DNA from: an uncultured Pseudobdellovibrionaceae bacterium
Lineage (GTDB): Bacteria; Bdellovibrionota; Bdellovibrionia; Bdellovibrionales; Bdellovibrionaceae
DNA: 61,619 nucleotides
NCBI GenBank assembly: GCA_964584655.1
Contig: CAZPBD010000002.1
Location: forward strand, 1 to 61,619
Direction of reading: 5' to 3'
In this document: positions 1-61,619 of the stretch, piece after piece
Layout: each line of letters opens with the position of its first letter
Position numbering within the stretch: the first letter of the stretch is position 1
Program-made: the position numbers and the translations under genes
The notes under the pieces: model-generated
The model's database searches: none
The model's input: the letters and a program-made list of their open reading frames with translations, nothing else
What the model was told of the DNA's origin: nothing

Positions 1-849
1 GGAACACGATTCCTACCTGACACAAAAACCGTTCCAAAAGAGATGCTCAATCTTGTGGACGCACCTACAATACTTTACGTTGTTGAAGAGGCCATTGAGG
101 CCGGCATCGAGGACATTGTCCTGATCGCGGGTCGAGGCAAACACGCGATCGAAGATTTTTTTGATACTTCTTTTGAGCTCGAAGATAAACTTGCACAAAC
201 TGGACAGCTTCATTTACTGGACCGACTTCTTAAAATCAGAAATGTCGCAAACATCATAAGTATTCGTCAAAAACAAGCCCTTGGCCTTGGGCATGCGGTT
301 TACTGTGCAAAACCCATTGTGGGAAAAGAGCCCTTCGCTGTTCTTTTGGGCGACGAGATCACAATCGGAAATAAACAAAACCTAAGCGTCACCGGGCAAT
401 TGGTGAAAAATTTTAACGACCATCAAGTGTCCTCGGTTTCGATCATGAAAGTTTCTGATCAAGATGTTTCAAAGTATGGAATCGCTGAAGTTGAAAAGAT
501 TGACGACATCCGACACAAAGTGATTTCGTTGGTTGAAAAACCAAAACCAGAACAAGTTAAAAGTCGAATGGCTCTTGCCGGTCGCTATGTCTTTGATTCT
601 CAATTGTTCGAAGAGCTGAAAAATGGACAACCTGGTTTGAATGGTGAAATTCAGCTGACTGACTCGATGAAAAGTCTTCTTCCAAAAAAAGGAATGCAAG
701 CCCTGACATTCTCTTCGAAAAGATACGATGCCGGTGATAAAATTGGATATCTGAAAGCCACCGTTGAAATCGCCATTACAAATCCTTCATTAGAAGTTGA
801 ATTTAAAGAATATTTAAAACAACTGACGAATTCCTGGAGCTCAAAATGA
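1..849 (+). CDS. galU: UTP--glucose-1-phosphate uridylyltransferase (5' end outside window)
   Basis: Frame 1 is open from base 1 (GTRFLPDTKTVPKEMLNLVD...), which is the conserved G-T-R-x-L-P-x-T-K-x-x-P-K-E-M-L region of GalU. The ORF track only starts at an internal Met (43). The rest (VEEAIEAGIEDIVLI, LGHAV, YGI, VEKP) is GalU-like. Confidence 0.9.
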   Translation, partial: GTRFLPDTKTVPKEMLNLVDAPTILYVVEEAIEAGIEDIVLIAGRGKHAIEDFFDTSFELEDKLAQTGQLHLLDRLLKIRNVANIISIRQKQALGLGHAVYCAKPIVGKEPFAVLLGDEITIGNKQNLSVTGQLVKNFNDHQVSSVSIMKVSDQDVSKYGIAEVEKIDDIRHKVISLVEKPKPEQVKSRMALAGRYVFDSQLFEELKNGQPGLNGEIQLTDSMKSLLPKKGMQALTFSSKRYDAGDKIGYLKATVEIAITNPSLEVEFKEYLKQLTNSWSSK

Positions 850-1628
850 AAATAATCTTTCTACTATGCTTTTTCTCCTCCACACTTTGGGCCTATATCC
901 CGCCCACACGTATGATTCTTCAAAGATTATCTGAAAACTCAGGAACTGGTGGGTATGAAATCGTCAAAGAAGTTAGGTTTTCAATTCCAGAGGCACCGAC
1001 AATCAAAGAAACTTGGAAGATCGATAATGAAAGAACATTTAAAGTCACAATAGAGGTTTTGAATTCAAACCCCGTGCAAAAAATGCAGTATTTGTATGCC
1101 GGTGGTCAAAGGTACATTCAAAACGGAACGAAGCGTGAAGTCAGCAAGATGCCAGTCGAGCAAGCCGAAAGAGTTTTCCACTTTAGATCCGTAGAAAATT
1201 TAGCTGCGTATCTTACAAATTTGCAGGTTTTGACTTCGGCTACCGGAAACTTGGATTTATCAAGACTCAATCGAGCTCAGGGCGTTGTGAATTATGGCCT
1301 GGGTAAAAAGACAGATCCCGATTCTGATCGAAAGCTTCCTTATTTATGGATCGAACAAGATCGATTCGTTATTCGTAAACTCAGATTTGAAAGCGATGTT
1401 GAGGTCACAGCGGATTCTTTCCAAACTCAGCCCAAAGGGCTTTATCACCCTGAAGAAATCAACGTGAAGTGGAAAGAAAAGTCGGCACGCATTAAAACCT
1501 TAAGTGTATCTTTAAAAAAATGGCCAGCTGATACTTTTCAATTACAAAATCTGGAAAACAGCCAATCTTTTCTACAAAGATTAAATCCCGATGAAACAAC
1601 CACCGAGTTCTACTCGAGGTTTCGTTGA
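846..1628 (+). CDS. hypothetical exported protein (260 aa)
   Basis: ATGA overlap with the galU stop. Hydrophobic leader MKIIFLLCFFSSTLWA. No catalytic motif recognised. Confidence 0.6.
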   Translation: MKIIFLLCFFSSTLWAYIPPTRMILQRLSENSGTGGYEIVKEVRFSIPEAPTIKETWKIDNERTFKVTIEVLNSNPVQKMQYLYAGGQRYIQNGTKREVSKMPVEQAERVFHFRSVENLAAYLTNLQVLTSATGNLDLSRLNRAQGVVNYGLGKKTDPDSDRKLPYLWIEQDRFVIRKLRFESDVEVTADSFQTQPKGLYHPEEINVKWKEKSARIKTLSVSLKKWPADTFQLQNLENSQSFLQRLNPDETTTEFYSRFR

Positions 1629-3643
1629 CCCATCCTCATTATTGGAAAGTGGCTGTCGAGGCTCCGCTGCGCGAGCCTCTGACTTATTTTTCTGAGCTTC
1701 CTTTGGAATTGGGTCAGTGGGTTCAAGTTCCACTTGGCAATAGAAAAGCTCTTGGAGTTGTTGTCGGTCAAGCCCCCGTTTATGAAGGGGAAATTAAAAG
1801 TATTATCGATATCTATTCTGACATTCCGCCTATTGCCCAACCTTTTCTAAAATGGATGCATTGGCTATCTGAATATTACTTTTATCCACTCGGAATGGTG
1901 GCTGAAATTTCCAGGCCCGCTTTGGACAAAAAAAATTCCAATCGAATATCGAAAAAAAAAGATGTTGTTCCCTCACAAATTCAAGATCAAGCCCCCGAGC
2001 TCACCGAGGAACAGAAAAAATGTATCAGTGAAATTCAATCTTACTCTGGCTTTCATACTCATCTCGTACACGGAGTTACGGGTTCAGGAAAAACCGAAAT
2101 CTATCTTCATTTGTTACAAAAAACTTTAGAGCAAAATAAAACGGCTATCGTTTTGGTCCCAGAAATTGCACTGACTCCACAATTGATTCAAAGATTTGCC
2201 GCAAGATTTGGTGATAAGATTGCAGCTTTCCACTCTCAAATGACTCCACGGGAAAAAACCAATCATTGGTGGGACATCGTTGAAGGTAGAAAACAAATCA
2301 TGATCGGTGCAAGATCAGCACTTTTTTGCCCACAGGATCGATTGGGTTTGATCATTGTGGATGAAGAGCATGAGCCATCTTACAAACAAGACGACAAACT
2401 TAAATATCATGCAAGGGATGCAGCTGTGATGATGGGACATTTTCACAATTGTCAGGTGATTTTGGGTTCAGCAACACCAAGTTTAGAAAGCTGGCATAAC
2501 GCTAAAATTGGAAAGTACAAACTTCATCAGCTAAAGCTGCGCGTCCATTCCTCGGGACTTCCGGATGTGGAAATCGTCGACATGAAATCAGTCGCCGAAG
2601 AAACAAAGCAAAACCAAAAAAAATTACCCTCGTGGTTATCAGATACCTTGTTTCAAAAAATGAATTCAGTATTGGAAAGTGGATACCAAATCGCTTTGTT
2701 TTTGAATCGTCGTGGAATGGCCAATGTGGTTATGTGCAATTCGTGCGGACATTCAATCGAGTGTCCCAATTGTGATATTCACCTCACGCTTCACTCTAAA
2801 TCACATCTTGTGTGCCATTATTGTGATTATCATGAAAATTTAAAAGCTCAGTGCGCTCAATGTAAAATCGGTGAAATGGCTGCTGTTGGATTGGGAACTG
2901 AAAAGCTCGAACAAGAGCTGCAAAAACTCTATCCCCACAAAACTGTTATTCGAGCAGATCGTGATGAAATTCAAAATAGAGAAGACTTAGAAAATTTCAT
3001 TCAAGATGTTGAAAGTGGAAAAGCTGATATCTTAGTGGGAACTCAAATGATCGCAAAAGGTTTGGATTTTCCCAAACTCAAACTTGTGGGCCTAGTTCTG
3101 GCTGACATTGGTTTTAATTTACCTGACTTCAGAGCCACAGAAAGAAATTTTCAATTGATTGTTCAAATGAGCGGTCGACCTGGAAGGCATCTGGATCAAA
3201 CGCAAAATCGCGGACAGGTTGTTATCCAAACTTTCAACCCAGACCATGAATGTTTGCAGTATGCTATTCAGCATGATTATGAAGGTTTCGTCGATACAGA
3301 GCTCGGCCACCGTCAAAGTTTGAATTATCCACCTTTTGGTCGGTTACTCAGCCTTCGAGTTCAGTCACCGGATCGACCAAAAGCAAAAGAGCTCGCCACT
3401 CAAGTCAGCCAGCGCGCACTTCAACTAAAAGCAAAGTTCAGTCAATACGAAGGTCTTGAAATTTTAGGTCCTGCTGAATCCCCCATTTCTAAATTAAAGG
3501 GGCAATACCGCTATCATTTGCTTCTTAAATCCAGTAGCGGTCTAGCTCTGCAAAGTTTTATTAAAAAGCTCATGGGCGATGAAAAGTGGATTCCATCCAG
3601 ATCTAGGGTGGTGGTTGATATTGACCCTCTTCACCTGACTTAA
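1625..3643 (+). CDS. priA: primosomal protein N' (replication restart helicase PriA)
   Basis: 672 aa. Walker A GVTGSGKTEIY and a DEEHE box. Cys-rich zinc insert (CNSCGHSIECPNC ... CHYCDY ... CAQC). TTG start overlapping the upstream stop. Confidence 0.92.
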   Translation: MTHPHYWKVAVEAPLREPLTYFSELPLELGQWVQVPLGNRKALGVVVGQAPVYEGEIKSIIDIYSDIPPIAQPFLKWMHWLSEYYFYPLGMVAEISRPALDKKNSNRISKKKDVVPSQIQDQAPELTEEQKKCISEIQSYSGFHTHLVHGVTGSGKTEIYLHLLQKTLEQNKTAIVLVPEIALTPQLIQRFAARFGDKIAAFHSQMTPREKTNHWWDIVEGRKQIMIGARSALFCPQDRLGLIIVDEEHEPSYKQDDKLKYHARDAAVMMGHFHNCQVILGSATPSLESWHNAKIGKYKLHQLKLRVHSSGLPDVEIVDMKSVAEETKQNQKKLPSWLSDTLFQKMNSVLESGYQIALFLNRRGMANVVMCNSCGHSIECPNCDIHLTLHSKSHLVCHYCDYHENLKAQCAQCKIGEMAAVGLGTEKLEQELQKLYPHKTVIRADRDEIQNREDLENFIQDVESGKADILVGTQMIAKGLDFPKLKLVGLVLADIGFNLPDFRATERNFQLIVQMSGRPGRHLDQTQNRGQVVIQTFNPDHECLQYAIQHDYEGFVDTELGHRQSLNYPPFGRLLSLRVQSPDRPKAKELATQVSQRALQLKAKFSQYEGLEILGPAESPISKLKGQYRYHLLLKSSSGLALQSFIKKLMGDEKWIPSRSRVVVDIDPLHLT

Positions 3644-3657
3644 GCTATAATAACCTT

Positions 3658-4491
3658 ATGTTAAATTGTCCCCATTGTGGTTTACAGGTAACTGACCTAC
3701 ATGCTGTGGATGCGAATCTTTCGCAAAAACTTTCAGAGTTAGGCGAGAACGCAGCTCCTCAAGTGTGTATGTCTTGCCTCACAGATTTTAGAAAGACAGC
3801 TAGCTCCAATAGTGGCGGGATTTTACTAGCTCAAGAGAAAGCGAAAGAACAACATCGACAACAACTTTGGAAAAGCCGCGTTTCGCTAGTAAAAAACGGG
3901 CGAAATCTAATGGGTCAGAAAATGTATTCCGAAGCTGCCGTGGCCTACGAAAAGTATTTAAAAATTTTAGAAATTGTTTTTGGAATCGAAAAGGGCCAAG
4001 GACTCAGCCCGGAAAATTTCAAAGACACAGCAAGAACAGAAGAGCTCACGATTGTGACTTCTGTTTATTGGGATCTCCTCAGAATTTATGACACCAGTGA
4101 CAAATACGGAGATCGCCAAGCTCAGGTTGCAAAACAGTTAGCTCACTTTATTAAATTTACTCCCATTTTCCCGGACATCATTAAAAGGGCTGAGGCTTTT
4201 GCAAGGCAGGCCAAACATCCCAATGTGATTAAAAATTTCCTGAAACAAGCCTCTGCTGAGCGACCCCGATGTTTCATTGCCACATCTGCATTTGAAAATC
4301 CTTATTCTTTAGAAGTTCAAACCCTTCGCACCTACCGAGATTTAAAATTAAAAAAATCTAAGTGGGGACGAAATTTTATATTTCAATATTATCGATTTTC
4401 TCCAATGATAGCCTGTTTTTTAGACAGACATAATTCTTTGAAACCCACAGTACGGTTCATTCTGCGGCTCTTGATTAAATGCGTTAGCTAA
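3658..4491 (+). CDS. zinc-ribbon/helical-repeat protein with C-terminal CFI-box-like domain
   Basis: N-terminal CPHC...CMSC pair. C-terminal RPRCFIATSAFENPYSLEVQTLRTYRDLKL...YYRFSP resembles the CFI-box-CTERM signature as I recall it. Confidence 0.6.
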   Translation: MLNCPHCGLQVTDLHAVDANLSQKLSELGENAAPQVCMSCLTDFRKTASSNSGGILLAQEKAKEQHRQQLWKSRVSLVKNGRNLMGQKMYSEAAVAYEKYLKILEIVFGIEKGQGLSPENFKDTARTEELTIVTSVYWDLLRIYDTSDKYGDRQAQVAKQLAHFIKFTPIFPDIIKRAEAFARQAKHPNVIKNFLKQASAERPRCFIATSAFENPYSLEVQTLRTYRDLKLKKSKWGRNFIFQYYRFSPMIACFLDRHNSLKPTVRFILRLLIKCVS

Positions 4492-4542
4492 TATTTTCAA
4501 TATCTACTTGCCATTGCTTCTGATGGCGATGAGGATTTTGCA

Positions 4543-5613
4543 ATGATTCATGATTATGTAATTATTGGAAGTGGACTCACAGGATTAATCGTTGCCAATC
4601 GACTTTCACAAGAAAGTAGTAAGGTCCTTTTACTAGAAGCAGGTGATCAAATTGGTGGTTGGCTCAGTCGACCTCACTTGCCATTTGTTCCCGGAAATGA
4701 TTCTGGAAAAAGTGCACTTCTGAATCTTGAAAATTTGCTCAATTTAAAGATCATGGGCCCCACTCTCGAATCCAATCCTATGACGTTTGATAGCGCAGAG
4801 CTCAAACCATTCTTGGGATTCGGAGAAAAAACTCCAGAATTTTACGACGAGATTTCTTATTACTGTCATTCTAAAAAAATTGAATTGAAACTTTCGCCCA
4901 CGGAATGGATTGCCAGATTAATTTCTCAATACAAAGGACAGTCTGCGACACGTTCGATCGTTACAAAATTTATAGTCGAAGATGGAAAAGTTCAGTCTGT
5001 CATGGTGAATGGCTCTAAAAAAATTGCGGGACATAATTTTATCTTTTGCGGAGATATCAAAGATCTCGAGCGATTGGTTCCTCATGATTTTAATAGCCCT
5101 AAGACTCGAACGAAAATTTCTAAAACAAAAACATGGACACGAGCGACATTAGTCATTGATCACAAAACAGAAGTGACTGATAGCTCACAACTTCATATCC
5201 TGATTGGCTCTGCTCAAGAAGAAGTTGTGACTTGCGTGGGGCAATTTCAAAATTCCACAAGCACTTGGACCACGTTTGTGTCAGACGAAGACGCTGAGGA
5301 TCCAGAAATCACAGCTCAAGCACTGAAGCATATTAAACGACAAATAAAGCGTGCCTACCCCAATTCTTTTCCTGATCAACTGACTGAAAAGATCGTCGTG
5401 CAATCAGGATTTGGTGGCCATTTTGATATTAAATTAAACGCCAATTTAACGTGGCCTGATTTGGAAAATCTGTGGATGGGTTCCTCTGGGTTTCACACCG
5501 ACAGAAATATTTTGGGTGCTCTCCAACAGTCATGGTTGGTCCTAGCTTCACTTGGTTTTTCAGTTGAAAACACAAGCGAGTTTGGCGAAGTCCTTGCTGA
5601 GTCTTTCACCTAG
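4543..5613 (+). CDS. NAD(P)/FAD-dependent oxidoreductase
   Basis: N-terminal dinucleotide-binding motif VIIGSGLTGL...VLLLEAGDQIGG. 356 aa. Confidence 0.7.
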   Translation: MIHDYVIIGSGLTGLIVANRLSQESSKVLLLEAGDQIGGWLSRPHLPFVPGNDSGKSALLNLENLLNLKIMGPTLESNPMTFDSAELKPFLGFGEKTPEFYDEISYYCHSKKIELKLSPTEWIARLISQYKGQSATRSIVTKFIVEDGKVQSVMVNGSKKIAGHNFIFCGDIKDLERLVPHDFNSPKTRTKISKTKTWTRATLVIDHKTEVTDSSQLHILIGSAQEEVVTCVGQFQNSTSTWTTFVSDEDAEDPEITAQALKHIKRQIKRAYPNSFPDQLTEKIVVQSGFGGHFDIKLNANLTWPDLENLWMGSSGFHTDRNILGALQQSWLVLASLGFSVENTSEFGEVLAESFT

Positions 5614-5692
5614 AGACCTCAGTCAAATTTAGTTCTGATTTACTTAGATCTGAAGTCTCTGTTGTGTCTAATTTTTTGACAAAAGGCAGGCC

Positions 5693-6799
5693 TTGAGACA
5701 GTTCCTTGTTCTTTTCTTATTCGTTCTAGCCACAGTCCTGGCGCAGGCAGCAGGTCGCTCTGGACCTGAGTGGACTTTTACGAACGATGAGCTCATCGAG
5801 CTTGGCCGAATTCGCGACACAATGTCTTTACCAAATGCCTCCGAAGGGCATGATCAGTATCAACGAAAAATGCTCTCTTTATGGGCCAGAGAAATTAAAT
5901 TAGCTTGTCCCGATTGTACAATTAAAAAGGCGGGCGGCTTTTTCACAATTGATCAACTTCGTGTTCAAATTTCAGAATCAGTTTGGTTCGAAATTAACCG
6001 TGACCCGTGGGTTTTAGAAGTTACAGCCAGCGCAATGGATCAGGAAACCTTTGCTAAGCATTCAGAACTTTTTCAAAAATTAATTTGGGATTCTGCTAAA
6101 AAAATTGGAATCAGTCCGCACACTCGCGTAGGCGGTGGTCATATTCATTTGGAAATTAAAAGTTTTTTTGGCAGTGATCGAAATTTATTCAGAAACTTCT
6201 TAGTTGATTTAGCTAATCACCCAGAACTTTTTCTGGGAGCGTTGGGATTTGATTTACTGAACGCTCCTCCCCTCGCCATTCTTTTCGGCAAACAAAAACA
6301 AAACTTTGAAAAGATACTGGCTGATTTCGATAAGGGTTCAATGAGCATCAATGAATTGATGGCTCGGATCAATTCTGAAGTCTATAGTGAAACATTTTAT
6401 GACCCCTATCCTCACCAGCAGCACAATCCAGAAAAATACCAGGCTGTTAACCTATTACACGATGAAACCATCGAGCTCAGAGGACTTAATCCCCAAGAAA
6501 GTGCTCGGATCCATTTTTTACTTCTACAGCTTTTCGAAGCAAGAATTGAATATTTAAAAAAACAAAAGGGCCTGCTCGCTTACAACAAAAAAGACTACTC
6601 GTCTCTCGTGCATAGCTTTTCAGTTCGTAAAATGGAATTTCATACCTCGAACATTGATCAAAGTTTTATTGAACAAAAAGCCAGATCCTACATTCAGGAA
6701 TCTGGCTTAAAGTGGAGTGACTATTCAGATTTAATTTTAAAAAACTTATCAACGGTCCAAACCCAAAACCCCAGCTGCAAAACAGCTGTGGGTCTGTAA
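5693..6799 (+). CDS. hypothetical exported protein (368 aa)
   Basis: TTG start. Leader MRQFLVLFLFVLATVLAQAA. Contains an ordered WFEINRDPWVLEV / GGGHIHLEI / ETIELRG motif series (see findings). Confidence 0.6.
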   Translation: MRQFLVLFLFVLATVLAQAAGRSGPEWTFTNDELIELGRIRDTMSLPNASEGHDQYQRKMLSLWAREIKLACPDCTIKKAGGFFTIDQLRVQISESVWFEINRDPWVLEVTASAMDQETFAKHSELFQKLIWDSAKKIGISPHTRVGGGHIHLEIKSFFGSDRNLFRNFLVDLANHPELFLGALGFDLLNAPPLAILFGKQKQNFEKILADFDKGSMSINELMARINSEVYSETFYDPYPHQQHNPEKYQAVNLLHDETIELRGLNPQESARIHFLLLQLFEARIEYLKKQKGLLAYNKKDYSSLVHSFSVRKMEFHTSNIDQSFIEQKARSYIQESGLKWSDYSDLILKNLSTVQTQNPSCKTAVGL

Positions 6800-6800
6800 T

Positions 6801-7091
6801 TTAATCGATTTTCTCAGCACCCCAAAGGCGACATTGCTGACCATCTGGTAAAATCAGCTTTGCTCCGGGACTATCCAAATCGATACCAAATTCTGCTAAG
6901 ATTTCTCGGCCTTCGTAACGGTTGAGCCTGCATCCAATTCCGACATCAACTAACCACTTGTCTCTCCAGCCGTCTTCAAGAATGGCATCATCATTTCTCA
7001 AGACCTTTACGACCTTAAACTTTTCAGTTCTTGCCATTGCGGCAAAAGCAAAACCCAAGGAAATGATAACGATTAAAAAAATGTTTTTCAT
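6801..7091 (-). CDS. small exported protein (96 aa)
   Basis: Leader MKNIFLIVIISLGFAFAAMA, two Cys residues. Convergent with the preceding gene. Confidence 0.5.
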   Translation of the reverse strand: MKNIFLIVIISLGFAFAAMARTEKFKVVKVLRNDDAILEDGWRDKWLVDVGIGCRLNRYEGREILAEFGIDLDSPGAKLILPDGQQCRLWGAEKID

Positions 7092-7116
7092 TTCTTAGTC
7101 CCCTTATTTTTGAGTA

Positions 7117-7515
7117 TTAAAATACGATACGAACTGAAGCTTTTTGTTGGTTTTGCGTGTTTTTATCAGTCACAACCAAAAAATCACAGGTTGCACGAAA
7201 CTTGTTTGATTTGTTTTGAATCTGAATTTCGTAGGTTCTTACATATAGCTGATTGGCTCTATCGTACCCCGAGTAAGAAATCAGAGTTTTTTTGTGAACG
7301 CAGTCTGTGTTTTGGTTTAATTCTAGAACAACTGGAAGTTCAGTGCTTTTCGTTTTCACGTCGAGAGAAAGCGAAACCTCAGATGTGGATCCGGTGTTAC
7401 GACTTGTAACCTGAGTAAATTCGTTCATTTTGATTTTTACAGAATTTGTCGAATAAGCAGAGGCCGTCGTAACAGCCGCAGAGAGAGCGATAAAAGTAAG
7501 CATTTGTTTTAGCAT
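7117..7515 (-). CDS. small exported protein (132 aa)
   Basis: Leader MLKQMLTFIALSAAVTTASA and beta-rich Ser/Thr/Asn composition. Preferred over the antisense + strand ORF 7110-7409, which has no such signal. Confidence 0.5.
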   Translation of the reverse strand: MLKQMLTFIALSAAVTTASAYSTNSVKIKMNEFTQVTSRNTGSTSEVSLSLDVKTKSTELPVVLELNQNTDCVHKKTLISYSGYDRANQLYVRTYEIQIQNKSNKFRATCDFLVVTDKNTQNQQKASVRIVF

Positions 7516-7755
7516 TTTGACTCCTTGAAAGTGTTTTGACCAGTAGCATCATAATCCACCTTTTTGCAAGCTTTCGTCCTGGGTCTTGAAAGGGTTTGCA
7601 CTTTGTACAGCACTTTGCTATCCCAATCAGTCAAATACACACTCCAGATTACGCTCTGGTCCCCCAACTTGGTTGATGGGGGTCGCATCCTGAAGGGAAC
7701 TCTTTCCTTTAGGCTCTGATCCGGAGGAGGCCCAACCAGAAAAACAGGAGATACT

Positions 7756-8694
7756 ATGGCAAGCATTACCATGAAAGAAATGCTCGATGCAGGCGTGCAC
7801 TTCGGGCACCAAACTCAACGATGGAACCCAAAAATGAAACCTTACGTGTACACATCACGTGGTGGGATTCACATCATTGACCTTCAAAAAACATTGGTTC
7901 GCGCTCAGAAAGCAGCAGACTTCATTAAAGATGTCGCAGCTAACGGTGGACGATTGATTTTTGTTGGAACTAAAAAACAAGCGATTGAGCCCGTGATGGA
8001 AGCTGCTCAACGTTGTGGTCAATACTACGTAACTAAGCGCTGGCTTGGTGGCATGTTGACGAATTTTGAAACGATCAAATCTTCGATCGCTCAAATGCGA
8101 AAAATCGACAAATTGAAAGAATCAGGCGAACTTGCTTTTTTAACTAAAAAAGAGCGCGCTCGAATTGAAAAAGAATACCTCAAACTTTCTGAGTTTTTGA
8201 ACGGTATCCGTGATCTTAAAACTATGCCTTCTGCTATGTTTGTTGTGGATCTTCCTAAAGAACATATCGCAGTCGCAGAAGCGAAGCGACTTGGTATTCC
8301 CGTCGTCGCAATTGCTGACACAAATTCTGATCCAGAAGTTATTGATTTTCCAATTCCTGGAAATGACGATGCAATCCGTTCGATCAAATTGTTTGCAGCT
8401 TTAGTTGCAGACTCCTATATCGAAGGTGCTAAAATTTACGAACAAAAAGTTCGTTCAATGTCTGATAAGCAACTTGATTCTGATAAAGATGCTAAAACTG
8501 AAGAGCAAGAAGCACCTAAAAAGCGTCCTGCAAAAGGTGGCGTCCGTCAGGAAAAAGACAAAAAAGCTGAAGGACCTGCAATCGTTAAAGTTTCTAAAGC
8601 CCGAAAACTCGTGGCCGCTGGAACTGCTGACGATATCGAGATTCAAGCTGAACTTGAAACTCCAGCTGAAACAACTGAAGAAACCCCTGAGTAA
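7756..8694 (+). CDS. rpsB: 30S ribosomal protein S2 with C-terminal charged extension
   Basis: [22 protein letters not shown]... is canonical S2. AGGAG lies 7 nt upstream of the ATG. 312 aa, about 60-70 aa longer than typical S2. Confidence 0.97.
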
Positions 8695-8754
8695 TCAGGG
8701 GTTCGCCTCTTAATTCTTATCTTTTAAATTCTAAATAATTCTCAAGGAGATTTT

Positions 8755-10399
<1,645 letters not shown>

Positions 10400-10410
10400 A
10401 GGAGACTCGC

Positions 10411-10968
10411 ATGGTCGACCAAGTTAAAAAACAAACTCAAGATAAAATGGCGAAGGCGCTAACATCACTCACAGATGAATTTAAGAAAGTTAGAACTGGC
10501 CGAGCTCAAGTTTCCATGCTCGACAATATCAAAGTGAATTATTACGGAAACCCTTCTCCTTTGAACCAAGTGGCTTCGGTTTCCACCCCGGATGCAAAAA
10601 CCTTTTTGATCGCCCCTTGGGAAACTTCCATTTTAAAAGAAATCGAACAATCCATTGTTAAATCTGACATCGGCATGGCGCCAATTAATGATGGTAAAGT
10701 AATCAGACTCAAGGTTCCCGATCTGACTGAAGAACGACGTAAAGATTTAGCTAAACAAGTCAGCAAAATTGCTGAAGAATCCCGCGTTGCAATTCGTTTG
10801 ATTCGACGTGATGCCAATGAAGCTCTAAAAAAAGCAGCTAAAGACAAAGTCATCAGCGAAGACGAAACTAAGCGTGGTGAAACAGAAGTTCAAAAAGTGA
10901 CTGATGAATTTATTAAAAAAGTGGATCAGGTTGCTAAAGAAAAAGAACAAAGCATCCTGACTTTATAG
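10411..10968 (+). CDS. frr: ribosome recycling factor
   Basis: 185 aa. TGRA..SMLD..KV.YYG and PDLTEERRKDL motifs. Confidence 0.96.
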   Translation: MVDQVKKQTQDKMAKALTSLTDEFKKVRTGRAQVSMLDNIKVNYYGNPSPLNQVASVSTPDAKTFLIAPWETSILKEIEQSIVKSDIGMAPINDGKVIRLKVPDLTEERRKDLAKQVSKIAEESRVAIRLIRRDANEALKKAAKDKVISEDETKRGETEVQKVTDEFIKKVDQVAKEKEQSILTL

Positions 10969-10973
10969 GAACA

Positions 10974-11708
10974 ATGATGAATTTGCCCGGTCACCTTGCA
11001 ATCATAATGGACGGTAACGGTCGCTGGGCAAAGCGAAGAAATAAGTCACGTCCTTTTGGTCATATCAAAGGCACCCAAGTCGCAAAATCAATCATCCAAG
11101 AATGCGCTCGGTTTAAAATACCCTATTTAACTTTATATGCCTTTAGTTCTGAAAACTGGCAAAGACCGCCAATGGAAGTTTCAATCTTGATGAAACTTCT
11201 GAAGAAGTATTTGAAAAAAGAAACTTCTAATTTAATTAAAGAAAATATCCGATTTCAGACCATTGGTAATACCTCACTTTTATCCGCTGATATTTTAGAA
11301 ATTATTGAAGACGCAAAAAAAAGAACCGCTGGGTGCACAGGAATGACGCTGACATTTGCGCTCAGTTACGGCGGACGCCAAGAAATTACAGATGCTGTTC
11401 AGGCCATTGCTTCGAAAGTTAAAAACAATCAGCTGGATTTATCTTCAATCAATGAAGAACTCGTGCGGGGTTATTTGCAGTCGAAAGTGCTTCCTGATCC
11501 AGATCTAATTTTGCGAACAAGTGGTGAAAAACGAATTTCTAATTTTTTGTTGTGGCAGTCTGCGTACTCAGAACTTTATTTCTCAGAAAAGCTATGGCCT
11601 GAATTTACAGAGGCCGATTTAGCAGAAGCCCTACACGATTTTTCCACAAGAGAAAGAAGATATGGGCGCGTGTCTCGCCCCAATCCAAATGAATTCACTC
11701 ATAACTAG
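10974..11708 (+). CDS. uppS: di-trans,poly-cis-undecaprenyl-diphosphate synthase
   Basis: HLAIIMDGNGRWAK, AFSSENW.RP, LRTSGEKRISNFLLWQ motifs. Confidence 0.95.
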   Translation: MMNLPGHLAIIMDGNGRWAKRRNKSRPFGHIKGTQVAKSIIQECARFKIPYLTLYAFSSENWQRPPMEVSILMKLLKKYLKKETSNLIKENIRFQTIGNTSLLSADILEIIEDAKKRTAGCTGMTLTFALSYGGRQEITDAVQAIASKVKNNQLDLSSINEELVRGYLQSKVLPDPDLILRTSGEKRISNFLLWQSAYSELYFSEKLWPEFTEADLAEALHDFSTRERRYGRVSRPNPNEFTHN

Positions 11709-12507
11709 AACACTCACCGCCATTGTCGCACTTTTAGTTATTGGTATTTGCTACTACTTCTTACAGCTATCTGGACTTAAATTAATTGTTCTGGCAGGCG
11801 TGATGCTTGGTAGCTACGAGCTCAATTCAGTCCTTTTTGGAAAAACCGGTCTTCGAACAAGTCGAATTTTATTTTTCATATTCAATCTTCTTATTTTTCT
11901 GTTGAGCTCTTGGCGACCCGCATTTGCAGGTTTGTTCTATTCGTTTTTCTTTGTTTGTTTTTGCGTTTGTATCATCAGTCTGAACCGAAAAATGGAAATT
12001 TTAGATCAACTCTCTGCTTATCAGGCGAAGGCAGCTCTCGGATTTTTTTACATTGGCTTACTTCCCTCGTTTGCAGTTCAGCTTATAGAAATGCCATCAG
12101 GACTTTTTTGGTTTATCAGTCTTCTTTGTATTGTTTTTGCGGGTGATATTGGTGCTTATTTTATTGGAATGCTTTTTGGTCATAAAAAAATTATGCCTAA
12201 TATTTCTCCGAAGAAAACTTTGGCTGGTGCTTGGGGGGGATTGATTTTCTCTTTGGGAACTGGACTTTTGTGTAGTCTGTGGTTTTCTCAAATCGAGACA
12301 TGGAAGTTCGCGATTCTGTCCGTTGCCACTGGTGTTATTGCACAATTCGGAGATTACTTCGAATCTCTACTTAAGCGAGTTGCTAATGTGAAAGACTCTG
12401 GCGATTTGATGCCTGGCCACGGTGGCGTTTTAGATCGAATTGACGGCGTTTTGTTTGCAGTCCCAATTTTTTTACTTGGTGCCATTGTTCTTGAAAATCT
12501 TCTTTAG
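11689..12507 (+). CDS. cdsA: phosphatidate cytidylyltransferase
   Basis: Multi-TM protein with C-terminal SLLKR...KDSG.LMPGHGGVLDRIDG signature. I place the start at the internal ATG (MNSLITR...) rather than the track's 11662. The start is uncertain. Confidence 0.88.
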   Translation: MNSLITRTLTAIVALLVIGICYYFLQLSGLKLIVLAGVMLGSYELNSVLFGKTGLRTSRILFFIFNLLIFLLSSWRPAFAGLFYSFFFVCFCVCIISLNRKMEILDQLSAYQAKAALGFFYIGLLPSFAVQLIEMPSGLFWFISLLCIVFAGDIGAYFIGMLFGHKKIMPNISPKKTLAGAWGGLIFSLGTGLLCSLWFSQIETWKFAILSVATGVIAQFGDYFESLLKRVANVKDSGDLMPGHGGVLDRIDGVLFAVPIFLLGAIVLENLL

Positions 12508-12524
12508 TCACTAGACAATTAATT

Positions 12525-14195
12525 ATGGAAATCATACTCAGCGTCTTCAATTTTATGTGGTTTAAAGTGGTCCCGTTCATTTTACTTTTGGGCATCCTCG
12601 TGTTTGTCCATGAACTTGGACATTTTCTTGTTGCTCGCCTGAATGGAGTAAAAGTTGAAGTCTTCAGTTTAGGTTTTGGAAAAAAGTTATTCCAATTTAA
12701 ACGCGGAGATACTGTTTATGCCCTCTCATTAATCCCATTGGGTGGATACGTAAAAATGTTTGGTGAGCAACCAGGTGAAGCGATTAGTGAAGAGCTGAAG
12801 GCCGTATCATTTACTCACAAGCATGTTCTTCGTAGAATTTCCATCGTTCTTGCTGGCCCATTAATGAATCTATTTTTTGCAGTTTTTATTTTTGGTTTAG
12901 TAGCAACTATTGGCGAAGATAAAAGGCCCGCAGTTATTGGTGATGTCAGTACCAGCAGCAAAGCCTATGAAGATGGGTTTAGACCGGGCGATCGAATATT
13001 AAGAGTCTCCGGTGTTCCTGTTAGAACCTGGGATGATTTGCAAATTCAGTTGAACCAAAAAGTCGGCCAGAACATAGATATCGAAATTAAAACTGTTGAT
13101 GAAACCACTCGAATTTTAAATTCACTTGTGACGACGACAGAAAATCCCAATCCGTTAGCACCCTCAAAAACAGCAGGAACTATCGAAGGGCTGGATTTTG
13201 TTTCAAAGGCCTCCTTTGTTGCCATTCAGCCTGGATCCCTTTTTGATTCTGTAGGACTTAAAACAGGCGATCGAATTACAAAATTCAACGGTCAAGATGT
13301 TCGCTTTTGGAGAGATCTTGAAAAGGTTTTCTCAACACTTCCCGCAGGCGAGCAAGCCTCGATTGATGTAGAACGAGCCGTGGCTGATTCAGAAAAACCA
13401 GAAACTCTTTCTGTCAATTTTGTCGCGCCTTCAGTTTCCGAGCTTGCCAGCGTGGGTATTGAGTCTCCTGATCTTTATTTGGCTCATGTTTTTCCAAAGT
13501 CTCCTGCTCAATTAGCAGGGCTTGCAGTCGGTGATAAACTCATGGAAATCAACGGTCAAAAGCTGAGCTCTTGGGATCAAGTCTTAGAAAAAATTAAATC
13601 CTACGAAGAGTCCAGTGGTGCAATTAAGTTATCAATCGCACGTGGCAATGAGATCAAAAATTTTGAAATTCTTCCTAAGATGACCTCTCACATGACCCCG
13701 ACTGGAAAAGAAGATAAGCGCTTCACCATTGGAATTTCACCTTTGCTCTCGATGACTGCAGAAAAAAGTATCGTTGTGAAATCAGCAAGTATAGGTGAAT
13801 CCGTTTCGAAGGGTTTTGAAAAGTCATACGATTATACGGTCATGACTTTGTTGAGTTTCGTCCGTTTAATTAAAGGGGATATTTCTCCAAAGAATGTTGG
13901 TGGAGTTATTTCCATCGGGACAGCTGCCAGTGAATCGTTCAAAGCAGGAATTCATTACTTCCTTCAGATGATGGGAATTATTTCTATCAGTCTTTTCGTC
14001 CTCAATCTTCTACCGATCCCGGTTCTTGATGGTGGTCACTTGGTTTTTTATACTGTTGAACTCATCAAGGGTTCGCCTTTGAGTCTTCGAAAAATGGAAT
14101 TAGCTCAACAAGTTGGCCTCATGCTATTAATGAGTTTGATGCTATTTGCTCTTTATAATGATTTCTCGAGGTTGTTCGGCTTCGGGACTTACTAA
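12525..14195 (+). CDS. rseP: RIP (site-2) zinc metalloprotease RseP
   Basis: HELGHF zinc motif, internal PDZ-like segments (GDRIL.V.G ; GDKLMEINGQ), C-terminal LNLLPIPVLDGGH motif. 556 aa. Confidence 0.9.
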   Translation: MEIILSVFNFMWFKVVPFILLLGILVFVHELGHFLVARLNGVKVEVFSLGFGKKLFQFKRGDTVYALSLIPLGGYVKMFGEQPGEAISEELKAVSFTHKHVLRRISIVLAGPLMNLFFAVFIFGLVATIGEDKRPAVIGDVSTSSKAYEDGFRPGDRILRVSGVPVRTWDDLQIQLNQKVGQNIDIEIKTVDETTRILNSLVTTTENPNPLAPSKTAGTIEGLDFVSKASFVAIQPGSLFDSVGLKTGDRITKFNGQDVRFWRDLEKVFSTLPAGEQASIDVERAVADSEKPETLSVNFVAPSVSELASVGIESPDLYLAHVFPKSPAQLAGLAVGDKLMEINGQKLSSWDQVLEKIKSYEESSGAIKLSIARGNEIKNFEILPKMTSHMTPTGKEDKRFTIGISPLLSMTAEKSIVVKSASIGESVSKGFEKSYDYTVMTLLSFVRLIKGDISPKNVGGVISIGTAASESFKAGIHYFLQMMGIISISLFVLNLLPIPVLDGGHLVFYTVELIKGSPLSLRKMELAQQVGLMLLMSLMLFALYNDFSRLFGFGTY

Positions 14196-14908
14196 TGAAT
14201 TTATTGGCTTTCGAGTCGAGCACTCGCCTTGGTAGTGTTGCACTTTTTCAGGATGGAAAGTGCACTCACTATAAAGAAAGTGACATCCAAAGAAGCCACT
14301 CAGAAAATTTACAATTCTTTGCCGTTGAAGTAGTTAAGCAGGCTGGGCTCAAGTTCTCTGACATCGATTGTTTCGCCACAGGAATCGGTCCAGGAAGTTT
14401 CACCGGAATTCGAGTTTCACTGAACGCTGTTAAAACTTTCTCATATGCGTTCTCTAAGCCTTTGGTCCAGGTGGACTCTCTTCATGCATTGGCTTTTCAA
14501 AATCAAACCGCAGACCTACCACTCCTTCCACTGATCAATGCTTATAAAAACATGTCCTATTATGGAGTTTACCAACAAACCCAAGGGCAATTGACTGCAC
14601 AGGTCCAGCCCTCAGTGATTCAAATGAAGCAAATCGGACAAATTTTATCGCAGCCGCACCTAACTTTTGGAGATGGCTACCTTGCTTACGAAAAATTTAT
14701 TCCCGAATCGATGAAGTCAAAAATGATTCGGCCTCAGAATCCACAGGACTATCCCCATGCGAAGTCCATTGGAATTTTGGGTTTGGAAAAGTTGAAACAG
14801 GGCCTCACTTTAGACTGGAAATTATTAAATCCCCTTTATATTCGCTCATCTGAAGCCGAAGAGACTGCACAAGGAATAGTGTGGTCACCTCTCGACTTCA
14901 AGGAGTGA
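14195..14908 (+). CDS. tsaB: tRNA t6A37 biosynthesis protein TsaB (YeaZ family)
   Basis: LAFESSTRLGSVAL start and the GIGPGSFTGIRV motif. 237 aa. Confidence 0.85.
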   Translation: MNLLAFESSTRLGSVALFQDGKCTHYKESDIQRSHSENLQFFAVEVVKQAGLKFSDIDCFATGIGPGSFTGIRVSLNAVKTFSYAFSKPLVQVDSLHALAFQNQTADLPLLPLINAYKNMSYYGVYQQTQGQLTAQVQPSVIQMKQIGQILSQPHLTFGDGYLAYEKFIPESMKSKMIRPQNPQDYPHAKSIGILGLEKLKQGLTLDWKLLNPLYIRSSEAEETAQGIVWSPLDFKE

Positions 14909-14913
14909 GTCTC

Positions 14914-15852
14914 GTGGACTTTGAAAAAGTATCGCCAAAAGTAAAGAAATCTCCATGTATTTGGGGCGTTTCATCTGGCAAAGGTGGCGTTGGAAAAACA
15001 TTTATTTCCACATCACTTGCACTGACAGTTTCTAAACTAGGACACAGAGTTGTGCTTGTGGATTTCGATCTTACGGGTGCAAATTCTCATACAGCTTTAG
15101 GAATTGACCCTTCACATTTGAATTTAAGACATTATTTTGAATCAACGAAGTCATTAGACGATGTGATTTTGAATACTCCTCATCCGAATCTTCAATACAT
15201 CCAAGGTTTTTGGGACTCTTGGGGCCCTGTTAGTATTGAGCCTTCACATATCAATCAATTTTGGAAAGATCTGAAAAACATTGATGCTGATTATTTAATC
15301 ATCGATTTGGGAACGGGCTTTTACGAGCATCATATGAATATTTTTAAGCGCTGTGATGAGAAATTCTTGATCACTACGCCAGAGCCTACGAGCATCGAGA
15401 AAACTTATCGCTTTATCGAGTCGTTTATTTGTTCGACTCTGAAAGAAAATTCGACTGCTGATGCTTATGGAAAGCTGATGTACGTTCTTAGAGATCATCG
15501 CCAAAGAATCTTGCCCGAGCCTTTTTCTTTCAAACGCTACCTCAGCAGCCATGAAGGTTTTATTTTTGACCATTTTGAACAACTCTCTAAAAAGCCTGTG
15601 CAGTTGATCGTCAATTCAGTTCGCAGCTCCCAGCAAATAGAGCTTGGTCATTCAATGAAGTCTGTGGCCTGCAAGTACTATGATTTGTCCTTAGAGTTTG
15701 CCTCCGCCATCGACTTTGACAATGCGGTGTGGCAGTCACTTCGGAACAGAGAACCGGTTTTAATCGCTCAACCATTTACGCCATTGTCTGGACAGTTTCT
15801 TTCTTTGTGTAAACATATGATTGATCCTGAAGAGCTTCGCGCCGTAGTATAG
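14914..15852 (+). CDS. ParA/MinD-family P-loop ATPase
   Basis: Deviant Walker A SGKGGVGKT, DFDL (A') and IIDLGTG (Walker B). I moved the start to GTG 14914, which lies 8 nt after AAGGAG (14900-14905). The track start 14881 overlaps tsaB. Confidence 0.8.
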   Translation: MDFEKVSPKVKKSPCIWGVSSGKGGVGKTFISTSLALTVSKLGHRVVLVDFDLTGANSHTALGIDPSHLNLRHYFESTKSLDDVILNTPHPNLQYIQGFWDSWGPVSIEPSHINQFWKDLKNIDADYLIIDLGTGFYEHHMNIFKRCDEKFLITTPEPTSIEKTYRFIESFICSTLKENSTADAYGKLMYVLRDHRQRILPEPFSFKRYLSSHEGFIFDHFEQLSKKPVQLIVNSVRSSQQIELGHSMKSVACKYYDLSLEFASAIDFDNAVWQSLRNREPVLIAQPFTPLSGQFLSLCKHMIDPEELRAVV

Positions 15853-15856
15853 ATAT

Positions 15857-16477
15857 ATGCCTCAGCTACCAAAGCATAATTATTATGAAATTTTAGAACT
15901 CCCAACGAATGCAGGCCAGCACGAAGTTACGACTGCTTACGACCGTGCGAAACGAACTTACTCCGGTGAAAACCCAGCTATTTACACTGTTTTTTCTGAC
16001 TCTGAAGCACGAGAGCTTTTAGGACTAATCGAAGAGGCTTACTCTGTTTTAGGAAATAAAACTTTACGATCCATCTACGATCAAAGATTACTTTCCAGTC
16101 AATTTTCTATCGATGATCTTTCTTACAGCTCTATTCTAGGTGCAAGTAAGCAATATTATCCCGAGCACAAGCCTGAGCAGAAAAGACCTCAGTATCAAAA
16201 GAATGCTGACTTCGAAAAAGAAATTCTTTCTCAAACAACTTGGGACGGAGAGTTTTTAAAACGTGTTCGTGAATACAAAGGTCTTTCAATTGAACGAGTC
16301 AGTGAGAAAACAAAGATCAATCCTTACTATATTACATCCATCGAAAAAATGGAGCCTTCAAGTTTACCTGCCAGCGTTTTTGTCCGAGGTTACGTCAGCC
16401 AGATCGCTAAAGAAATGGGCCTGAATGACAAGGCAGTCGCAGATTCGTATATTTCTTTATTTAAAAAGAAGATCTAG
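15857..16477 (+). CDS. J-like domain (no HPD) fused to RodZ-type HTH (HTH_25-like) domain
   Basis: N-terminus YYEILELPTNAGQHEVTTAYDRAKRTYSGENP...EAYSVLGNKTLRSIYD has J-domain architecture but SGE where HPD is expected. The C-terminus FLKRVREYKGLSIERVSEKTKINPYYITSIE...VFVRGYVSQIAKEMGL parallels the N-terminus of the rodZ-like gene at 33518. Confidence 0.7.
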   Translation: MPQLPKHNYYEILELPTNAGQHEVTTAYDRAKRTYSGENPAIYTVFSDSEARELLGLIEEAYSVLGNKTLRSIYDQRLLSSQFSIDDLSYSSILGASKQYYPEHKPEQKRPQYQKNADFEKEILSQTTWDGEFLKRVREYKGLSIERVSEKTKINPYYITSIEKMEPSSLPASVFVRGYVSQIAKEMGLNDKAVADSYISLFKKKI

Positions 16478-17436
16478 TGTCTCATCATAAACTTGAATTC
16501 AAAATTCAAGCTGAACAAGTCAATGATCGATTAGACCGAATCATTTCGAAACTTGATCAAATACGTTCTCGAACAAAAGCTGATTTTTTAATTAAGCAGG
16601 GCTTGGTTCAAGTAAATCAAAAAGTTGTAAAATCCTCTTATCTCACAAGACTTGATGATTCCATTTTAGTGCTGATACCAGAAGAAAAAAAAATGACCTT
16701 GGAGCCCGCTGACATTCCTCTGGATATTCATTTTGAAGATGATGATATTATTGTTGTTAACAAACCTGCAGGCCTTGTTGTTCATCCCTCTGCGGGTCAT
16801 GAGTCCGATACTTTAGTCAATGCTCTGCTAAATCATACCAAGAACTTATCCATGCGATTCAACGAAACAAGACCCGGAATTGTTCATCGACTGGATAAAG
16901 AAACCAGTGGACTGCTTGTTGTCGCAAAAAATGACCGAGCCCATGAAAAGTTGGTTGAAGACTTTCAATCCAGATCCATTCATCGAATCTACAAAGCCGT
17001 TTGCCATGGAACACCAAAAAAATCAGTGGGACGTTGCGAATCTCAATTAGGGCGCCATCCAGTGGATCGAAAAAAATATGCCTCTGTTGAAGGCGGAAAA
17101 TTGGCTGCCACCCAGTATAAGACTTTGAAATCTGCTCATGGTCTGAGTCTGATGGAACTGAAATTAGAAACTGGAAGGACCCATCAAATCCGTGTTCACT
17201 TAAGCGAAATGCAGCATCCCCTTGTCGGAGATCATCTTTACGGAGCAGATAAAAAAGTGAAGTCTGTAACAGTTCAATCAATCCAAAATGAAATCAAAAG
17301 TCTGAATCGATTTTTACTGCATGCAGAACAGTTGGGCTTTCATCATCCTATTCAAAAAAACTGGCTTCAATTTCAAAAAGAATGGCCGTCTGACATTCTT
17401 CAATTGATAAAGAAGTGGGGTCTTTCTGATGTTTAA
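16477..17436 (+). CDS. rluD: 23S rRNA pseudouridine synthase, RluA/RluD family
   Basis: S4-like N-terminus and catalytic HRLDKETSGLLVVAK. GRTHQIRVH motif. GTG start. Confidence 0.9.
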   Translation: MSHHKLEFKIQAEQVNDRLDRIISKLDQIRSRTKADFLIKQGLVQVNQKVVKSSYLTRLDDSILVLIPEEKKMTLEPADIPLDIHFEDDDIIVVNKPAGLVVHPSAGHESDTLVNALLNHTKNLSMRFNETRPGIVHRLDKETSGLLVVAKNDRAHEKLVEDFQSRSIHRIYKAVCHGTPKKSVGRCESQLGRHPVDRKKYASVEGGKLAATQYKTLKSAHGLSLMELKLETGRTHQIRVHLSEMQHPLVGDHLYGADKKVKSVTVQSIQNEIKSLNRFLLHAEQLGFHHPIQKNWLQFQKEWPSDILQLIKKWGLSDV

Positions 17437-18103
17437 GGAAACCGAAATCGGTTTTGAATTATTAACACATGACTATCTTGTTTTTTTTGGAAAGTACCCA
17501 TCTCAGTTAAAATCACTACATCAACAATACCCCTACTTAGATTGGGCTCAACTCAAACAAGTCCATGGAAATCAAATTGTTCAAACTTCGAAGGCCGAAA
17601 TAGAACTTCAAACAGCAGATGCTCACTGGACTTCTACTTCTCAGCTAGCACTCATTACTAAAACCGCAGATTGCATTCCAATTCTTGGGTTCAATCAGGT
17701 TTCGAAAGCAATCGTTTCCATTCATGCCGGATGGAGAGGGGTTGCAAATCAAATTACAAGCCTATCGATACAACAGTTATCACAATCTCATCCCGTCGCT
17801 GGTTGGAAATTGTTTGTGGGCCCTCATATTCAGCAACAGTCTTTTGAAATTCAGCAAGACACTGTCGACCAATTGAAAGAATGCACCTCACTAACGAGTT
17901 CCGAATGGCTTATTCCCACAACGACAGGGTTTAAAGCCAACTTAAGTTTAATTCTTCTTCAACAACTGCAAGACTGTGGGATTAACAAGAATCAAATTCA
18001 TACACTTTATTTCGATACAAAATCAGATTTAAGATTTCATTCATTCCGAAGAGACAAAGAACTCTCCGGACGACAGTTGAGCTTCATTGCTAAAATTCAG
18101 TAA
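17429..18103 (+). CDS. pgeF: YfiH/PgeF family protein (peptidoglycan editing factor / laccase-domain protein)
   Basis: TADCIPIL and HAGWRG motifs. The rluD-yfiH adjacency is classical. Confidence 0.85.
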   Translation: MFKETEIGFELLTHDYLVFFGKYPSQLKSLHQQYPYLDWAQLKQVHGNQIVQTSKAEIELQTADAHWTSTSQLALITKTADCIPILGFNQVSKAIVSIHAGWRGVANQITSLSIQQLSQSHPVAGWKLFVGPHIQQQSFEIQQDTVDQLKECTSLTSSEWLIPTTTGFKANLSLILLQQLQDCGINKNQIHTLYFDTKSDLRFHSFRRDKELSGRQLSFIAKIQ

Positions 18104-18143
18104 TTTTTGTTTACTCCTCAGGGAATCTATTTAAGAATTAATT

Positions 18144-18596
18144 ATGTTAGTTCTTGATATCGTCATGGTGGGACTTTTTGCTCTTTGTCTTTACCTCTTT
18201 ATAAAAAATCCACTTTTTAAAAAATATGACACTCCATCATGGACAGACCCGCTGTTGGGATTTGTTCTAACGTCGGTCGTAGTTGGATATTTTTATATCT
18301 TTCACTATGCAATCAAGATTGTTCCTGAAAGTGATTTCAGTCCGTGTGGAAAGCGCTCTTTGCAGATCGAGTGTTATTCTGTTTCCGAAGAAACCTGTAT
18401 GATCGCTTGGAACTCTTCACGCGGAAGTTGTGACGAGCGAATGGAAGAAATAATTAAAGAGCGGCCTGCAGCTCTTGTTGGAGCTTTCCTAGATACCTGT
18501 ATCAGTCGAAATTTTGATAAAGTGATGCATTACAACCGTCGCAATGAAAATCAGAGCAGCTGCATGTCTTATTTTTCCAAAGTTGATAAGAAATAG
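18144..18596 (+). CDS. hypothetical membrane-anchored Cys-rich protein (150 aa)
   Basis: Two N-terminal hydrophobic helices, then a domain with 6 Cys residues. No family recognised. Confidence 0.5.
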   Translation: MLVLDIVMVGLFALCLYLFIKNPLFKKYDTPSWTDPLLGFVLTSVVVGYFYIFHYAIKIVPESDFSPCGKRSLQIECYSVSEETCMIAWNSSRGSCDERMEEIIKERPAALVGAFLDTCISRNFDKVMHYNRRNENQSSCMSYFSKVDKK

Positions 18597-18616
18597 TGTT
18601 CTTTAAAAGATAAAAA

Positions 18617-18692
<76 letters not shown>

Positions 18693-18746
18693 ACATAAAT
18701 GCGGGAAGTGATTTTCTAACTTTTATGACTACTTGAAGTCAACCAT

Positions 18747-19895
18747 TCACACCTTATCGAGTGCTGATTTTAGATCCCCCAAAAGATCATCTAAGTCTTC
18801 AAGACCCACAGATAGCCTGACTAAAGTGTCATCAATGCCCAGCGCTTTTCTGTTTTCCAGAGGAACGCTAGCATGCGTCATTATCGCAGGATGCTCGATC
18901 AAAGACTCAACTCCACCTAAGCTTTCCGCCAGTGCAAATAGCTTCACGTTTTCTAACAGGGTTCTAGCTTCAGAGATCCCACCCTTCATGAAAAGTGTGA
19001 TCATCCCACCCATTCCAAGCATTTGATCCTTCGCAAGGCCATGCTGGGGGTGTGAGCTTAAACCGGGGTACAAAACCTTATCGATCTTTGGGTGTTTTTC
19101 TAAAAACTGAGCCACGGCCAAAGCGCTTTCAGCATGAGCCTTCATTCGGATGGGAAGAGTTTTCAAACTTCTGAGGCACATGAAAGCATCAAAAGGACTT
19201 TGAATCCCACCCATGGAATTACTTAAAAAGGCGAGTTTTTCAGCAATTTCATCGCTATTCGTAACAACGGCACCACTGACGAGATCCGAATGACCCCCGA
19301 TATACTTAGTGGCTGAATGAACAACCATATCGGCACCCAAAGAAATCGGTCTTTGGAAGTAGGGGCTCATAAAAGTGTTGTCGACGACAACTAGAATGTT
19401 CTTCTCGTGAGCCATCTTTGAAATTTTTCTGATGTCGACAAGTTTAAGAGTCGGGTTTGTCGGAGTTTCTAGCCAAACTAATTTTGTGTTTGGTTTGAGT
19501 GCTTTCTTGAAATTTTCTGCATCAGTTAAATTTGTGTAAGTGAAATCAAGGCCATTGTGTCGCAAAACCTTGTCGAACAATCGAAATGTACCGCCGTACA
19601 TATCGTCATTTGCAATGACATGATCACCTTGCTTCAACATATGAAGAATTGTTGTGGTGGCTGCGCATCCAGAGGCAAACGCAAATCCATGCTTTCCTTC
19701 CTCGAGGCTTGCTAAACAGTTTTCAAAAGCCTTTCGAGTTGGATTGTGGGTTCTAGAATACTCCCAACCTTTATGGACGCCAGGTGAAGATTGAACGTAA
19801 GTAGAAGTTAAATAAACAGGAGTCATAATCGCGCCTGTTGTTGGATCGGGCTCTTGGCCTGCGTGAATAGCTCGTGTAGAAAATCCTTGATTCAT
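18747..19895 (-). CDS. cystathionine gamma-lyase/gamma-synthase family PLP enzyme
   Basis: Cys/Met-metabolism PLP family: STRAIHAGQ start and the PLP-lysine motif HSATKYIGGHSD. Start placed at Met16 (GGGAG SD upstream), 1 nt after the upstream stop. Confidence 0.88.
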   Translation of the reverse strand: MNQGFSTRAIHAGQEPDPTTGAIMTPVYLTSTYVQSSPGVHKGWEYSRTHNPTRKAFENCLASLEEGKHGFAFASGCAATTTILHMLKQGDHVIANDDMYGGTFRLFDKVLRHNGLDFTYTNLTDAENFKKALKPNTKLVWLETPTNPTLKLVDIRKISKMAHEKNILVVVDNTFMSPYFQRPISLGADMVVHSATKYIGGHSDLVSGAVVTNSDEIAEKLAFLSNSMGGIQSPFDAFMCLRSLKTLPIRMKAHAESALAVAQFLEKHPKIDKVLYPGLSSHPQHGLAKDQMLGMGGMITLFMKGGISEARTLLENVKLFALAESLGGVESLIEHPAIMTHASVPLENRKALGIDDTLVRLSVGLEDLDDLLGDLKSALDKV

Positions 19896-19896
19896 C

Positions 19897-20955
19897 TTAA
19901 AACTCCCAGTTTTTTTCTTTGTACAGTTGCTCAACCGCAACGACTCTTGCGAAATCAGATTTTTCGTTTTTGGAGATCATCTTGTTTTCAATTAACCAAT
20001 CATCATTGAATGCTTTACTCAAGTAAGCTCGTCCATTGTCCGGCATCACAACCAATATATTGGATGGTTTTTTCAGAGTCTTAGAATATCTAATTGCAGC
20101 CACTAACGCCAAAGCACTTGATGGGCCGACACAAATACCCTCTTCAGCGATTAGTCTTTTCGTCATACGAAAAGAGTCTTCGTCATTTACTTGCACGAAA
20201 TCATCCATGTATTTGAAGTGGACATTGTCAGGTAGCATATCCTCACCGACACCTTCAACTTTGTAGGAAGCCGGTGGTGTGATCACTTTCCCTGAATAAA
20301 ATAAATCAAACAAAATACTTCCAATGGGATCGCTGCAAACGACTTTAATGTCTGGATTTTTTTCTTTCAAATATCTTCCAACACCTGAAAGTGTGCCGCC
20401 AGTGCCTGCTCCACCAACAAAAACATCGATTTTTCCATCCATTTGCTGCCAAATTTCTGGACCTGTTGTTTTGTAATGTTCAGTGGGATTGTCATCATTG
20501 TGGTACTGATTGGTGTACAGACAATTTGTTAAACTTTTCGCAATTCTCTTTGCGACTTCGTAATGACTTCGTGGATCTTCGGGCTCGACACCCGTGGGAG
20601 TCATCACGACAAGAGCACCGTAAGCTTTTAAGATGTCTTGTTTTTCTTTGCTGATTTTTTGGGGCATCACAAAAACGCATTTGTAACCTTTAACAGCTGC
20701 CACCAATGCTAGACCTTGTCCTGTATTACCGGACGTGGCCTCGACAATTGTTCCTCCGGGCTTGAGTTCCCCTCTTTTTTCGGCGGCTTCAATGATGGCA
20801 AGTGCAATTCGGTCTTTGATACTCCCGCCAGGATTGAAACTTTCAATCTTCGCAAAAAAATGGTGGGGGCTATCATCGATGACACGATGAAGTTTAACAA
20901 TGGGAGTACGACCCACGGTTTGAAGGATATTTTCATAAATTTGATGGCTTTTCAT
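19897..20955 (-). CDS. cysteine synthase / cystathionine beta-synthase family PLP enzyme
   Basis: NPGGSIKDR PLP-lysine motif, GNTG and GAGTGGTLSG loops. Start placed at Met13 (AGAGG SD). No Bateman (CBS-pair) domain. Confidence 0.85.
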   Translation of the reverse strand: MKSHQIYENILQTVGRTPIVKLHRVIDDSPHHFFAKIESFNPGGSIKDRIALAIIEAAEKRGELKPGGTIVEATSGNTGQGLALVAAVKGYKCVFVMPQKISKEKQDILKAYGALVVMTPTGVEPEDPRSHYEVAKRIAKSLTNCLYTNQYHNDDNPTEHYKTTGPEIWQQMDGKIDVFVGGAGTGGTLSGVGRYLKEKNPDIKVVCSDPIGSILFDLFYSGKVITPPASYKVEGVGEDMLPDNVHFKYMDDFVQVNDEDSFRMTKRLIAEEGICVGPSSALALVAAIRYSKTLKKPSNILVVMPDNGRAYLSKAFNDDWLIENKMISKNEKSDFARVVAVEQLYKEKNWEF

Positions 20956-21008
20956 AGAACCTCTGGATTGTTTTATCCAGCTGTCATGCACAGGACAAGA
21001 ATTTTACA

Positions 21009-21437
21009 CTAAAAAGACGAGGTGAGCTGCAATATGAAGGGTCCTAACATCAAAATTACACAGGCCGGGAAGAAGAACAGTGCAATCGGTATTAACATCA
21101 GATAGGGAAGTTTCGTAACGAGGTCATGAATCTGAATCTCAACTTGATTCAATACTTCATCTTCCATCGATAGCAGATTTTTGTAAATGGATTCACCTTT
21201 TAAACCCCGCTCAAGCAGGTGCATGAGGTGTTTACGGATGATCGTTCTTTGCGTATTGATGACATCTGATGTTGATGAGCCTTGCTGGACACGCAATTGC
21301 CACTTTAAAATTTCGGGCTGCCACTCATCTTGCTCTGAGTTCAAGTACTCTTGAATTCCCCGTTTCACACTTGACCCTTTTTCGATTGATTTGCGAACAC
21401 TCCAAATCAGCTTTAATGGAGAGGCTATATTTTCCAT
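21009..21437 (-). CDS. T2SS-F/TadC-like membrane protein (142 aa)
   Basis: The C-terminal KLPYLMLIPIALFFFPACVILMLGPFIL resembles the end of T2SSF (TadB/TadC/GspF) domains. Weak call made by eye. Confidence 0.45.
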   Translation of the reverse strand: MENIASPLKLIWSVRKSIEKGSSVKRGIQEYLNSEQDEWQPEILKWQLRVQQGSSTSDVINTQRTIIRKHLMHLLERGLKGESIYKNLLSMEDEVLNQVEIQIHDLVTKLPYLMLIPIALFFFPACVILMLGPFILQLTSSF

Positions 21438-22162
21438 TTAATGGACCTCATCAGCAAAAGAGTTAGCAATATTCCTGAAATAAATAAAATCCATGCCAAA
21501 ATCAGCAGTGGCATGAGATTTTTATCAAATCCGCCCCCCAAAGTATAAAAATTCAGAGCAATAAAGAGAGCGAACATAAACCATGCTTGGAATCGTGGGC
21601 CGCTTGTGACTTGAGAAATCTTCTTTACTGCATAAATTTCTGATCTCATCTGGCGGCGAAGAGCTTCTAGCTGATCAATTGTTTTCACTTGAGACGATTC
21701 AATCTCTAAAATTTCCCGACTCCAGGTCTTAAACCACTGGGAATTTGACTGCGCATGGCTTTTAAATTGAATGGATCTTTTGAGTTCACCCAAAAATGGT
21801 TTAAACCAAGACCTTTCTACGCTTTCAATCTGTTCAATCGCGGACCGAAGTGATCCTCCGGCTTTCAAAACGAGCAAAATATGATCGAGACACTGCAAAC
21901 AACGCTGTGGAAGTTGTTTTTCTCTGGTTTTTTTTAAGTAAATTGTCGCAAGAGGTGAAACTAAAATCAAAAATGTCACTGTCATCCACGTGATGAGCGC
22001 AGAAAATGCGAAGACTTCAGCAAGAAAACTCAGAATCAGGCTGAAAAAAAGTGCGAACACACTCAATTTTTTTTCAGATGTGCCGATTGAGTTAACAAAG
22101 AGTGAATTCATCCGAATTAAAACGAGAAATCCGATGTATGAAACTAGAAAAGTAAGCCACAT
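21425..22162 (-). CDS. T2SS-F/TadB-like membrane protein (245 aa)
   Basis: N-terminal TM helices, a cytoplasmic helical segment (LDHILLVLKAGGSLRSAIEQI ... LEALRRQMR) and C-terminal TM helices. Overlaps the next gene by 13 nt. Confidence 0.45.
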   Translation of the reverse strand: MWLTFLVSYIGFLVLIRMNSLFVNSIGTSEKKLSVFALFFSLILSFLAEVFAFSALITWMTVTFLILVSPLATIYLKKTREKQLPQRCLQCLDHILLVLKAGGSLRSAIEQIESVERSWFKPFLGELKRSIQFKSHAQSNSQWFKTWSREILEIESSQVKTIDQLEALRRQMRSEIYAVKKISQVTSGPRFQAWFMFALFIALNFYTLGGGFDKNLMPLLILAWILFISGILLTLLLMRSIKWKI

Positions 22163-22316
22163 TAACTAAATCTCCTGATCTGAATGATCAGCAAAAAGAG
22201 GGCCTTAATTTTTTAGTTGACGTGGAAAATTAAAATGTGAACACTTAACGTAAGTAAGGTTGTGTAAGCTCAACAATAACATGCACCAAATGGTGCGCTC
22301 TGTAGGAGGAGTCAAA

Positions 22317-22391
22317 ATGGCAAAGAAAAAAGCAACAAAGAAGAAAGCCACTAAAAAAGCTGCTAAGAAAAAAGCTACTAAAAAGCGTTAG
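22317..22391 (+). CDS. unannotated 24-aa polycationic peptide MAKKKATKKKATKKAAKKKATKKR
   Basis: Below the ORF-track size cutoff. AGGAGG (22304-22309) sits 7 nt before the ATG, the stop is TAG, and a strong hairpin terminator follows 20 nt downstream. Confidence 0.5.
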   Translation: MAKKKATKKKATKKAAKKKATKKR

Positions 22392-22410
22392 TTCTTAGTT
22401 CCGTAATTCG

Positions 22411-22457
22411 GAAAAAGAAAAACCCCCGAGGATTTCCAAGGGGGTTTTTCTTTTTTC
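22411..22457. terminator. bidirectional rho-independent terminator
   Basis: GAAAAACCCCC (22417-22427) pairs with GGGGGTTTTTC (22440-22450). A/T runs flank it on both sides. It lies between the convergent peptide gene and the OMP gene. Confidence 0.75.
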
Positions 22458-22473
22458 AAGTACCTCATGCAAA

Positions 22474-23022
22474 TTAGAAGTAGTACAGGGTTCCAATGGA
22501 GCCAGTTGGCATAATCTTTGTCCGATCCATAGCCAAAAGTGCACCAAATTCAATAAAGAATGACGCCCCAGCAAGATCTCCTGAAAGTTGATTGAATTGC
22601 ATCCCAGCAGATCCACTTAACAATTCCAGACTAAATTTACGAGACGACTTTTCTTTGTCATTTAGGAAGTTCTTTAATAGCGAAGAGTCACTTGCATCTG
22701 CCTGACTTCCTGAATTCCACCAAGCTGCAAGACCTAAAGTTGTATACGGTGTGAAGTATTCTCCCTCAAAAGCATGCTTCCAGCTCAGGGCTAATGTCTG
22801 GTATCCTGATCCCGTTCCGAATCCAGCCAGTACTCCATCATCATCTTCAATATTCAATTCGATTAATCCACCCAATACTCCGAGTGCACCGCCAACAGAC
22901 AGTCCGGCACCCACTTTTCGATCTTCTCGGAGCTTATAATTAGAAGGATAAGAAGATTCTTGTTGGGCCAATCCAACTGAGCACAAACAAACGAACAACA
23001 AACTGATCAATGAAACTTTCAT
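22474..23022 (-). CDS. small outer-membrane beta-barrel protein (182 aa)
   Basis: Leader MKVSLISLLFVCLCSVGLAQQ, Gly-rich alternating pattern and the aromatic C-terminus ...GTLYYF. Last gene of the Mla-like operon. Confidence 0.65.
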   Translation of the reverse strand: MKVSLISLLFVCLCSVGLAQQESSYPSNYKLREDRKVGAGLSVGGALGVLGGLIELNIEDDDGVLAGFGTGSGYQTLALSWKHAFEGEYFTPYTTLGLAAWWNSGSQADASDSSLLKNFLNDKEKSSRKFSLELLSGSAGMQFNQLSGDLAGASFFIEFGALLAMDRTKIMPTGSIGTLYYF

Positions 23023-23037
23023 AATTACCTCGTAGTT

Positions 23038-23814
23038 TTAAAGAATTCTTGCCCGGACGCCCTCTTCTTGAAAAAACTTTTTAATTGCGTCTTTATCAAG
23101 AGGCTCTAGTCGCCAAAGAAGCTTATGAAGCAGTTCATAGGTTTCTTCCGCTTTTTTACCGCGCATCTGGGTTGTTAAATAGGCCAAGTTATCACTGATG
23201 ACAACCGCATTATTCACAAGCCTTTCCACATCTTTGTTTTGGCGAGTTTTATCTAATAGCTGCAAAGTTTTATTGAAATTCGTTAAAAGTTTGTCCAGCT
23301 GCGCGATTGTATTCACAACCGTACCCTCGTTTTTTTCAATCAATTCAATCATTTTACCCGCAAGACCATAACTTTGAGAAATCAGCTGATCAATTCTTGG
23401 AGGATCTTCTCCGCGAATATGTTGTCCCGGTGTGAGATCACCAGACTCTGAGCTTCCGGGTGAAACCTCCAAAAATTTTTCTCCGATGACACCAGCTAAG
23501 TTAATATAAAATCGACTGTCCTTCTTAATTGTCGACCATGCGCTTTTGCTCAGTCCAATTGTAACTTGAAGCTGAACTTGTTCTGAGTTCTCGGATTTAT
23601 AATCGGGTGTGAAATCGATAGCTGTCACTTTCCCGACTTTGATCCCCATCACTCGAACTGGGGATCCAACCTCGATTCCACCAGCGTAGTTATACATGAC
23701 TTTTAAGGTGTAAGATTCGCTAAACGGCTGCAGAACACCCACCCAATATGCGAAAATAACAACCGCAAGAACTCCCGCCAAAGAAAGAATCCCCACTTTT
23801 GTTTCTATTTTCAT
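23038..23814 (-). CDS. mlaD: MCE/MlaD-family substrate-binding protein
   Basis: Single N-terminal TM helix plus an MCE domain (GIEVGSPVRVMGIKVGKVTAIDF) and a helical C-terminus. Confidence 0.85.
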   Translation of the reverse strand: MKIETKVGILSLAGVLAVVIFAYWVGVLQPFSESYTLKVMYNYAGGIEVGSPVRVMGIKVGKVTAIDFTPDYKSENSEQVQLQVTIGLSKSAWSTIKKDSRFYINLAGVIGEKFLEVSPGSSESGDLTPGQHIRGEDPPRIDQLISQSYGLAGKMIELIEKNEGTVVNTIAQLDKLLTNFNKTLQLLDKTRQNKDVERLVNNAVVISDNLAYLTTQMRGKKAEETYELLHKLLWRLEPLDKDAIKKFFQEEGVRARIL

Positions 23815-23825
23815 TTGTCACCCAC

Positions 23826-24545
23826 CTAGTAAAAATTTGAGAAAAAAGCCGAGAGTATAAAATCAGATACTATTATTAAAATTGAAGCTGTCACTACACT
23901 TTGAGTTGTTGCTCTCCCGACTCCACTGGCCCCTTGTTCAGAGTTAAATCCATAATAACAACTTGTCAGTGGAATGATCAGGCCAAAAACACCTGCTTTG
24001 ATTAGCGAAAACGCAAAATCTTGAAAGCTCACAAAACGATTCATCATTTGCCAAAAAAGTTCAGGATGAATGGATAAGGCCTGAGAGCTGACGATCATTG
24101 AGGTGTATAATGAAATAACGTTCGCAATCGCAACGAGCAAAATTGTTCCCAACACTGAGGCCAAAACACGCGGCGCGACTATATATTCGTAAGGATTAAT
24201 TCCTAGAAGTCTCAGTGCTTCGATTTGCTCTGATATTTTTTGGCTTGCAACTTCAGATGCCATTCCTGCGCCTACTCGCGAGGTCAACAAAAGCGCTGTG
24301 ACAATGGCTCCCAATTCTCGAAGAATCAAAAGTGCAGAGAATCCAGGCACCATCGAGTCACCTTGAATCACCAACTTCATGTGGAAACTGGATTCTAATA
24401 CAGTCACAATGGCAGCAAAACTCACACAGGCAAAAATAATCAACGAGCTTTCTACTGCTATGAAATAGATCTGTTCAACAACTTGCGAAAATCTTCTTCT
24501 GAAGTGTAGAAACCCAAGAAAGGAGGAATTCAAGAATTGAATCAT
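23826..24545 (-). CDS. mlaE: MlaE/YrbE-family ABC permease (copy 2)
   Basis: Multi-TM MlaE-like protein. Start placed at the ATG that overlaps the upstream TGA (ATGA at 24542-24545) rather than at 24599. Confidence 0.85.
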   Translation of the reverse strand: MIQFLNSSFLGFLHFRRRFSQVVEQIYFIAVESSLIIFACVSFAAIVTVLESSFHMKLVIQGDSMVPGFSALLILRELGAIVTALLLTSRVGAGMASEVASQKISEQIEALRLLGINPYEYIVAPRVLASVLGTILLVAIANVISLYTSMIVSSQALSIHPELFWQMMNRFVSFQDFAFSLIKAGVFGLIIPLTSCYYGFNSEQGASGVGRATTQSVVTASILIIVSDFILSAFFSNFY

Positions 24546-25309
24546 CTGACTTCTTTCACAATCTGAATCAAAATTTCCATGGAAAAGCTGGTGAGCCAAT
24601 CTAAAGTGACGATGCCAACCATCGAAATAACTGCAGTTCTAACGACAGCTCGACCGACTCCTTTTGCCCCACCGGTCACATGATATCCCTGATAAGTGCA
24701 AACAGCTGCTAACAGGATTGAAAAAACAAGACTTTTAACAAAGCCACTCAAGATAGAAATGCCAATCAAAAATCGCGGAATATGTCTAAGGTATTCTTCG
24801 ACTGAAACATTGGCATAAATGACTCCTAAAAACATTCCTCCGAGGATCGAGGCGAACAGTCCTCCAACCAATAAAAAACCAGAGGAAATAATAATTCCTA
24901 AAAACCTGGGCAATACAATTTCATTGATGGGGTCTGAGCCTAAACATCGAATTGCATCGAATTGCTCCGTTATTTTCATCGTCCCTAATTCTGAGGCCGT
25001 GAAAGCTCCCACTTTTCCACACAACATAAAGCCAATCAGCAACGGCCCCACTTCCCTGAAAGTTCCGCTGGTGGCCAACCCACCCAAGTAGCTAAGAGCA
25101 CCAAAGTCCCGCATTTGAAGTGTGAATTGAATTGTCATAACGGCACCAACGAAAAATCCAGCCATTATGATCGTAGGTAATGACTGGGTTGTGACGGTCC
25201 AGATTTGAGTCAGTAAATCTTGTCTGCGAAATTCAGATTTAAAGGTCAATTTTACTAGCTGTAAAAAGAAAAGAATATGATGACCTACGGGATCTAAAAA
25301 TCGTGTCAA
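24542..25309 (-). CDS. mlaE: MlaE/YrbE-family ABC permease (copy 1)
   Basis: Multi-TM MlaE-like protein (255 aa), clearly diverged from copy 2. Confidence 0.85.
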   Translation of the reverse strand: MTRFLDPVGHHILFFLQLVKLTFKSEFRRQDLLTQIWTVTTQSLPTIIMAGFFVGAVMTIQFTLQMRDFGALSYLGGLATSGTFREVGPLLIGFMLCGKVGAFTASELGTMKITEQFDAIRCLGSDPINEIVLPRFLGIIISSGFLLVGGLFASILGGMFLGVIYANVSVEEYLRHIPRFLIGISILSGFVKSLVFSILLAAVCTYQGYHVTGGAKGVGRAVVRTAVISMVGIVTLDWLTSFSMEILIQIVKEVR

Positions 25310-26037
25310 AGTCTGACCTCAGAGAAAAAACTCTTCACCAGCGGGTGGTTTGATTGACTGATTTTTTCTTTTTTATCGTCAAATATCACTCGACCCTTTT
25401 CTAGAAATAAAATTTGATCAGCGATTTGATAGGCACATTTCATATCGTGACTGACGACGATGGAAGTTGTTTTGTACTGCTTGGAAATATCTAAAATCAG
25501 ACGATTGATGGCTGTTGTTGATACAGGGTCAAGGCCTGTGGTCGGCTCGTCAAAAAGTAAGATTTCAGGCTGCAATACAAGAGTTCGGGCCATGCTGATT
25601 CTTTTTTGCATTCCATAGGAAACTTGTGCAGGTTTCAGATTTAAAATCTTGTGATCAAGCTTGACCGACACCAATGCTTTTTCAATTCGATCCGTTTGCT
25701 CCTTTTTAGACAGTTTAAAATGTCGAATCAAACCATAGGAAATATTTTCCTCGATGGATAAGGAATCAAATAAGGCTGGTTGTTGGAAAACCATCCCGCA
25801 CTTTTTTCTTAAGTCTAAAAGTTCTGAGTTAGTCAACTTTTCAACTCTTTGTTGGTCAATAATTACCTCACCTGAGTCAATTTTTAAAAGACCGATCAGG
25901 CATTTTAGAAGGATAGATTTGCCCGTGCCTGATTGCCCTAGCACAAATAAAATTTGCCCCTTTGCAACTTCAAAACTGATTTCGTTCAGAATGGGCTGAG
26001 TTGAAAAACTTTTAATTAACCGAGTGACTTGAATCAT
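25306..26037 (-). CDS. mlaF: MlaF-like ABC ATPase (canonical Walker B and H-loop, degenerate signature)
   Basis: Walker A GQSGTGKS, Walker B ILLFDEPTTGLD and H-loop VVSHD. The signature is VSYGMQ instead of LSGG(M/Q). Confidence 0.88.
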   Translation of the reverse strand: MIQVTRLIKSFSTQPILNEISFEVAKGQILFVLGQSGTGKSILLKCLIGLLKIDSGEVIIDQQRVEKLTNSELLDLRKKCGMVFQQPALFDSLSIEENISYGLIRHFKLSKKEQTDRIEKALVSVKLDHKILNLKPAQVSYGMQKRISMARTLVLQPEILLFDEPTTGLDPVSTTAINRLILDISKQYKTTSIVVSHDMKCAYQIADQILFLEKGRVIFDDKKEKISQSNHPLVKSFFSEVRL

Positions 26038-26874
26038 CTAGTCGGGCTCTCCATCAATAAAGTCACGAAAAGGTTGATGGTTCGTTTTTATCGCCTTTTC
26101 CGGAGGACCTAAATCAGTGACCTGCCCATTCATGACCATCAGAATTCTTGTCGCCATCTCAAACGCACGGTTCATGTCATTCAGAACAGAAACACAGGTA
26201 TTTTTATTTTCGATTTGGAGCCTTTGAATCAGCTGAACTATATTTCGAGCAGTGACCGGGTCGAGTCCCGCCACTGGATCATCCAGTAAGAGAAGTTCCG
26301 GTTTCAACACCAGTGCACGCGCTATTCCCAGTCTTTTCTGCATTCCTCCACTGAGCTCATCTGGGTAAAGATTAAGGGCGTGAGTAAGACCAACCGCTTC
26401 AATCAATTCCAGAGCTAAATCTCTATTTTGCTTTTCAGAGTCGGGCTTGGTTTCTTTCAAAGGAAAAAGCACATTTTCGAGTACCGTTAATGAATCAAAG
26501 AGCGCATTTTTTTGAAAAAGCATTCCTCTCATGAGGTAGTGAGAATTGCGTTGCGTTAAAGTCAGCCGCTCCCAATCTTGCTGCTGAAAAAAAAGAGTGC
26601 CTTTGTGATGGGCAACAAGTCCTGCAATGATTTTTAAGAGCGTGGACTTTCCCTGACCACTGGGTCCGATTAAAACCACATGCTCTTGTGGAAAAATCTG
26701 AAAATGAATTTCATTTAATATCGGTTGATCAAGACCAAAAAAGGATAGAGCTCGCCCCTCGACCAATGGACTCAGAGAATGGGTATTTGATGAGTGTTGA
26801 CTCGCACGGATCTCACTTGTCACAACCCTCAATTTAAGATTCAATGTGCCATTAAACGCAATTAGAAACTTCAC
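26038..26874 (-). CDS. MlaF-like ABC ATPase (canonical signature, degenerate Walker B and H-loop)
   Basis: Walker [10 protein letters not shown] and signature LSGGMQ. Walker B is LLLLDDP (Asp where the catalytic Glu is expected) and the H-loop is VLND (Asn for His). The GTG start at 26874 is uncertain. In-frame TTG/GTG codons lie downstream, and only 47 bp separate it from divergent mdh. Confidence 0.85.
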
Positions 26875-26921
26875 TATTTATTTCTATCGAGGGTCTGAAG
26901 CCCCAAAAACAAGGAGTCCTT

Positions 26922-27872
26922 ATGTCATCTTCTCACAAACGAAAAAAAATTGCAGTCATCGGAGCTGGATTTGTCGGCTCAACAGCGGCTCATTGGGCGG
27001 CTCAAAAAGAACTCGGTGATGTTGTTCTTCTCGACATCAATGATGGTGCTGCAAAAGGAAAGGCTCTGGATTTATTTGAATCTTCTCCTGTCGAGCAATT
27101 TGATTCAAAAGTAACTGGGACTTCAGACTACAAAGATATCGCGGGTGCAGACGTTGTGATTTTAACTGCAGGTATGCCTCGCAAACCCGGCATGAGTCGT
27201 GATGATTTGCTTCAAACCAATGCTAAAATCGTCAAAGCTTGCTGCGAGGGAATTAAACAAAACGCGCCTGATTCCGTGGTCATCATTGTTTCAAATCCTT
27301 TAGATGCAATGTGCACAGTTGCAAAACAGGTTCTTGGATTCCCACGAGAAAGAGTGATTGGTATGGCTGGAATTTTAGATTCTGCCCGCTTTCGATCGTT
27401 CATCGCAGAAGCTCTTGATGTATCAGTTAAAGATGTTTTTGGTTTTACACTGGGTGGTCATGGCGACACGATGGTTCCGATGCCACGTCACTGTTCAGTT
27501 GGAGGCGTACCTTTATCTGAACTGCTCCCCCAAGATAAAATTGATGCGATTGTTAACCGTGCTGTTAACGGCGGAGCTGAAATCGTAAAGCTTTTGCAAA
27601 CGGGTTCTGCTTATTACGCACCTTCAGCATCAGCAGTGCAAATGGCTGAAGCTATTTTAAAAAATCAAAATCGTATTCTTCCGTGTGCTGTCGAGCTCAA
27701 TGGCGAATATGGAATGAAGGGTCTTTTTATTGGTGTTCTTTGTAAACTTGGTGGCAAAGGAATGGAAGGCGTGATTGAAATCAAATTGAACGATACAGAG
27801 CGAGCAGGACTCGAGAAGTCTGCAAAAGCTGTTCGTGAACTTGTCGAAGCTTTAGGTAAATTACAATACTAG
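26922..27872 (+). CDS. mdh: malate dehydrogenase (LDH-like type)
   Basis: [12 protein letters not shown] Rossmann motif, [13 protein letters not shown] and the GGHGD segment. 316 aa. Confidence 0.95.
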
Positions 27873-27901
27873 ATCTACAACTCAGTTGAAGGAGCTCAAC
27901 C

Positions 27902-29071
27902 GTGAATATTCATGAGTATCAAGCAAAAGAAGTGTTACGTCGCTATGGGGTCGCCACTCTGAAGGGTGGCATTGCTCACTCACCAGACGAAGCCACAAAA
28001 GTGGCTCAGGAAATGGGTGGTTCGGTTTGGGTTGTAAAGGCACAAATCCATGCAGGTGGACGTGGCAAAGGTGGCGGAGTTAAAGTCGCAAAATCTTTAG
28101 CTGAAGTTAAAGATTTCACTTCTAAAATGTTGGGTATGAATTTGATTACTCACCAAACGGGTCCTGAGGGAAAAAAAGTTCAGAAGGTTTACATCGAACA
28201 GGGTTGCATGATCGCAAAAGAGTATTATGTGGCCTGTTTGGTTGACCGTGCCACTGGGCGAGTTGCAATGATGGCTTCAAGTGAAGGTGGAGTTGATATC
28301 GAAGAGGTCGCTGAACATCGACCAGAAGCAATTATTAAAGTCGACATCGATCCTGTGACTGGTCTGATTCCTTTTCAAGCTCGTGAGCTTGCTTTCAAAA
28401 TTGGAATTCCAAACGATAGCATCAATAAAGCCGTTGGTTTTATGATGGGACTTTACAAGGCTTTCATCGAAAAGGATTGTTCAATTGCTGAAATCAACCC
28501 TCTGGTGCTGACTCAACAAGGTGATATTATTTGTCTCGATGCTAAAATGAATTTCGACTCAAATTCTCTCTACCGACAAAAAGACATCGTCGAATATCGC
28601 GATTTAGCTGAAGAAGAACCCTCTGAAATCGAAGCTTCAAAGTATGATCTTGCTTTCATTAAGCTCGAAGGAAATATCGGCTGTCTTGTTAACGGTGCCG
28701 GTCTTGCCATGTCCACTTTGGATATTATCAAACTTCACGGCGAAGCCCCTGCTAACTTTTTGGATGTGGGCGGCGGTGCTAACAAAGAAAAAGTAACTCA
28801 CGCATTTAAAATTATTCTCTCAGATCCGAATGTGAAAGCCATTCTCGTCAATATTTTCGGTGGCATCATGAAGTGTGATGTGATCGCAGAGGGTGTGATT
28901 GCAGCTTCTAAAGAAGTTGGGCTGAAGGTTCCATTGGTGGTGCGACTTGAGGGTACAAATGTGGAGCTCGGTAAAAAGATTCTTAAAGAAAGTGGTCTGA
29001 ATATTACGCCAGCAAATGATTTAACTGATGCTGCGAAAAAAGTGGTCGCTGCCGTAAGAGGAGCTAAATAA
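27902..29071 (+). CDS. sucC: succinyl-CoA synthetase beta subunit
   Basis: [10 protein letters not shown]..., ATP-grasp domain and the [10 protein letters not shown] motif. GTG start after GGAG. Confidence 0.96.
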
Positions 29072-29940
29072 TGTCTATTTTGATTAACAAAAACACACGC
29101 GTTATCACTCAAGGAATTACCGGATCTCAGGGTTCTTTCCACACTGAACAGTCGATGGCCTATGGCTCTCAATTCGTAGGTGGAGTAACACCGGGTAAAG
29201 GTGGAACAAAACACTTAGGATTGCCTGTCTTTAACACTGTTAAAGAAGCTAAGTTGGCAACAAATTGTAATACTTCGATGATTTTCGTGCCTCCACCATT
29301 TGCAGCAGATTCGATCATGGAAGCTGTAGATGCAGAATTAGATCTTGTGATTTGCATCACTGAAGGAATTCCTGTTTTAGACATGGTAAAAGTAAAACGA
29401 TACATGCAGGGCAGAAAAACTCGACTGATTGGACCCAATTGTCCCGGCGTGATCACGCCTGGGGAATGTAAAATCGGAATTATGCCCGGACATATTCACA
29501 AACAAGGTCGAATTGGAGTTCTTTCAAGATCTGGAACTTTAACTTATGAAGCTGTTCATCAGTTAACGGCTTTGGGTCTTGGTCAATCCACATGCGTGGG
29601 AATCGGTGGGGATCCTGTCAATGGAACAAATTTTATCGATGTTTTGAAACTTTTTAGCGAGGATAAAGACACCGATGCTGTCATCATGATTGGTGAAATT
29701 GGCGGTTCAGCTGAGGAAGAAGCGGCTGAGTGGATCAAAAAGAATTTCAAAAAGCCAGTGGCTGCATTTATTGCCGGAGCTTCAGCACCAGCAGGAAAAA
29801 GAATGGGTCATGCAGGCGCTATCATCAGCGGTGGCAAGGGAACAGCAGAAGCTAAGTTTGCAGCACTTGAAGCTGCCGGTTGTAAGATAGCAAGATCTCC
29901 CGCAGATCTTGGTACGACGCTCAAAAGCTTGCTAAAATAA
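29071..29940 (+). CDS. sucD: succinyl-CoA synthetase alpha subunit
   Basis: [17 protein letters not shown] and the phosphohistidine loop GHAGAII. Confidence 0.96.
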
Positions 29941-29944
29941 CCAA

Positions 29945-31063
29945 ATGGAAATCGAAGCCTTTTTTCATCAACTCAAGCCTATTCATGACTGGATTGATAT
30001 AGAGGCTCTCGATGCCTACCAAGAAGTTCCAGAAAATTGGTGGATCTTGATGACTGACATCAAAGGCTCCACCAGCGCTATTCACAATGGACGCTACAAA
30101 GAGGTCAACACTCTGGGTGTATGTGCCATCATCAGCGTTCAAAATGTTCTAAAAACAGATCTATTCCCCTTCATTTTCGGAGGAGACGGCGCTACTTTAT
30201 TGGTCTCAGATTCAAAAAAAGAACAAGCCCTTCAAGCACTCAGCTACACAAGACAAGTGGCAAAAGATCAGTTCGGTTTTGAGCTCAGAGTTTTTTCGAT
30301 TCAGGTTTCTGAGTTGAAAAAGAAAATGAAATCAATTCAAGTGGCCGTTTTAGAGAACAAAGACAAACAAAAAGTCTTCTTATTCAAAGGTGGGGGAATC
30401 ACTCTTGCTGAATCCTTGATGAAAAAGGATTCATCTCTTGAGCTTCCCGCCAATTACCCGCAACAAGGCAGCCACGAAGGGCTCGAGTGCCGTTGGAACC
30501 CCGTTCCCTCGAACCGAGGATCCATCGTTTCATTCATCATTAATCCACTCACTGAAAATAACGCCATCGAAAATCTACTCGTCGATTTCCAGCATATTTT
30601 GAGATCTGCTCAACCAATAAAAGCTTCGTCGATCCCAGTTTCTTGGCCACCAAGACATCTCTCAAGTGAAACCAAGGCCAAAAAAAAGGGATTTTTTTTC
30701 AAACTCAAAATACTTTTGTATATTTTGCTGTTGTTTCCACTGATCAAACTAGGTCGCAATTCTAAGGGTTCTGCTGTCGACATTTATCTACACCAACTTC
30801 AGGACAACACAGACTTCGTCAAAAGAGACGATTCTTTACGATTGGTTGTGGATTTAACCGCCCAGGAAAAAGATAAAATCTTAAAAAAACTCAACGATTT
30901 ACAGAGCCAAGGACAAATCAGTTTTGGCTACCACGAAAGCCCCGAAGCCCTGATGACATGCATGGTAAGAAGTGCTTCCAATCACTTCCATTTCGTAGAT
31001 GGCAGCGATGGCGGCTATACACGGGCAGCTATTATGCTCAAAAATAACAAAAAGACCTCTTAA
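29945..31063 (+). CDS. nucleotide-cyclase-like protein of unknown function (recalled as DUF3095 family)
   Basis: WWILMTDIKGSTSAI ... FIFGGDGATLLV mimics the two metal-Asp segments of class III cyclase/GGDEF folds. An internal hydrophobic stretch FFFKLKILLYILLLFPLI is present. The family name is from memory. Confidence 0.6.
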   Translation: MEIEAFFHQLKPIHDWIDIEALDAYQEVPENWWILMTDIKGSTSAIHNGRYKEVNTLGVCAIISVQNVLKTDLFPFIFGGDGATLLVSDSKKEQALQALSYTRQVAKDQFGFELRVFSIQVSELKKKMKSIQVAVLENKDKQKVFLFKGGGITLAESLMKKDSSLELPANYPQQGSHEGLECRWNPVPSNRGSIVSFIINPLTENNAIENLLVDFQHILRSAQPIKASSIPVSWPPRHLSSETKAKKKGFFFKLKILLYILLLFPLIKLGRNSKGSAVDIYLHQLQDNTDFVKRDDSLRLVVDLTAQEKDKILKKLNDLQSQGQISFGYHESPEALMTCMVRSASNHFHFVDGSDGGYTRAAIMLKNNKKTS

Positions 31064-31130
31064 CGAGGGTTGCCTAAAGCCCTGAACTACGGCTAAAAGA
31101 AGAAGTCTTTAAATTAACAAGGAGTTACAA

Positions 31131-31556
31131 ATGGCCGTTGAAAAAACATTCTCAATTATTAAGCCTAATGCAGTTAAAAAAAATAAGATTGGTGACATCA
31201 TTGAACAATTCGAAACAAATGGTTTACGAATTGCTGCAGCAAAATTAACTATGATTAGTAAAGATAAGTGCGAGCTTTTTTATGCTGAACATAAAGAGCG
31301 TCCTTTTTTCGGTGAACTCGTAACTTTCATGACTTCTGGTCCTGTTGTGATGATGTGTTTAGTTGGCGAAAATGCAGTTCTGAAGAACCGTGAACTCATG
31401 GGCGCAACTGATCCTAAAAAAGCAAATCCTGGAACCATCCGTGCAAAGCATGGTGATAATGTTGGTGAAAATGCAGTTCATGGTTCTGACAGCATCGAAT
31501 CTGCAAAGCGTGAGCTTGCGATCTTTTTTGATCAGCACGAAATCGTTAATTTCTAA
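31131..31556 (+). CDS. ndk: nucleoside diphosphate kinase
   Basis: 141 aa. ERTFSIIKP-like start, GPVV.M and the catalytic-His segment NAVHGSD. Confidence 0.96.
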
Positions 31557-32740
31557 TGTCTGATGACTCTAAAAAGGGAGCTTCGAAAAAGAGCTCCCTT
31601 GTCGGCGAAAAAATCTCAATTCAAATTGAAAAGATGGTCGTCGGTGGGCAAGCCTTAGCCCGCCACGAAGGTCTTGTCGTTTTCGTCGATGATGCCGCTC
31701 CTGGTGACAAGCTGACGGTGCAAATCACTGAGCACAAAAAAAATCTCGCCTACGCACAGGTCGTCAGCCTCGATGAAGAATCTCAATTGCGAACAAAACC
31801 CGTCTGCACTCATTATGGAACTTGCGGTGGTTGCTCCTGGCAGCATTTAGATGCAAGCACTCAATTGGATCAAAAACAAAAAATTGTTGAAAGTTCATTG
31901 CGGGCTTTTATTGCTTCTCAAGCTATCCAAGTCCTACCGATTATCAAAAGCTCGGTTTCTTTCAACTATCGAAATCGTGTGCAAATGACTTACGACGGGA
32001 AAGATTTGTGCTTTTTCGGTCGAAGAAGTCAAAATCTGATTCCGATCAAACAGTGTGAACTAGCAGAAAAGCCGATTAACGATTTTATTCAATCTGGCAA
32101 AAAGAAGAATCTAAAACCTCAGCAGCGCTACGAAATTAGGATTTCTGAAACAAATCCCGATTATGCTGAAAGCTTTTTGGTTTCTGAAGACACGGCACAT
32201 TCAAATTTTTCGCAGGTCAATCGGTTTCAAAACCAAGACTTAATTGATTCTGCAATCAAAGCCTTAAAAAGCTCTGCCCAATCCCGACTTTTTGAACTCT
32301 ATGCTGGCTCTGGTAACTTTACTTTTCCATTTTTTAAAAATTTAAATTTTAAAGAAATTATAGCAGTTGAAGGCAGTCAGAAACTCGTGAGCCTTGCCCA
32401 CCAAAAGATTTTAACAGAAAATATATCTGCTAAAAAATTGAACTTTTTTGTCGGTGATGTCGAAAGCTTCCTAAACGTCAGCTGGCCTACCTCTGATGAT
32501 GTGGTTTTTATGGATCCTCCCCGAATAGGTTCAACAGAAGCCACGATGAAAATCCTCGCACTTTCAAAACCGCGTCAAATCGTTTATCTCAGCTGCCACC
32601 CAGTCACTCTCGCAAGAGATCTGCAGTGGTTGATGCAGCACCAGCCACGCTACAAAATTGATTTTATCCAGCCATTCGAAATGTTCCCGCAGACAGAACA
32701 TGTCGAGACCTTGGTGTCTCTAACGTTGACAGACATCTGA
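31556..32740 (+). CDS. RNA (uracil-5-)-methyltransferase, RlmD/RumA/TrmA family
   Basis: TRAM-like N-terminus, a Cys cluster C...CTHYGTCGGCSWQH and a SAM methyltransferase core (ELYAGSGNF ... MDPPR). Confidence 0.85.
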   Translation: MSDDSKKGASKKSSLVGEKISIQIEKMVVGGQALARHEGLVVFVDDAAPGDKLTVQITEHKKNLAYAQVVSLDEESQLRTKPVCTHYGTCGGCSWQHLDASTQLDQKQKIVESSLRAFIASQAIQVLPIIKSSVSFNYRNRVQMTYDGKDLCFFGRRSQNLIPIKQCELAEKPINDFIQSGKKKNLKPQQRYEIRISETNPDYAESFLVSEDTAHSNFSQVNRFQNQDLIDSAIKALKSSAQSRLFELYAGSGNFTFPFFKNLNFKEIIAVEGSQKLVSLAHQKILTENISAKKLNFFVGDVESFLNVSWPTSDDVVFMDPPRIGSTEATMKILALSKPRQIVYLSCHPVTLARDLQWLMQHQPRYKIDFIQPFEMFPQTEHVETLVSLTLTDI

Positions 32741-32759
32741 GTGATGCTAACCTGTTAAC

Positions 32760-33518
32760 ATGTCGTTTTTTCAAGCAAATCTGATGGCTCTTCTTTTTAT
32801 TTTTCTGGGTTGCACGTCATCTCAGAAGAACCAAGAATTAGCTCGTCGACATTACGACGTGGGAAACTCTCTCTACTCGGCTGGAAAGTATCCGCTAGCA
32901 CTCAAGGAATTGTTAAAGGCTCACAAATTAAGTCCTAACGACCCAGAAATCATGAATTCACTGGGAATTACTTACCAGGCTCGTGGACGTGGGGACCTCT
33001 CAGTTAAAATGCTTCAAAAGCTTCTTTCCGAACATCCGAAATATACAGAGGGAAGAATTAATCTTGTACGTGTTTATATTGAAAATAAAAATTTTGAATC
33101 TGCAGAAAAAGAATTAGCAAAAGTAAAACTCGATTTAACTTACGGGGCTTTAGATAAAGTTTATTTAAATGAAGGGCTTTTATTCTTCGATCAAAAAAAG
33201 TACGAGATGGCACTCGAGCCCTTTTCGAAGGCCATTCAGTTTAGCCGAGGCAATTGCTCAGCTCAGCACTTTTATGGAAGAAGTTTGTTCGAATTGAAGA
33301 GATATCCAGAGGCTACCCAAGCCTTAGACCGTGCTATTTCTTTTTGCCAGGCAGCTGGAAATGATGAGCCTCACTATTTCAGTGCTCTTGCCCACTATAG
33401 GTCTGGGGATAAAAGAAAAGCGGCTGTTCGATTTGACGAGATCATTAAACTCTACCCTAATGGTCAGTATGCTGAAAGGTCCAAATCTCTTCTTGAAATG
33501 GTACGGAAGGAACTCTAA
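32760..33518 (+). CDS. TPR-repeat lipoprotein (PilF/PilW-like)
   Basis: Lipobox LFIFLGC, several TPR units, and a position between a methyltransferase and rodZ as in the Pseudomonas ndk-rlmN-pilF-rodZ locus. Confidence 0.7.
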   Translation: MSFFQANLMALLFIFLGCTSSQKNQELARRHYDVGNSLYSAGKYPLALKELLKAHKLSPNDPEIMNSLGITYQARGRGDLSVKMLQKLLSEHPKYTEGRINLVRVYIENKNFESAEKELAKVKLDLTYGALDKVYLNEGLLFFDQKKYEMALEPFSKAIQFSRGNCSAQHFYGRSLFELKRYPEATQALDRAISFCQAAGNDEPHYFSALAHYRSGDKRKAAVRFDEIIKLYPNGQYAERSKSLLEMVRKEL

Positions 33519-34642
33519 TGAAAAAAACCGGTGAGCTCTTACGAAAAGCTCGAGAAGAAAAAGGCCTCTCTTTGCATGAGGTTGGAATTTTTTTAAAAAT
33601 TAACACTCGGATTTTACAAGCCATCGAAGATGGGGATCTTACTCGGTTACCTGCAAAAACTTTTTTACGAGGCTTTGTTCAGAGCTATTCAAAATATCTA
33701 AAGCTCAACACTGACGAAGTCCTTCAAGTGTTTCAAAATGAATTAAAGCCCGCTGCCGACATCCCTGAAACTGTTGTGGATGTAAAAGTAGAAACACCTG
33801 AAGTTAAAAGCCTACAAATCGAAAAAGAAGAAGTTCACACTCAGGTCCAAGAGCCGGTTGTTCAGCCAACTAAAGTTGACTCAACTCAATCGGTATTTAT
33901 TGGTCAAGGAATTGCTGGTGATAAATTAAAATACAAAACTGTTCTTATTTCGATTTTGTCATTGGTTTTAGTTTTCGTTATTTATTTTGGAAACAATTTA
34001 ATTCAAAGATATAAAAAAGAAGCTGAGTTCCCAACCGAGATAGAAGAACTTGAAATTGCTAAAGAGGCAGCCCCAAGTTCTGTTTTATTCAACGAAAAGA
34101 AAACTGATGGCGATCTCTTTAATGAAAAAGTCTCTGGAGTTTCTAGTCAGCCGAACGACAATAACCCGCTCTCGATGAAGCCTGCCACATCTTCTGCGGC
34201 GGTAACTAGCTCCAGTTCTGTCCCCACTTCACAAACATTACCAAAACTTCCAGTTGATACTACACCTGTGAAACCTGTTGTTGAAAAACCAGCTTCCATT
34301 GTCCCCGCACCAGCGCCAGTAATCACACCCTCTCAGCAAGTCACATTGAACGAAACGACTAGCTTACCAGCAGCACCAAGTGCAGATGCAAAGCCTGCTG
34401 TTGAAGGAAAGCCAGTTGAAGTCATAGTTGAGGCAAAAGAAAATGTTGAAATAGAATACTCCTCTGCCAAAAGCACTCCACAAAAACTGATTTTAAAGGG
34501 TGATCAAATTCATACTTTTAAAAGTCGGTCTGGAGTTAGACTCAAGATTAGCAACGGTGGCGCGGTCAACGTCATCGTTAATGGTCAAGACTTAGGAGCT
34601 CCTGGTGCCACTGGCCAAAGCATTCAACTCAATTACGAATAG
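33518..34642 (+). CDS. rodZ: cytoskeleton-associated protein RodZ-like
   Basis: N-terminal HTH (LRKAREEKGLSLHEVGIFLKINTRILQAIE), a TM helix, a Pro/Ser/Thr-rich linker and a C-terminal RodZ_C-like beta domain (LKISNGGAVNVIVNGQDLG). Confidence 0.8.
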   Translation: MKKTGELLRKAREEKGLSLHEVGIFLKINTRILQAIEDGDLTRLPAKTFLRGFVQSYSKYLKLNTDEVLQVFQNELKPAADIPETVVDVKVETPEVKSLQIEKEEVHTQVQEPVVQPTKVDSTQSVFIGQGIAGDKLKYKTVLISILSLVLVFVIYFGNNLIQRYKKEAEFPTEIEELEIAKEAAPSSVLFNEKKTDGDLFNEKVSGVSSQPNDNNPLSMKPATSSAAVTSSSSVPTSQTLPKLPVDTTPVKPVVEKPASIVPAPAPVITPSQQVTLNETTSLPAAPSADAKPAVEGKPVEVIVEAKENVEIEYSSAKSTPQKLILKGDQIHTFKSRSGVRLKISNGGAVNVIVNGQDLGAPGATGQSIQLNYE

Positions 34643-35960
34643 TCCTTGGCAACAACACTGGTGGTTCACGCTGGTGTTAAAAATTGGCCTCGCTTGCCTC
34701 ATCCCTTTTTTTTCAGACGAAGCTTACTATTGGGTTTGGTCTAAGAACTTACAGCTTTCCTATTTTGATCACCCACCATTTGTGGCCTGGCTTTTTTGGG
34801 TAGGACAAATTTTTGATCAGTTCGGAACTGCATCAAGACTTCCGTTTGCAATTCTATCTCATCTTACAATTTGGATATGGTGTTCATCTTTAGCAAGTGA
34901 TCTATCGAACAGTAAAAAAATTTTACTTCATTGGATTTTAATTCTTCATCCACTCACGGGACTAGGGGGCTTGGTTGCTAATCCAGATATTCCCTTTTTA
35001 TTTTTCTGGTCTCTTTCAATTGCTCTCTATTTGAAATCGTTCGAAACCCCTAATTCAAGAATTTTGCCCGCCTTATTGGGAATTGCATTAGGCTTAGCTT
35101 TTTGCTCAAAGTATTTAATTGCACTAATTTTACCAGTCATTGCTGTTCATCTTTTAATGAATCAAAATTGGAAGAGGATTTTACCGTCCACATACGTGGT
35201 GACATTTTTATTTGGCCTTATATTTTCACTTCCAGTTTTGATCTGGAATCACTTGAATGATTGGGTTTCTATTCAATTTCAGATTGATCACGGCTTGGGC
35301 CAAAAGGAATGGAAACCTGGTTGGACCCTTGATTTTTTAGTTGGGACTTTCGCACTCCTATTCCCTCCATTTGTCTATTTTTTCGTTAAAAAGTCTGCTT
35401 GGAAAGAGAAGGATTTTCATTCCATTGCCTTTCTCGTGCTCTTAGTTTTTTTCACTTATACAAGTTTTAAGGGTGATACCGAGCTCAATTGGCCAATCAT
35501 GATTTATCCTTCATTCTTTCTAGTTTTACTCAATCTCGATATCAAAATACCTAAAGCATTAACGAGCTATTTTGTTTTCTTTGCTAGCATGAGTTTGTTC
35601 TTAATTGGAGGCACTCTGGGTTTATGGGGCCAGCAAGTCCACGGTCGATTGAACGAAGGCATCAAGGCTAAAAAAATATATCTGCAATCCAAAGATTACA
35701 GTCCCCTTTATTTAAGCACCTATCAGAATGCGAGCTACTTTTGGTTTATATCCAAAAAACCCTTTTACAAATTGAATTCATCAAGTCGTTTTGATTTCTT
35801 TGATACTCTTTCTGAGTCGAAGCCAACTGGTCCACTATTTTATTTTTTAAAAGAGCAATACCAAATTATTCCAGAGGTATTTAAATCTGATTATACTTTC
35901 GAAAAAGTAGCTGATCTGGATTTTAAATATGAGATCTACAAGGCGGTTAGAAACCCATGA
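34605..35960 (+). CDS. ArnT/PMT-type (GT-C, family 39/83-like) membrane glycosyltransferase
   Basis: About 11 TM helices, with DEAYYW and FDHPPF motifs near the N-terminus. The start is uncertain (GTG 34605 overlaps rodZ, and an in-frame GTG lies downstream). Confidence 0.75.
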   Translation: MPLAKAFNSITNSPWQQHWWFTLVLKIGLACLIPFFSDEAYYWVWSKNLQLSYFDHPPFVAWLFWVGQIFDQFGTASRLPFAILSHLTIWIWCSSLASDLSNSKKILLHWILILHPLTGLGGLVANPDIPFLFFWSLSIALYLKSFETPNSRILPALLGIALGLAFCSKYLIALILPVIAVHLLMNQNWKRILPSTYVVTFLFGLIFSLPVLIWNHLNDWVSIQFQIDHGLGQKEWKPGWTLDFLVGTFALLFPPFVYFFVKKSAWKEKDFHSIAFLVLLVFFTYTSFKGDTELNWPIMIYPSFFLVLLNLDIKIPKALTSYFVFFASMSLFLIGGTLGLWGQQVHGRLNEGIKAKKIYLQSKDYSPLYLSTYQNASYFWFISKKPFYKLNSSSRFDFFDTLSESKPTGPLFYFLKEQYQIIPEVFKSDYTFEKVADLDFKYEIYKAVRNP

Positions 35961-37162
35961 GAACATTAGTTGTTCTAACTTTTATTTTGCTTTTTTATTT
36001 CATCTACGGATTTTATATCTCCCAGTTTGATGTTGGAGCTTTGCGAACCCAAATTCAGGTTCAAAATGAAGGTCCGTTTTACGATTACAAAGGACTTTTA
36101 AATGTCATGACTCGAAAAAGCTCCGGATCTGGGCTGGTTCCACAGATTAACGACGAGGCAAAATCCGTTGGAGCTGATTTTATTATTTATACCGATATCA
36201 CTTCATTTGATACAACTCCGCAGTCAGATACTTATGACGGCCGCCTTTTAGTTTTATACGGATCTAAAAATAGTTATTTAGATTCAAGACTTCTCTATTT
36301 TTCACCTACTGAAAAAGTTTTGGGCCACAGTTTCGGAGAGGCTCAAACGGCACTTGCTGATTTAATCACTCAGAATCCACAGAACCGCCCGGACTCGTTG
36401 GTTATTTTATCTCACCCTTTTTTGAAGGGCTTTGAGTGGTCAGGGCAATGGCCAGAGGGATTGGATGGCATTGAACTTCTGAATAGTAAATCCATGAGTT
36501 TTCGCGCCTGGAGCAGTTCTAAACTTTCTGTTTTTTGGACTTTTCTAATTTATCCATTCAATCCACAGCTTTCTCTCTTTCGACTCTTTCAAGAGCCCAG
36601 TCAGGAAATTGCGCTTCTTGATCAGCTCTCTCAAGAAAGAAAAATATTTGCTTTTACAGGTTCCGAAGCCAGTGCGCGGGCCATTCCGTTTGCCGGTTAC
36701 TTAATGAGATTTCCCAGCTATTTTAAAATTTTTGAGCTCATGAGCCAACACGTTTTATTAGAAACAGAACTGACCGGAAACTTGGCTTTAGATCGAGCTA
36801 AAATTTTAGATGCCCTAAAAAAAGGACAGTTTTATTTGTGTCTGGATCTTTTAGGAGATCCACGTGGATTTTATAATTACATGTCCACAAAAACTGACAA
36901 ATGGATGATGGGGTCAAATTTAAAACTGACGAAAGATCTGACTTTAAAAATTAAACTCCCCGAAAAACCAAAGGCATTTTTTGAGATTGTCGTTTATCGA
37001 AATGGCAGTCGTTATAAAACAGTGAATGTGGATGAGGTTGAAGTTCCTATTAATGATCCGGGCGTTTACCGAGTCCAAGTCAGAATCGCACAAAGGTTTC
37101 CGCTTCCTGACGCGATTAAGTGGATCACATGGATTTACGGAAATCCGTACTACGTAAAGTAA
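35957..37162 (+). CDS. hypothetical membrane-anchored protein (401 aa)
   Basis: N-terminal TM helix. ATGA overlap with the glycosyltransferase gene. No confident family call (see findings). Confidence 0.5.
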   Translation: MRTLVVLTFILLFYFIYGFYISQFDVGALRTQIQVQNEGPFYDYKGLLNVMTRKSSGSGLVPQINDEAKSVGADFIIYTDITSFDTTPQSDTYDGRLLVLYGSKNSYLDSRLLYFSPTEKVLGHSFGEAQTALADLITQNPQNRPDSLVILSHPFLKGFEWSGQWPEGLDGIELLNSKSMSFRAWSSSKLSVFWTFLIYPFNPQLSLFRLFQEPSQEIALLDQLSQERKIFAFTGSEASARAIPFAGYLMRFPSYFKIFELMSQHVLLETELTGNLALDRAKILDALKKGQFYLCLDLLGDPRGFYNYMSTKTDKWMMGSNLKLTKDLTLKIKLPEKPKAFFEIVVYRNGSRYKTVNVDEVEVPINDPGVYRVQVRIAQRFPLPDAIKWITWIYGNPYYVK

Positions 37163-37163
37163 A

Positions 37164-37481
37164 TCAAATACTGACCTTGATGTCTCCAAAGACGTAACTT
37201 TGACAGGCCAGTCTCTCGTCTTTCAAAAAACGACGATCAGCTGCAATCTCACTTTCAAGTTCTTGCATTTCTGAGATGTGATCGAAGCCCGCAACCACGC
37301 GGTACAAGCAGGTTCCGCAGGTTCCATTCCCGCCGCAACTCTGGTCAATTGAAACATGAAGATCATTTAAAATTTCTAAAAGGGGTTTATTTGGATCCTG
37401 CACAATGCTGTGCGAAACAACTGACCCATTCGTCTCGATTTCAATCGTCAGTTTCATATTGGTAGTTGAATCCATACCCAT
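37164..37481 (-). CDS. 2Fe-2S ferredoxin
   Basis: C-x5-C-x2-C ... C pattern (SCGGNGTCGTC ... LACQ). The start could be Met1, Met3 or Met9. Confidence 0.85.
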   Translation of the reverse strand: MGMDSTTNMKLTIEIETNGSVVSHSIVQDPNKPLLEILNDLHVSIDQSCGGNGTCGTCLYRVVAGFDHISEMQELESEIAADRRFLKDERLACQSYVFGDIKVSI

Positions 37482-37501
37482 GATTCTGTATCAAGAAATT
37501 C

Positions 37502-38116
37502 ATGCAATTCATAGCTTTTGACTTAGAAACCACAGGTACTGTTCCAGGGGCTGACTCTATCGCAGAAATCGGTGCCATCCGATTTAAAGATGGGGTCATT
37601 GATTCTGTTTACTGCACTCTCATCGATCCACTCAGACCCATGCCACCGGGTGCTTCGGCTGTGAATGGCTTAACTGACGACATGTTAAAAGGCCAACCAA
37701 CAATCGAGCAGGTTTTGCCATCATTTGCAGAGTTTTGCGGTGATGACTTAATGGTCGCACACAATGCTCCTTTTGATTGTCAGTTTCTTGTAGCCGCTAT
37801 TAAAAAGTTCGAACTTCCAGCACCCAATGGAATTGTTTTAGATTCACTTCCAATTGCTAGAAAAGTTCTTCCGGGTTTGCCTAATTATAAATTGGGCACT
37901 TTAATTCAACACTTGAAAATTCCATCCGGAACTTTCCACCGAGCGGAAGCCGATGCGACCTACCTAGGTCACATGTTTCAAATCTTGATGAAAAGAATTT
38001 CAATCGGTGGCCAAGCGCCCAAGATCGAAAACTTAGTCGCCCTGACCGGCAAGCCAGAGTTTCGCTTTCCTCAAATTCAGCGCCAACCTAAACAGCTCGA
38101 TTTTTTAAGTCTTTAA
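37502..38116 (+). CDS. DEDDh 3'-5' exonuclease (DnaQ/PolIII-epsilon-like)
   Basis: ExoI FDLETTG, ExoII AHNAPFDCQFL and ExoIII HRAEADA motifs. Confidence 0.85.
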   Translation: MQFIAFDLETTGTVPGADSIAEIGAIRFKDGVIDSVYCTLIDPLRPMPPGASAVNGLTDDMLKGQPTIEQVLPSFAEFCGDDLMVAHNAPFDCQFLVAAIKKFELPAPNGIVLDSLPIARKVLPGLPNYKLGTLIQHLKIPSGTFHRAEADATYLGHMFQILMKRISIGGQAPKIENLVALTGKPEFRFPQIQRQPKQLDFLSL

Positions 38117-39738
38117 TTTTTTTTGAAAGTCTTATGAGCCAATGGCCATCTTCTGCCCCGGCCAAAAGAATGGCTTGTTACTTTCAATATCGGTGCAGAC
38201 TGCCATCTTTTAAATTCAGTTTGAACTAATTTTTCAAGCAGCCACTTTTCTGTTTTTGTTTTGGGCTTTTTAGAATTTTGAACAATGTTAACAACAGCTC
38301 TGTCGAGCTCTTCGTACGGTGGGAGCGTGTCCTGATCCTTTTGATTGGGCTTTAATTCTGCACTTGGTGCACGATCGATAATTTTTGCAGGAATCAGCTC
38401 GATCTCTGAATTGTAATGCTTTGCTAGCTCGTAAACTTGCTCTTTTGTGAGATCAGCAATCGGTGCTAAACCACCACACATATCTCCGTAAAGTGTGCAG
38501 TATCCCGTGGCATATTCGGATTTGTTTCCCGTGGTCAGCAGCAAACTATTCGAAAGATTCGAATAGCCCATTAAAAAAATTCCCCGCAACCTAGACTGCA
38601 AATTTTCAAATGCGACACCGAAATCCGTGGCACCAAGTGACGACTTAAAAGTCTCTTCACAAAGCTGATAAGCTTTATTAATAGAAACTGATTTACATTC
38701 GATGTTTAAATTTTTTGCTAATTTTCGGGCCAAATCTAAGCTAATGGATTCACTGTAAGGACCGGGCAATGCGAGTGTCTTAACTGCTGCAGGCCCAAGA
38801 GCATCAACAGCCAAGCAGGCCACAACTGCAGAATCAATTCCCCCACTAAGTCCAAGATGAACTTTTTCAATCCCCGTCTTTGAAAGAAAATCTTTGATTC
38901 CTAAAACAAGGGCTTTTCTCAGTTGTTCGATGGGTTTGTCAGTGACTGAAGGTGCCCACGTTTTTTGAGTTTCAGTATCAAAAACGTTTAAGTCCTCTTG
39001 AAATTTGTGGCACTGAAAAAGTCTTTTGCCCTTTGGGCTCATTAAAAAACTTTCCCCATCAAATATGATTTCATCTTGAGCACCCACTAAGTTCACATAA
39101 AGTAGGGGAGCTTTAAAACTCTGAGCCGTTCTTTGAGTCACATGGTTTCGAAGTTTTTCTTTGTCGATATGCCAAGGACTTGCGCTGAGATTAATAACAA
39201 GATCAATTTTTTTCTTCTGAATTTTGACAAGCGGGTTTTTTGAGTAAGCTGATTGTCCTGCTTGATTTGGCCAAGCCCAGATATCTTCACAAATCGTCAG
39301 GAAGAATTTTTTGCCGAACAGATTAAAGTAGTTTTTTGAAAGATCTCCCACTTCGATAAATCGGGCTTCATCAAAAACATCGCCCGTCGGAAGTAGCTGT
39401 TTATGAAAAAATTGTGGTTTTTTGCTCTTTTGTAAAAGAACTGCTGAGTTAAAATACGGGCGGCCTGTTTTTTTAGGATTCTTTGTTATAGTGCCAATCA
39501 GAATTGCGATGTCGGCAGGTAACTTTTTTTGTATCTCTTTAACTGCTATTTCTAAATCGCTGACTAGTTCCGTTCGCTCGAGAAGATCAAACGGGTGGTA
39601 ACCCAAAAGACAACTTTCTGGAAAAACCACAAGCTGAGCCTTCATCTTTTTTGCTCGCAAAGTGAAATCTAAAATTTTGTTTTTATTCTCGGTGATATCT
39701 CCGAGGGTGGCATTGATCTGAGCGACCGCTATTCTCAT
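38113..39738 (-). CDS. nadE: glutamine-dependent NAD+ synthetase
   Basis: N-terminal CN-hydrolase domain (VFPE ... CEDIW) plus a C-terminal PP-loop LGLSGGIDS. 541 aa. Confidence 0.93.
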   Translation of the reverse strand: MRIAVAQINATLGDITENKNKILDFTLRAKKMKAQLVVFPESCLLGYHPFDLLERTELVSDLEIAVKEIQKKLPADIAILIGTITKNPKKTGRPYFNSAVLLQKSKKPQFFHKQLLPTGDVFDEARFIEVGDLSKNYFNLFGKKFFLTICEDIWAWPNQAGQSAYSKNPLVKIQKKKIDLVINLSASPWHIDKEKLRNHVTQRTAQSFKAPLLYVNLVGAQDEIIFDGESFLMSPKGKRLFQCHKFQEDLNVFDTETQKTWAPSVTDKPIEQLRKALVLGIKDFLSKTGIEKVHLGLSGGIDSAVVACLAVDALGPAAVKTLALPGPYSESISLDLARKLAKNLNIECKSVSINKAYQLCEETFKSSLGATDFGVAFENLQSRLRGIFLMGYSNLSNSLLLTTGNKSEYATGYCTLYGDMCGGLAPIADLTKEQVYELAKHYNSEIELIPAKIIDRAPSAELKPNQKDQDTLPPYEELDRAVVNIVQNSKKPKTKTEKWLLEKLVQTEFKRWQSAPILKVTSHSFGRGRRWPLAHKTFKKN

Positions 39739-39750
39739 GGATGACTCTAA

Positions 39751-40128
39751 TTAGTTCTGCGGGCTTAGTTCAATTTCTTTTCGGCCGGTAAAGCCCTCTT
39801 TGTAGCCGTGGTGATACTTTATTTCTTTTTCTGGAAATTTCCAACAAAAGTATCCATGACCATTATCGAAATCAACTAACCAGTAACCCTTTGGATGGGC
39901 TCCCAATTTTTGAATTTTTCTTTGCCAATTGTCGATGTGAGTTTGAATTTCAGATTCCATCAATTGAAGACGTGTTTGGGGAACATTCTTCATAGCTTCT
40001 ATTTGAGACATCAGATGACGTACTTGAGAATGGGCTTTCTCTGTGATCGAATAGATCAAAGGAAGCATTTCCTGCGCCTGAGTGAGTGAGTACTGACGTG
40101 CTGTTCCGATTTCAACAATTTTATCCAC
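39751..40128 (-). CDS. small conserved hypothetical protein (possibly DUF2203-like)
   Basis: 125 aa. YSLTQAQEMLPLI... N-terminus and a WLVDFDNGHGYFCWK segment. The family name is recalled from memory only. Confidence 0.5.
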   Translation of the reverse strand: MDKIVEIGTARQYSLTQAQEMLPLIYSITEKAHSQVRHLMSQIEAMKNVPQTRLQLMESEIQTHIDNWQRKIQKLGAHPKGYWLVDFDNGHGYFCWKFPEKEIKYHHGYKEGFTGRKEIELSPQN

Positions 40129-40228
40129 ACACGGGTTGTTGTCTAGCTCAGCGGAAGTATCAAGAAAAACATTTAAAGACAGACAAATTAAGATTCAAAT
40201 TGCAAAATTTTTTGGACGCACTGAATCT

Positions 40229-41113
40229 TTAACTATTTCCCCAATTTTTTGACATCTGATAGGCCTGACTTCCGAAAACAATGATGATGAACAGTATCAG
40301 TATAATTATGATAAATATTTTCAAGTAATGTCCGTAACCCACTGGAGCTGAGATTTCTGCAACGACCTTTTTCTCTGATGGAGGCTTAACTAAAACCTTC
40401 TTCTTTCTCGCTTGTGTAATTCCTTCATCACCACTCACAGGTGTGCTTTTTGATTTTTCGAGTGTTCTTTCCACTTTCTTACGATCATATTCTGTGAGCG
40501 ATGAAAGTGCGACTTTTCTGGTTTTCTTTCTTCGTGCACTTGCTCTGGCTGATCCACTCTGTGATGAAAAAAATCCACCACCTTCTTCAAATTCTTGGTT
40601 CACAGCAATGACCGTTGTTTTGCTTGCTCCACGCTCAGAACCTGCTCGACTTGAGTTCGATGGTCTTCGACCACCACCACGATAATTGCTTCTTACGGTT
40701 CGTCCACCGTTGGACTCAGTCGTCTGTCCATCTCGGTTGGCAGCTGATTCAGCTCTCTCGTTTCCACCGCCCTGACCACTGCCTGCAGGCGCCAGGGGAT
40801 TCCCTTCAGCATCAAGGGCCACAAAAGAAGGGATTTCATCGAAGCAAACCACATTCTGATCCTCTGAGCTCAACTGCGGAAGTTCACCAGTCTCAAGCAA
40901 ACATTTGATATATTCACGATTCAGATTATCCACAAACTGTCCTAAGGGCTGAAAGATTGCGAGGGATAACGAGACAACTAACGTAACACCCACAACGACC
41001 ATCAGAATGTATTCTAAAACGGCTTGCCCCGCGATTGAGTTACTAGACCAATGACCCCTTCCCAATCCGCTTGGATTCTGAGATTTTATTAAGGGTGAAG
41101 AGATCAGTTTCAT
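40229..41113 (-). CDS. Flp/TadE-like N-terminal motif protein with disordered Gly/Ser/Arg region and C-terminal TM anchor
   Basis: IAGQAVLEYILMVVVGVTLVV resembles the G/xxxxEY class-III (Flp/TadE) prepilin motif. The middle is low-complexity GGG/RGG/S-rich. The C-terminal helix is IFIIIILILFIIIVF. Confidence 0.5.
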   Translation of the reverse strand: MKLISSPLIKSQNPSGLGRGHWSSNSIAGQAVLEYILMVVVGVTLVVSLSLAIFQPLGQFVDNLNREYIKCLLETGELPQLSSEDQNVVCFDEIPSFVALDAEGNPLAPAGSGQGGGNERAESAANRDGQTTESNGGRTVRSNYRGGGRRPSNSSRAGSERGASKTTVIAVNQEFEEGGGFFSSQSGSARASARRKKTRKVALSSLTEYDRKKVERTLEKSKSTPVSGDEGITQARKKKVLVKPPSEKKVVAEISAPVGYGHYLKIFIIIILILFIIIVFGSQAYQMSKNWGNS

Positions 41114-41134
41114 TTACAAAGTATCGGACGACAT

Positions 41135-42163
41135 TTGATTAAAAATAAGATTTTGATTCTATTCGTATCATTTTGGGTCGCCATCAGTTGGGGGGGGCCG
41201 AAGGTTCCCAGCTCGAAGCTATTGGTTGAAGCTGAAGAGATTCAAAAGGCCAGTGGAGACAAAGCTGCCACCGATTTTCTATGGAAGAATTCTGAAAAGC
41301 TCGACCGAGCTGAGCTGATGTATCTGGCAAAACTTTTAGTGAAAGCTAAAAATTACAAAGACATTATTAAAGTCAGCGAACTCGGCCTAGCAAAAAATGC
41401 AGAGGACGCAGAGTTCCTCACCTTTCAAGGGAAAGCCTATTTAGAACTTTTTAAAGATAAAAAGCGACTTGAAAAGGCCCAAGAATCCCTACGTGCAGCA
41501 ATTGCAGCTAACCCAAAATTTGAACCGGCTTATTTAATATTAGACGAATATTATGACCGACAAGATCAGCTCAGTCGGAATTTAAGAAAGCCCCTCAGAT
41601 TTATTCAATCTAGACGTCAACTTTTCGAAGATCTTATTCAACACCGAGGTCCACAGGCTCTCTACTATTCCAAACTTTGTGAATTTGACACTCTCGATGG
41701 CGTAAATGATCAGGCAATTAAAAATTGTAAGAAAGCCGTTTCAATGAATAAAGAGGACATTATGAGTCTTCTTAATTTAGCTCAAGTTTACAATCAAACG
41801 GGTGACAGGAAGCTTGCGTTTGCAACTCTGCAAAGTGTTCTAAGCTCGAATACAAACTCTGAAATTGCACTTTTTGCTGTCGCCAACTTCCACGAAGAGG
41901 ATAAGAATTATTCTGAAGCCTATAAGCATTATAAACTGTGCTCAGAGCCTCCAACCGGCTCTGATCGCTGTGCTCGCGGGGTCGCAGCCATGTCTGCGCA
42001 AATTAAGAAGTGGCAAGAGAGTTTTGATTATTTTCAAAGGCTTTGTCGCAAGGATCGAAAATGGTCCTCTGAGGTTCGCAAGGCTTCACAAAGTGCAAAA
42101 GAACTTGAATCACCCGAATGGGAACAAAAGCTTTTAGAACTATCGATCAATTGTAATATTTGA
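41135..42163 (+). CDS. TPR-repeat exported protein (342 aa)
   Basis: TTG start. Leader MIKNKILILFVSFWVAISWG. Multiple TPR-like units (AEFLTFQGKAYLEL, LLNLAQVYNQTGDRKLA). Confidence 0.65.
   Translation: MIKNKILILFVSFWVAISWGGPKVPSSKLLVEAEEIQKASGDKAATDFLWKNSEKLDRAELMYLAKLLVKAKNYKDIIKVSELGLAKNAEDAEFLTFQGKAYLELFKDKKRLEKAQESLRAAIAANPKFEPAYLILDEYYDRQDQLSRNLRKPLRFIQSRRQLFEDLIQHRGPQALYYSKLCEFDTLDGVNDQAIKNCKKAVSMNKEDIMSLLNLAQVYNQTGDRKLAFATLQSVLSSNTNSEIALFAVANFHEEDKNYSEAYKHYKLCSEPPTGSDRCARGVAAMSAQIKKWQESFDYFQRLCRKDRKWSSEVRKASQSAKELESPEWEQKLLELSINCNI
41190..41197. repeat. poly-G(8) homopolymer tract
   Basis: Counted directly: g at 41190 plus ggggggg at 41191-41197. It encodes W-G-G at the end of the TPR protein's leader and lies 77 nt upstream of the divergent gene's ATG. 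Confidence 0.95.
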
Positions 42164-42619
42164 GAACCCTAAAAATTCCATCATCTTTTCATTTTTTGAA
42201 GAAAAAATGAAAGTCTCTTTTCCTTTGAAAAAGTGATCTAAAACTTCTTTTTTACTATGACTTAAAATGAGGTGATGGCCAGCTGAAGAACCTTTTAAAG
42301 ACCTTATCTCGTGAACGGGTATTCCGTTTTTTTCTGCCTCTAATGCCAATGAGAATGCATCAGACAATTGGCTAAATTCGATAACACCAACAAAAGCGCA
42401 CACAGCCCCTACATCTAAGCCTAAATAGGCTTTCATGATTGAGTCTGATAGCTCGAAGGTTTCAGTGTCTGCAGTTGGTTTGCCTACCACTTTAAATAAA
42501 ATTCGAACCCCACCAGAATGCGGAGAGAACTCGAGAGGCTCGTGCCCTGCTGTTGTGACCTGATCTAAAAACTGATAGGCAGCAATCAAGTTTGGAAGAT
42601 TCTTTAGCCCAACTTTCAT
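42140..42619 (-). CDS. hypothetical protein (159 aa)
   Basis: 4-nt overlap with the rimO stop suggests translational coupling. No motif recognised. Confidence 0.5.
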   Translation of the reverse strand: MKVGLKNLPNLIAAYQFLDQVTTAGHEPLEFSPHSGGVRILFKVVGKPTADTETFELSDSIMKAYLGLDVGAVCAFVGVIEFSQLSDAFSLALEAEKNGIPVHEIRSLKGSSAGHHLILSHSKKEVLDHFFKGKETFIFSSKNEKMMEFLGFSNITIDR

Positions 42620-43992
42620 GAGTTCAGGCTCACGATTTCTCCAATGAGGTCATACTCCATGCTGTCAGTGATTCTTACTTTTACAATCTGACCCACTTCG
42701 GCCTGACCATCATTGATTAAAACGACTCCGTCGATTTCAGGTGCTTGCTGCGAAGTTCGACCTTGAAGTAAAAGTTCAGTTTCTTCGCTGAATCCCTCGA
42801 CAACCACGTCGAAGATTTGACCGATTAATGCTTTATGCTTCTCTCGAGAGATGTTTTGTTGAACTTCCATAACGGCCTCAAAACGCTGTTGCTTAATCTT
42901 CTCGTCTACTTGGTTATCCATTTTTCCACCGGGCGTGTTTTCTTCCGGTGAATATTGAAAGCAACCAACACGGTCAAATTTTTGCTCTGAGATAAATTCT
43001 AAGACTTCTTCGAACTGCTCTTGAGTCTCGCCGGGGAATCCAACAATAAATTGAGTTCTGATAACTGCATCTGGAATTTCAGTGCGTATCAAATTCAATG
43101 CTTGCTCAATTTCCTGACGAGTCATTTTGCGATTCATTTTTTTCAGCACTTCGTTATTAATATGTTGCAGTGGCATATCGAAATATCGACAGAATTTTTT
43201 ATTATTTTTAATCAAATCAATCAGATCAGGAGTGATTCCATCTGGATACAAATACAACAACCGAATCCATTGAATGCCCTCAATATCAGCTAACTGTTTG
43301 AGCAATTCCACTGGGGCTTCTAAGGCTTCTGGATTTTTCTTACGCAAATCCCAGCCGTAATCCGTGAAATCATGACTGATAATGATAAGCTCTTTAACCC
43401 CACCCGCAGCTAAAAGTTTAGCTTCATTGACAACATTGTTGAGTGTTCTTGACTGGAGATTTCCCCGAATCAGAGGAATCGCGCAGAAAGCACATCTTTT
43501 CATGCAGCCTTCGGAAATTTTTAAATAGGCGCGGTGTTGGGGTTGTGTATTTGCCCGAGGTGTTTGTTCCTCTTGAAGGTAGGTTGGCAAATTGAAGAAT
43601 GTCTTCTTCTTGTCACCCGCATAAGAGTCCTTCAAAATTTTGTCGATATTCTGAAATTCGCCAGATCCTACAAACAAATCAGCCTCTGGTAAGCCTTCGA
43701 CAAGATCGTCTTTGTATCTTTGAGTGAGGCAACCCGCGACGACTAATTTTTGTAGTCGTCCTTCTTTTTTCAATTCAGACATCTTCAAAATTGTTTGAAT
43801 GGATTCCGCTTTCGAATCCTCGATGAAACCACAGGTGTTAACAATGACTGTGTCAGCCTCGGCTTCATTAGCTGTGACCTCGTAGCCTTGCTTCATTAAG
43901 GTGCCCACCATGATTTCAGTATCAACTAGATTTTTGGGACAACCGAGACTTACAAAGTGAACTTTTTTGGGGACAGTTTCAGTATTATTCAT
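42616..43992 (-). CDS. rimO: ribosomal protein S12 methylthiotransferase RimO
   Basis: VHFVSLGCPKNLVDTE N-terminal domain, radical-SAM CMKRCAFCAIP and a C-terminal TRAM domain. Confidence 0.9.
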   Translation of the reverse strand: MNNTETVPKKVHFVSLGCPKNLVDTEIMVGTLMKQGYEVTANEAEADTVIVNTCGFIEDSKAESIQTILKMSELKKEGRLQKLVVAGCLTQRYKDDLVEGLPEADLFVGSGEFQNIDKILKDSYAGDKKKTFFNLPTYLQEEQTPRANTQPQHRAYLKISEGCMKRCAFCAIPLIRGNLQSRTLNNVVNEAKLLAAGGVKELIIISHDFTDYGWDLRKKNPEALEAPVELLKQLADIEGIQWIRLLYLYPDGITPDLIDLIKNNKKFCRYFDMPLQHINNEVLKKMNRKMTRQEIEQALNLIRTEIPDAVIRTQFIVGFPGETQEQFEEVLEFISEQKFDRVGCFQYSPEENTPGGKMDNQVDEKIKQQRFEAVMEVQQNISREKHKALIGQIFDVVVEGFSEETELLLQGRTSQQAPEIDGVVLINDGQAEVGQIVKVRITDSMEYDLIGEIVSLNS

Positions 43993-44630
43993 AACTCATT
44001 TACCTGCGTGCCTTTCGGAGGACTGTACTTAAACATTTCTTTGGGAATTTCTGCGGTCTTCTTAATTTTTTCAATTTCGATGATAATTTTATTCTGAATT
44101 TCATCCTCATAAGAAACTTCAATAAGGTTGCCCTCGTTTGCGACAAGAATCTCAAGCTGATTGGTAACTGAATTGAGCTCTGTGGGTTTTAGATAGAAGC
44201 GCCACGCCTTTTTCTTTTTATCTTCTGATTTTTTTGAAATTGAAAAATTCTTATCGAGCTTGTCTTGAAGAAGTTTTTTTAAGAAGATTTGATTTTCAGT
44301 TTGCGATGACATTTTCATTCGAGTCACTTGTGCTGCAGCCTTAAAACCTTTTGGAGGTTGCTGAATCGTCCACAAATTACTTCCATCATAAATAATACTG
44401 GATGTCTCGGCTCCGTTGGTATCCCAGCGAAAACGATCTTTTGCTAAAAATATTTTTCCTGGTAATTGCGATTCAGTTCCCATCAAATCTGATTTCACTT
44501 TTTTTACAACATGAAGCGTGACCAGTCCTGAGCTTTTTAATTTTTCCAAAGCCATTTGAGGATTGGGTTGGGCTTGCAATTGGGAGACTGCTAAGACGCT
44601 AGAAATAATCAGGAAAAATAGAAATTTCAT
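43989..44630 (-). CDS. LolA-like periplasmic lipoprotein carrier family protein
   Basis: Start placed at Met25 (MKFLFFLIISSVLAVSQLQA leader). LolA-like segments (GKIFLAKDRFRWD, WRFYLKP). Confidence 0.7.
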   Translation of the reverse strand: MKFLFFLIISSVLAVSQLQAQPNPQMALEKLKSSGLVTLHVVKKVKSDLMGTESQLPGKIFLAKDRFRWDTNGAETSSIIYDGSNLWTIQQPPKGFKAAAQVTRMKMSSQTENQIFLKKLLQDKLDKNFSISKKSEDKKKKAWRFYLKPTELNSVTNQLEILVANEGNLIEVSYEDEIQNKIIIEIEKIKKTAEIPKEMFKYSPPKGTQVNEL

Positions 44631-44656
44631 GTGCTCAGAAACTAACACTTTGTCAT

Positions 44657-45286
44657 TCAATTCGCAATAGAGAGGGGGTTCCTGTAACACAATGACCAGC
44701 ACTCAAAGTTGTCGGGAAGTCCCAAAGCTTTGTGGGCTGCAAGTAGAGTGGCACCCGTTGTCACCACATCATCCACAAAGATGACTCTTCTGTTTTTAAG
44801 CACTGAAATATCTACAATTAATTGCAGTTCTAGGGTCTGCCTTTGTGACCTACTCTTTCCTTTTTGCGACCGACTTTCGTGCATTTTTGAAAGACCCATA
44901 ATGTGAGGAATTCCAGTCAGCTCGGATAGACTCTGACCCCACATTTGCCCATGGAATTTATTTTCCTCTGACGCTAAAGAAACCAAGATGGCTCTATTCA
45001 CTACATCGGGTTTTCTATTCATTAGAAACTCTTGAGCTAAAGAACTCCAAGTTTTATCATCACTGTGTTTCAATTGGATAATTAAGTTAGACAGTAAGTC
45101 ACTTTGATTGGGATTCCAAAGCATCAGCGTGGTTAGTTTTAACCCCTGAATGTTCAATTCTGATTCAGATCGAAAGCAACTGACCAAAAAATGGAGGCAT
45201 CTGAAACAAAGTGCAGAGCCAGCACAAAAGCCGGTACCACAATTCATGCAGCTTTTAAGGCTTATTTTGAAGTTTGGAAATTTCAT
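44657..45286 (-). CDS. comF: ComF-family phosphoribosyltransferase-domain protein
   Basis: N-terminal Cys4 finger (CMNCG...CFRC) and the PRTase motif VIFVDDVVTTGATL. Confidence 0.8.
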   Translation of the reverse strand: MKFPNFKISLKSCMNCGTGFCAGSALCFRCLHFLVSCFRSESELNIQGLKLTTLMLWNPNQSDLLSNLIIQLKHSDDKTWSSLAQEFLMNRKPDVVNRAILVSLASEENKFHGQMWGQSLSELTGIPHIMGLSKMHESRSQKGKSRSQRQTLELQLIVDISVLKNRRVIFVDDVVTTGATLLAAHKALGLPDNFECWSLCYRNPLSIAN

Positions 45287-45370
45287 AAATTAAATATCTG
45301 CAAAGACTGTAAAGCAATCGCCACAAACTAGGTCCTAGAACACCAGCGGTGAAGTCCGAAGAGCGAATGA

Positions 45371-45835
45371 TTAGTCATTGTGATAAGGTAGATTTTTAAT
45401 GATTGTGAAAGCCCGATAAATTTGCTCGAGCGTAACGAGGGTTGCGACATGATGATTAAAAACAAATCCAGAAAGACTTAATAATTCATTCGCTCTTTTC
45501 TTTATTGAATCATCGACCCCGTAAGCTCCACCAATAAGAAAGACAATATTATGCCCGCTTTGAGTGATGCGAGATTCGATTCTTTTAGAGAAATCTCGGC
45601 TAGTGAACGACTTACCTGTCTCATCTAAAAGAATAAGATAGTCTTGTGGTTTTAGGATCTTTAAAATTTGCTCGGATTCTGATTTTTTCTTAAACTCTTT
45701 ATCATCACGAGATTTTTTAGCAGCAGAAAGTTCGATCATCTCGAACTTTTGAAAGTAATTAATTTTTTCTACATATTCTTTAGCTGCCAGATCAAGCCAC
45801 TTTGAATTCGATGACTTAATTGTAACTAGCTTCAT
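45371..45835 (-). CDS. rlmH: 23S rRNA (pseudouridine1915-N3)-methyltransferase
   Basis: 154-aa SPOUT protein with FLIGGAYG and a LS.S...F.H motif. Confidence 0.92.
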   Translation of the reverse strand: MKLVTIKSSNSKWLDLAAKEYVEKINYFQKFEMIELSAAKKSRDDKEFKKKSESEQILKILKPQDYLILLDETGKSFTSRDFSKRIESRITQSGHNIVFLIGGAYGVDDSIKKRANELLSLSGFVFNHHVATLVTLEQIYRAFTIIKNLPYHND

Positions 45836-46854
45836 TTTTTCTCTGCGAAAGGATCTTTGAAGCCCATGTCACGACCCTCTTTCCATAATTTTTCGATGGA
45901 ATACTCTTGTCTGACATAATCATAGAAAATGTGTACGATCAGTGATCCGTAGTCGACGACAACCCAGCGGCCCTCTTCCAATCCCTCTAGACTTGAAGGA
46001 TGAATTCGAAATTCGTCCTTCACCAGCTGAACTAGGTTTTCAGCCAATGAGATTGTATGACGAGTACTAGTTCCAGAAGTAACAATCGAATATTCACTCA
46101 GTGCCGATGTTTTAGTTAAATCGTAGCCTTTAACATTAATGGCTTTTTTTGCATAAAGTTGCTCAGCACAAAATTCAGTGAATTTGGTGTAGTCTTGAAT
46201 TTTATCCTTTAAATTTTGATATAGCTTTTCATTTTTGATGTAAGTTTCAACTGCTAACGGCAGAAATTGATCGATAGGTCTTTGAGTTCTAATTTTTTTT
46301 CTGAGTTCACTGGCTGAAATATCAATGTCTGGAATTCTAATAAATTGAACATTTCGACCCGTCGTGAGTTCAATAAAATTGAAGTCATACTCGAGAACAA
46401 CGTCTGATAAAAACGACGGCAATTGGTCCCTGGATGTTGGAATGTCAAAGCCAGGGCGTGTGGCAATAATCAAATTACATTCTTTTAGAATCGTTTTAAA
46501 TTCTTTCCAGTTCGCAAAAGTCTCGAGGTGATCTGCGCCGATGATTAAATGTAAATCGTCTGCTGAATAATTTTTTCGGTACTGTTGAATCGTTTCAACG
46601 GTGAAGCTGACGCCTTTTCTTTTTATTTCTTGGTCATCCACTTCAAATTGATTTCCAAATCCTTGGAGGGCTTTTTTAACCATTTCTAGTCGCTGCTCTG
46701 GAGTTGGGCCATCAACCTGAGTCTTAAGAGGACTTTGGTAAGTCGGAATTACGAATATTTTATCGAGTCCTGCTTTTTTTTGGACACTTGTTAAACAAGA
46801 GATGTGTCCCATGTGGGGTGGATTGAAACCACCACCGAAGATACCGACTTTCAT
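45832..46854 (-). CDS. nadD: fusion: nicotinate-nucleotide adenylyltransferase (NadD) + ribosome silencing factor (RsfS)
   Basis: N-terminus GIFGGGFNPPHMGH (the (H/T)xGH motif) and ISASELR. C-terminal about 115 aa YSIVTSGTSTRH...EGRWVVVDYGSLIVHIFYDYVRQEYSIEKLW is the RsfS signature. One uninterrupted 340-aa ORF. Confidence 0.88.
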   Translation of the reverse strand: MKVGIFGGGFNPPHMGHISCLTSVQKKAGLDKIFVIPTYQSPLKTQVDGPTPEQRLEMVKKALQGFGNQFEVDDQEIKRKGVSFTVETIQQYRKNYSADDLHLIIGADHLETFANWKEFKTILKECNLIIATRPGFDIPTSRDQLPSFLSDVVLEYDFNFIELTTGRNVQFIRIPDIDISASELRKKIRTQRPIDQFLPLAVETYIKNEKLYQNLKDKIQDYTKFTEFCAEQLYAKKAINVKGYDLTKTSALSEYSIVTSGTSTRHTISLAENLVQLVKDEFRIHPSSLEGLEEGRWVVVDYGSLIVHIFYDYVRQEYSIEKLWKEGRDMGFKDPFAEKK

Positions 46855-47882
46855 TCCATCTCCTTAGGATAAATTCTTTCAGCAATTTTAATTATCAATT
46901 CTTTTAGATTCTTACCAGTGACTGCAGAGATCACAGTGGGTTTTTGCCCAGTTTCCTTCTCAAACTTTTTTGTCAGTCTGATCATTTCCTCTTCAGGCAT
47001 TGTATCTGACTTATTCAGCACGAGAATTTGAGGTCTTGTGGCCAAAGCAAAGAAACCTTCTTTGTCTTTGTTGGTTTCGTCATACATTCTTAATTCATCA
47101 TTGATTTCACGGTAGTCATCCATGGGATCACGGCCTGACTGACCTGAGATATCAACCACGTGAACAAACACACGGGTTCTTTCGATGTGTTTTAAAAATT
47201 GAATACCTAAACCAACACCAAGATGTGCGCCTTTGACGAGCCCTGGAATATCAGCAACCACAAATGATTTTTCATCAGTGAACTTCACCACGCCTAGGTG
47301 TGGCGTCAAAGTCGTAAATGGATAATCTGCAATTTTTGGCTTAGCTGCAGAAATTCGAGAGATCAGAGTTGATTTTCCTGCATTGGGAAATCCAATAATA
47401 CCAACGTCAGCTATCAGTTTTAATTCTAAGGTAATTTCTAAAGTTTCACCTGGCTCGCCTGGTTGAGCATGTTCGGGAGCTTGATTTACGCTGGTTCGGA
47501 AAAAGTGATTTCCTTTTCCGCCACGGCCGCCTCTGGCCAAAATGTAGGTGTGAACATGAGTAAGATCGACAATCGTTTGACCGTTTTGATCACGAACAAG
47601 AGTTCCTTCAGGTACATGAAGAATTAAATCTTCACCGTGGGCACCGGCACAATTCGATGCAGCCCCGGGCACTCCATTTTTTGCATTATATTTTTTGTTT
47701 GTTTTGAAATCTACAAGTGAGTTCAGGTGATGAGAAGTCTTGAGGATAACGTCACCACCGCGCCCGCCGTCACCACCGTCAGGTCCGCCTCTGGGTTCCA
47801 TGGCTTCACGTCTAAAGCTGACGCTGCCTGGGCCACCGTGGCCAGAGGAAACTACTATCTTGATTTCATCTATAAACTTCAT
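46851..47882 (-). CDS. obgE: GTPase Obg/CgtA
   Basis: MKFIDE start, a Gly-rich Obg fold (GGDGGRGGDV), G1 GFPNAGKST and G4 NKSD. Confidence 0.95.
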   Translation of the reverse strand: MKFIDEIKIVVSSGHGGPGSVSFRREAMEPRGGPDGGDGGRGGDVILKTSHHLNSLVDFKTNKKYNAKNGVPGAASNCAGAHGEDLILHVPEGTLVRDQNGQTIVDLTHVHTYILARGGRGGKGNHFFRTSVNQAPEHAQPGEPGETLEITLELKLIADVGIIGFPNAGKSTLISRISAAKPKIADYPFTTLTPHLGVVKFTDEKSFVVADIPGLVKGAHLGVGLGIQFLKHIERTRVFVHVVDISGQSGRDPMDDYREINDELRMYDETNKDKEGFFALATRPQILVLNKSDTMPEEEMIRLTKKFEKETGQKPTVISAVTGKNLKELIIKIAERIYPKEME

Positions 47883-47929
47883 TTTGTGTCTCGATACCTA
47901 ACTGTCTTTTAAAAAAAGTCAGTCACTTT

Positions 47930-47961
47930 AAAAAAAAGAGGGAACCTGAATGGTTCCCTCT
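47930..47961 (-). terminator. rho-independent terminator/attenuator after rpmA
   Basis: On the minus strand, AGAGGGAACC-ATTCA-GGTTCCCTCT is followed by T8. It lies between the rpmA stop and the obg start. Confidence 0.7.
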
Positions 47962-47987
47962 TAGAATACATTTCTTAAGTTACTTGT

Positions 47988-48248
47988 TTACGCTGTTTTT
48001 GGGTAAACGCTGATCTTAAATTTCTCTTTGGAAAAACGTTCAAATTTTACAACGCCTTCAACCACAGAATAAATTGTATGATCTTTGCCCATTTTCACAT
48101 TGTTACCAACGTGGAACTGAGTTCCGCGCTGACGAACGATGATTGTTCCAGACAAAACAGACTCACCGCCAAAGCGTTTTACACCTAAGCGTTTACTTTG
48201 TGAATCGCGACCGTTCTTTGTACTACCACCGGCTTTTTTACTTGCCAT
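47988..48248 (-). CDS. rpmA: 50S ribosomal protein L27
   Basis: [24 protein letters not shown]... is canonical L27. 86 aa. Confidence 0.96.
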
Positions 48249-48261
48249 ACATCACCTCAGT

Positions 48262-48822
48262 TTACTTTTTAGCCTTTTTAGCTGCTGTTTTCTTTTTTGC
48301 TGCGGGTTTTTTAGCTGCTGCTTTTTTAGGAGCCGCCGCTTTTTTTACCGTTTTCTTTGCTGCTGCTTTTTTAACAGGCTCAGATTTTTCAGCTTTTGAT
48401 TTATTTTGTACTCGTTCTTTACGTGCATCAACTAAGCCTTGAAGTTTTTGATCACGAGCTTCGGCTGCGTCTATAACAACTGGTTTTTCATCAGAATTTG
48501 TCACTTTACCATCTGGAGAAGTGATTGATTTAATGAAGAGCTCTGTGAAGAGTTGGCGATGGGTCGCAAACTTTCTGTAAGAGTGTCTTCGCTTCTTTTT
48601 GAAAACCAAGATTTTGCGAGTTCGTGATTGCTTTGTGATAACTGCAGTCACTTTTGCGTTTTTAACAAGTGGTTGACCTGTGTGAACAACATCACCGCTA
48701 ATCAATAAGACTTCGTTAATATCAAATTCAGAACCGAGTTCTTTATCAAGTTTTTCAACTTGCAAAACATCACCGGGCTTGACAGTGTATTGCTTACCAC
48801 CGGTGCGAATAATTGCGTACAT
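48262..48822 (-). CDS. rplU: 50S ribosomal protein L21 with histone-H1-like Lys/Ala C-terminal tail
   Basis: MYAIIRTGGKQY... is canonical L21 (about 103 aa). It is followed by about 83 extra residues ending KKAAAKKTVKKAAAPKKAAAKKPAAKKKTAAKKAKK. Confidence 0.93.
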   Translation of the reverse strand: MYAIIRTGGKQYTVKPGDVLQVEKLDKELGSEFDINEVLLISGDVVHTGQPLVKNAKVTAVITKQSRTRKILVFKKKRRHSYRKFATHRQLFTELFIKSITSPDGKVTNSDEKPVVIDAAEARDQKLQGLVDARKERVQNKSKAEKSEPVKKAAAKKTVKKAAAPKKAAAKKPAAKKKTAAKKAKK

Positions 48823-48985
48823 GAGTACCTCCGTTAGGACACAAGATCACGTTTCTGCCACTCCGCATGAGGGTTTGTCAACTTGTAAGGTAAATTATTT
48901 GCCTTTGAATGCTGCAAATATCGGAAAACTCTAACTTCATCCATCAACTATTAAAAGCTAATAAAAATTAGATACTTACGCGTCT

Positions 48986-50518
48986 TTAGATGAAAAACAC
49001 TTCGTACTGCTCTAGGTGATAGGAAGGCTCAATTTTAAAGGCGATGGACCGACCAATTTTCTTTTCGATATGGTCCAGGGTTTCGGCTTCGACCTCGTAG
49101 ATGTGATCAACGACTTCGCTGTGACAATGAATCACAATTGATTGGTTTTTCTTATCCAATGTGTGAGCTTCACGCTCAACTTCGCGGAAAATTTCACTGG
49201 CAACAGTGGTTTTTTTCTTAATGTAGCCTTTGCCTTCGCAGTACTCGCAAGGCTCGCAAAGACTTTTAATCAGACTAGGACGAATGCGCTTACGGGTCAT
49301 TTCAACGAGGCCCAACTGAGACATTGAAATCACGTGGGTTCTTGCGCGATCTTTAGAAACTTCTTCTTTCAGAACGTCGATGACTTTTTCCCTATGGGTT
49401 TCTTTTTCCATATCAATAAAGTCGACGATGATAATGCCGCCACAATTTCTAATTTTTAGTTGGTGGGCAATTTCACGGATGGCTTCTAAGTTGGTTTTTA
49501 AGATGGTGTCTTCAAGATCTTTTTTACCAACGAAACGTCCCGTATTCACATCGATGACAACCAAGGCTTCGGCTTCGTCGATGACAATGTAGCCACCGGA
49601 TTTGAGCCAAATCTTTCGATCCATGGAGCGAGAGATTTCCATGTCGATGTCGTACATATCAAACAAGGGTTTTTGCTGATCGTAGAAATTAATGTTGTGC
49701 TTAAATTTGGGCATCAACTGAGAAACAAATTTTGTGATCTTTTTGTGAACTTCCTCATCATCAACGAAGACAGCAGAGACTTCTTCGCTCATGAGGTCAC
49801 GCAAAGCTCTGAGTTCAACATCCAATTCTTGATGAATGATGCCGGGAGATTTTCTTTTTTCGTAATTTTTAAAAATGTCTTTACCTAAACGATCGAGATA
49901 CTCGATGTCTGTTCGAAGTTGCTCTTCCGTTGCGCCCTCGCCGGCAGTTCGAACAATAACGCCGCCCTGGGGATTGCTTTTTTGAACGAGTTCTTTGAGC
50001 CTGTCACGTTCGGCTTCGCTTTCGATTCTTCGGCTAATGCCAAGATGTCTAACAGTTGGAAGGTAAACAATAAATCGGCCTGGTAAAGAGACGTGAGTTG
50101 TAATTCGCGCACCTTTTGTTCCCAGCGGATCTTTGGCCACTTGAACTAAAATGGATTGGCCTTCTTTGAGTAAATCTTGAATCGGAGTTTTGCTAGCAGA
50201 GATCCTTTCATCAACACGATCATCGTCTTCACTTGTTGATAAGGGTTCATCACGGTCTAAATCTGAAAAAGGATAGGCATCAGAATCCACATCCGCGCGA
50301 ATATCACCAACATAAAGAAAGGCAGCGCGATCAAGTCCGATGTCCACAAAGGCGGCCTGCATACCGGGAAGAACACGAATCACTGTTCCGCGGTGGACGC
50401 TACCGACCAAGGTCGGGGATGTTTTACGCTCAATTTTTAAATCAACAAGAGTTCCACTTTCAACGTAGGCGACACGGGTCTCTTGGGGTTTCACATTTAT
50501 CAGGATTTCTGCTGCCAT
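48986..50518 (-). CDS. rng: Rne/Rng-family ribonuclease (RNase G-like)
   Basis: S1 domain followed by the RNase E/G catalytic core (VIDVNTG, IIIVDFIDM). 510 aa, without a long scaffold tail. Confidence 0.9.
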   Translation of the reverse strand: MAAEILINVKPQETRVAYVESGTLVDLKIERKTSPTLVGSVHRGTVIRVLPGMQAAFVDIGLDRAAFLYVGDIRADVDSDAYPFSDLDRDEPLSTSEDDDRVDERISASKTPIQDLLKEGQSILVQVAKDPLGTKGARITTHVSLPGRFIVYLPTVRHLGISRRIESEAERDRLKELVQKSNPQGGVIVRTAGEGATEEQLRTDIEYLDRLGKDIFKNYEKRKSPGIIHQELDVELRALRDLMSEEVSAVFVDDEEVHKKITKFVSQLMPKFKHNINFYDQQKPLFDMYDIDMEISRSMDRKIWLKSGGYIVIDEAEALVVIDVNTGRFVGKKDLEDTILKTNLEAIREIAHQLKIRNCGGIIIVDFIDMEKETHREKVIDVLKEEVSKDRARTHVISMSQLGLVEMTRKRIRPSLIKSLCEPCEYCEGKGYIKKKTTVASEIFREVEREAHTLDKKNQSIVIHCHSEVVDHIYEVEAETLDHIEKKIGRSIAFKIEPSYHLEQYEVFFI

Positions 50519-50596
50519 GAACCATCTTTAGTCCAGATCCCTTCTTGAAGGCAACTTCATTTAAATCTTTGCAGGAAAAATCCGATAAGTGAACCA

Positions 50597-51673
50597 ATGG
50601 CAACAATTGATGAACTGTTCAAATTGATGGTAGAGCAAAAGGCATCGGATCTTCACCTGACTTCGGGTGCACCGCCGTATTTGCGATTACATGGCAATAT
50701 GGTTTCACTTAATTATCGAGAATTAAGCAATCAAGATGTTCAGGGACTTATCTTTGAAATTCTGACTGAAAAACAAAAAAAACAGTTTGTGGAAAAATGG
50801 GAACTGGATTGCGCATACGCAGTTCCAGGTTTGGGTCGTTTTCGTGTGAATGTGTTCATGCAAAGAAAAGGCTTGGGCGGAGTATTTCGAGTCATCCCAG
50901 AGAAAATTTTAACTCCTCAAGAATTAAACTTACCGCAATCAATTATGGATCTGATCGATGCAGATCGTGGACTTGTACTTGTGACAGGACCCACGGGTTC
51001 TGGAAAATCGACAACTTTGGCAGCTCTTATTCATCATATCAATATGACACGTGAGGCTCATATTTTGACTGTTGAAGATCCGGTGGAATTCGTCCATCAA
51101 AATATTAAGTGTTTAGTAAATCAACGTGAGGTCGGAAGTCATACGAAGAATTTTGCGAATGCTTTAAAAGCGGCTCTTCGAGAAGATCCAGATATCATGC
51201 TTGTGGGTGAGCTTCGAGATTTAGAAACTATTTCTTTGGCTTTGACGGCTGCAGAAACTGGACATCTTGTTTTTGGAACTCTTCATACCAATGGAGCGGC
51301 CAAAACAATTGATCGTATTATCGACGTTTTTCCTTCTGGTCAGCAACAGCAAATTCGAACCATGCTTTCTGAAAGCTTGCGCGGCGTCGTTGCTCAAACT
51401 CTTTTTTCGAGAGCTGATGGTCAAGGGCGCGTGGCAGCCTACGAGATTTTGAAAAATACAAAAGCAGTTGCAAATATGATCCGTGAAAATAAGATTCATC
51501 AAGTGGCTTCGATCATGCAAACAGGTCAGAGCAGCGGTATGATGCTATTTGAAAAATGCATCGATGATCTGGTTAAAACTGGTAAGATATCTGCAAATGA
51601 TGCACGCACTTTCTTGGGTAAAGATACCGAGGTGACATCAGCTTCGAAGGGCGCTATGACTAAAGTAGGATGA
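50597..51673 (+). CDS. pilT: type IV pilus retraction ATPase PilT
   Basis: Walker A GPTGSGKST, Asp/His boxes and the PilT-type motif ANMIRENKIHQ. 358 aa. Confidence 0.93.
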   Translation: MATIDELFKLMVEQKASDLHLTSGAPPYLRLHGNMVSLNYRELSNQDVQGLIFEILTEKQKKQFVEKWELDCAYAVPGLGRFRVNVFMQRKGLGGVFRVIPEKILTPQELNLPQSIMDLIDADRGLVLVTGPTGSGKSTTLAALIHHINMTREAHILTVEDPVEFVHQNIKCLVNQREVGSHTKNFANALKAALREDPDIMLVGELRDLETISLALTAAETGHLVFGTLHTNGAAKTIDRIIDVFPSGQQQQIRTMLSESLRGVVAQTLFSRADGQGRVAAYEILKNTKAVANMIRENKIHQVASIMQTGQSSGMMLFEKCIDDLVKTGKISANDARTFLGKDTEVTSASKGAMTKVG

Positions 51674-52353
51674 AACCTACTTTTGCAACCCATGATTTAG
51701 CTAGCTATATTGATCACACCCTTTTGCGGGCAGAAGCAACAGCTTCTGATTTTCAAAAACTTTGCGCAGAAGCGATTCAAAATCATTTCTATGCTGTTTG
51801 CGTTCCGGGTCGATACGTCAAACTATCTAAAACCGCCTTGGCTAATTCTCAAGTCAAAATAGCATGTGTTGTGGGCTTTCCCCATGGTAATCAAAGTCCA
51901 AAATCAAAAGCGTTTGAAGCCTCTTTGGCCATCAGCGATGGCGCTGATGAAATTGATATGGTGATTTCACTTGGTGCCATCAAAGAAAAAAACTGGGAAT
52001 TTGTGACTGAAGATATTCAGTGTGTTGTGCAGGCCGTATCAGGCAAGCCTGTCAAAGTCATTTTAGAAACTCATCTTTTAAACCAAGAAGAAAAAACAAA
52101 GGCCATCGAGTGTTGCTTGAAAGCGAAAGCTCATTTTATTAAAACAAGCACAGGCTTTGGTGGCGGCGGTGCGACTTTAGAAGATGTAACTCTGATGAAG
52201 AAATTGGCAGGCTCTCAAGTAAAAATTAAAGCCAGCGGTGGAATTAAATCATTCGAGCAGGCCATTGCCTTTATCCAAGCGGGTGCGGATCGTCTTGGAA
52301 CAAGCTCGGGTGTCGCATTGGTGAATCATCAACCCAGCGCTGGTGGGTATTGA
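51670..52353 (+). CDS. deoC: deoxyribose-phosphate aldolase
   Basis: IDHTLL, EIDMV and the Schiff-base Lys in FIKTSTGF. Confidence 0.92.
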   Translation: MKPTFATHDLASYIDHTLLRAEATASDFQKLCAEAIQNHFYAVCVPGRYVKLSKTALANSQVKIACVVGFPHGNQSPKSKAFEASLAISDGADEIDMVISLGAIKEKNWEFVTEDIQCVVQAVSGKPVKVILETHLLNQEEKTKAIECCLKAKAHFIKTSTGFGGGGATLEDVTLMKKLAGSQVKIKASGGIKSFEQAIAFIQAGADRLGTSSGVALVNHQPSAGGY

Positions 52354-53669
52354 TGTTTTTACCTGCTGAAATAATTAAAAAGAAACGAAATGGATCTGTT
52401 CTTTCCAGTGAAGAGATCCAGCAGCTTATTCATAAGTACACTGTTGGTGAAATTCCAGACTATCAAATGTCTGCTTGGCTCATGGCTGTTTATTTTAAGG
52501 GCCTCAATAAAGAAGAAACCCATGCCCTCACTCAAGCGATGCTTCATTCTGGGCGCATCATGCAGTTTCCAAAGACTCCCGAATTTAAAGTGGATAAGCA
52601 CAGCACCGGTGGCATCGGCGATAAAACAAGTTTGATTCTTGGGCCCGTGGTCGCATCACTCGGCATACCAGTTCCAATGATATCTGGACGCGGATTGGGC
52701 CATACGGGCGGAACACTTGATAAGTTGGAAAGCATTCCCGGATTTAATACTCAATTGGATCTGATCGAATTCGAAAAAATGATTTTAGAAAATCACATCA
52801 GTTTCATTGGACAAACCTTAGACATTTGCCCCGCTGATAAGAAAATCTATGCGTTGAGGGATGTGACAGCCACCGTTGAAAGTCGTCCTTTGATTTGTGC
52901 AAGCATTATGTCAAAAAAACTAGCTGAGGGTGCTGATGGTTTAGTTTTAGATGTGAAGTGGGGCTCTGGAGCTTTTATGAAAAGCTTCGCAGACGCGGAA
53001 GCCTTGGCCTTGGATTTACAAGCGATTGCAAAAATGGCTGGCAAAAAATGCACCGCTTTAATCACTGACATGAATCAGCCCTTGGGTCGATATGCAGGGA
53101 ACTCTTTGGAAATCTTTGAGTGTGTTGAAATCATGCAGGGTAAAAAATCTTTAACCGCAGAGGGTGTTGATCTTTACCACGACACTCGTCATCTCAGCTT
53201 GGCGCTCTCTGCCCACATGGTTTTACTTGCTGGCGCTGCTGCTGATTATAAATCAGCATATCAATTGTGCGAAAATCAAATTCATAATGGGAAGGCTTTC
53301 GAAAAATTTGAAGAAATGGTGCATCGACAAGGTGGAAGACTTTCAGAGCTGCCTAAGGCTAAAAACTCGATCGTGATTCATGCTGAAAGCTCTGGATTTG
53401 TCTCCGAATATAATGCTGAGCTGATTGGACTTGCGGGCATTCAATTGCGTGCCGGGCGAATGAAAAAAGAAGATTCCATCGAGCCCACAGCTGGATTTGA
53501 ATTTCATAAAAAAATTGCGGACCCGATCCGAACTGGTGAGGCTTTGTTTACAATTTATGGTGACAATTCCTCGCTGTTTTCAGCAGCAGAAAAAATGTTA
53601 CGCTCAAGTGTTCAAATTTCCTTGCAAAAACCAAAGGCTCTGGATCTGATAGTTAAAACAATCGAGTGA
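52350..53669 (+). CDS. deoA: thymidine/pyrimidine-nucleoside phosphorylase
   Basis: DKHSTGGIGDKTS and SGRGLGHTGGTLDKLE motifs. 439 aa. Confidence 0.92.
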   Translation: MMFLPAEIIKKKRNGSVLSSEEIQQLIHKYTVGEIPDYQMSAWLMAVYFKGLNKEETHALTQAMLHSGRIMQFPKTPEFKVDKHSTGGIGDKTSLILGPVVASLGIPVPMISGRGLGHTGGTLDKLESIPGFNTQLDLIEFEKMILENHISFIGQTLDICPADKKIYALRDVTATVESRPLICASIMSKKLAEGADGLVLDVKWGSGAFMKSFADAEALALDLQAIAKMAGKKCTALITDMNQPLGRYAGNSLEIFECVEIMQGKKSLTAEGVDLYHDTRHLSLALSAHMVLLAGAAADYKSAYQLCENQIHNGKAFEKFEEMVHRQGGRLSELPKAKNSIVIHAESSGFVSEYNAELIGLAGIQLRAGRMKKEDSIEPTAGFEFHKKIADPIRTGEALFTIYGDNSSLFSAAEKMLRSSVQISLQKPKALDLIVKTIE

Positions 53670-53672
53670 TAA

Positions 53673-54491
53673 ATGCTTTTAGATAAATTAACGGAAACAG
53701 TCAGTTACATCAGATCCAGATCCCAAATAAAACCCAAAGTCGGTATTATATTAGGTTCTGGCTTGGGTGCCTTTGTTCAGCATATTAAAATTGATGCAAA
53801 GATTCCGTTTAACGAAATCCCTCATTTTGTGTCCACCTCTGTCGAGGGACATTCGGGAAATTTAATTTTAGGAACTCTTGATGATCATCCGATCGTGGCC
53901 TTGCAGGGACGCCTTCATTATTACGAGGGTCACTCCATGGATACCGTGGTGTATCCGACTCGAACCATGGCCCTTCTTGGAATCGAGAACCTCATTCTCA
54001 CAAACTCTGCTGGTGGTTTTGGCGATACCATGCAGGCCGGTGATTTTATGATCATCGAAGATCATATTAATTTGATGGGAATTAATCCTTTGATGGGACC
54101 CAATTTAAAACAATTAGGTCCTCGATTTCCAGATATGACAGAAGCCTACGATCGAAAATTTGTTGAGCTCATGGAGCAAACATTTAAAGAAATGAACAGT
54201 CGCTACCACAAAGGCATTTATTGTGGTGTCACGGGTCCCACTTACGAAACTCCTGCAGAAGTTAGGTATTTGAAATTAATTGGTGGCAAAGCCGTGGGCA
54301 TGAGTACTGTTCCAGAGGCCATTGCAGCCAATCACTTGGGACTACGAGTTGCTGCCCTTAGTTGTATCACAAATTTAGCTGCTGGAATTTCCAGAAACAA
54401 ACTGTCTCATGAGGAAGTCACTGACAATGCTAAAAAAGTGGAACAGCAGTTTGTTAATTTCTTGAAATCATTTTTGCAAAAAATTAATTAA
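53673..54491 (+). CDS. punA: purine nucleoside phosphorylase (trimeric PNP/PunA type)
   Basis: GRLHYYEGH, GPTYETPAE and GMSTVPE motifs. 272 aa. Confidence 0.9.
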   Translation: MLLDKLTETVSYIRSRSQIKPKVGIILGSGLGAFVQHIKIDAKIPFNEIPHFVSTSVEGHSGNLILGTLDDHPIVALQGRLHYYEGHSMDTVVYPTRTMALLGIENLILTNSAGGFGDTMQAGDFMIIEDHINLMGINPLMGPNLKQLGPRFPDMTEAYDRKFVELMEQTFKEMNSRYHKGIYCGVTGPTYETPAEVRYLKLIGGKAVGMSTVPEAIAANHLGLRVAALSCITNLAAGISRNKLSHEEVTDNAKKVEQQFVNFLKSFLQKIN

Positions 54492-54964
54492 GTTTGGCAC
54501 TGCCATCTTTGTTGAGGCTCTTGAGTTTCTAGATACCAAAAAAGAATCTTATTATTTTTAGACAAATAAAAAGTCATTATGTCATTTTCTTGATTCAAAC
54601 TATCGATTACAACTTTGTATCCTAGCATCTTACGAGCAGGGCTTTCCATTCTGTAAGTCGTAATCAAAAAAGGATTATCCTGACCATTTTCGATCAAAGA
54701 AATACCAGAGCGTTTGATATATCTTGAAACTAGATCCTGCTCTTTCGTCGTCAGCTGTAAAACATTATCAGTGGTCAAAGTTTGCTGGTAGCGCAAAGCG
54801 ACGGGTTTACCAGATCTGACTTTTAACAGCTGAACACGGCACTCATGGATTTCGCTATCTTGCCGCTTCGTTTGACCGACAGAGTGAAACGAAACCAAAT
54901 AGAACAGGATGGATCCTGTTGTAAGTGAAAATATGAGTCTTTTGACGAATGCCGATGTTTCCAT
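54488..54964 (-). CDS. hypothetical exported/anchored protein (158 aa)
   Basis: N-terminal hydrophobic segment LIFSLTTGSILFYLVSF. Lies 124 nt downstream of the deformylase-fusion gene on the same strand. Confidence 0.45.
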   Translation of the reverse strand: METSAFVKRLIFSLTTGSILFYLVSFHSVGQTKRQDSEIHECRVQLLKVRSGKPVALRYQQTLTTDNVLQLTTKEQDLVSRYIKRSGISLIENGQDNPFLITTYRMESPARKMLGYKVVIDSLNQENDIMTFYLSKNNKILFWYLETQEPQQRWQCQT

Positions 54965-55088
54965 GGTTCTCCCACTAGCAGGTATAGCAAGTTGGAATCC
55001 AAAATTGAGAGGGCTTATATTGAGGCTGAGCCAATGCTTGAGGAAAAAATTTCATGAGAGGACGCTGAATTGGCGCCTATGAGAGGTT

Positions 55089-57251
55089 TTAATAGTTTTG
55101 ATACATGTCAGCCACACGCGCTTTTTTAGCCCAAGTCGCAAGGCTCATTCGAATCGCAGTCCTAATTATATCGGTTTCAGTTCTTTCGCCCTGAGCTTTC
55201 AAGGTTTCTAGTTCCTTCTCGAGATCTACTAAATCCTTCTCATAATCTTTTCGAGCTTTCTCAATTCGCTGCTGCACATCTGGAGGGATCTCTTTCCAAC
55301 TTTGAGTTTGATAGTCCAAGACTTTGGAGCTTTCAAAGGGCATGAGGGCAAAGTGAGTTGTGTTTTCTATACTGGCAAAGAGCTTTGCATACTTCGGGCT
55401 GACTACTTTTGAAAGATATTGAAGGGCCTGTTTTTTGTCTGTTGTTAAGCGCAAAGTCTGCTTCTGTTGACCTTGCAAATCTACTTTTTCCCACGTTCGA
55501 TTCTCTAAACTTTGACTTATCTTATTCGTAAATTGATCCAATAGTTCTAGGTTGCGAGTTGTGTCTCGCAGCTCGATTCCGATCTTCATCGAGTCCTCTG
55601 ATGAGGCCGGGCCGTACTTGCCAGCACGCAGTCCCGCAGAGAAAAACTTTGCGTTCGTCCAGCCCAAACCAGACTGTGACATTTCAATGGTGTTCGGAGT
55701 TGTATGAAACGATCGAAGTGCACTCTTGGCTGCTTCAATAAAAGAAAAATCAGAAGGAATGTTGGCAACGCCTGTCAGATAATTTCCGTGCAGGCCCTCT
55801 TCAAGTCCTTTTAAATAAAGGTAATCATTTAAGTGTTTAAACCAGTAAATGAAACTTTCATATTTGAGATACTTTTTAGATAATTCAAAAACGACGTGAA
55901 CTTGAAACGAGTGGGTTTGTTTAAAAATTTGAGCAAGCTCTCGAATCGTGCGCATTAGACGCTGTCGATTGATCTCATACTTTTTATGCGAAATTTCCCA
56001 GCCATAGCCCTTGCGATGTGCATCACTTAATTCGACAGAGTAACCACCCACGGCCGCAGGCTTTAAATCTGTTGGCATAACCGTTTGGGCTTTTAGAAAA
56101 GTTTTTTTAACAACATGAAGTTTTTGGATGAGCTTTATTCGCTCGTTCTCAGGTTTTTGTAGCCACTCCGCCTCTGAAAACTGCGGAGGTCGATAGAGAA
56201 GTGTGATATCGGAAGTGGAACCTTCCTTTTCAAAAGCATACGTCACAATGGAATTTCCAGATTTACGACTTTCGATGAAATTAACATTATTGGCGTGAAG
56301 ATAGTTAAGTTCTTCTTTGAAGTTATTTAATCCTGAACGGCTTAATAAATCATAAAGCCAAAGCGCGTGCTCTTCTGTTCTAGCCCATTCATTGAGCGCG
56401 CGTGAGCGATCTTCTCTTGAAGGCAGATCAATAAAAATCTGGAGCAAAGTTTCAACTTCCTTTTTGAAACCCAGAGGGTCGGGATGTAGTTTTAGAACGT
56501 CATGGCTTAAAGAATACGGATCGTGGGCCTCTTGGACTGAGTTATCAATCAGCTGAGTGATTTTCTGAATGGGCTTATCAAGAAGTTTACGACTGCGCTC
56601 AATCGACTTCTTAGATTTTAACTCTTTGAGAAGAGTTTTATCCGTGTAAAGGATTCCATCCAAGTGATCGACTTCGTGCTGAAGAACCCGGGCCAAAAAA
56701 CCCTTCACTTCGCGCACTTGGTGCTGTCCTTGTTCGTCGAGATACTCGACCTTAACGGACGTGTAACGTTTTACATAACCGCAAACTCCTGGAATCGAAA
56801 GACAGCCCTCAGTCCCCCATTCAGTTTGATCTGTTAAAAAACGAAGACGTGGATTTATAAGTACGACATCTTTTTCGCTACCGAAAACATTTCGATCTTG
56901 AACAACGATTAATCTTAAGGATGAACCCACTTGAGGAGCTGCGATTGCCACTCCACCTGCACGCTTCATTTCAGATCGCAAACTGCGGATTAGATTTTTG
57001 ATGTCATGGGAATCAATCTCTTGCTTCGAAACTTCAACTGCTCTATCGCGAAGTACAGGATCATTTTTAGAGACCAGCGTGAGTTTTTCTGAGCTTGTGT
57101 TTGCATTCGCACCGCTAACTGCTTGAGCGCAGCTAAGACCTTTTGAAACATTCGCGGCAAAAACTTGAAATGGCGCAACAGCCGACAAAAGAATCGACAA
57201 TTTGAGAAGTGAAATGGCGCCTAGAAGGCTTATGGATCGCAGCTGAGACAT
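55089..57251 (-). CDS. exported peptide-deformylase-domain protein fused to large unknown C-terminal module (720 aa)
   Basis: Leader MSQLRSISLLGAISLLKLSILLSAVAPFQVFA. PDF motifs GVAIAAPQVG (motif 1), EGCLSIPG (motif 2) and QHEVDHLDG (motif 3) are all intact. About 500 further residues have no family recognised. Confidence 0.8.
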   Translation of the reverse strand: MSQLRSISLLGAISLLKLSILLSAVAPFQVFAANVSKGLSCAQAVSGANANTSSEKLTLVSKNDPVLRDRAVEVSKQEIDSHDIKNLIRSLRSEMKRAGGVAIAAPQVGSSLRLIVVQDRNVFGSEKDVVLINPRLRFLTDQTEWGTEGCLSIPGVCGYVKRYTSVKVEYLDEQGQHQVREVKGFLARVLQHEVDHLDGILYTDKTLLKELKSKKSIERSRKLLDKPIQKITQLIDNSVQEAHDPYSLSHDVLKLHPDPLGFKKEVETLLQIFIDLPSREDRSRALNEWARTEEHALWLYDLLSRSGLNNFKEELNYLHANNVNFIESRKSGNSIVTYAFEKEGSTSDITLLYRPPQFSEAEWLQKPENERIKLIQKLHVVKKTFLKAQTVMPTDLKPAAVGGYSVELSDAHRKGYGWEISHKKYEINRQRLMRTIRELAQIFKQTHSFQVHVVFELSKKYLKYESFIYWFKHLNDYLYLKGLEEGLHGNYLTGVANIPSDFSFIEAAKSALRSFHTTPNTIEMSQSGLGWTNAKFFSAGLRAGKYGPASSEDSMKIGIELRDTTRNLELLDQFTNKISQSLENRTWEKVDLQGQQKQTLRLTTDKKQALQYLSKVVSPKYAKLFASIENTTHFALMPFESSKVLDYQTQSWKEIPPDVQQRIEKARKDYEKDLVDLEKELETLKAQGERTETDIIRTAIRMSLATWAKKARVADMYQNY

Positions 57252-57336
57252 CTGGAGAATAGATATCTCAAGACCAGTGCCAGGCGATGATTTAAAATCT
57301 CATTTTAAGACGTGAGCGGGATTCAGAAATTGTGGC

Positions 57337-58659
57337 TTATTCATTACTTAAGTTAGCCGCCACAGTCGCGGAAACCGTAGATTTCACAGCAAAGTGGCTG
57401 GTTAAAACAGCCAACACTGACAACAAGACCGTCGTAAATAAGTACGACGAAAAGTCATAGGCAATTCTAAATACCACAGGCTCTGAAAGTAATCCTGCTC
57501 GGTAAAGAAGTGTGGATTGGTTCACGAAAAAAGTGATCCCGAGTGCCAGTACAAATCCAATCCCTACACCCATCAGACTTAAATACAGAGCTTCCAAAGT
57601 AAATAAAGCCCCCACCTGCTGAGAGCTAAAACCTAAACTTCTTAAGGCTCCGATTTCACGGGTTCGTTCTTTGATACTTTTCACGACAGTATTCAAAACA
57701 GAGAGTCCTGAAATCGTGAGTGTCACTGTTACGATGAAAATTTGAAAGATGCCCAATAAATCTTGGGTCTTATTAAATAAGTCCGCAACAGGATGCTTGA
57801 GCCAATGTGTGGCCGTTGTTGTCAGCCCGTTTTTTTCAGCGAATTGATTGAAGTCATGAATGAATCCATCGGCCTGTTTAGATTTTTTCATCAGCACAGA
57901 AATAAATTTAACATCTTCGGTGTTCAGTAAAGTTTGTGCATTTTCGACGGACATCTTCATCCATTTTTCGTCGATATCTTTGTAGCCACCATCAATAATG
58001 CCTACCACTTTGAAATCCATGGCATTGAGCTGGCCTGACAAAGTCGCAGCCGAAGCTTGAATGGTTTCTTTCTGACATTGAAAGGGGCGAATTTCTGGTT
58101 TGTAGCCATCGTTTTGCACCATACCCTCGATTTTAGGTGTGGGCTCGCATCCAAGTAAAAACCCTAAAGCTTGGCCGACGACGACAACATCAGAATCTTG
58201 AGCGACTTGCAGAGGCTGACCGTACAAAACTTCCCATTCCCATTTAGGAGCTCTCATCATAGCTCCTTCTTTTAGGTCGTACCCCATAGCAACAAAAAGG
58301 AACGAGTTCTTTCCATTGGTCACAGTTCCCGTCACTGGCAAAAATCGAACTCTGGAAATAATTTTGTCTTTATGTTGAGAAATAAACTGATCGATTTTTT
58401 CTTGCTCAGCTTTGCTAATCAGATTTTTTTCGGGCTGAGATTTTCCTTCGGGCGTATTAACATTCGGATTTTCAATGAGCAGATGACCATACATCGCCCG
58501 GTTGTTGAAACCCACTTCATATAAGTGATTGACGTCCGAAATATAGCCTTGAAATAAAACTAAAGACAAAAAGCCTGCAGAAATAGAGGCAATCGCAGCT
58601 AAGCTGTGCCGCCAGTTTTTCAAAGTATTTCTGTAGGCGATTCTTGCAAGTGGCATCAT
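57337..58659 (-). CDS. FtsX/LolC/LolE/MacB-type ABC permease (copy 2)
   Basis: N-terminus AYRNTLKNWRHS plus TM1, a large periplasmic loop and a C-terminal 3-TM FtsX module (REIGALRSLGFS). Confidence 0.85.
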   Translation of the reverse strand: MMPLARIAYRNTLKNWRHSLAAIASISAGFLSLVLFQGYISDVNHLYEVGFNNRAMYGHLLIENPNVNTPEGKSQPEKNLISKAEQEKIDQFISQHKDKIISRVRFLPVTGTVTNGKNSFLFVAMGYDLKEGAMMRAPKWEWEVLYGQPLQVAQDSDVVVVGQALGFLLGCEPTPKIEGMVQNDGYKPEIRPFQCQKETIQASAATLSGQLNAMDFKVVGIIDGGYKDIDEKWMKMSVENAQTLLNTEDVKFISVLMKKSKQADGFIHDFNQFAEKNGLTTTATHWLKHPVADLFNKTQDLLGIFQIFIVTVTLTISGLSVLNTVVKSIKERTREIGALRSLGFSSQQVGALFTLEALYLSLMGVGIGFVLALGITFFVNQSTLLYRAGLLSEPVVFRIAYDFSSYLFTTVLLSVLAVLTSHFAVKSTVSATVAANLSNE

Positions 58660-59408
58660 CGTTTTAAATTATTCACATTGAAAAGGGTTTCACGGTGAGT
58701 ATCAAGTTTTGGCTCTATGTAACGAATCACTGATTTATTATTTTCCAATTTTGCATCCACGATTTCAATTTGGCTGATAAACGCGGTCGAGCTTTCATTC
58801 AAACCTTGAACTTTATTATCATACTTCATTTTGGCTCGCTTAAAGGCTTTACCTTGCAAAGTCAGAAATTCAGCTTGAATCGCAAGTCCGTCACTTTCAC
58901 GAATCCAATACCTAATTTGATCATAGGTTAAATTGTTGGCCTTTGCTTTCAGTAGCAGAACAAAAGACTTGGCGCCGTCAACGACCTCAGTTTTTTCAAG
59001 TGTCGGCGTGTAATCCCGAGCATAATGAGTTGAGGCGATATCACCGTTGGCTGCTTGTCCTGTGAGTTTTTGTCTTGCAGAAATTGTGACAGGCTTTCTA
59101 AGTGACGGTTTGAAAAACCACATCGCCCGGTCGTTGAAAAGATAGACTTCCCCCTTGTTGCGAGAGGGCTCGAGGGCTTCGACGTAAGCATTTACGTACT
59201 GAGCACGAACCTTAAATTTTTTCTTCGTGGTTTGGCCCTCTTCAGTTGTTTCCACTTCACTAATCCAACTCAGTCCCTTTTCTACACTTCCACGGGCGCG
59301 ATCTGATTGTTTTAAAAGTTTTTCTGCATCTTGAGCTTGAGCTAGATTTGAAAGAGCGATGCAAATTAAAAAAAGAACTTGAGGTAAAAACATTTTAGGC
59401 TCCTGCAT
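58656..59408 (-). CDS. LolA-like 'outer membrane lipoprotein-sorting' family periplasmic protein
   Basis: Leader ...VLFLICIALSNLAQA. The segment AMWFFKPSLRKPVTISARQKLTGQAANGDIAS matches my memory of the LolA_like family core. The start could be Met1 (59408) or Met6 (59393). Confidence 0.75.
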   Translation of the reverse strand: MQEPKMFLPQVLFLICIALSNLAQAQDAEKLLKQSDRARGSVEKGLSWISEVETTEEGQTTKKKFKVRAQYVNAYVEALEPSRNKGEVYLFNDRAMWFFKPSLRKPVTISARQKLTGQAANGDIASTHYARDYTPTLEKTEVVDGAKSFVLLLKAKANNLTYDQIRYWIRESDGLAIQAEFLTLQGKAFKRAKMKYDNKVQGLNESSTAFISQIEIVDAKLENNKSVIRYIEPKLDTHRETLFNVNNLKR

Positions 59409-60693
59409 CTGTCAGTAAATTAATAATTTTTGTCTTCAACTTAAACGTCGTCACTAAATAAGCTGTTAGCCCAACCACTAAGAGAAAAATGAGAAGAACG
59501 ATAAAGACCAAATATAAATTTGGCGAAAGAATAAATTGAATACTGTTGGTCACACCGGGTGGAGTGAATCGAATGTTGGCTGCATTTACGACAAATGAAA
59601 TGATGAACGATAGAAATGTGCCAAGTGCTGCACTGATTAGGCAAAGGCATAGGGCTTCTTGAGTCATCATGATTGCAATTTGTTGATTGGTGAAACCGAT
59701 GGCCCTGAATGTTCCGATTTCACGGGTGCGTTCGATAATTCCCATGGTCAGCGAATTCATGATCGAAAGCGCAACTGCCCCGCATATAAGAAAAACAAAA
59801 AAACCGCTCATGACATATAAAAATCCCATAGAACCAGCATAGTTCGGAGAGATCGCTGGTAAATCAAATCGGTAGGCTTCAAGCGGCAGATTATTTTTTG
59901 CGAAGCTTTGGTTGAGATCCGATAAAATTGGATCTAGATCTCGGATGTCTTTGAGGTAAACCATGATGTAGTGAAAACCTTCTAAAGAGTAAAGTTCTTG
60001 CAGAGTTTCCACTGAAGCAAGCAATCCAGAGTCCTCTAGCATTTCAGAACCTGTTGTGTGATTCACTGCTAGCTTCACGTCCACTGCATTCAGATCCCCA
60101 TATTGGGTCATTCCAGCTAACTGAACGTAAGTTTCGTCTTCAGATAATCCAACGTAAGGCCGCTTTTTGCGAAGCAAATCAGAAAGTCGCTCGGTGATTG
60201 AAATTGATTGAGGCGTGTCTTCCAGGGCTTGAACAAAACCCGTCGTCCCAGGGAGCAGAAAATCAATGGCCCAAGTCAGTACGTCTTGGTTTACAAAACT
60301 ATTCTTCAAGGTTTGAAGATCAACTCCTGTTGCAAAAAACGGAACAGACCGATCCCCGTCACTGACAAGTCCAGCACCAGTCAGAGTTTTACCAATCCAA
60401 TCTACTTTATCCTTTTTGCTTTCCAATAAAGTTTCAATTTGTGTCAGCATTTCCGGGGTGACTTGATATCTTGATGGCTGAGTTCCAAATCTTTCAAGTC
60501 CGCCTTTTTTAAATATCGTAATGTGACCTTTATTGAAAAGATAAATGGAATTTGTGCGAAGACTGATTTCAACACGATGGATGTATCCACCCAGTAACAA
60601 AAGACCAATGAATCCTGCAATCACAGCCGCAGCTGTCGCCACAGTCCTTCGATGATTTCTAAAAAGATTGCGAAAGGCAAAAGTCCAGGTCAC
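59395..60693 (-). CDS. FtsX/LolC/LolE/MacB-type ABC permease (copy 1)
   Basis: AFRNLFRNHRRT plus TM1, a periplasmic loop and a C-terminal FtsX module (REIGTFRAIGFT). Confidence 0.85.
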   Translation of the reverse strand: MTWTFAFRNLFRNHRRTVATAAAVIAGFIGLLLLGGYIHRVEISLRTNSIYLFNKGHITIFKKGGLERFGTQPSRYQVTPEMLTQIETLLESKKDKVDWIGKTLTGAGLVSDGDRSVPFFATGVDLQTLKNSFVNQDVLTWAIDFLLPGTTGFVQALEDTPQSISITERLSDLLRKKRPYVGLSEDETYVQLAGMTQYGDLNAVDVKLAVNHTTGSEMLEDSGLLASVETLQELYSLEGFHYIMVYLKDIRDLDPILSDLNQSFAKNNLPLEAYRFDLPAISPNYAGSMGFLYVMSGFFVFLICGAVALSIMNSLTMGIIERTREIGTFRAIGFTNQQIAIMMTQEALCLCLISAALGTFLSFIISFVVNAANIRFTPPGVTNSIQFILSPNLYLVFIVLLIFLLVVGLTAYLVTTFKLKTKIINLLTDAGA

Positions 60694-61370
60694 GAGTGAA
60701 TAACCCCGTCTTGAATTCTGACAACACGAGAAGTTTGTCTAATGAGTTTTTCATCATGGGAACAAAACAGAAACGTGACTTTGCGCTCTTGATTTAACTT
60801 CAACATCAAATCCAAAATAATTTGAGATGTTTTAGAATCTAAATTTGCTGTTGGTTCGTCGGCCAGTACTAACGCTGGTTGAGTCACAAGTGCTCTTGCG
60901 ATTGCAACTCTTTGCCTTTGTCCGCCAGAAAGTTGATCAGGACGATGTTTCACAAAGTCTTCAAGACCAACGGATTTCACAACTTCGTTCACTCTTTGAA
61001 GTCTTTCAGAATCCGACAGTCTGTTTTTAACTAATAATGGAAGTTCAATATTTTCGATCACATTTAAAACTGGCACCAAGTTAAAGGATTGAAAAATGAA
61101 TCCTATCTTTTGATTTCTGAGGTCACAAAGATCTGTTTCGGACATTTTAGTGACTTCTTTATTTTCAAATTGAATGGATCCAAGAGTTGGTAAGTCCAAA
61201 CAGCCGATGAGATTCAGAAGGGTGCTTTTCCCTGAACCCGACGCACCGATCACACTTGTGAATTCACCTGCAAGAATTTCTAGATCGATTCCACGAAGGG
61301 CCGGAACCTCTGTTTCACCAAGTTTATAGGATTTTTTAACTCCGTTGAGTTTGACAAGTACCACTGGCAC
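60690..61370 (-). CDS. LolD/MacB-type ABC ATPase
   Basis: Walker A GASGSGKST, signature LSGGQRQR, Walker B LVLADEPT and H-loop CSHD. GTG start. Confidence 0.92.
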   Translation of the reverse strand: MPVVLVKLNGVKKSYKLGETEVPALRGIDLEILAGEFTSVIGASGSGKSTLLNLIGCLDLPTLGSIQFENKEVTKMSETDLCDLRNQKIGFIFQSFNLVPVLNVIENIELPLLVKNRLSDSERLQRVNEVVKSVGLEDFVKHRPDQLSGGQRQRVAIARALVTQPALVLADEPTANLDSKTSQIILDLMLKLNQERKVTFLFCSHDEKLIRQTSRVVRIQDGVIHS

Positions 61371-61433
61371 CCCCCTAGGGTTTTCGAAAGTTAACTTATC
61401 TCGAGGAATGGACAGTGTCCATATTTGAGTTTT

Positions 61434-61619
61434 TTAAAATCGATAGCCAATGAAAAAGGCACTTTCCAGAGATGACAAACCAAGCTCAGACGATTTCAGT
61501 CTAATTTGTGTTGTATCGTATTGAAGATTAATACCTGAAATGAATTGCTCGCCGGAATATCCAGCGGCCAATTTGATTTGTGTTTTTACAGAGAGTTGAT
61601 TTCGATTCTCTCGGTCGTT
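61434..61619 (-). CDS. outer-membrane beta-barrel protein, C-terminal fragment (5' end outside window)
   Basis: I translated the minus-strand frame by hand and it is open to the window edge. It reads ...KLAAGYSGEQFISGINLQYDTTQIRLKSSELGLSSLESAFFIGYRF*. It has an alternating pattern and the aromatic terminus Y-R-F. Not in the ORF track because no start codon lies in the window. Confidence 0.55.
   Translation of the reverse strand, partial: NDRENRNQLSVKTQIKLAAGYSGEQFISGINLQYDTTQIRLKSSELGLSSLESAFFIGYRF

Follow-up and report, generated by a model that had tools for sequence, protein, structure and literature searches.

Within the window, the whole 61,619-nt stretch of DNA that was analysed, an open reading frame with an ATG start on the minus strand encodes, in order, a hydrophobic leader, a cysteine, a peptide deformylase (PDF) domain, a helical adaptor and a putative catalytic core. 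The ORF listing bears out the position and length given in the original prediction, which had left out the strand. No second def gene is present in the window, which also holds nucleoside-salvage genes typical of a scavenging lifestyle. The features of the ORF and the basis for each are given here.

55089..57251, minus strand: whole ORF, 720 aa plus stop codon (ORF listing; identical product in an independent assembly)
57156..57251, minus strand: Sec-type signal-peptide-like leader, aa 1-32 (hydropathy and start-codon scan; same feature in the family)
57087..57155, minus strand: linker, aa 33-55, with Cys41 at 57129-57131 (near-invariant Cys column in family alignments)
56634..57077, minus strand: peptide deformylase domain, aa 59-206 (Pfam PF01327; NCBIfam NF001159 and TIGR00079)
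56925-56954, minus strand: PDF motif 1, GVAIAAPQVG, aa 100-109 (motif scan)
56787-56810, minus strand: PDF motif 2, EGCLSIPG, aa 148-155, containing EGCLS with C150 (motif scan)
56655-56681, minus strand: PDF motif 3, QHEVDHLDG, aa 191-199, containing HEVDH with H192, E193 and H196 (motif scan)
56274..56609, minus strand: all-helical adaptor, aa 215-326 (AF2 helices 2-112, pLDDT >90; conserved in the alignment)
55275..56273, minus strand: putative catalytic core, GS/amidoligase-like predicted fold, aa 327-659 (AF2, Foldseek and invariant columns)
55092..55274, minus strand: C-terminal long helices, aa 660-720 (AF2 helices 443-503 in C-terminal numbering; conserved in alignments)

The gene is real. 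Its 720-aa product was called identically on an independent Logan assembly, and relatives from other samples that are 90, 84, 77 and 60 % identical over the C-terminal module all carry a PDF domain and are of similar length, with synteny preserved in the 90 % relative. The earlier proviso that the ORF might be an artefact, with def fused to an unrelated gene through an assembly chimera or a frameshift, has the unusual architecture as the sole point in its favor. Against it, the ORF recurs in independent assemblies, the fusion of PDF and core recurs both in these four relatives and in more distant family members, and the leader and cysteine are common to members that lack the PDF domain. We consider this reading effectively refuted, its probability being close to nil.

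The leader (MSQLRSISLLGAISLLKLSILLSAVAPFQVFA) has a positively charged n-region (R5), a hydrophobic core with a Kyte-Doolittle maximum of 2.2-2.4, and the residues V-F-A preceding a likely cleavage site before A33. Judged by simple heuristics only, the N-terminus of the window protein shows the n-, h- and c-regions expected for Sec export, positions -3 and -1 being occupied by small residues. An equivalent leader-like N-terminus is found in 83 of the 108 full-length family members, and in 79 of these 83 a cysteine follows shortly after it. The original prediction had taken the hydrophobic leader to be part of the protein on the grounds that no methionine precedes the first PDF motif. In detail this does not hold, as M95 lies five residues upstream of the motif, and the start-codon scan also found in-frame TTG codons at 18, 22 and 91; the conclusion stands, since none of these candidate starts gives a complete PDF domain free of the leader. 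An internal start that removes the leader was therefore rejected, and the leader belongs to the protein. For the best 120 stand-alone PDF relatives, the match is confined to the PDF domain of the query and never reaches the leader; the eight examined individually, including the six longest among the matches listed, begin without one. From the N-terminal sequence we infer that the protein is apparently exported.

Residues 59-206 match Pfam PF01327 with an E-value of 6e-45 (153 bits against a cut-off of 22.8), and the NCBIfam models NF001159 (156 bits against 125) and TIGR00079 (119 bits against 104) also score above their curated cut-offs. All three PDF motifs were located, as had been claimed from the sequence, and the window protein keeps both the metal ligands (Cys, His, His) and the catalytic Glu. 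Motif 1 deviates once, reading G-V-A-I in place of the usual G-x-G-x, with Ala for the second Gly. The domain looks catalytically intact. It is 40-49 % identical to ordinary bacterial PDFs of 150-170 aa, from which the window protein differs by the leader and conserved cysteine before the domain and by some 500 extra residues after it; Def is usually a cytoplasmic protein of ~170 aa acting on ribosomal nascent chains, whereas the window protein has 720 residues and a leader-like N-terminus.

The C-terminal module of ~500 residues had been described as impossible to place by family, and database searches agree. Pfam at E-values up to 10 gave no match to the module in the window protein, in 34 members or in distant members; NCBIfam, PHROGs and PADLOC gave none either, nor did PDB sequences searched with phmmer and two profiles. 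The AF2 models are of high confidence (pLDDT 91.9 for model 1 of the module and 95.1 for the core). A Foldseek search of BFVD with these models returned an amidoligase as the top match (E 9.3e-4, probability 1.00) and an amidoligase annotation in 8 of the best 17 matches. Against the PDB, the highest probabilities were those of Dop (9cku_G, 0.72) and PafA (4bjr, 0.54), followed by GS-like enzymes, with TM-scores of only 0.24-0.40 (0.33 for Dop) and every E-value above 0.007.

The arrangement of conserved residues is consistent with these structural matches. The series that had been picked out by eye was located at 417-427 (GWEISHKKYEI), 449-457 (FQVHVVFEL) and 556-563 (KIGIELRD); this series left out the actual first E-x-E strand, which is FEKEG at residues 340-344. 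The key residues of the core are E341, E343, E419, E426, Q450, H452, E484, K535, R542, E560, R562 and R566. Across 89 sequences, E343, E419, K535, R542, E560 and R562 are invariant and E341, H452 and E484 nearly so, and all of these lie on predicted strands except K535, which stands four residues before AF2 strand 213-217. Most members have His at the first position of the H-x-H motif; the window protein and its nearest relatives have Gln there (Q450). The ligand series of the GS fold can thus be traced in order, on or beside predicted strands, as E341/E343, E419(/E426), (H/Q)450/H452, K535/R542 and E560/R562, in the same residue order as in E. coli GlnA, YbdK and phage amidoligases. The adaptor (DPYSL..., W..SE.HAL.LYD) always precedes the core, and it follows the PDF domain also in P0165, whose core is divergent; the C-terminal helices end in a conserved AIRMSL..WAK.ARV motif.

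Profile-profile comparison gave no significant link to known families. An alignment of phage Amidoligase_2 was built from 13 phage genes for use with hhalign, and the standard local comparison aligned only the H-x-H motif (P 0.04), global alignment failed to give a match, and greedy local alignment of the 89-sequence core extended over 164 co-linear columns at P = 0.006, which is not significant; the hhalign probability stayed below 7 %. Comparison with single-sequence profiles of E. coli GlnA and YbdK found no match to the core. As these comparisons are non-significant, the assignment is made at fold level only: from structural matches that are weak but coherent, the core is predicted to be GS-fold carboxylate-amine-ligase-like. 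The by-eye guess of such a ligase is thereby backed by AF2 and Foldseek and by the ordered E-x-E, E, H-x-H, K..R and E-x-R residues.

The closest structural neighbors in the viral library are Amidoligase_2 (PF12224) and GCS2/YbdK, with many amidoligase matches. They share with the window family the order of strand motifs (E-x-E, E, H-x-H, K/R-[YF]-x-S...YG, E-[FL]-R), to which the latter adds helices of ~110 aa on the N-terminal side and ~130 aa on the C-terminal side; known amidoligases are cytoplasmic or phage-encoded, whereas the window family is predicted from its leader to be secreted. PafA and Dop, the Pup ligase and the depupylase, modify proteins by joining or splitting amide bonds and possess a helical domain at the C-terminus; they are the highest-probability PDB neighbors, at a TM-score of ~0.3 to the core and with no sequence similarity to it. 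They belong to Actinobacteria rather than Bdellovibrionota, and the window protein differs from them in being apparently exported and in having no Pup or proteasome context.

The C-terminal module defines a small family, with ~163 representatives among 1.84 billion proteins. Most members have ~560 aa and consist of leader, conserved cysteine and module, the PDF domain being absent; ~20 of the 37 close homologues have no PDF. A fused PDF is present in ~22 family members, which are scattered over the core tree, and is degenerate in ~9, so that within this family, in contrast to Def, the domain is dispensable. This distribution suggests that the PDF is an optional accessory insert, repeatedly lost or decayed, and its decay in several lineages shows that the family can function without deformylation. 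The fusion described in the original prediction is confirmed, but its framing as primarily a deformylase with an unusual C-terminal tail is not, since the module is constant and the PDF optional; the constant element appears to be a secreted amidoligase-like family of Bdellovibrionota. Of the ten genome loci, nine are from Bdellovibrio, Bdellovibrionales or Bacteriovoracales MAGs, and a profile of the remotest members, used in a word-indexed search, brought no new relatives. No description of the family was found in literature on Bdellovibrio deformylases, on amidoligase/deformylase or DUF4157/amidoligase combinations, or on polymorphic toxins. By these searches the core family seems undescribed and almost restricted to Bdellovibrionota. 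In public records its proteins are annotated as no more than 'peptide deformylase' or 'hypothetical protein', and the unit that is really conserved goes unrecognized.

One distant homologue, P0157, has an N-terminal eCIS_core (DUF4157) domain (E 4e-31) in which GHELAHV forms an HExxH motif; the same core comes next and has kept its catalytic residues. Cargo of eCIS and polymorphic-toxin systems carries DUF4157 at the N-terminus in the same way, while a Sec leader and a PDF domain take that place in the window protein; Pfam detected no delivery domain such as eCIS_core, PAAR or Rhs in it, and no immunity or injection-system genes lie near the window gene. Across ten family loci there are no shared neighbors, and hence there is no candidate for a partner or immunity gene.

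The explanation we favor, to which we give an even chance, is a secreted, prey-directed amide-bond enzyme whose PDF domain supplies or recognizes N-terminal amines, with a mechanism that we infer as follows. The protein would leave a Bdellovibrio-like predator by the Sec route and act outside the predator cytoplasm, in the prey periplasm or, once it is permeable, in the prey cytoplasm. The core may bind a divalent metal through E341, E343, E419, H452 and E560 and a phosphoryl or ATP group through K535, R542, R562 and R566, and it would make (or, as Dop does, break) a carboxylate-amine amide bond by an acyl-phosphate-type mechanism. The accessory PDF, where intact as in the window protein, would strip formyl from fMet N-termini and so supply or recognize a free alpha-amine for the core, the pair processing or modifying the N-termini of prey peptides or proteins; that the substrates are prey N-formyl peptides is speculation. 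Several points weigh against this explanation: neither sequence nor profile methods tie the core to a known family, the Foldseek TM-scores and PDB E-values are poor, the first position of H-x-H is Gln (Q450) rather than His in the window protein and its nearest relatives, the PDF has decayed in several lineages, the signal peptide was judged by simple heuristics, and the family loci yielded neither a conserved partner nor an immunity gene. In addition, the periplasm has no ATP, and an exported ATP-dependent ligase therefore fits badly.

This last difficulty would be sidestepped if the core were a hydrolase that, like an amidase of the Dop type, cleaves off an acyl or gamma-glutamyl-type group and uses a nucleotide only as cofactor or not at all. 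Paired with the PDF, itself a deblocking amidase, it would form a two-headed N-terminal deblocker that makes blocked prey peptides digestible in the bdelloplast; the position of Dop as highest-probability PDB neighbor and the scavenging lifestyle suggested by the nucleoside-salvage genes also speak for it. We think it unlikely, if worth keeping in mind, as the invariant set of K535, R542, R562 and R566 is that of phosphate-binding ligases, Dop too requires a bound nucleotide, and the similarity to Dop is weak at a TM-score of 0.33. The PDF may, on the other hand, not be used as a deformylase at all, serving either to bind, or to target the protein to, Met N-termini or the exit site of the ribosome, or as a self-processing, metallopeptidase-like pre-toxin domain analogous to the eCIS_core of P0157, with the core as a toxin delivered into prey. 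Intact metal ligands and catalytic Glu in the window PDF, and its score above the equivalog cut-off, argue otherwise, as do the absence of a conserved immunity gene beside family members and the fact that the one eCIS_core fusion seen lies on a 1.9-kb contig that provides no context. That the motifs have decayed in ~9 of ~22 fused members while the domain was retained, and that PDF and eCIS_core, the latter found upstream of the same core in P0157, are both HExxH metalloenzyme folds, give this reading some weight; we doubt it to the same degree as the hydrolase.

Two further readings are less probable still. The hydrophobic N-terminus could be an uncleaved inner-membrane anchor, holding a periplasm-facing protein that acts on the predator's own envelope or exported proteins. 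The h-region is long, at ~22-25 residues with one Lys, and the gene lies directly downstream of a same-strand ABC / FtsX / LolA-like envelope transporter cluster, an arrangement kept in the 90 % relative; it is not kept in more distant members, the leaders of other members of the family are shorter and of classical form, with A-x-A sites, and we regard an anchor as quite improbable. Only slightly better are the prospects of a more far-reaching version of the favored explanation, a new predator effector that rewrites prey N-termini. Housekeeping PDF docks at the ribosomal exit site; in the effector, the PDF would dock on fMet, possibly at that site, and deformylate it, and the core would ligate a carboxylate-bearing group to the freed alpha-amine, with related cores acting as injected toxins in other bacteria, as the eCIS_core fusion may indicate. 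Were this improbable version true, it would constitute a previously unknown N-terminal protein modification serving killing or digestion.

Most proteins secreted by Bdellovibrio-like predators are uncharacterised. The present analysis defines a compact, predator-restricted and apparently secreted family of enzymes whose putative active site is clear and can be addressed by point mutants, and the single eCIS_core fusion hints that its core may be a more widely used toxin domain. In the window protein, a predicted exported deformylase is joined to a predicted exported GS-fold ligase-like enzyme, each of a type that is normally cytoplasmic; if both domains are active, this combination would point to undescribed chemistry on prey N-termini or amines.

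Peptide deformylase (PDF) is joined to the unusual C-terminal module (aa 215-720) within a single reading frame, flanked on the same strand as follows:

55089..57251, minus strand, whole ORF of 720 aa (ORF listing)
57337-61370, minus strand, ABC ATPase, FtsX permease, LolA-like protein and second FtsX permease
54488-54964, minus strand, 158-aa ORF with a hydrophobic N-terminus, 124 bp downstream of the fusion gene

Gene calling on an independent assembly gives an identical 720-aa product, relatives whose C-terminal modules are 90, 84, 77 and 60 % identical share the architecture, and the gene order around the ORF is kept in the 90 % relative; together these rule out an artefact as the origin of the fusion. 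The ABC/FtsX/LolA-like cluster, which ends 85 bp upstream of the fusion gene, retains its arrangement in this relative (locus L029), as does the 158-aa ORF, there separated by an extra 350-aa gene. The 158-aa product has no Pfam or family match, no equivalent was found beside more distant family members, and the window gene order is absent from their loci, so that neither a partner nor an immunity gene emerges as conserved. Nucleoside-salvage genes on the plus strand (51670-54491; DeoC aldolase, pyrimidine-nucleoside phosphorylase and purine-nucleoside phosphorylase) converge on the locus, consistent with a scavenging, predatory lifestyle.

In a hydropathy and start-codon scan the N-terminus of the protein, MSQLRSISLLGAISLLKLSILLSAVAPFQVFA, shows a hydrophobic core, a single positive charge and a V-F-A site, and a simple rule based on hydropathy and charge classes it as signal-peptide-like. 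The original prediction held that no alternative Met precedes the first PDF motif; ATG95 does so, but neither it nor the only other in-frame alternative starts (TTG18, TTG22 and TTG91) would yield a complete PDF without the leader. The PDF domain spans aa 59-206 (Pfam, E 6e-45), exceeds the curated cut-offs of two NCBIfam PDF models and carries all three motifs (aa 100-109, 148-155 and 191-199), intact as predicted save for Ala in place of the second Gly of motif 1. By profile and motifs it qualifies as a PDF, whereas in size and predicted location it differs from that family. Its nearest stand-alone relatives are ordinary enzymes of 150-170 aa with 40-49 % identity, which match the PDF part only; none of the eight sequences read, including the six longest listed, has a leader. 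The ORF, leader-like N-terminus, PDF and fusion thus stand as first described, while the interpretation placed on them is partly supported.

No match to residues 215-720 was found in Pfam, NCBIfam, PHROGs, PADLOC or PDB sequences; judged by sequence, they constitute a separate family. An initial search gave 37 homologues, and an exhaustive profile search only 163 representatives among 1.84 billion. Nine of ten loci in species-representative genomes belong to Bdellovibrio, Bdellovibrionales or Bacteriovoracales MAGs, the remaining one to a Paceibacterota MAG. The commonest form has ~560 aa and lacks PDF: a leader and a near-invariant Cys are followed by a helical domain and the core. The simple rule detects a leader-like N-terminus in 83 of 108 full-length members; among the few distant members that have none is P0157, whose N-terminus is an eCIS_core/DUF4157 domain (E 4e-31), a marker of contractile-injection-system cargo. 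In this high-GC homologue (616 aa, from a Logan contig of 1.9 kb) the HExxH-bearing eCIS_core replaces leader and PDF while the core residues are retained, the only tie found between the family core and known toxin-delivery systems. Both the architecture and the family are solid, and public records label these proteins only 'peptide deformylase' or 'hypothetical protein'; the literature searched held no description of a leader, PDF and this core in combination.

The near-invariant Cys (Cys41, window 57129-57131; family alignments A1 and A3) sits 3-12 residues beyond the predicted cleavage site and is the only conserved Cys of PDF-less members. It is not part of a lipobox in most members, although P0043 has a classical LLSC lipobox; it might form an intermolecular disulfide, serve for covalent attachment or act as a sorting signal. 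A sub-clade (P0034, P0036, P0039, P0041, P0050 and P0155) has, within its N-terminal roughly 250 aa, an extra Cys-rich domain between leader and PDF or core, with an internal hydrophobic stretch, IIGDVIMPPAAAIGLIFKG, and no Pfam match.

Within this family the PDF is, on the distribution of sequences, an accessory domain. A family-trained search detects it in about 22 members, always after the leader (or extra N-terminal domain) and before the helical adaptor. All three motifs are retained in about a dozen, and some or all metal ligands are lost in about nine: the domain is fully degenerate in P0007, P0009, P0012, P0041 and P0050, P0116 and P0150 each lack one His of HExxH, and in P0006 and P0165 deviation is confined to the Gly of EGC. 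In a neighbour-joining tree built from the core, PDF-bearing members are interspersed with PDF-less ones (P0022 next to P0023, P0039 next to P0034), pointing to repeated loss, gain or recombination. In P0165 (1096 aa), leader, Cys, PDF and helical adaptor precede a GS-like core that is far more divergent (GLESEM ... GHVVFP ... GFELRQFH) and about 300 additional residues; from this the PDF-plus-adaptor unit seems to move as a cassette. One Bdellovibrionales MAG (L011) encodes, at 6307-6915 on the minus strand, a 202-aa PDF-like ORF that stands alone ~1.7 kb from a family member. It is 31 % identical to the window protein (E 1e-17) and could be either a housekeeping def or the donor of the fused domain.

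The PDF domain also contains a Cys not found in E. coli Def, Cys157 (PGVCGY, window 56781-56783), kept in most fused PDFs, including those of P0007, P0009 and P0012, in which the catalytic motifs are dead; the P0059, P0061 and P0101 clade lacks it and has a different Cys in the first PDF strand. This conservation and substitution suggest that Cys157 may form a disulfide with the post-leader Cys, which, if true, would fit an oxidising, extracytoplasmic location.

Amidoligases, Dop, PafA and glutamine synthetases (GS) all belong to one superfamily, the GS-fold carboxylate-amine ligases, and the core (aa 327-659) likely shares their fold. AlphaFold2 models of aa 215-720 from the family alignment (pLDDT 91.9, pTM 0.91) and of the cropped core from 89 sequences (pLDDT 95.1, pTM 0.92) are confident. 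Foldseek against predicted viral structures ranks an annotated amidoligase first (E 9.3e-4, probability 1.00), and eight of the 17 best matches carry an amidoligase annotation. No PDB match is significant by E-value; by probability, Dop (0.63 and 0.72), PafA (0.38-0.54) and a number of glutamine synthetases rank highest, at a TM of about 0.24-0.33. The conserved residues offer independent sequence support. E343, E419, K535, R542, E560 and R562 are invariant in the 89 aligned members, and E341, H452, E484, Y546, D563 and R566 nearly so; E341/E343, E419, Q450/H452, R542 and E560/R562 occupy alternating positions on predicted β-strands, and K535 lies four residues ahead of predicted strand 213-217. 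In the sequences read, the motifs follow the order of E. coli GlnA, E. coli YbdK and phage amidoligases.

Table. Motifs of the core and of GS-fold enzymes (motif: window protein; GlnA; YbdK; phage amidoligases)
E-x-E: FEKE; GPEPEF; GIELEM; GvEvEvE
Glu strand: WEISHKKYE; HEVATAGQNEV; not identified; GaEYV
H-x-H: (H/Q)VH; GMHCHM; QHVHVG; HVH
Arg strand: KFFSAGLR; NRSASIRIP; not identified; KYxSxNL..YGS
E-x-R: IELR; RIEVRF; VEVRV; IEFR

The first His of H-x-H is present in 81 of 89 sequences and is Gln450 (window 55902-55904) in the window protein and P0002-P0006, a clade with intact or near-intact PDF; Gln arose independently in P0115 and P0167. Profile-profile comparison with phage amidoligases was not significant in standard mode (P 0.04, ten columns) or in greedy mode (P 0.006, a co-linear alignment of 164 columns). 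Because of this and the Gln, the fold is graded likely rather than proven; the resemblance seen by eye in the original prediction is backed by the Foldseek neighbours and ordered residues but not by profile comparison. Compared with GS-fold amide ligases the core probably folds alike and putatively works alike, yet by profile it qualifies for none of the described families, and is therefore best called a new family within the superfamily.

From the constant leader and the acidic/His and Lys/Arg residues on the β-sheet, a putative metal site and phosphate site respectively, we infer an exported carboxylate-activating enzyme of the acyl-phosphate type. The core would activate a carboxylate as acyl-phosphate and couple it to an amine, or run the same chemistry hydrolytically, as in Dop. 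PDF yields one product, a free N-terminal alpha-amine, so the simplest functional link is that it would supply or recognise the amine substrate of the core. Decay of the PDF in several lineages shows that core function does not depend on deformylation, and is compatible with the domain serving in binding, in targeting or as a pre-toxin. For an exported ligase the main difficulty is nucleotide supply outside the cytoplasm, a need that only a permeabilised prey cell or the prey cytoplasm would satisfy. With the PDF supplying or recognising the amine, the paired domains would act on the N-termini of prey peptides or proteins.
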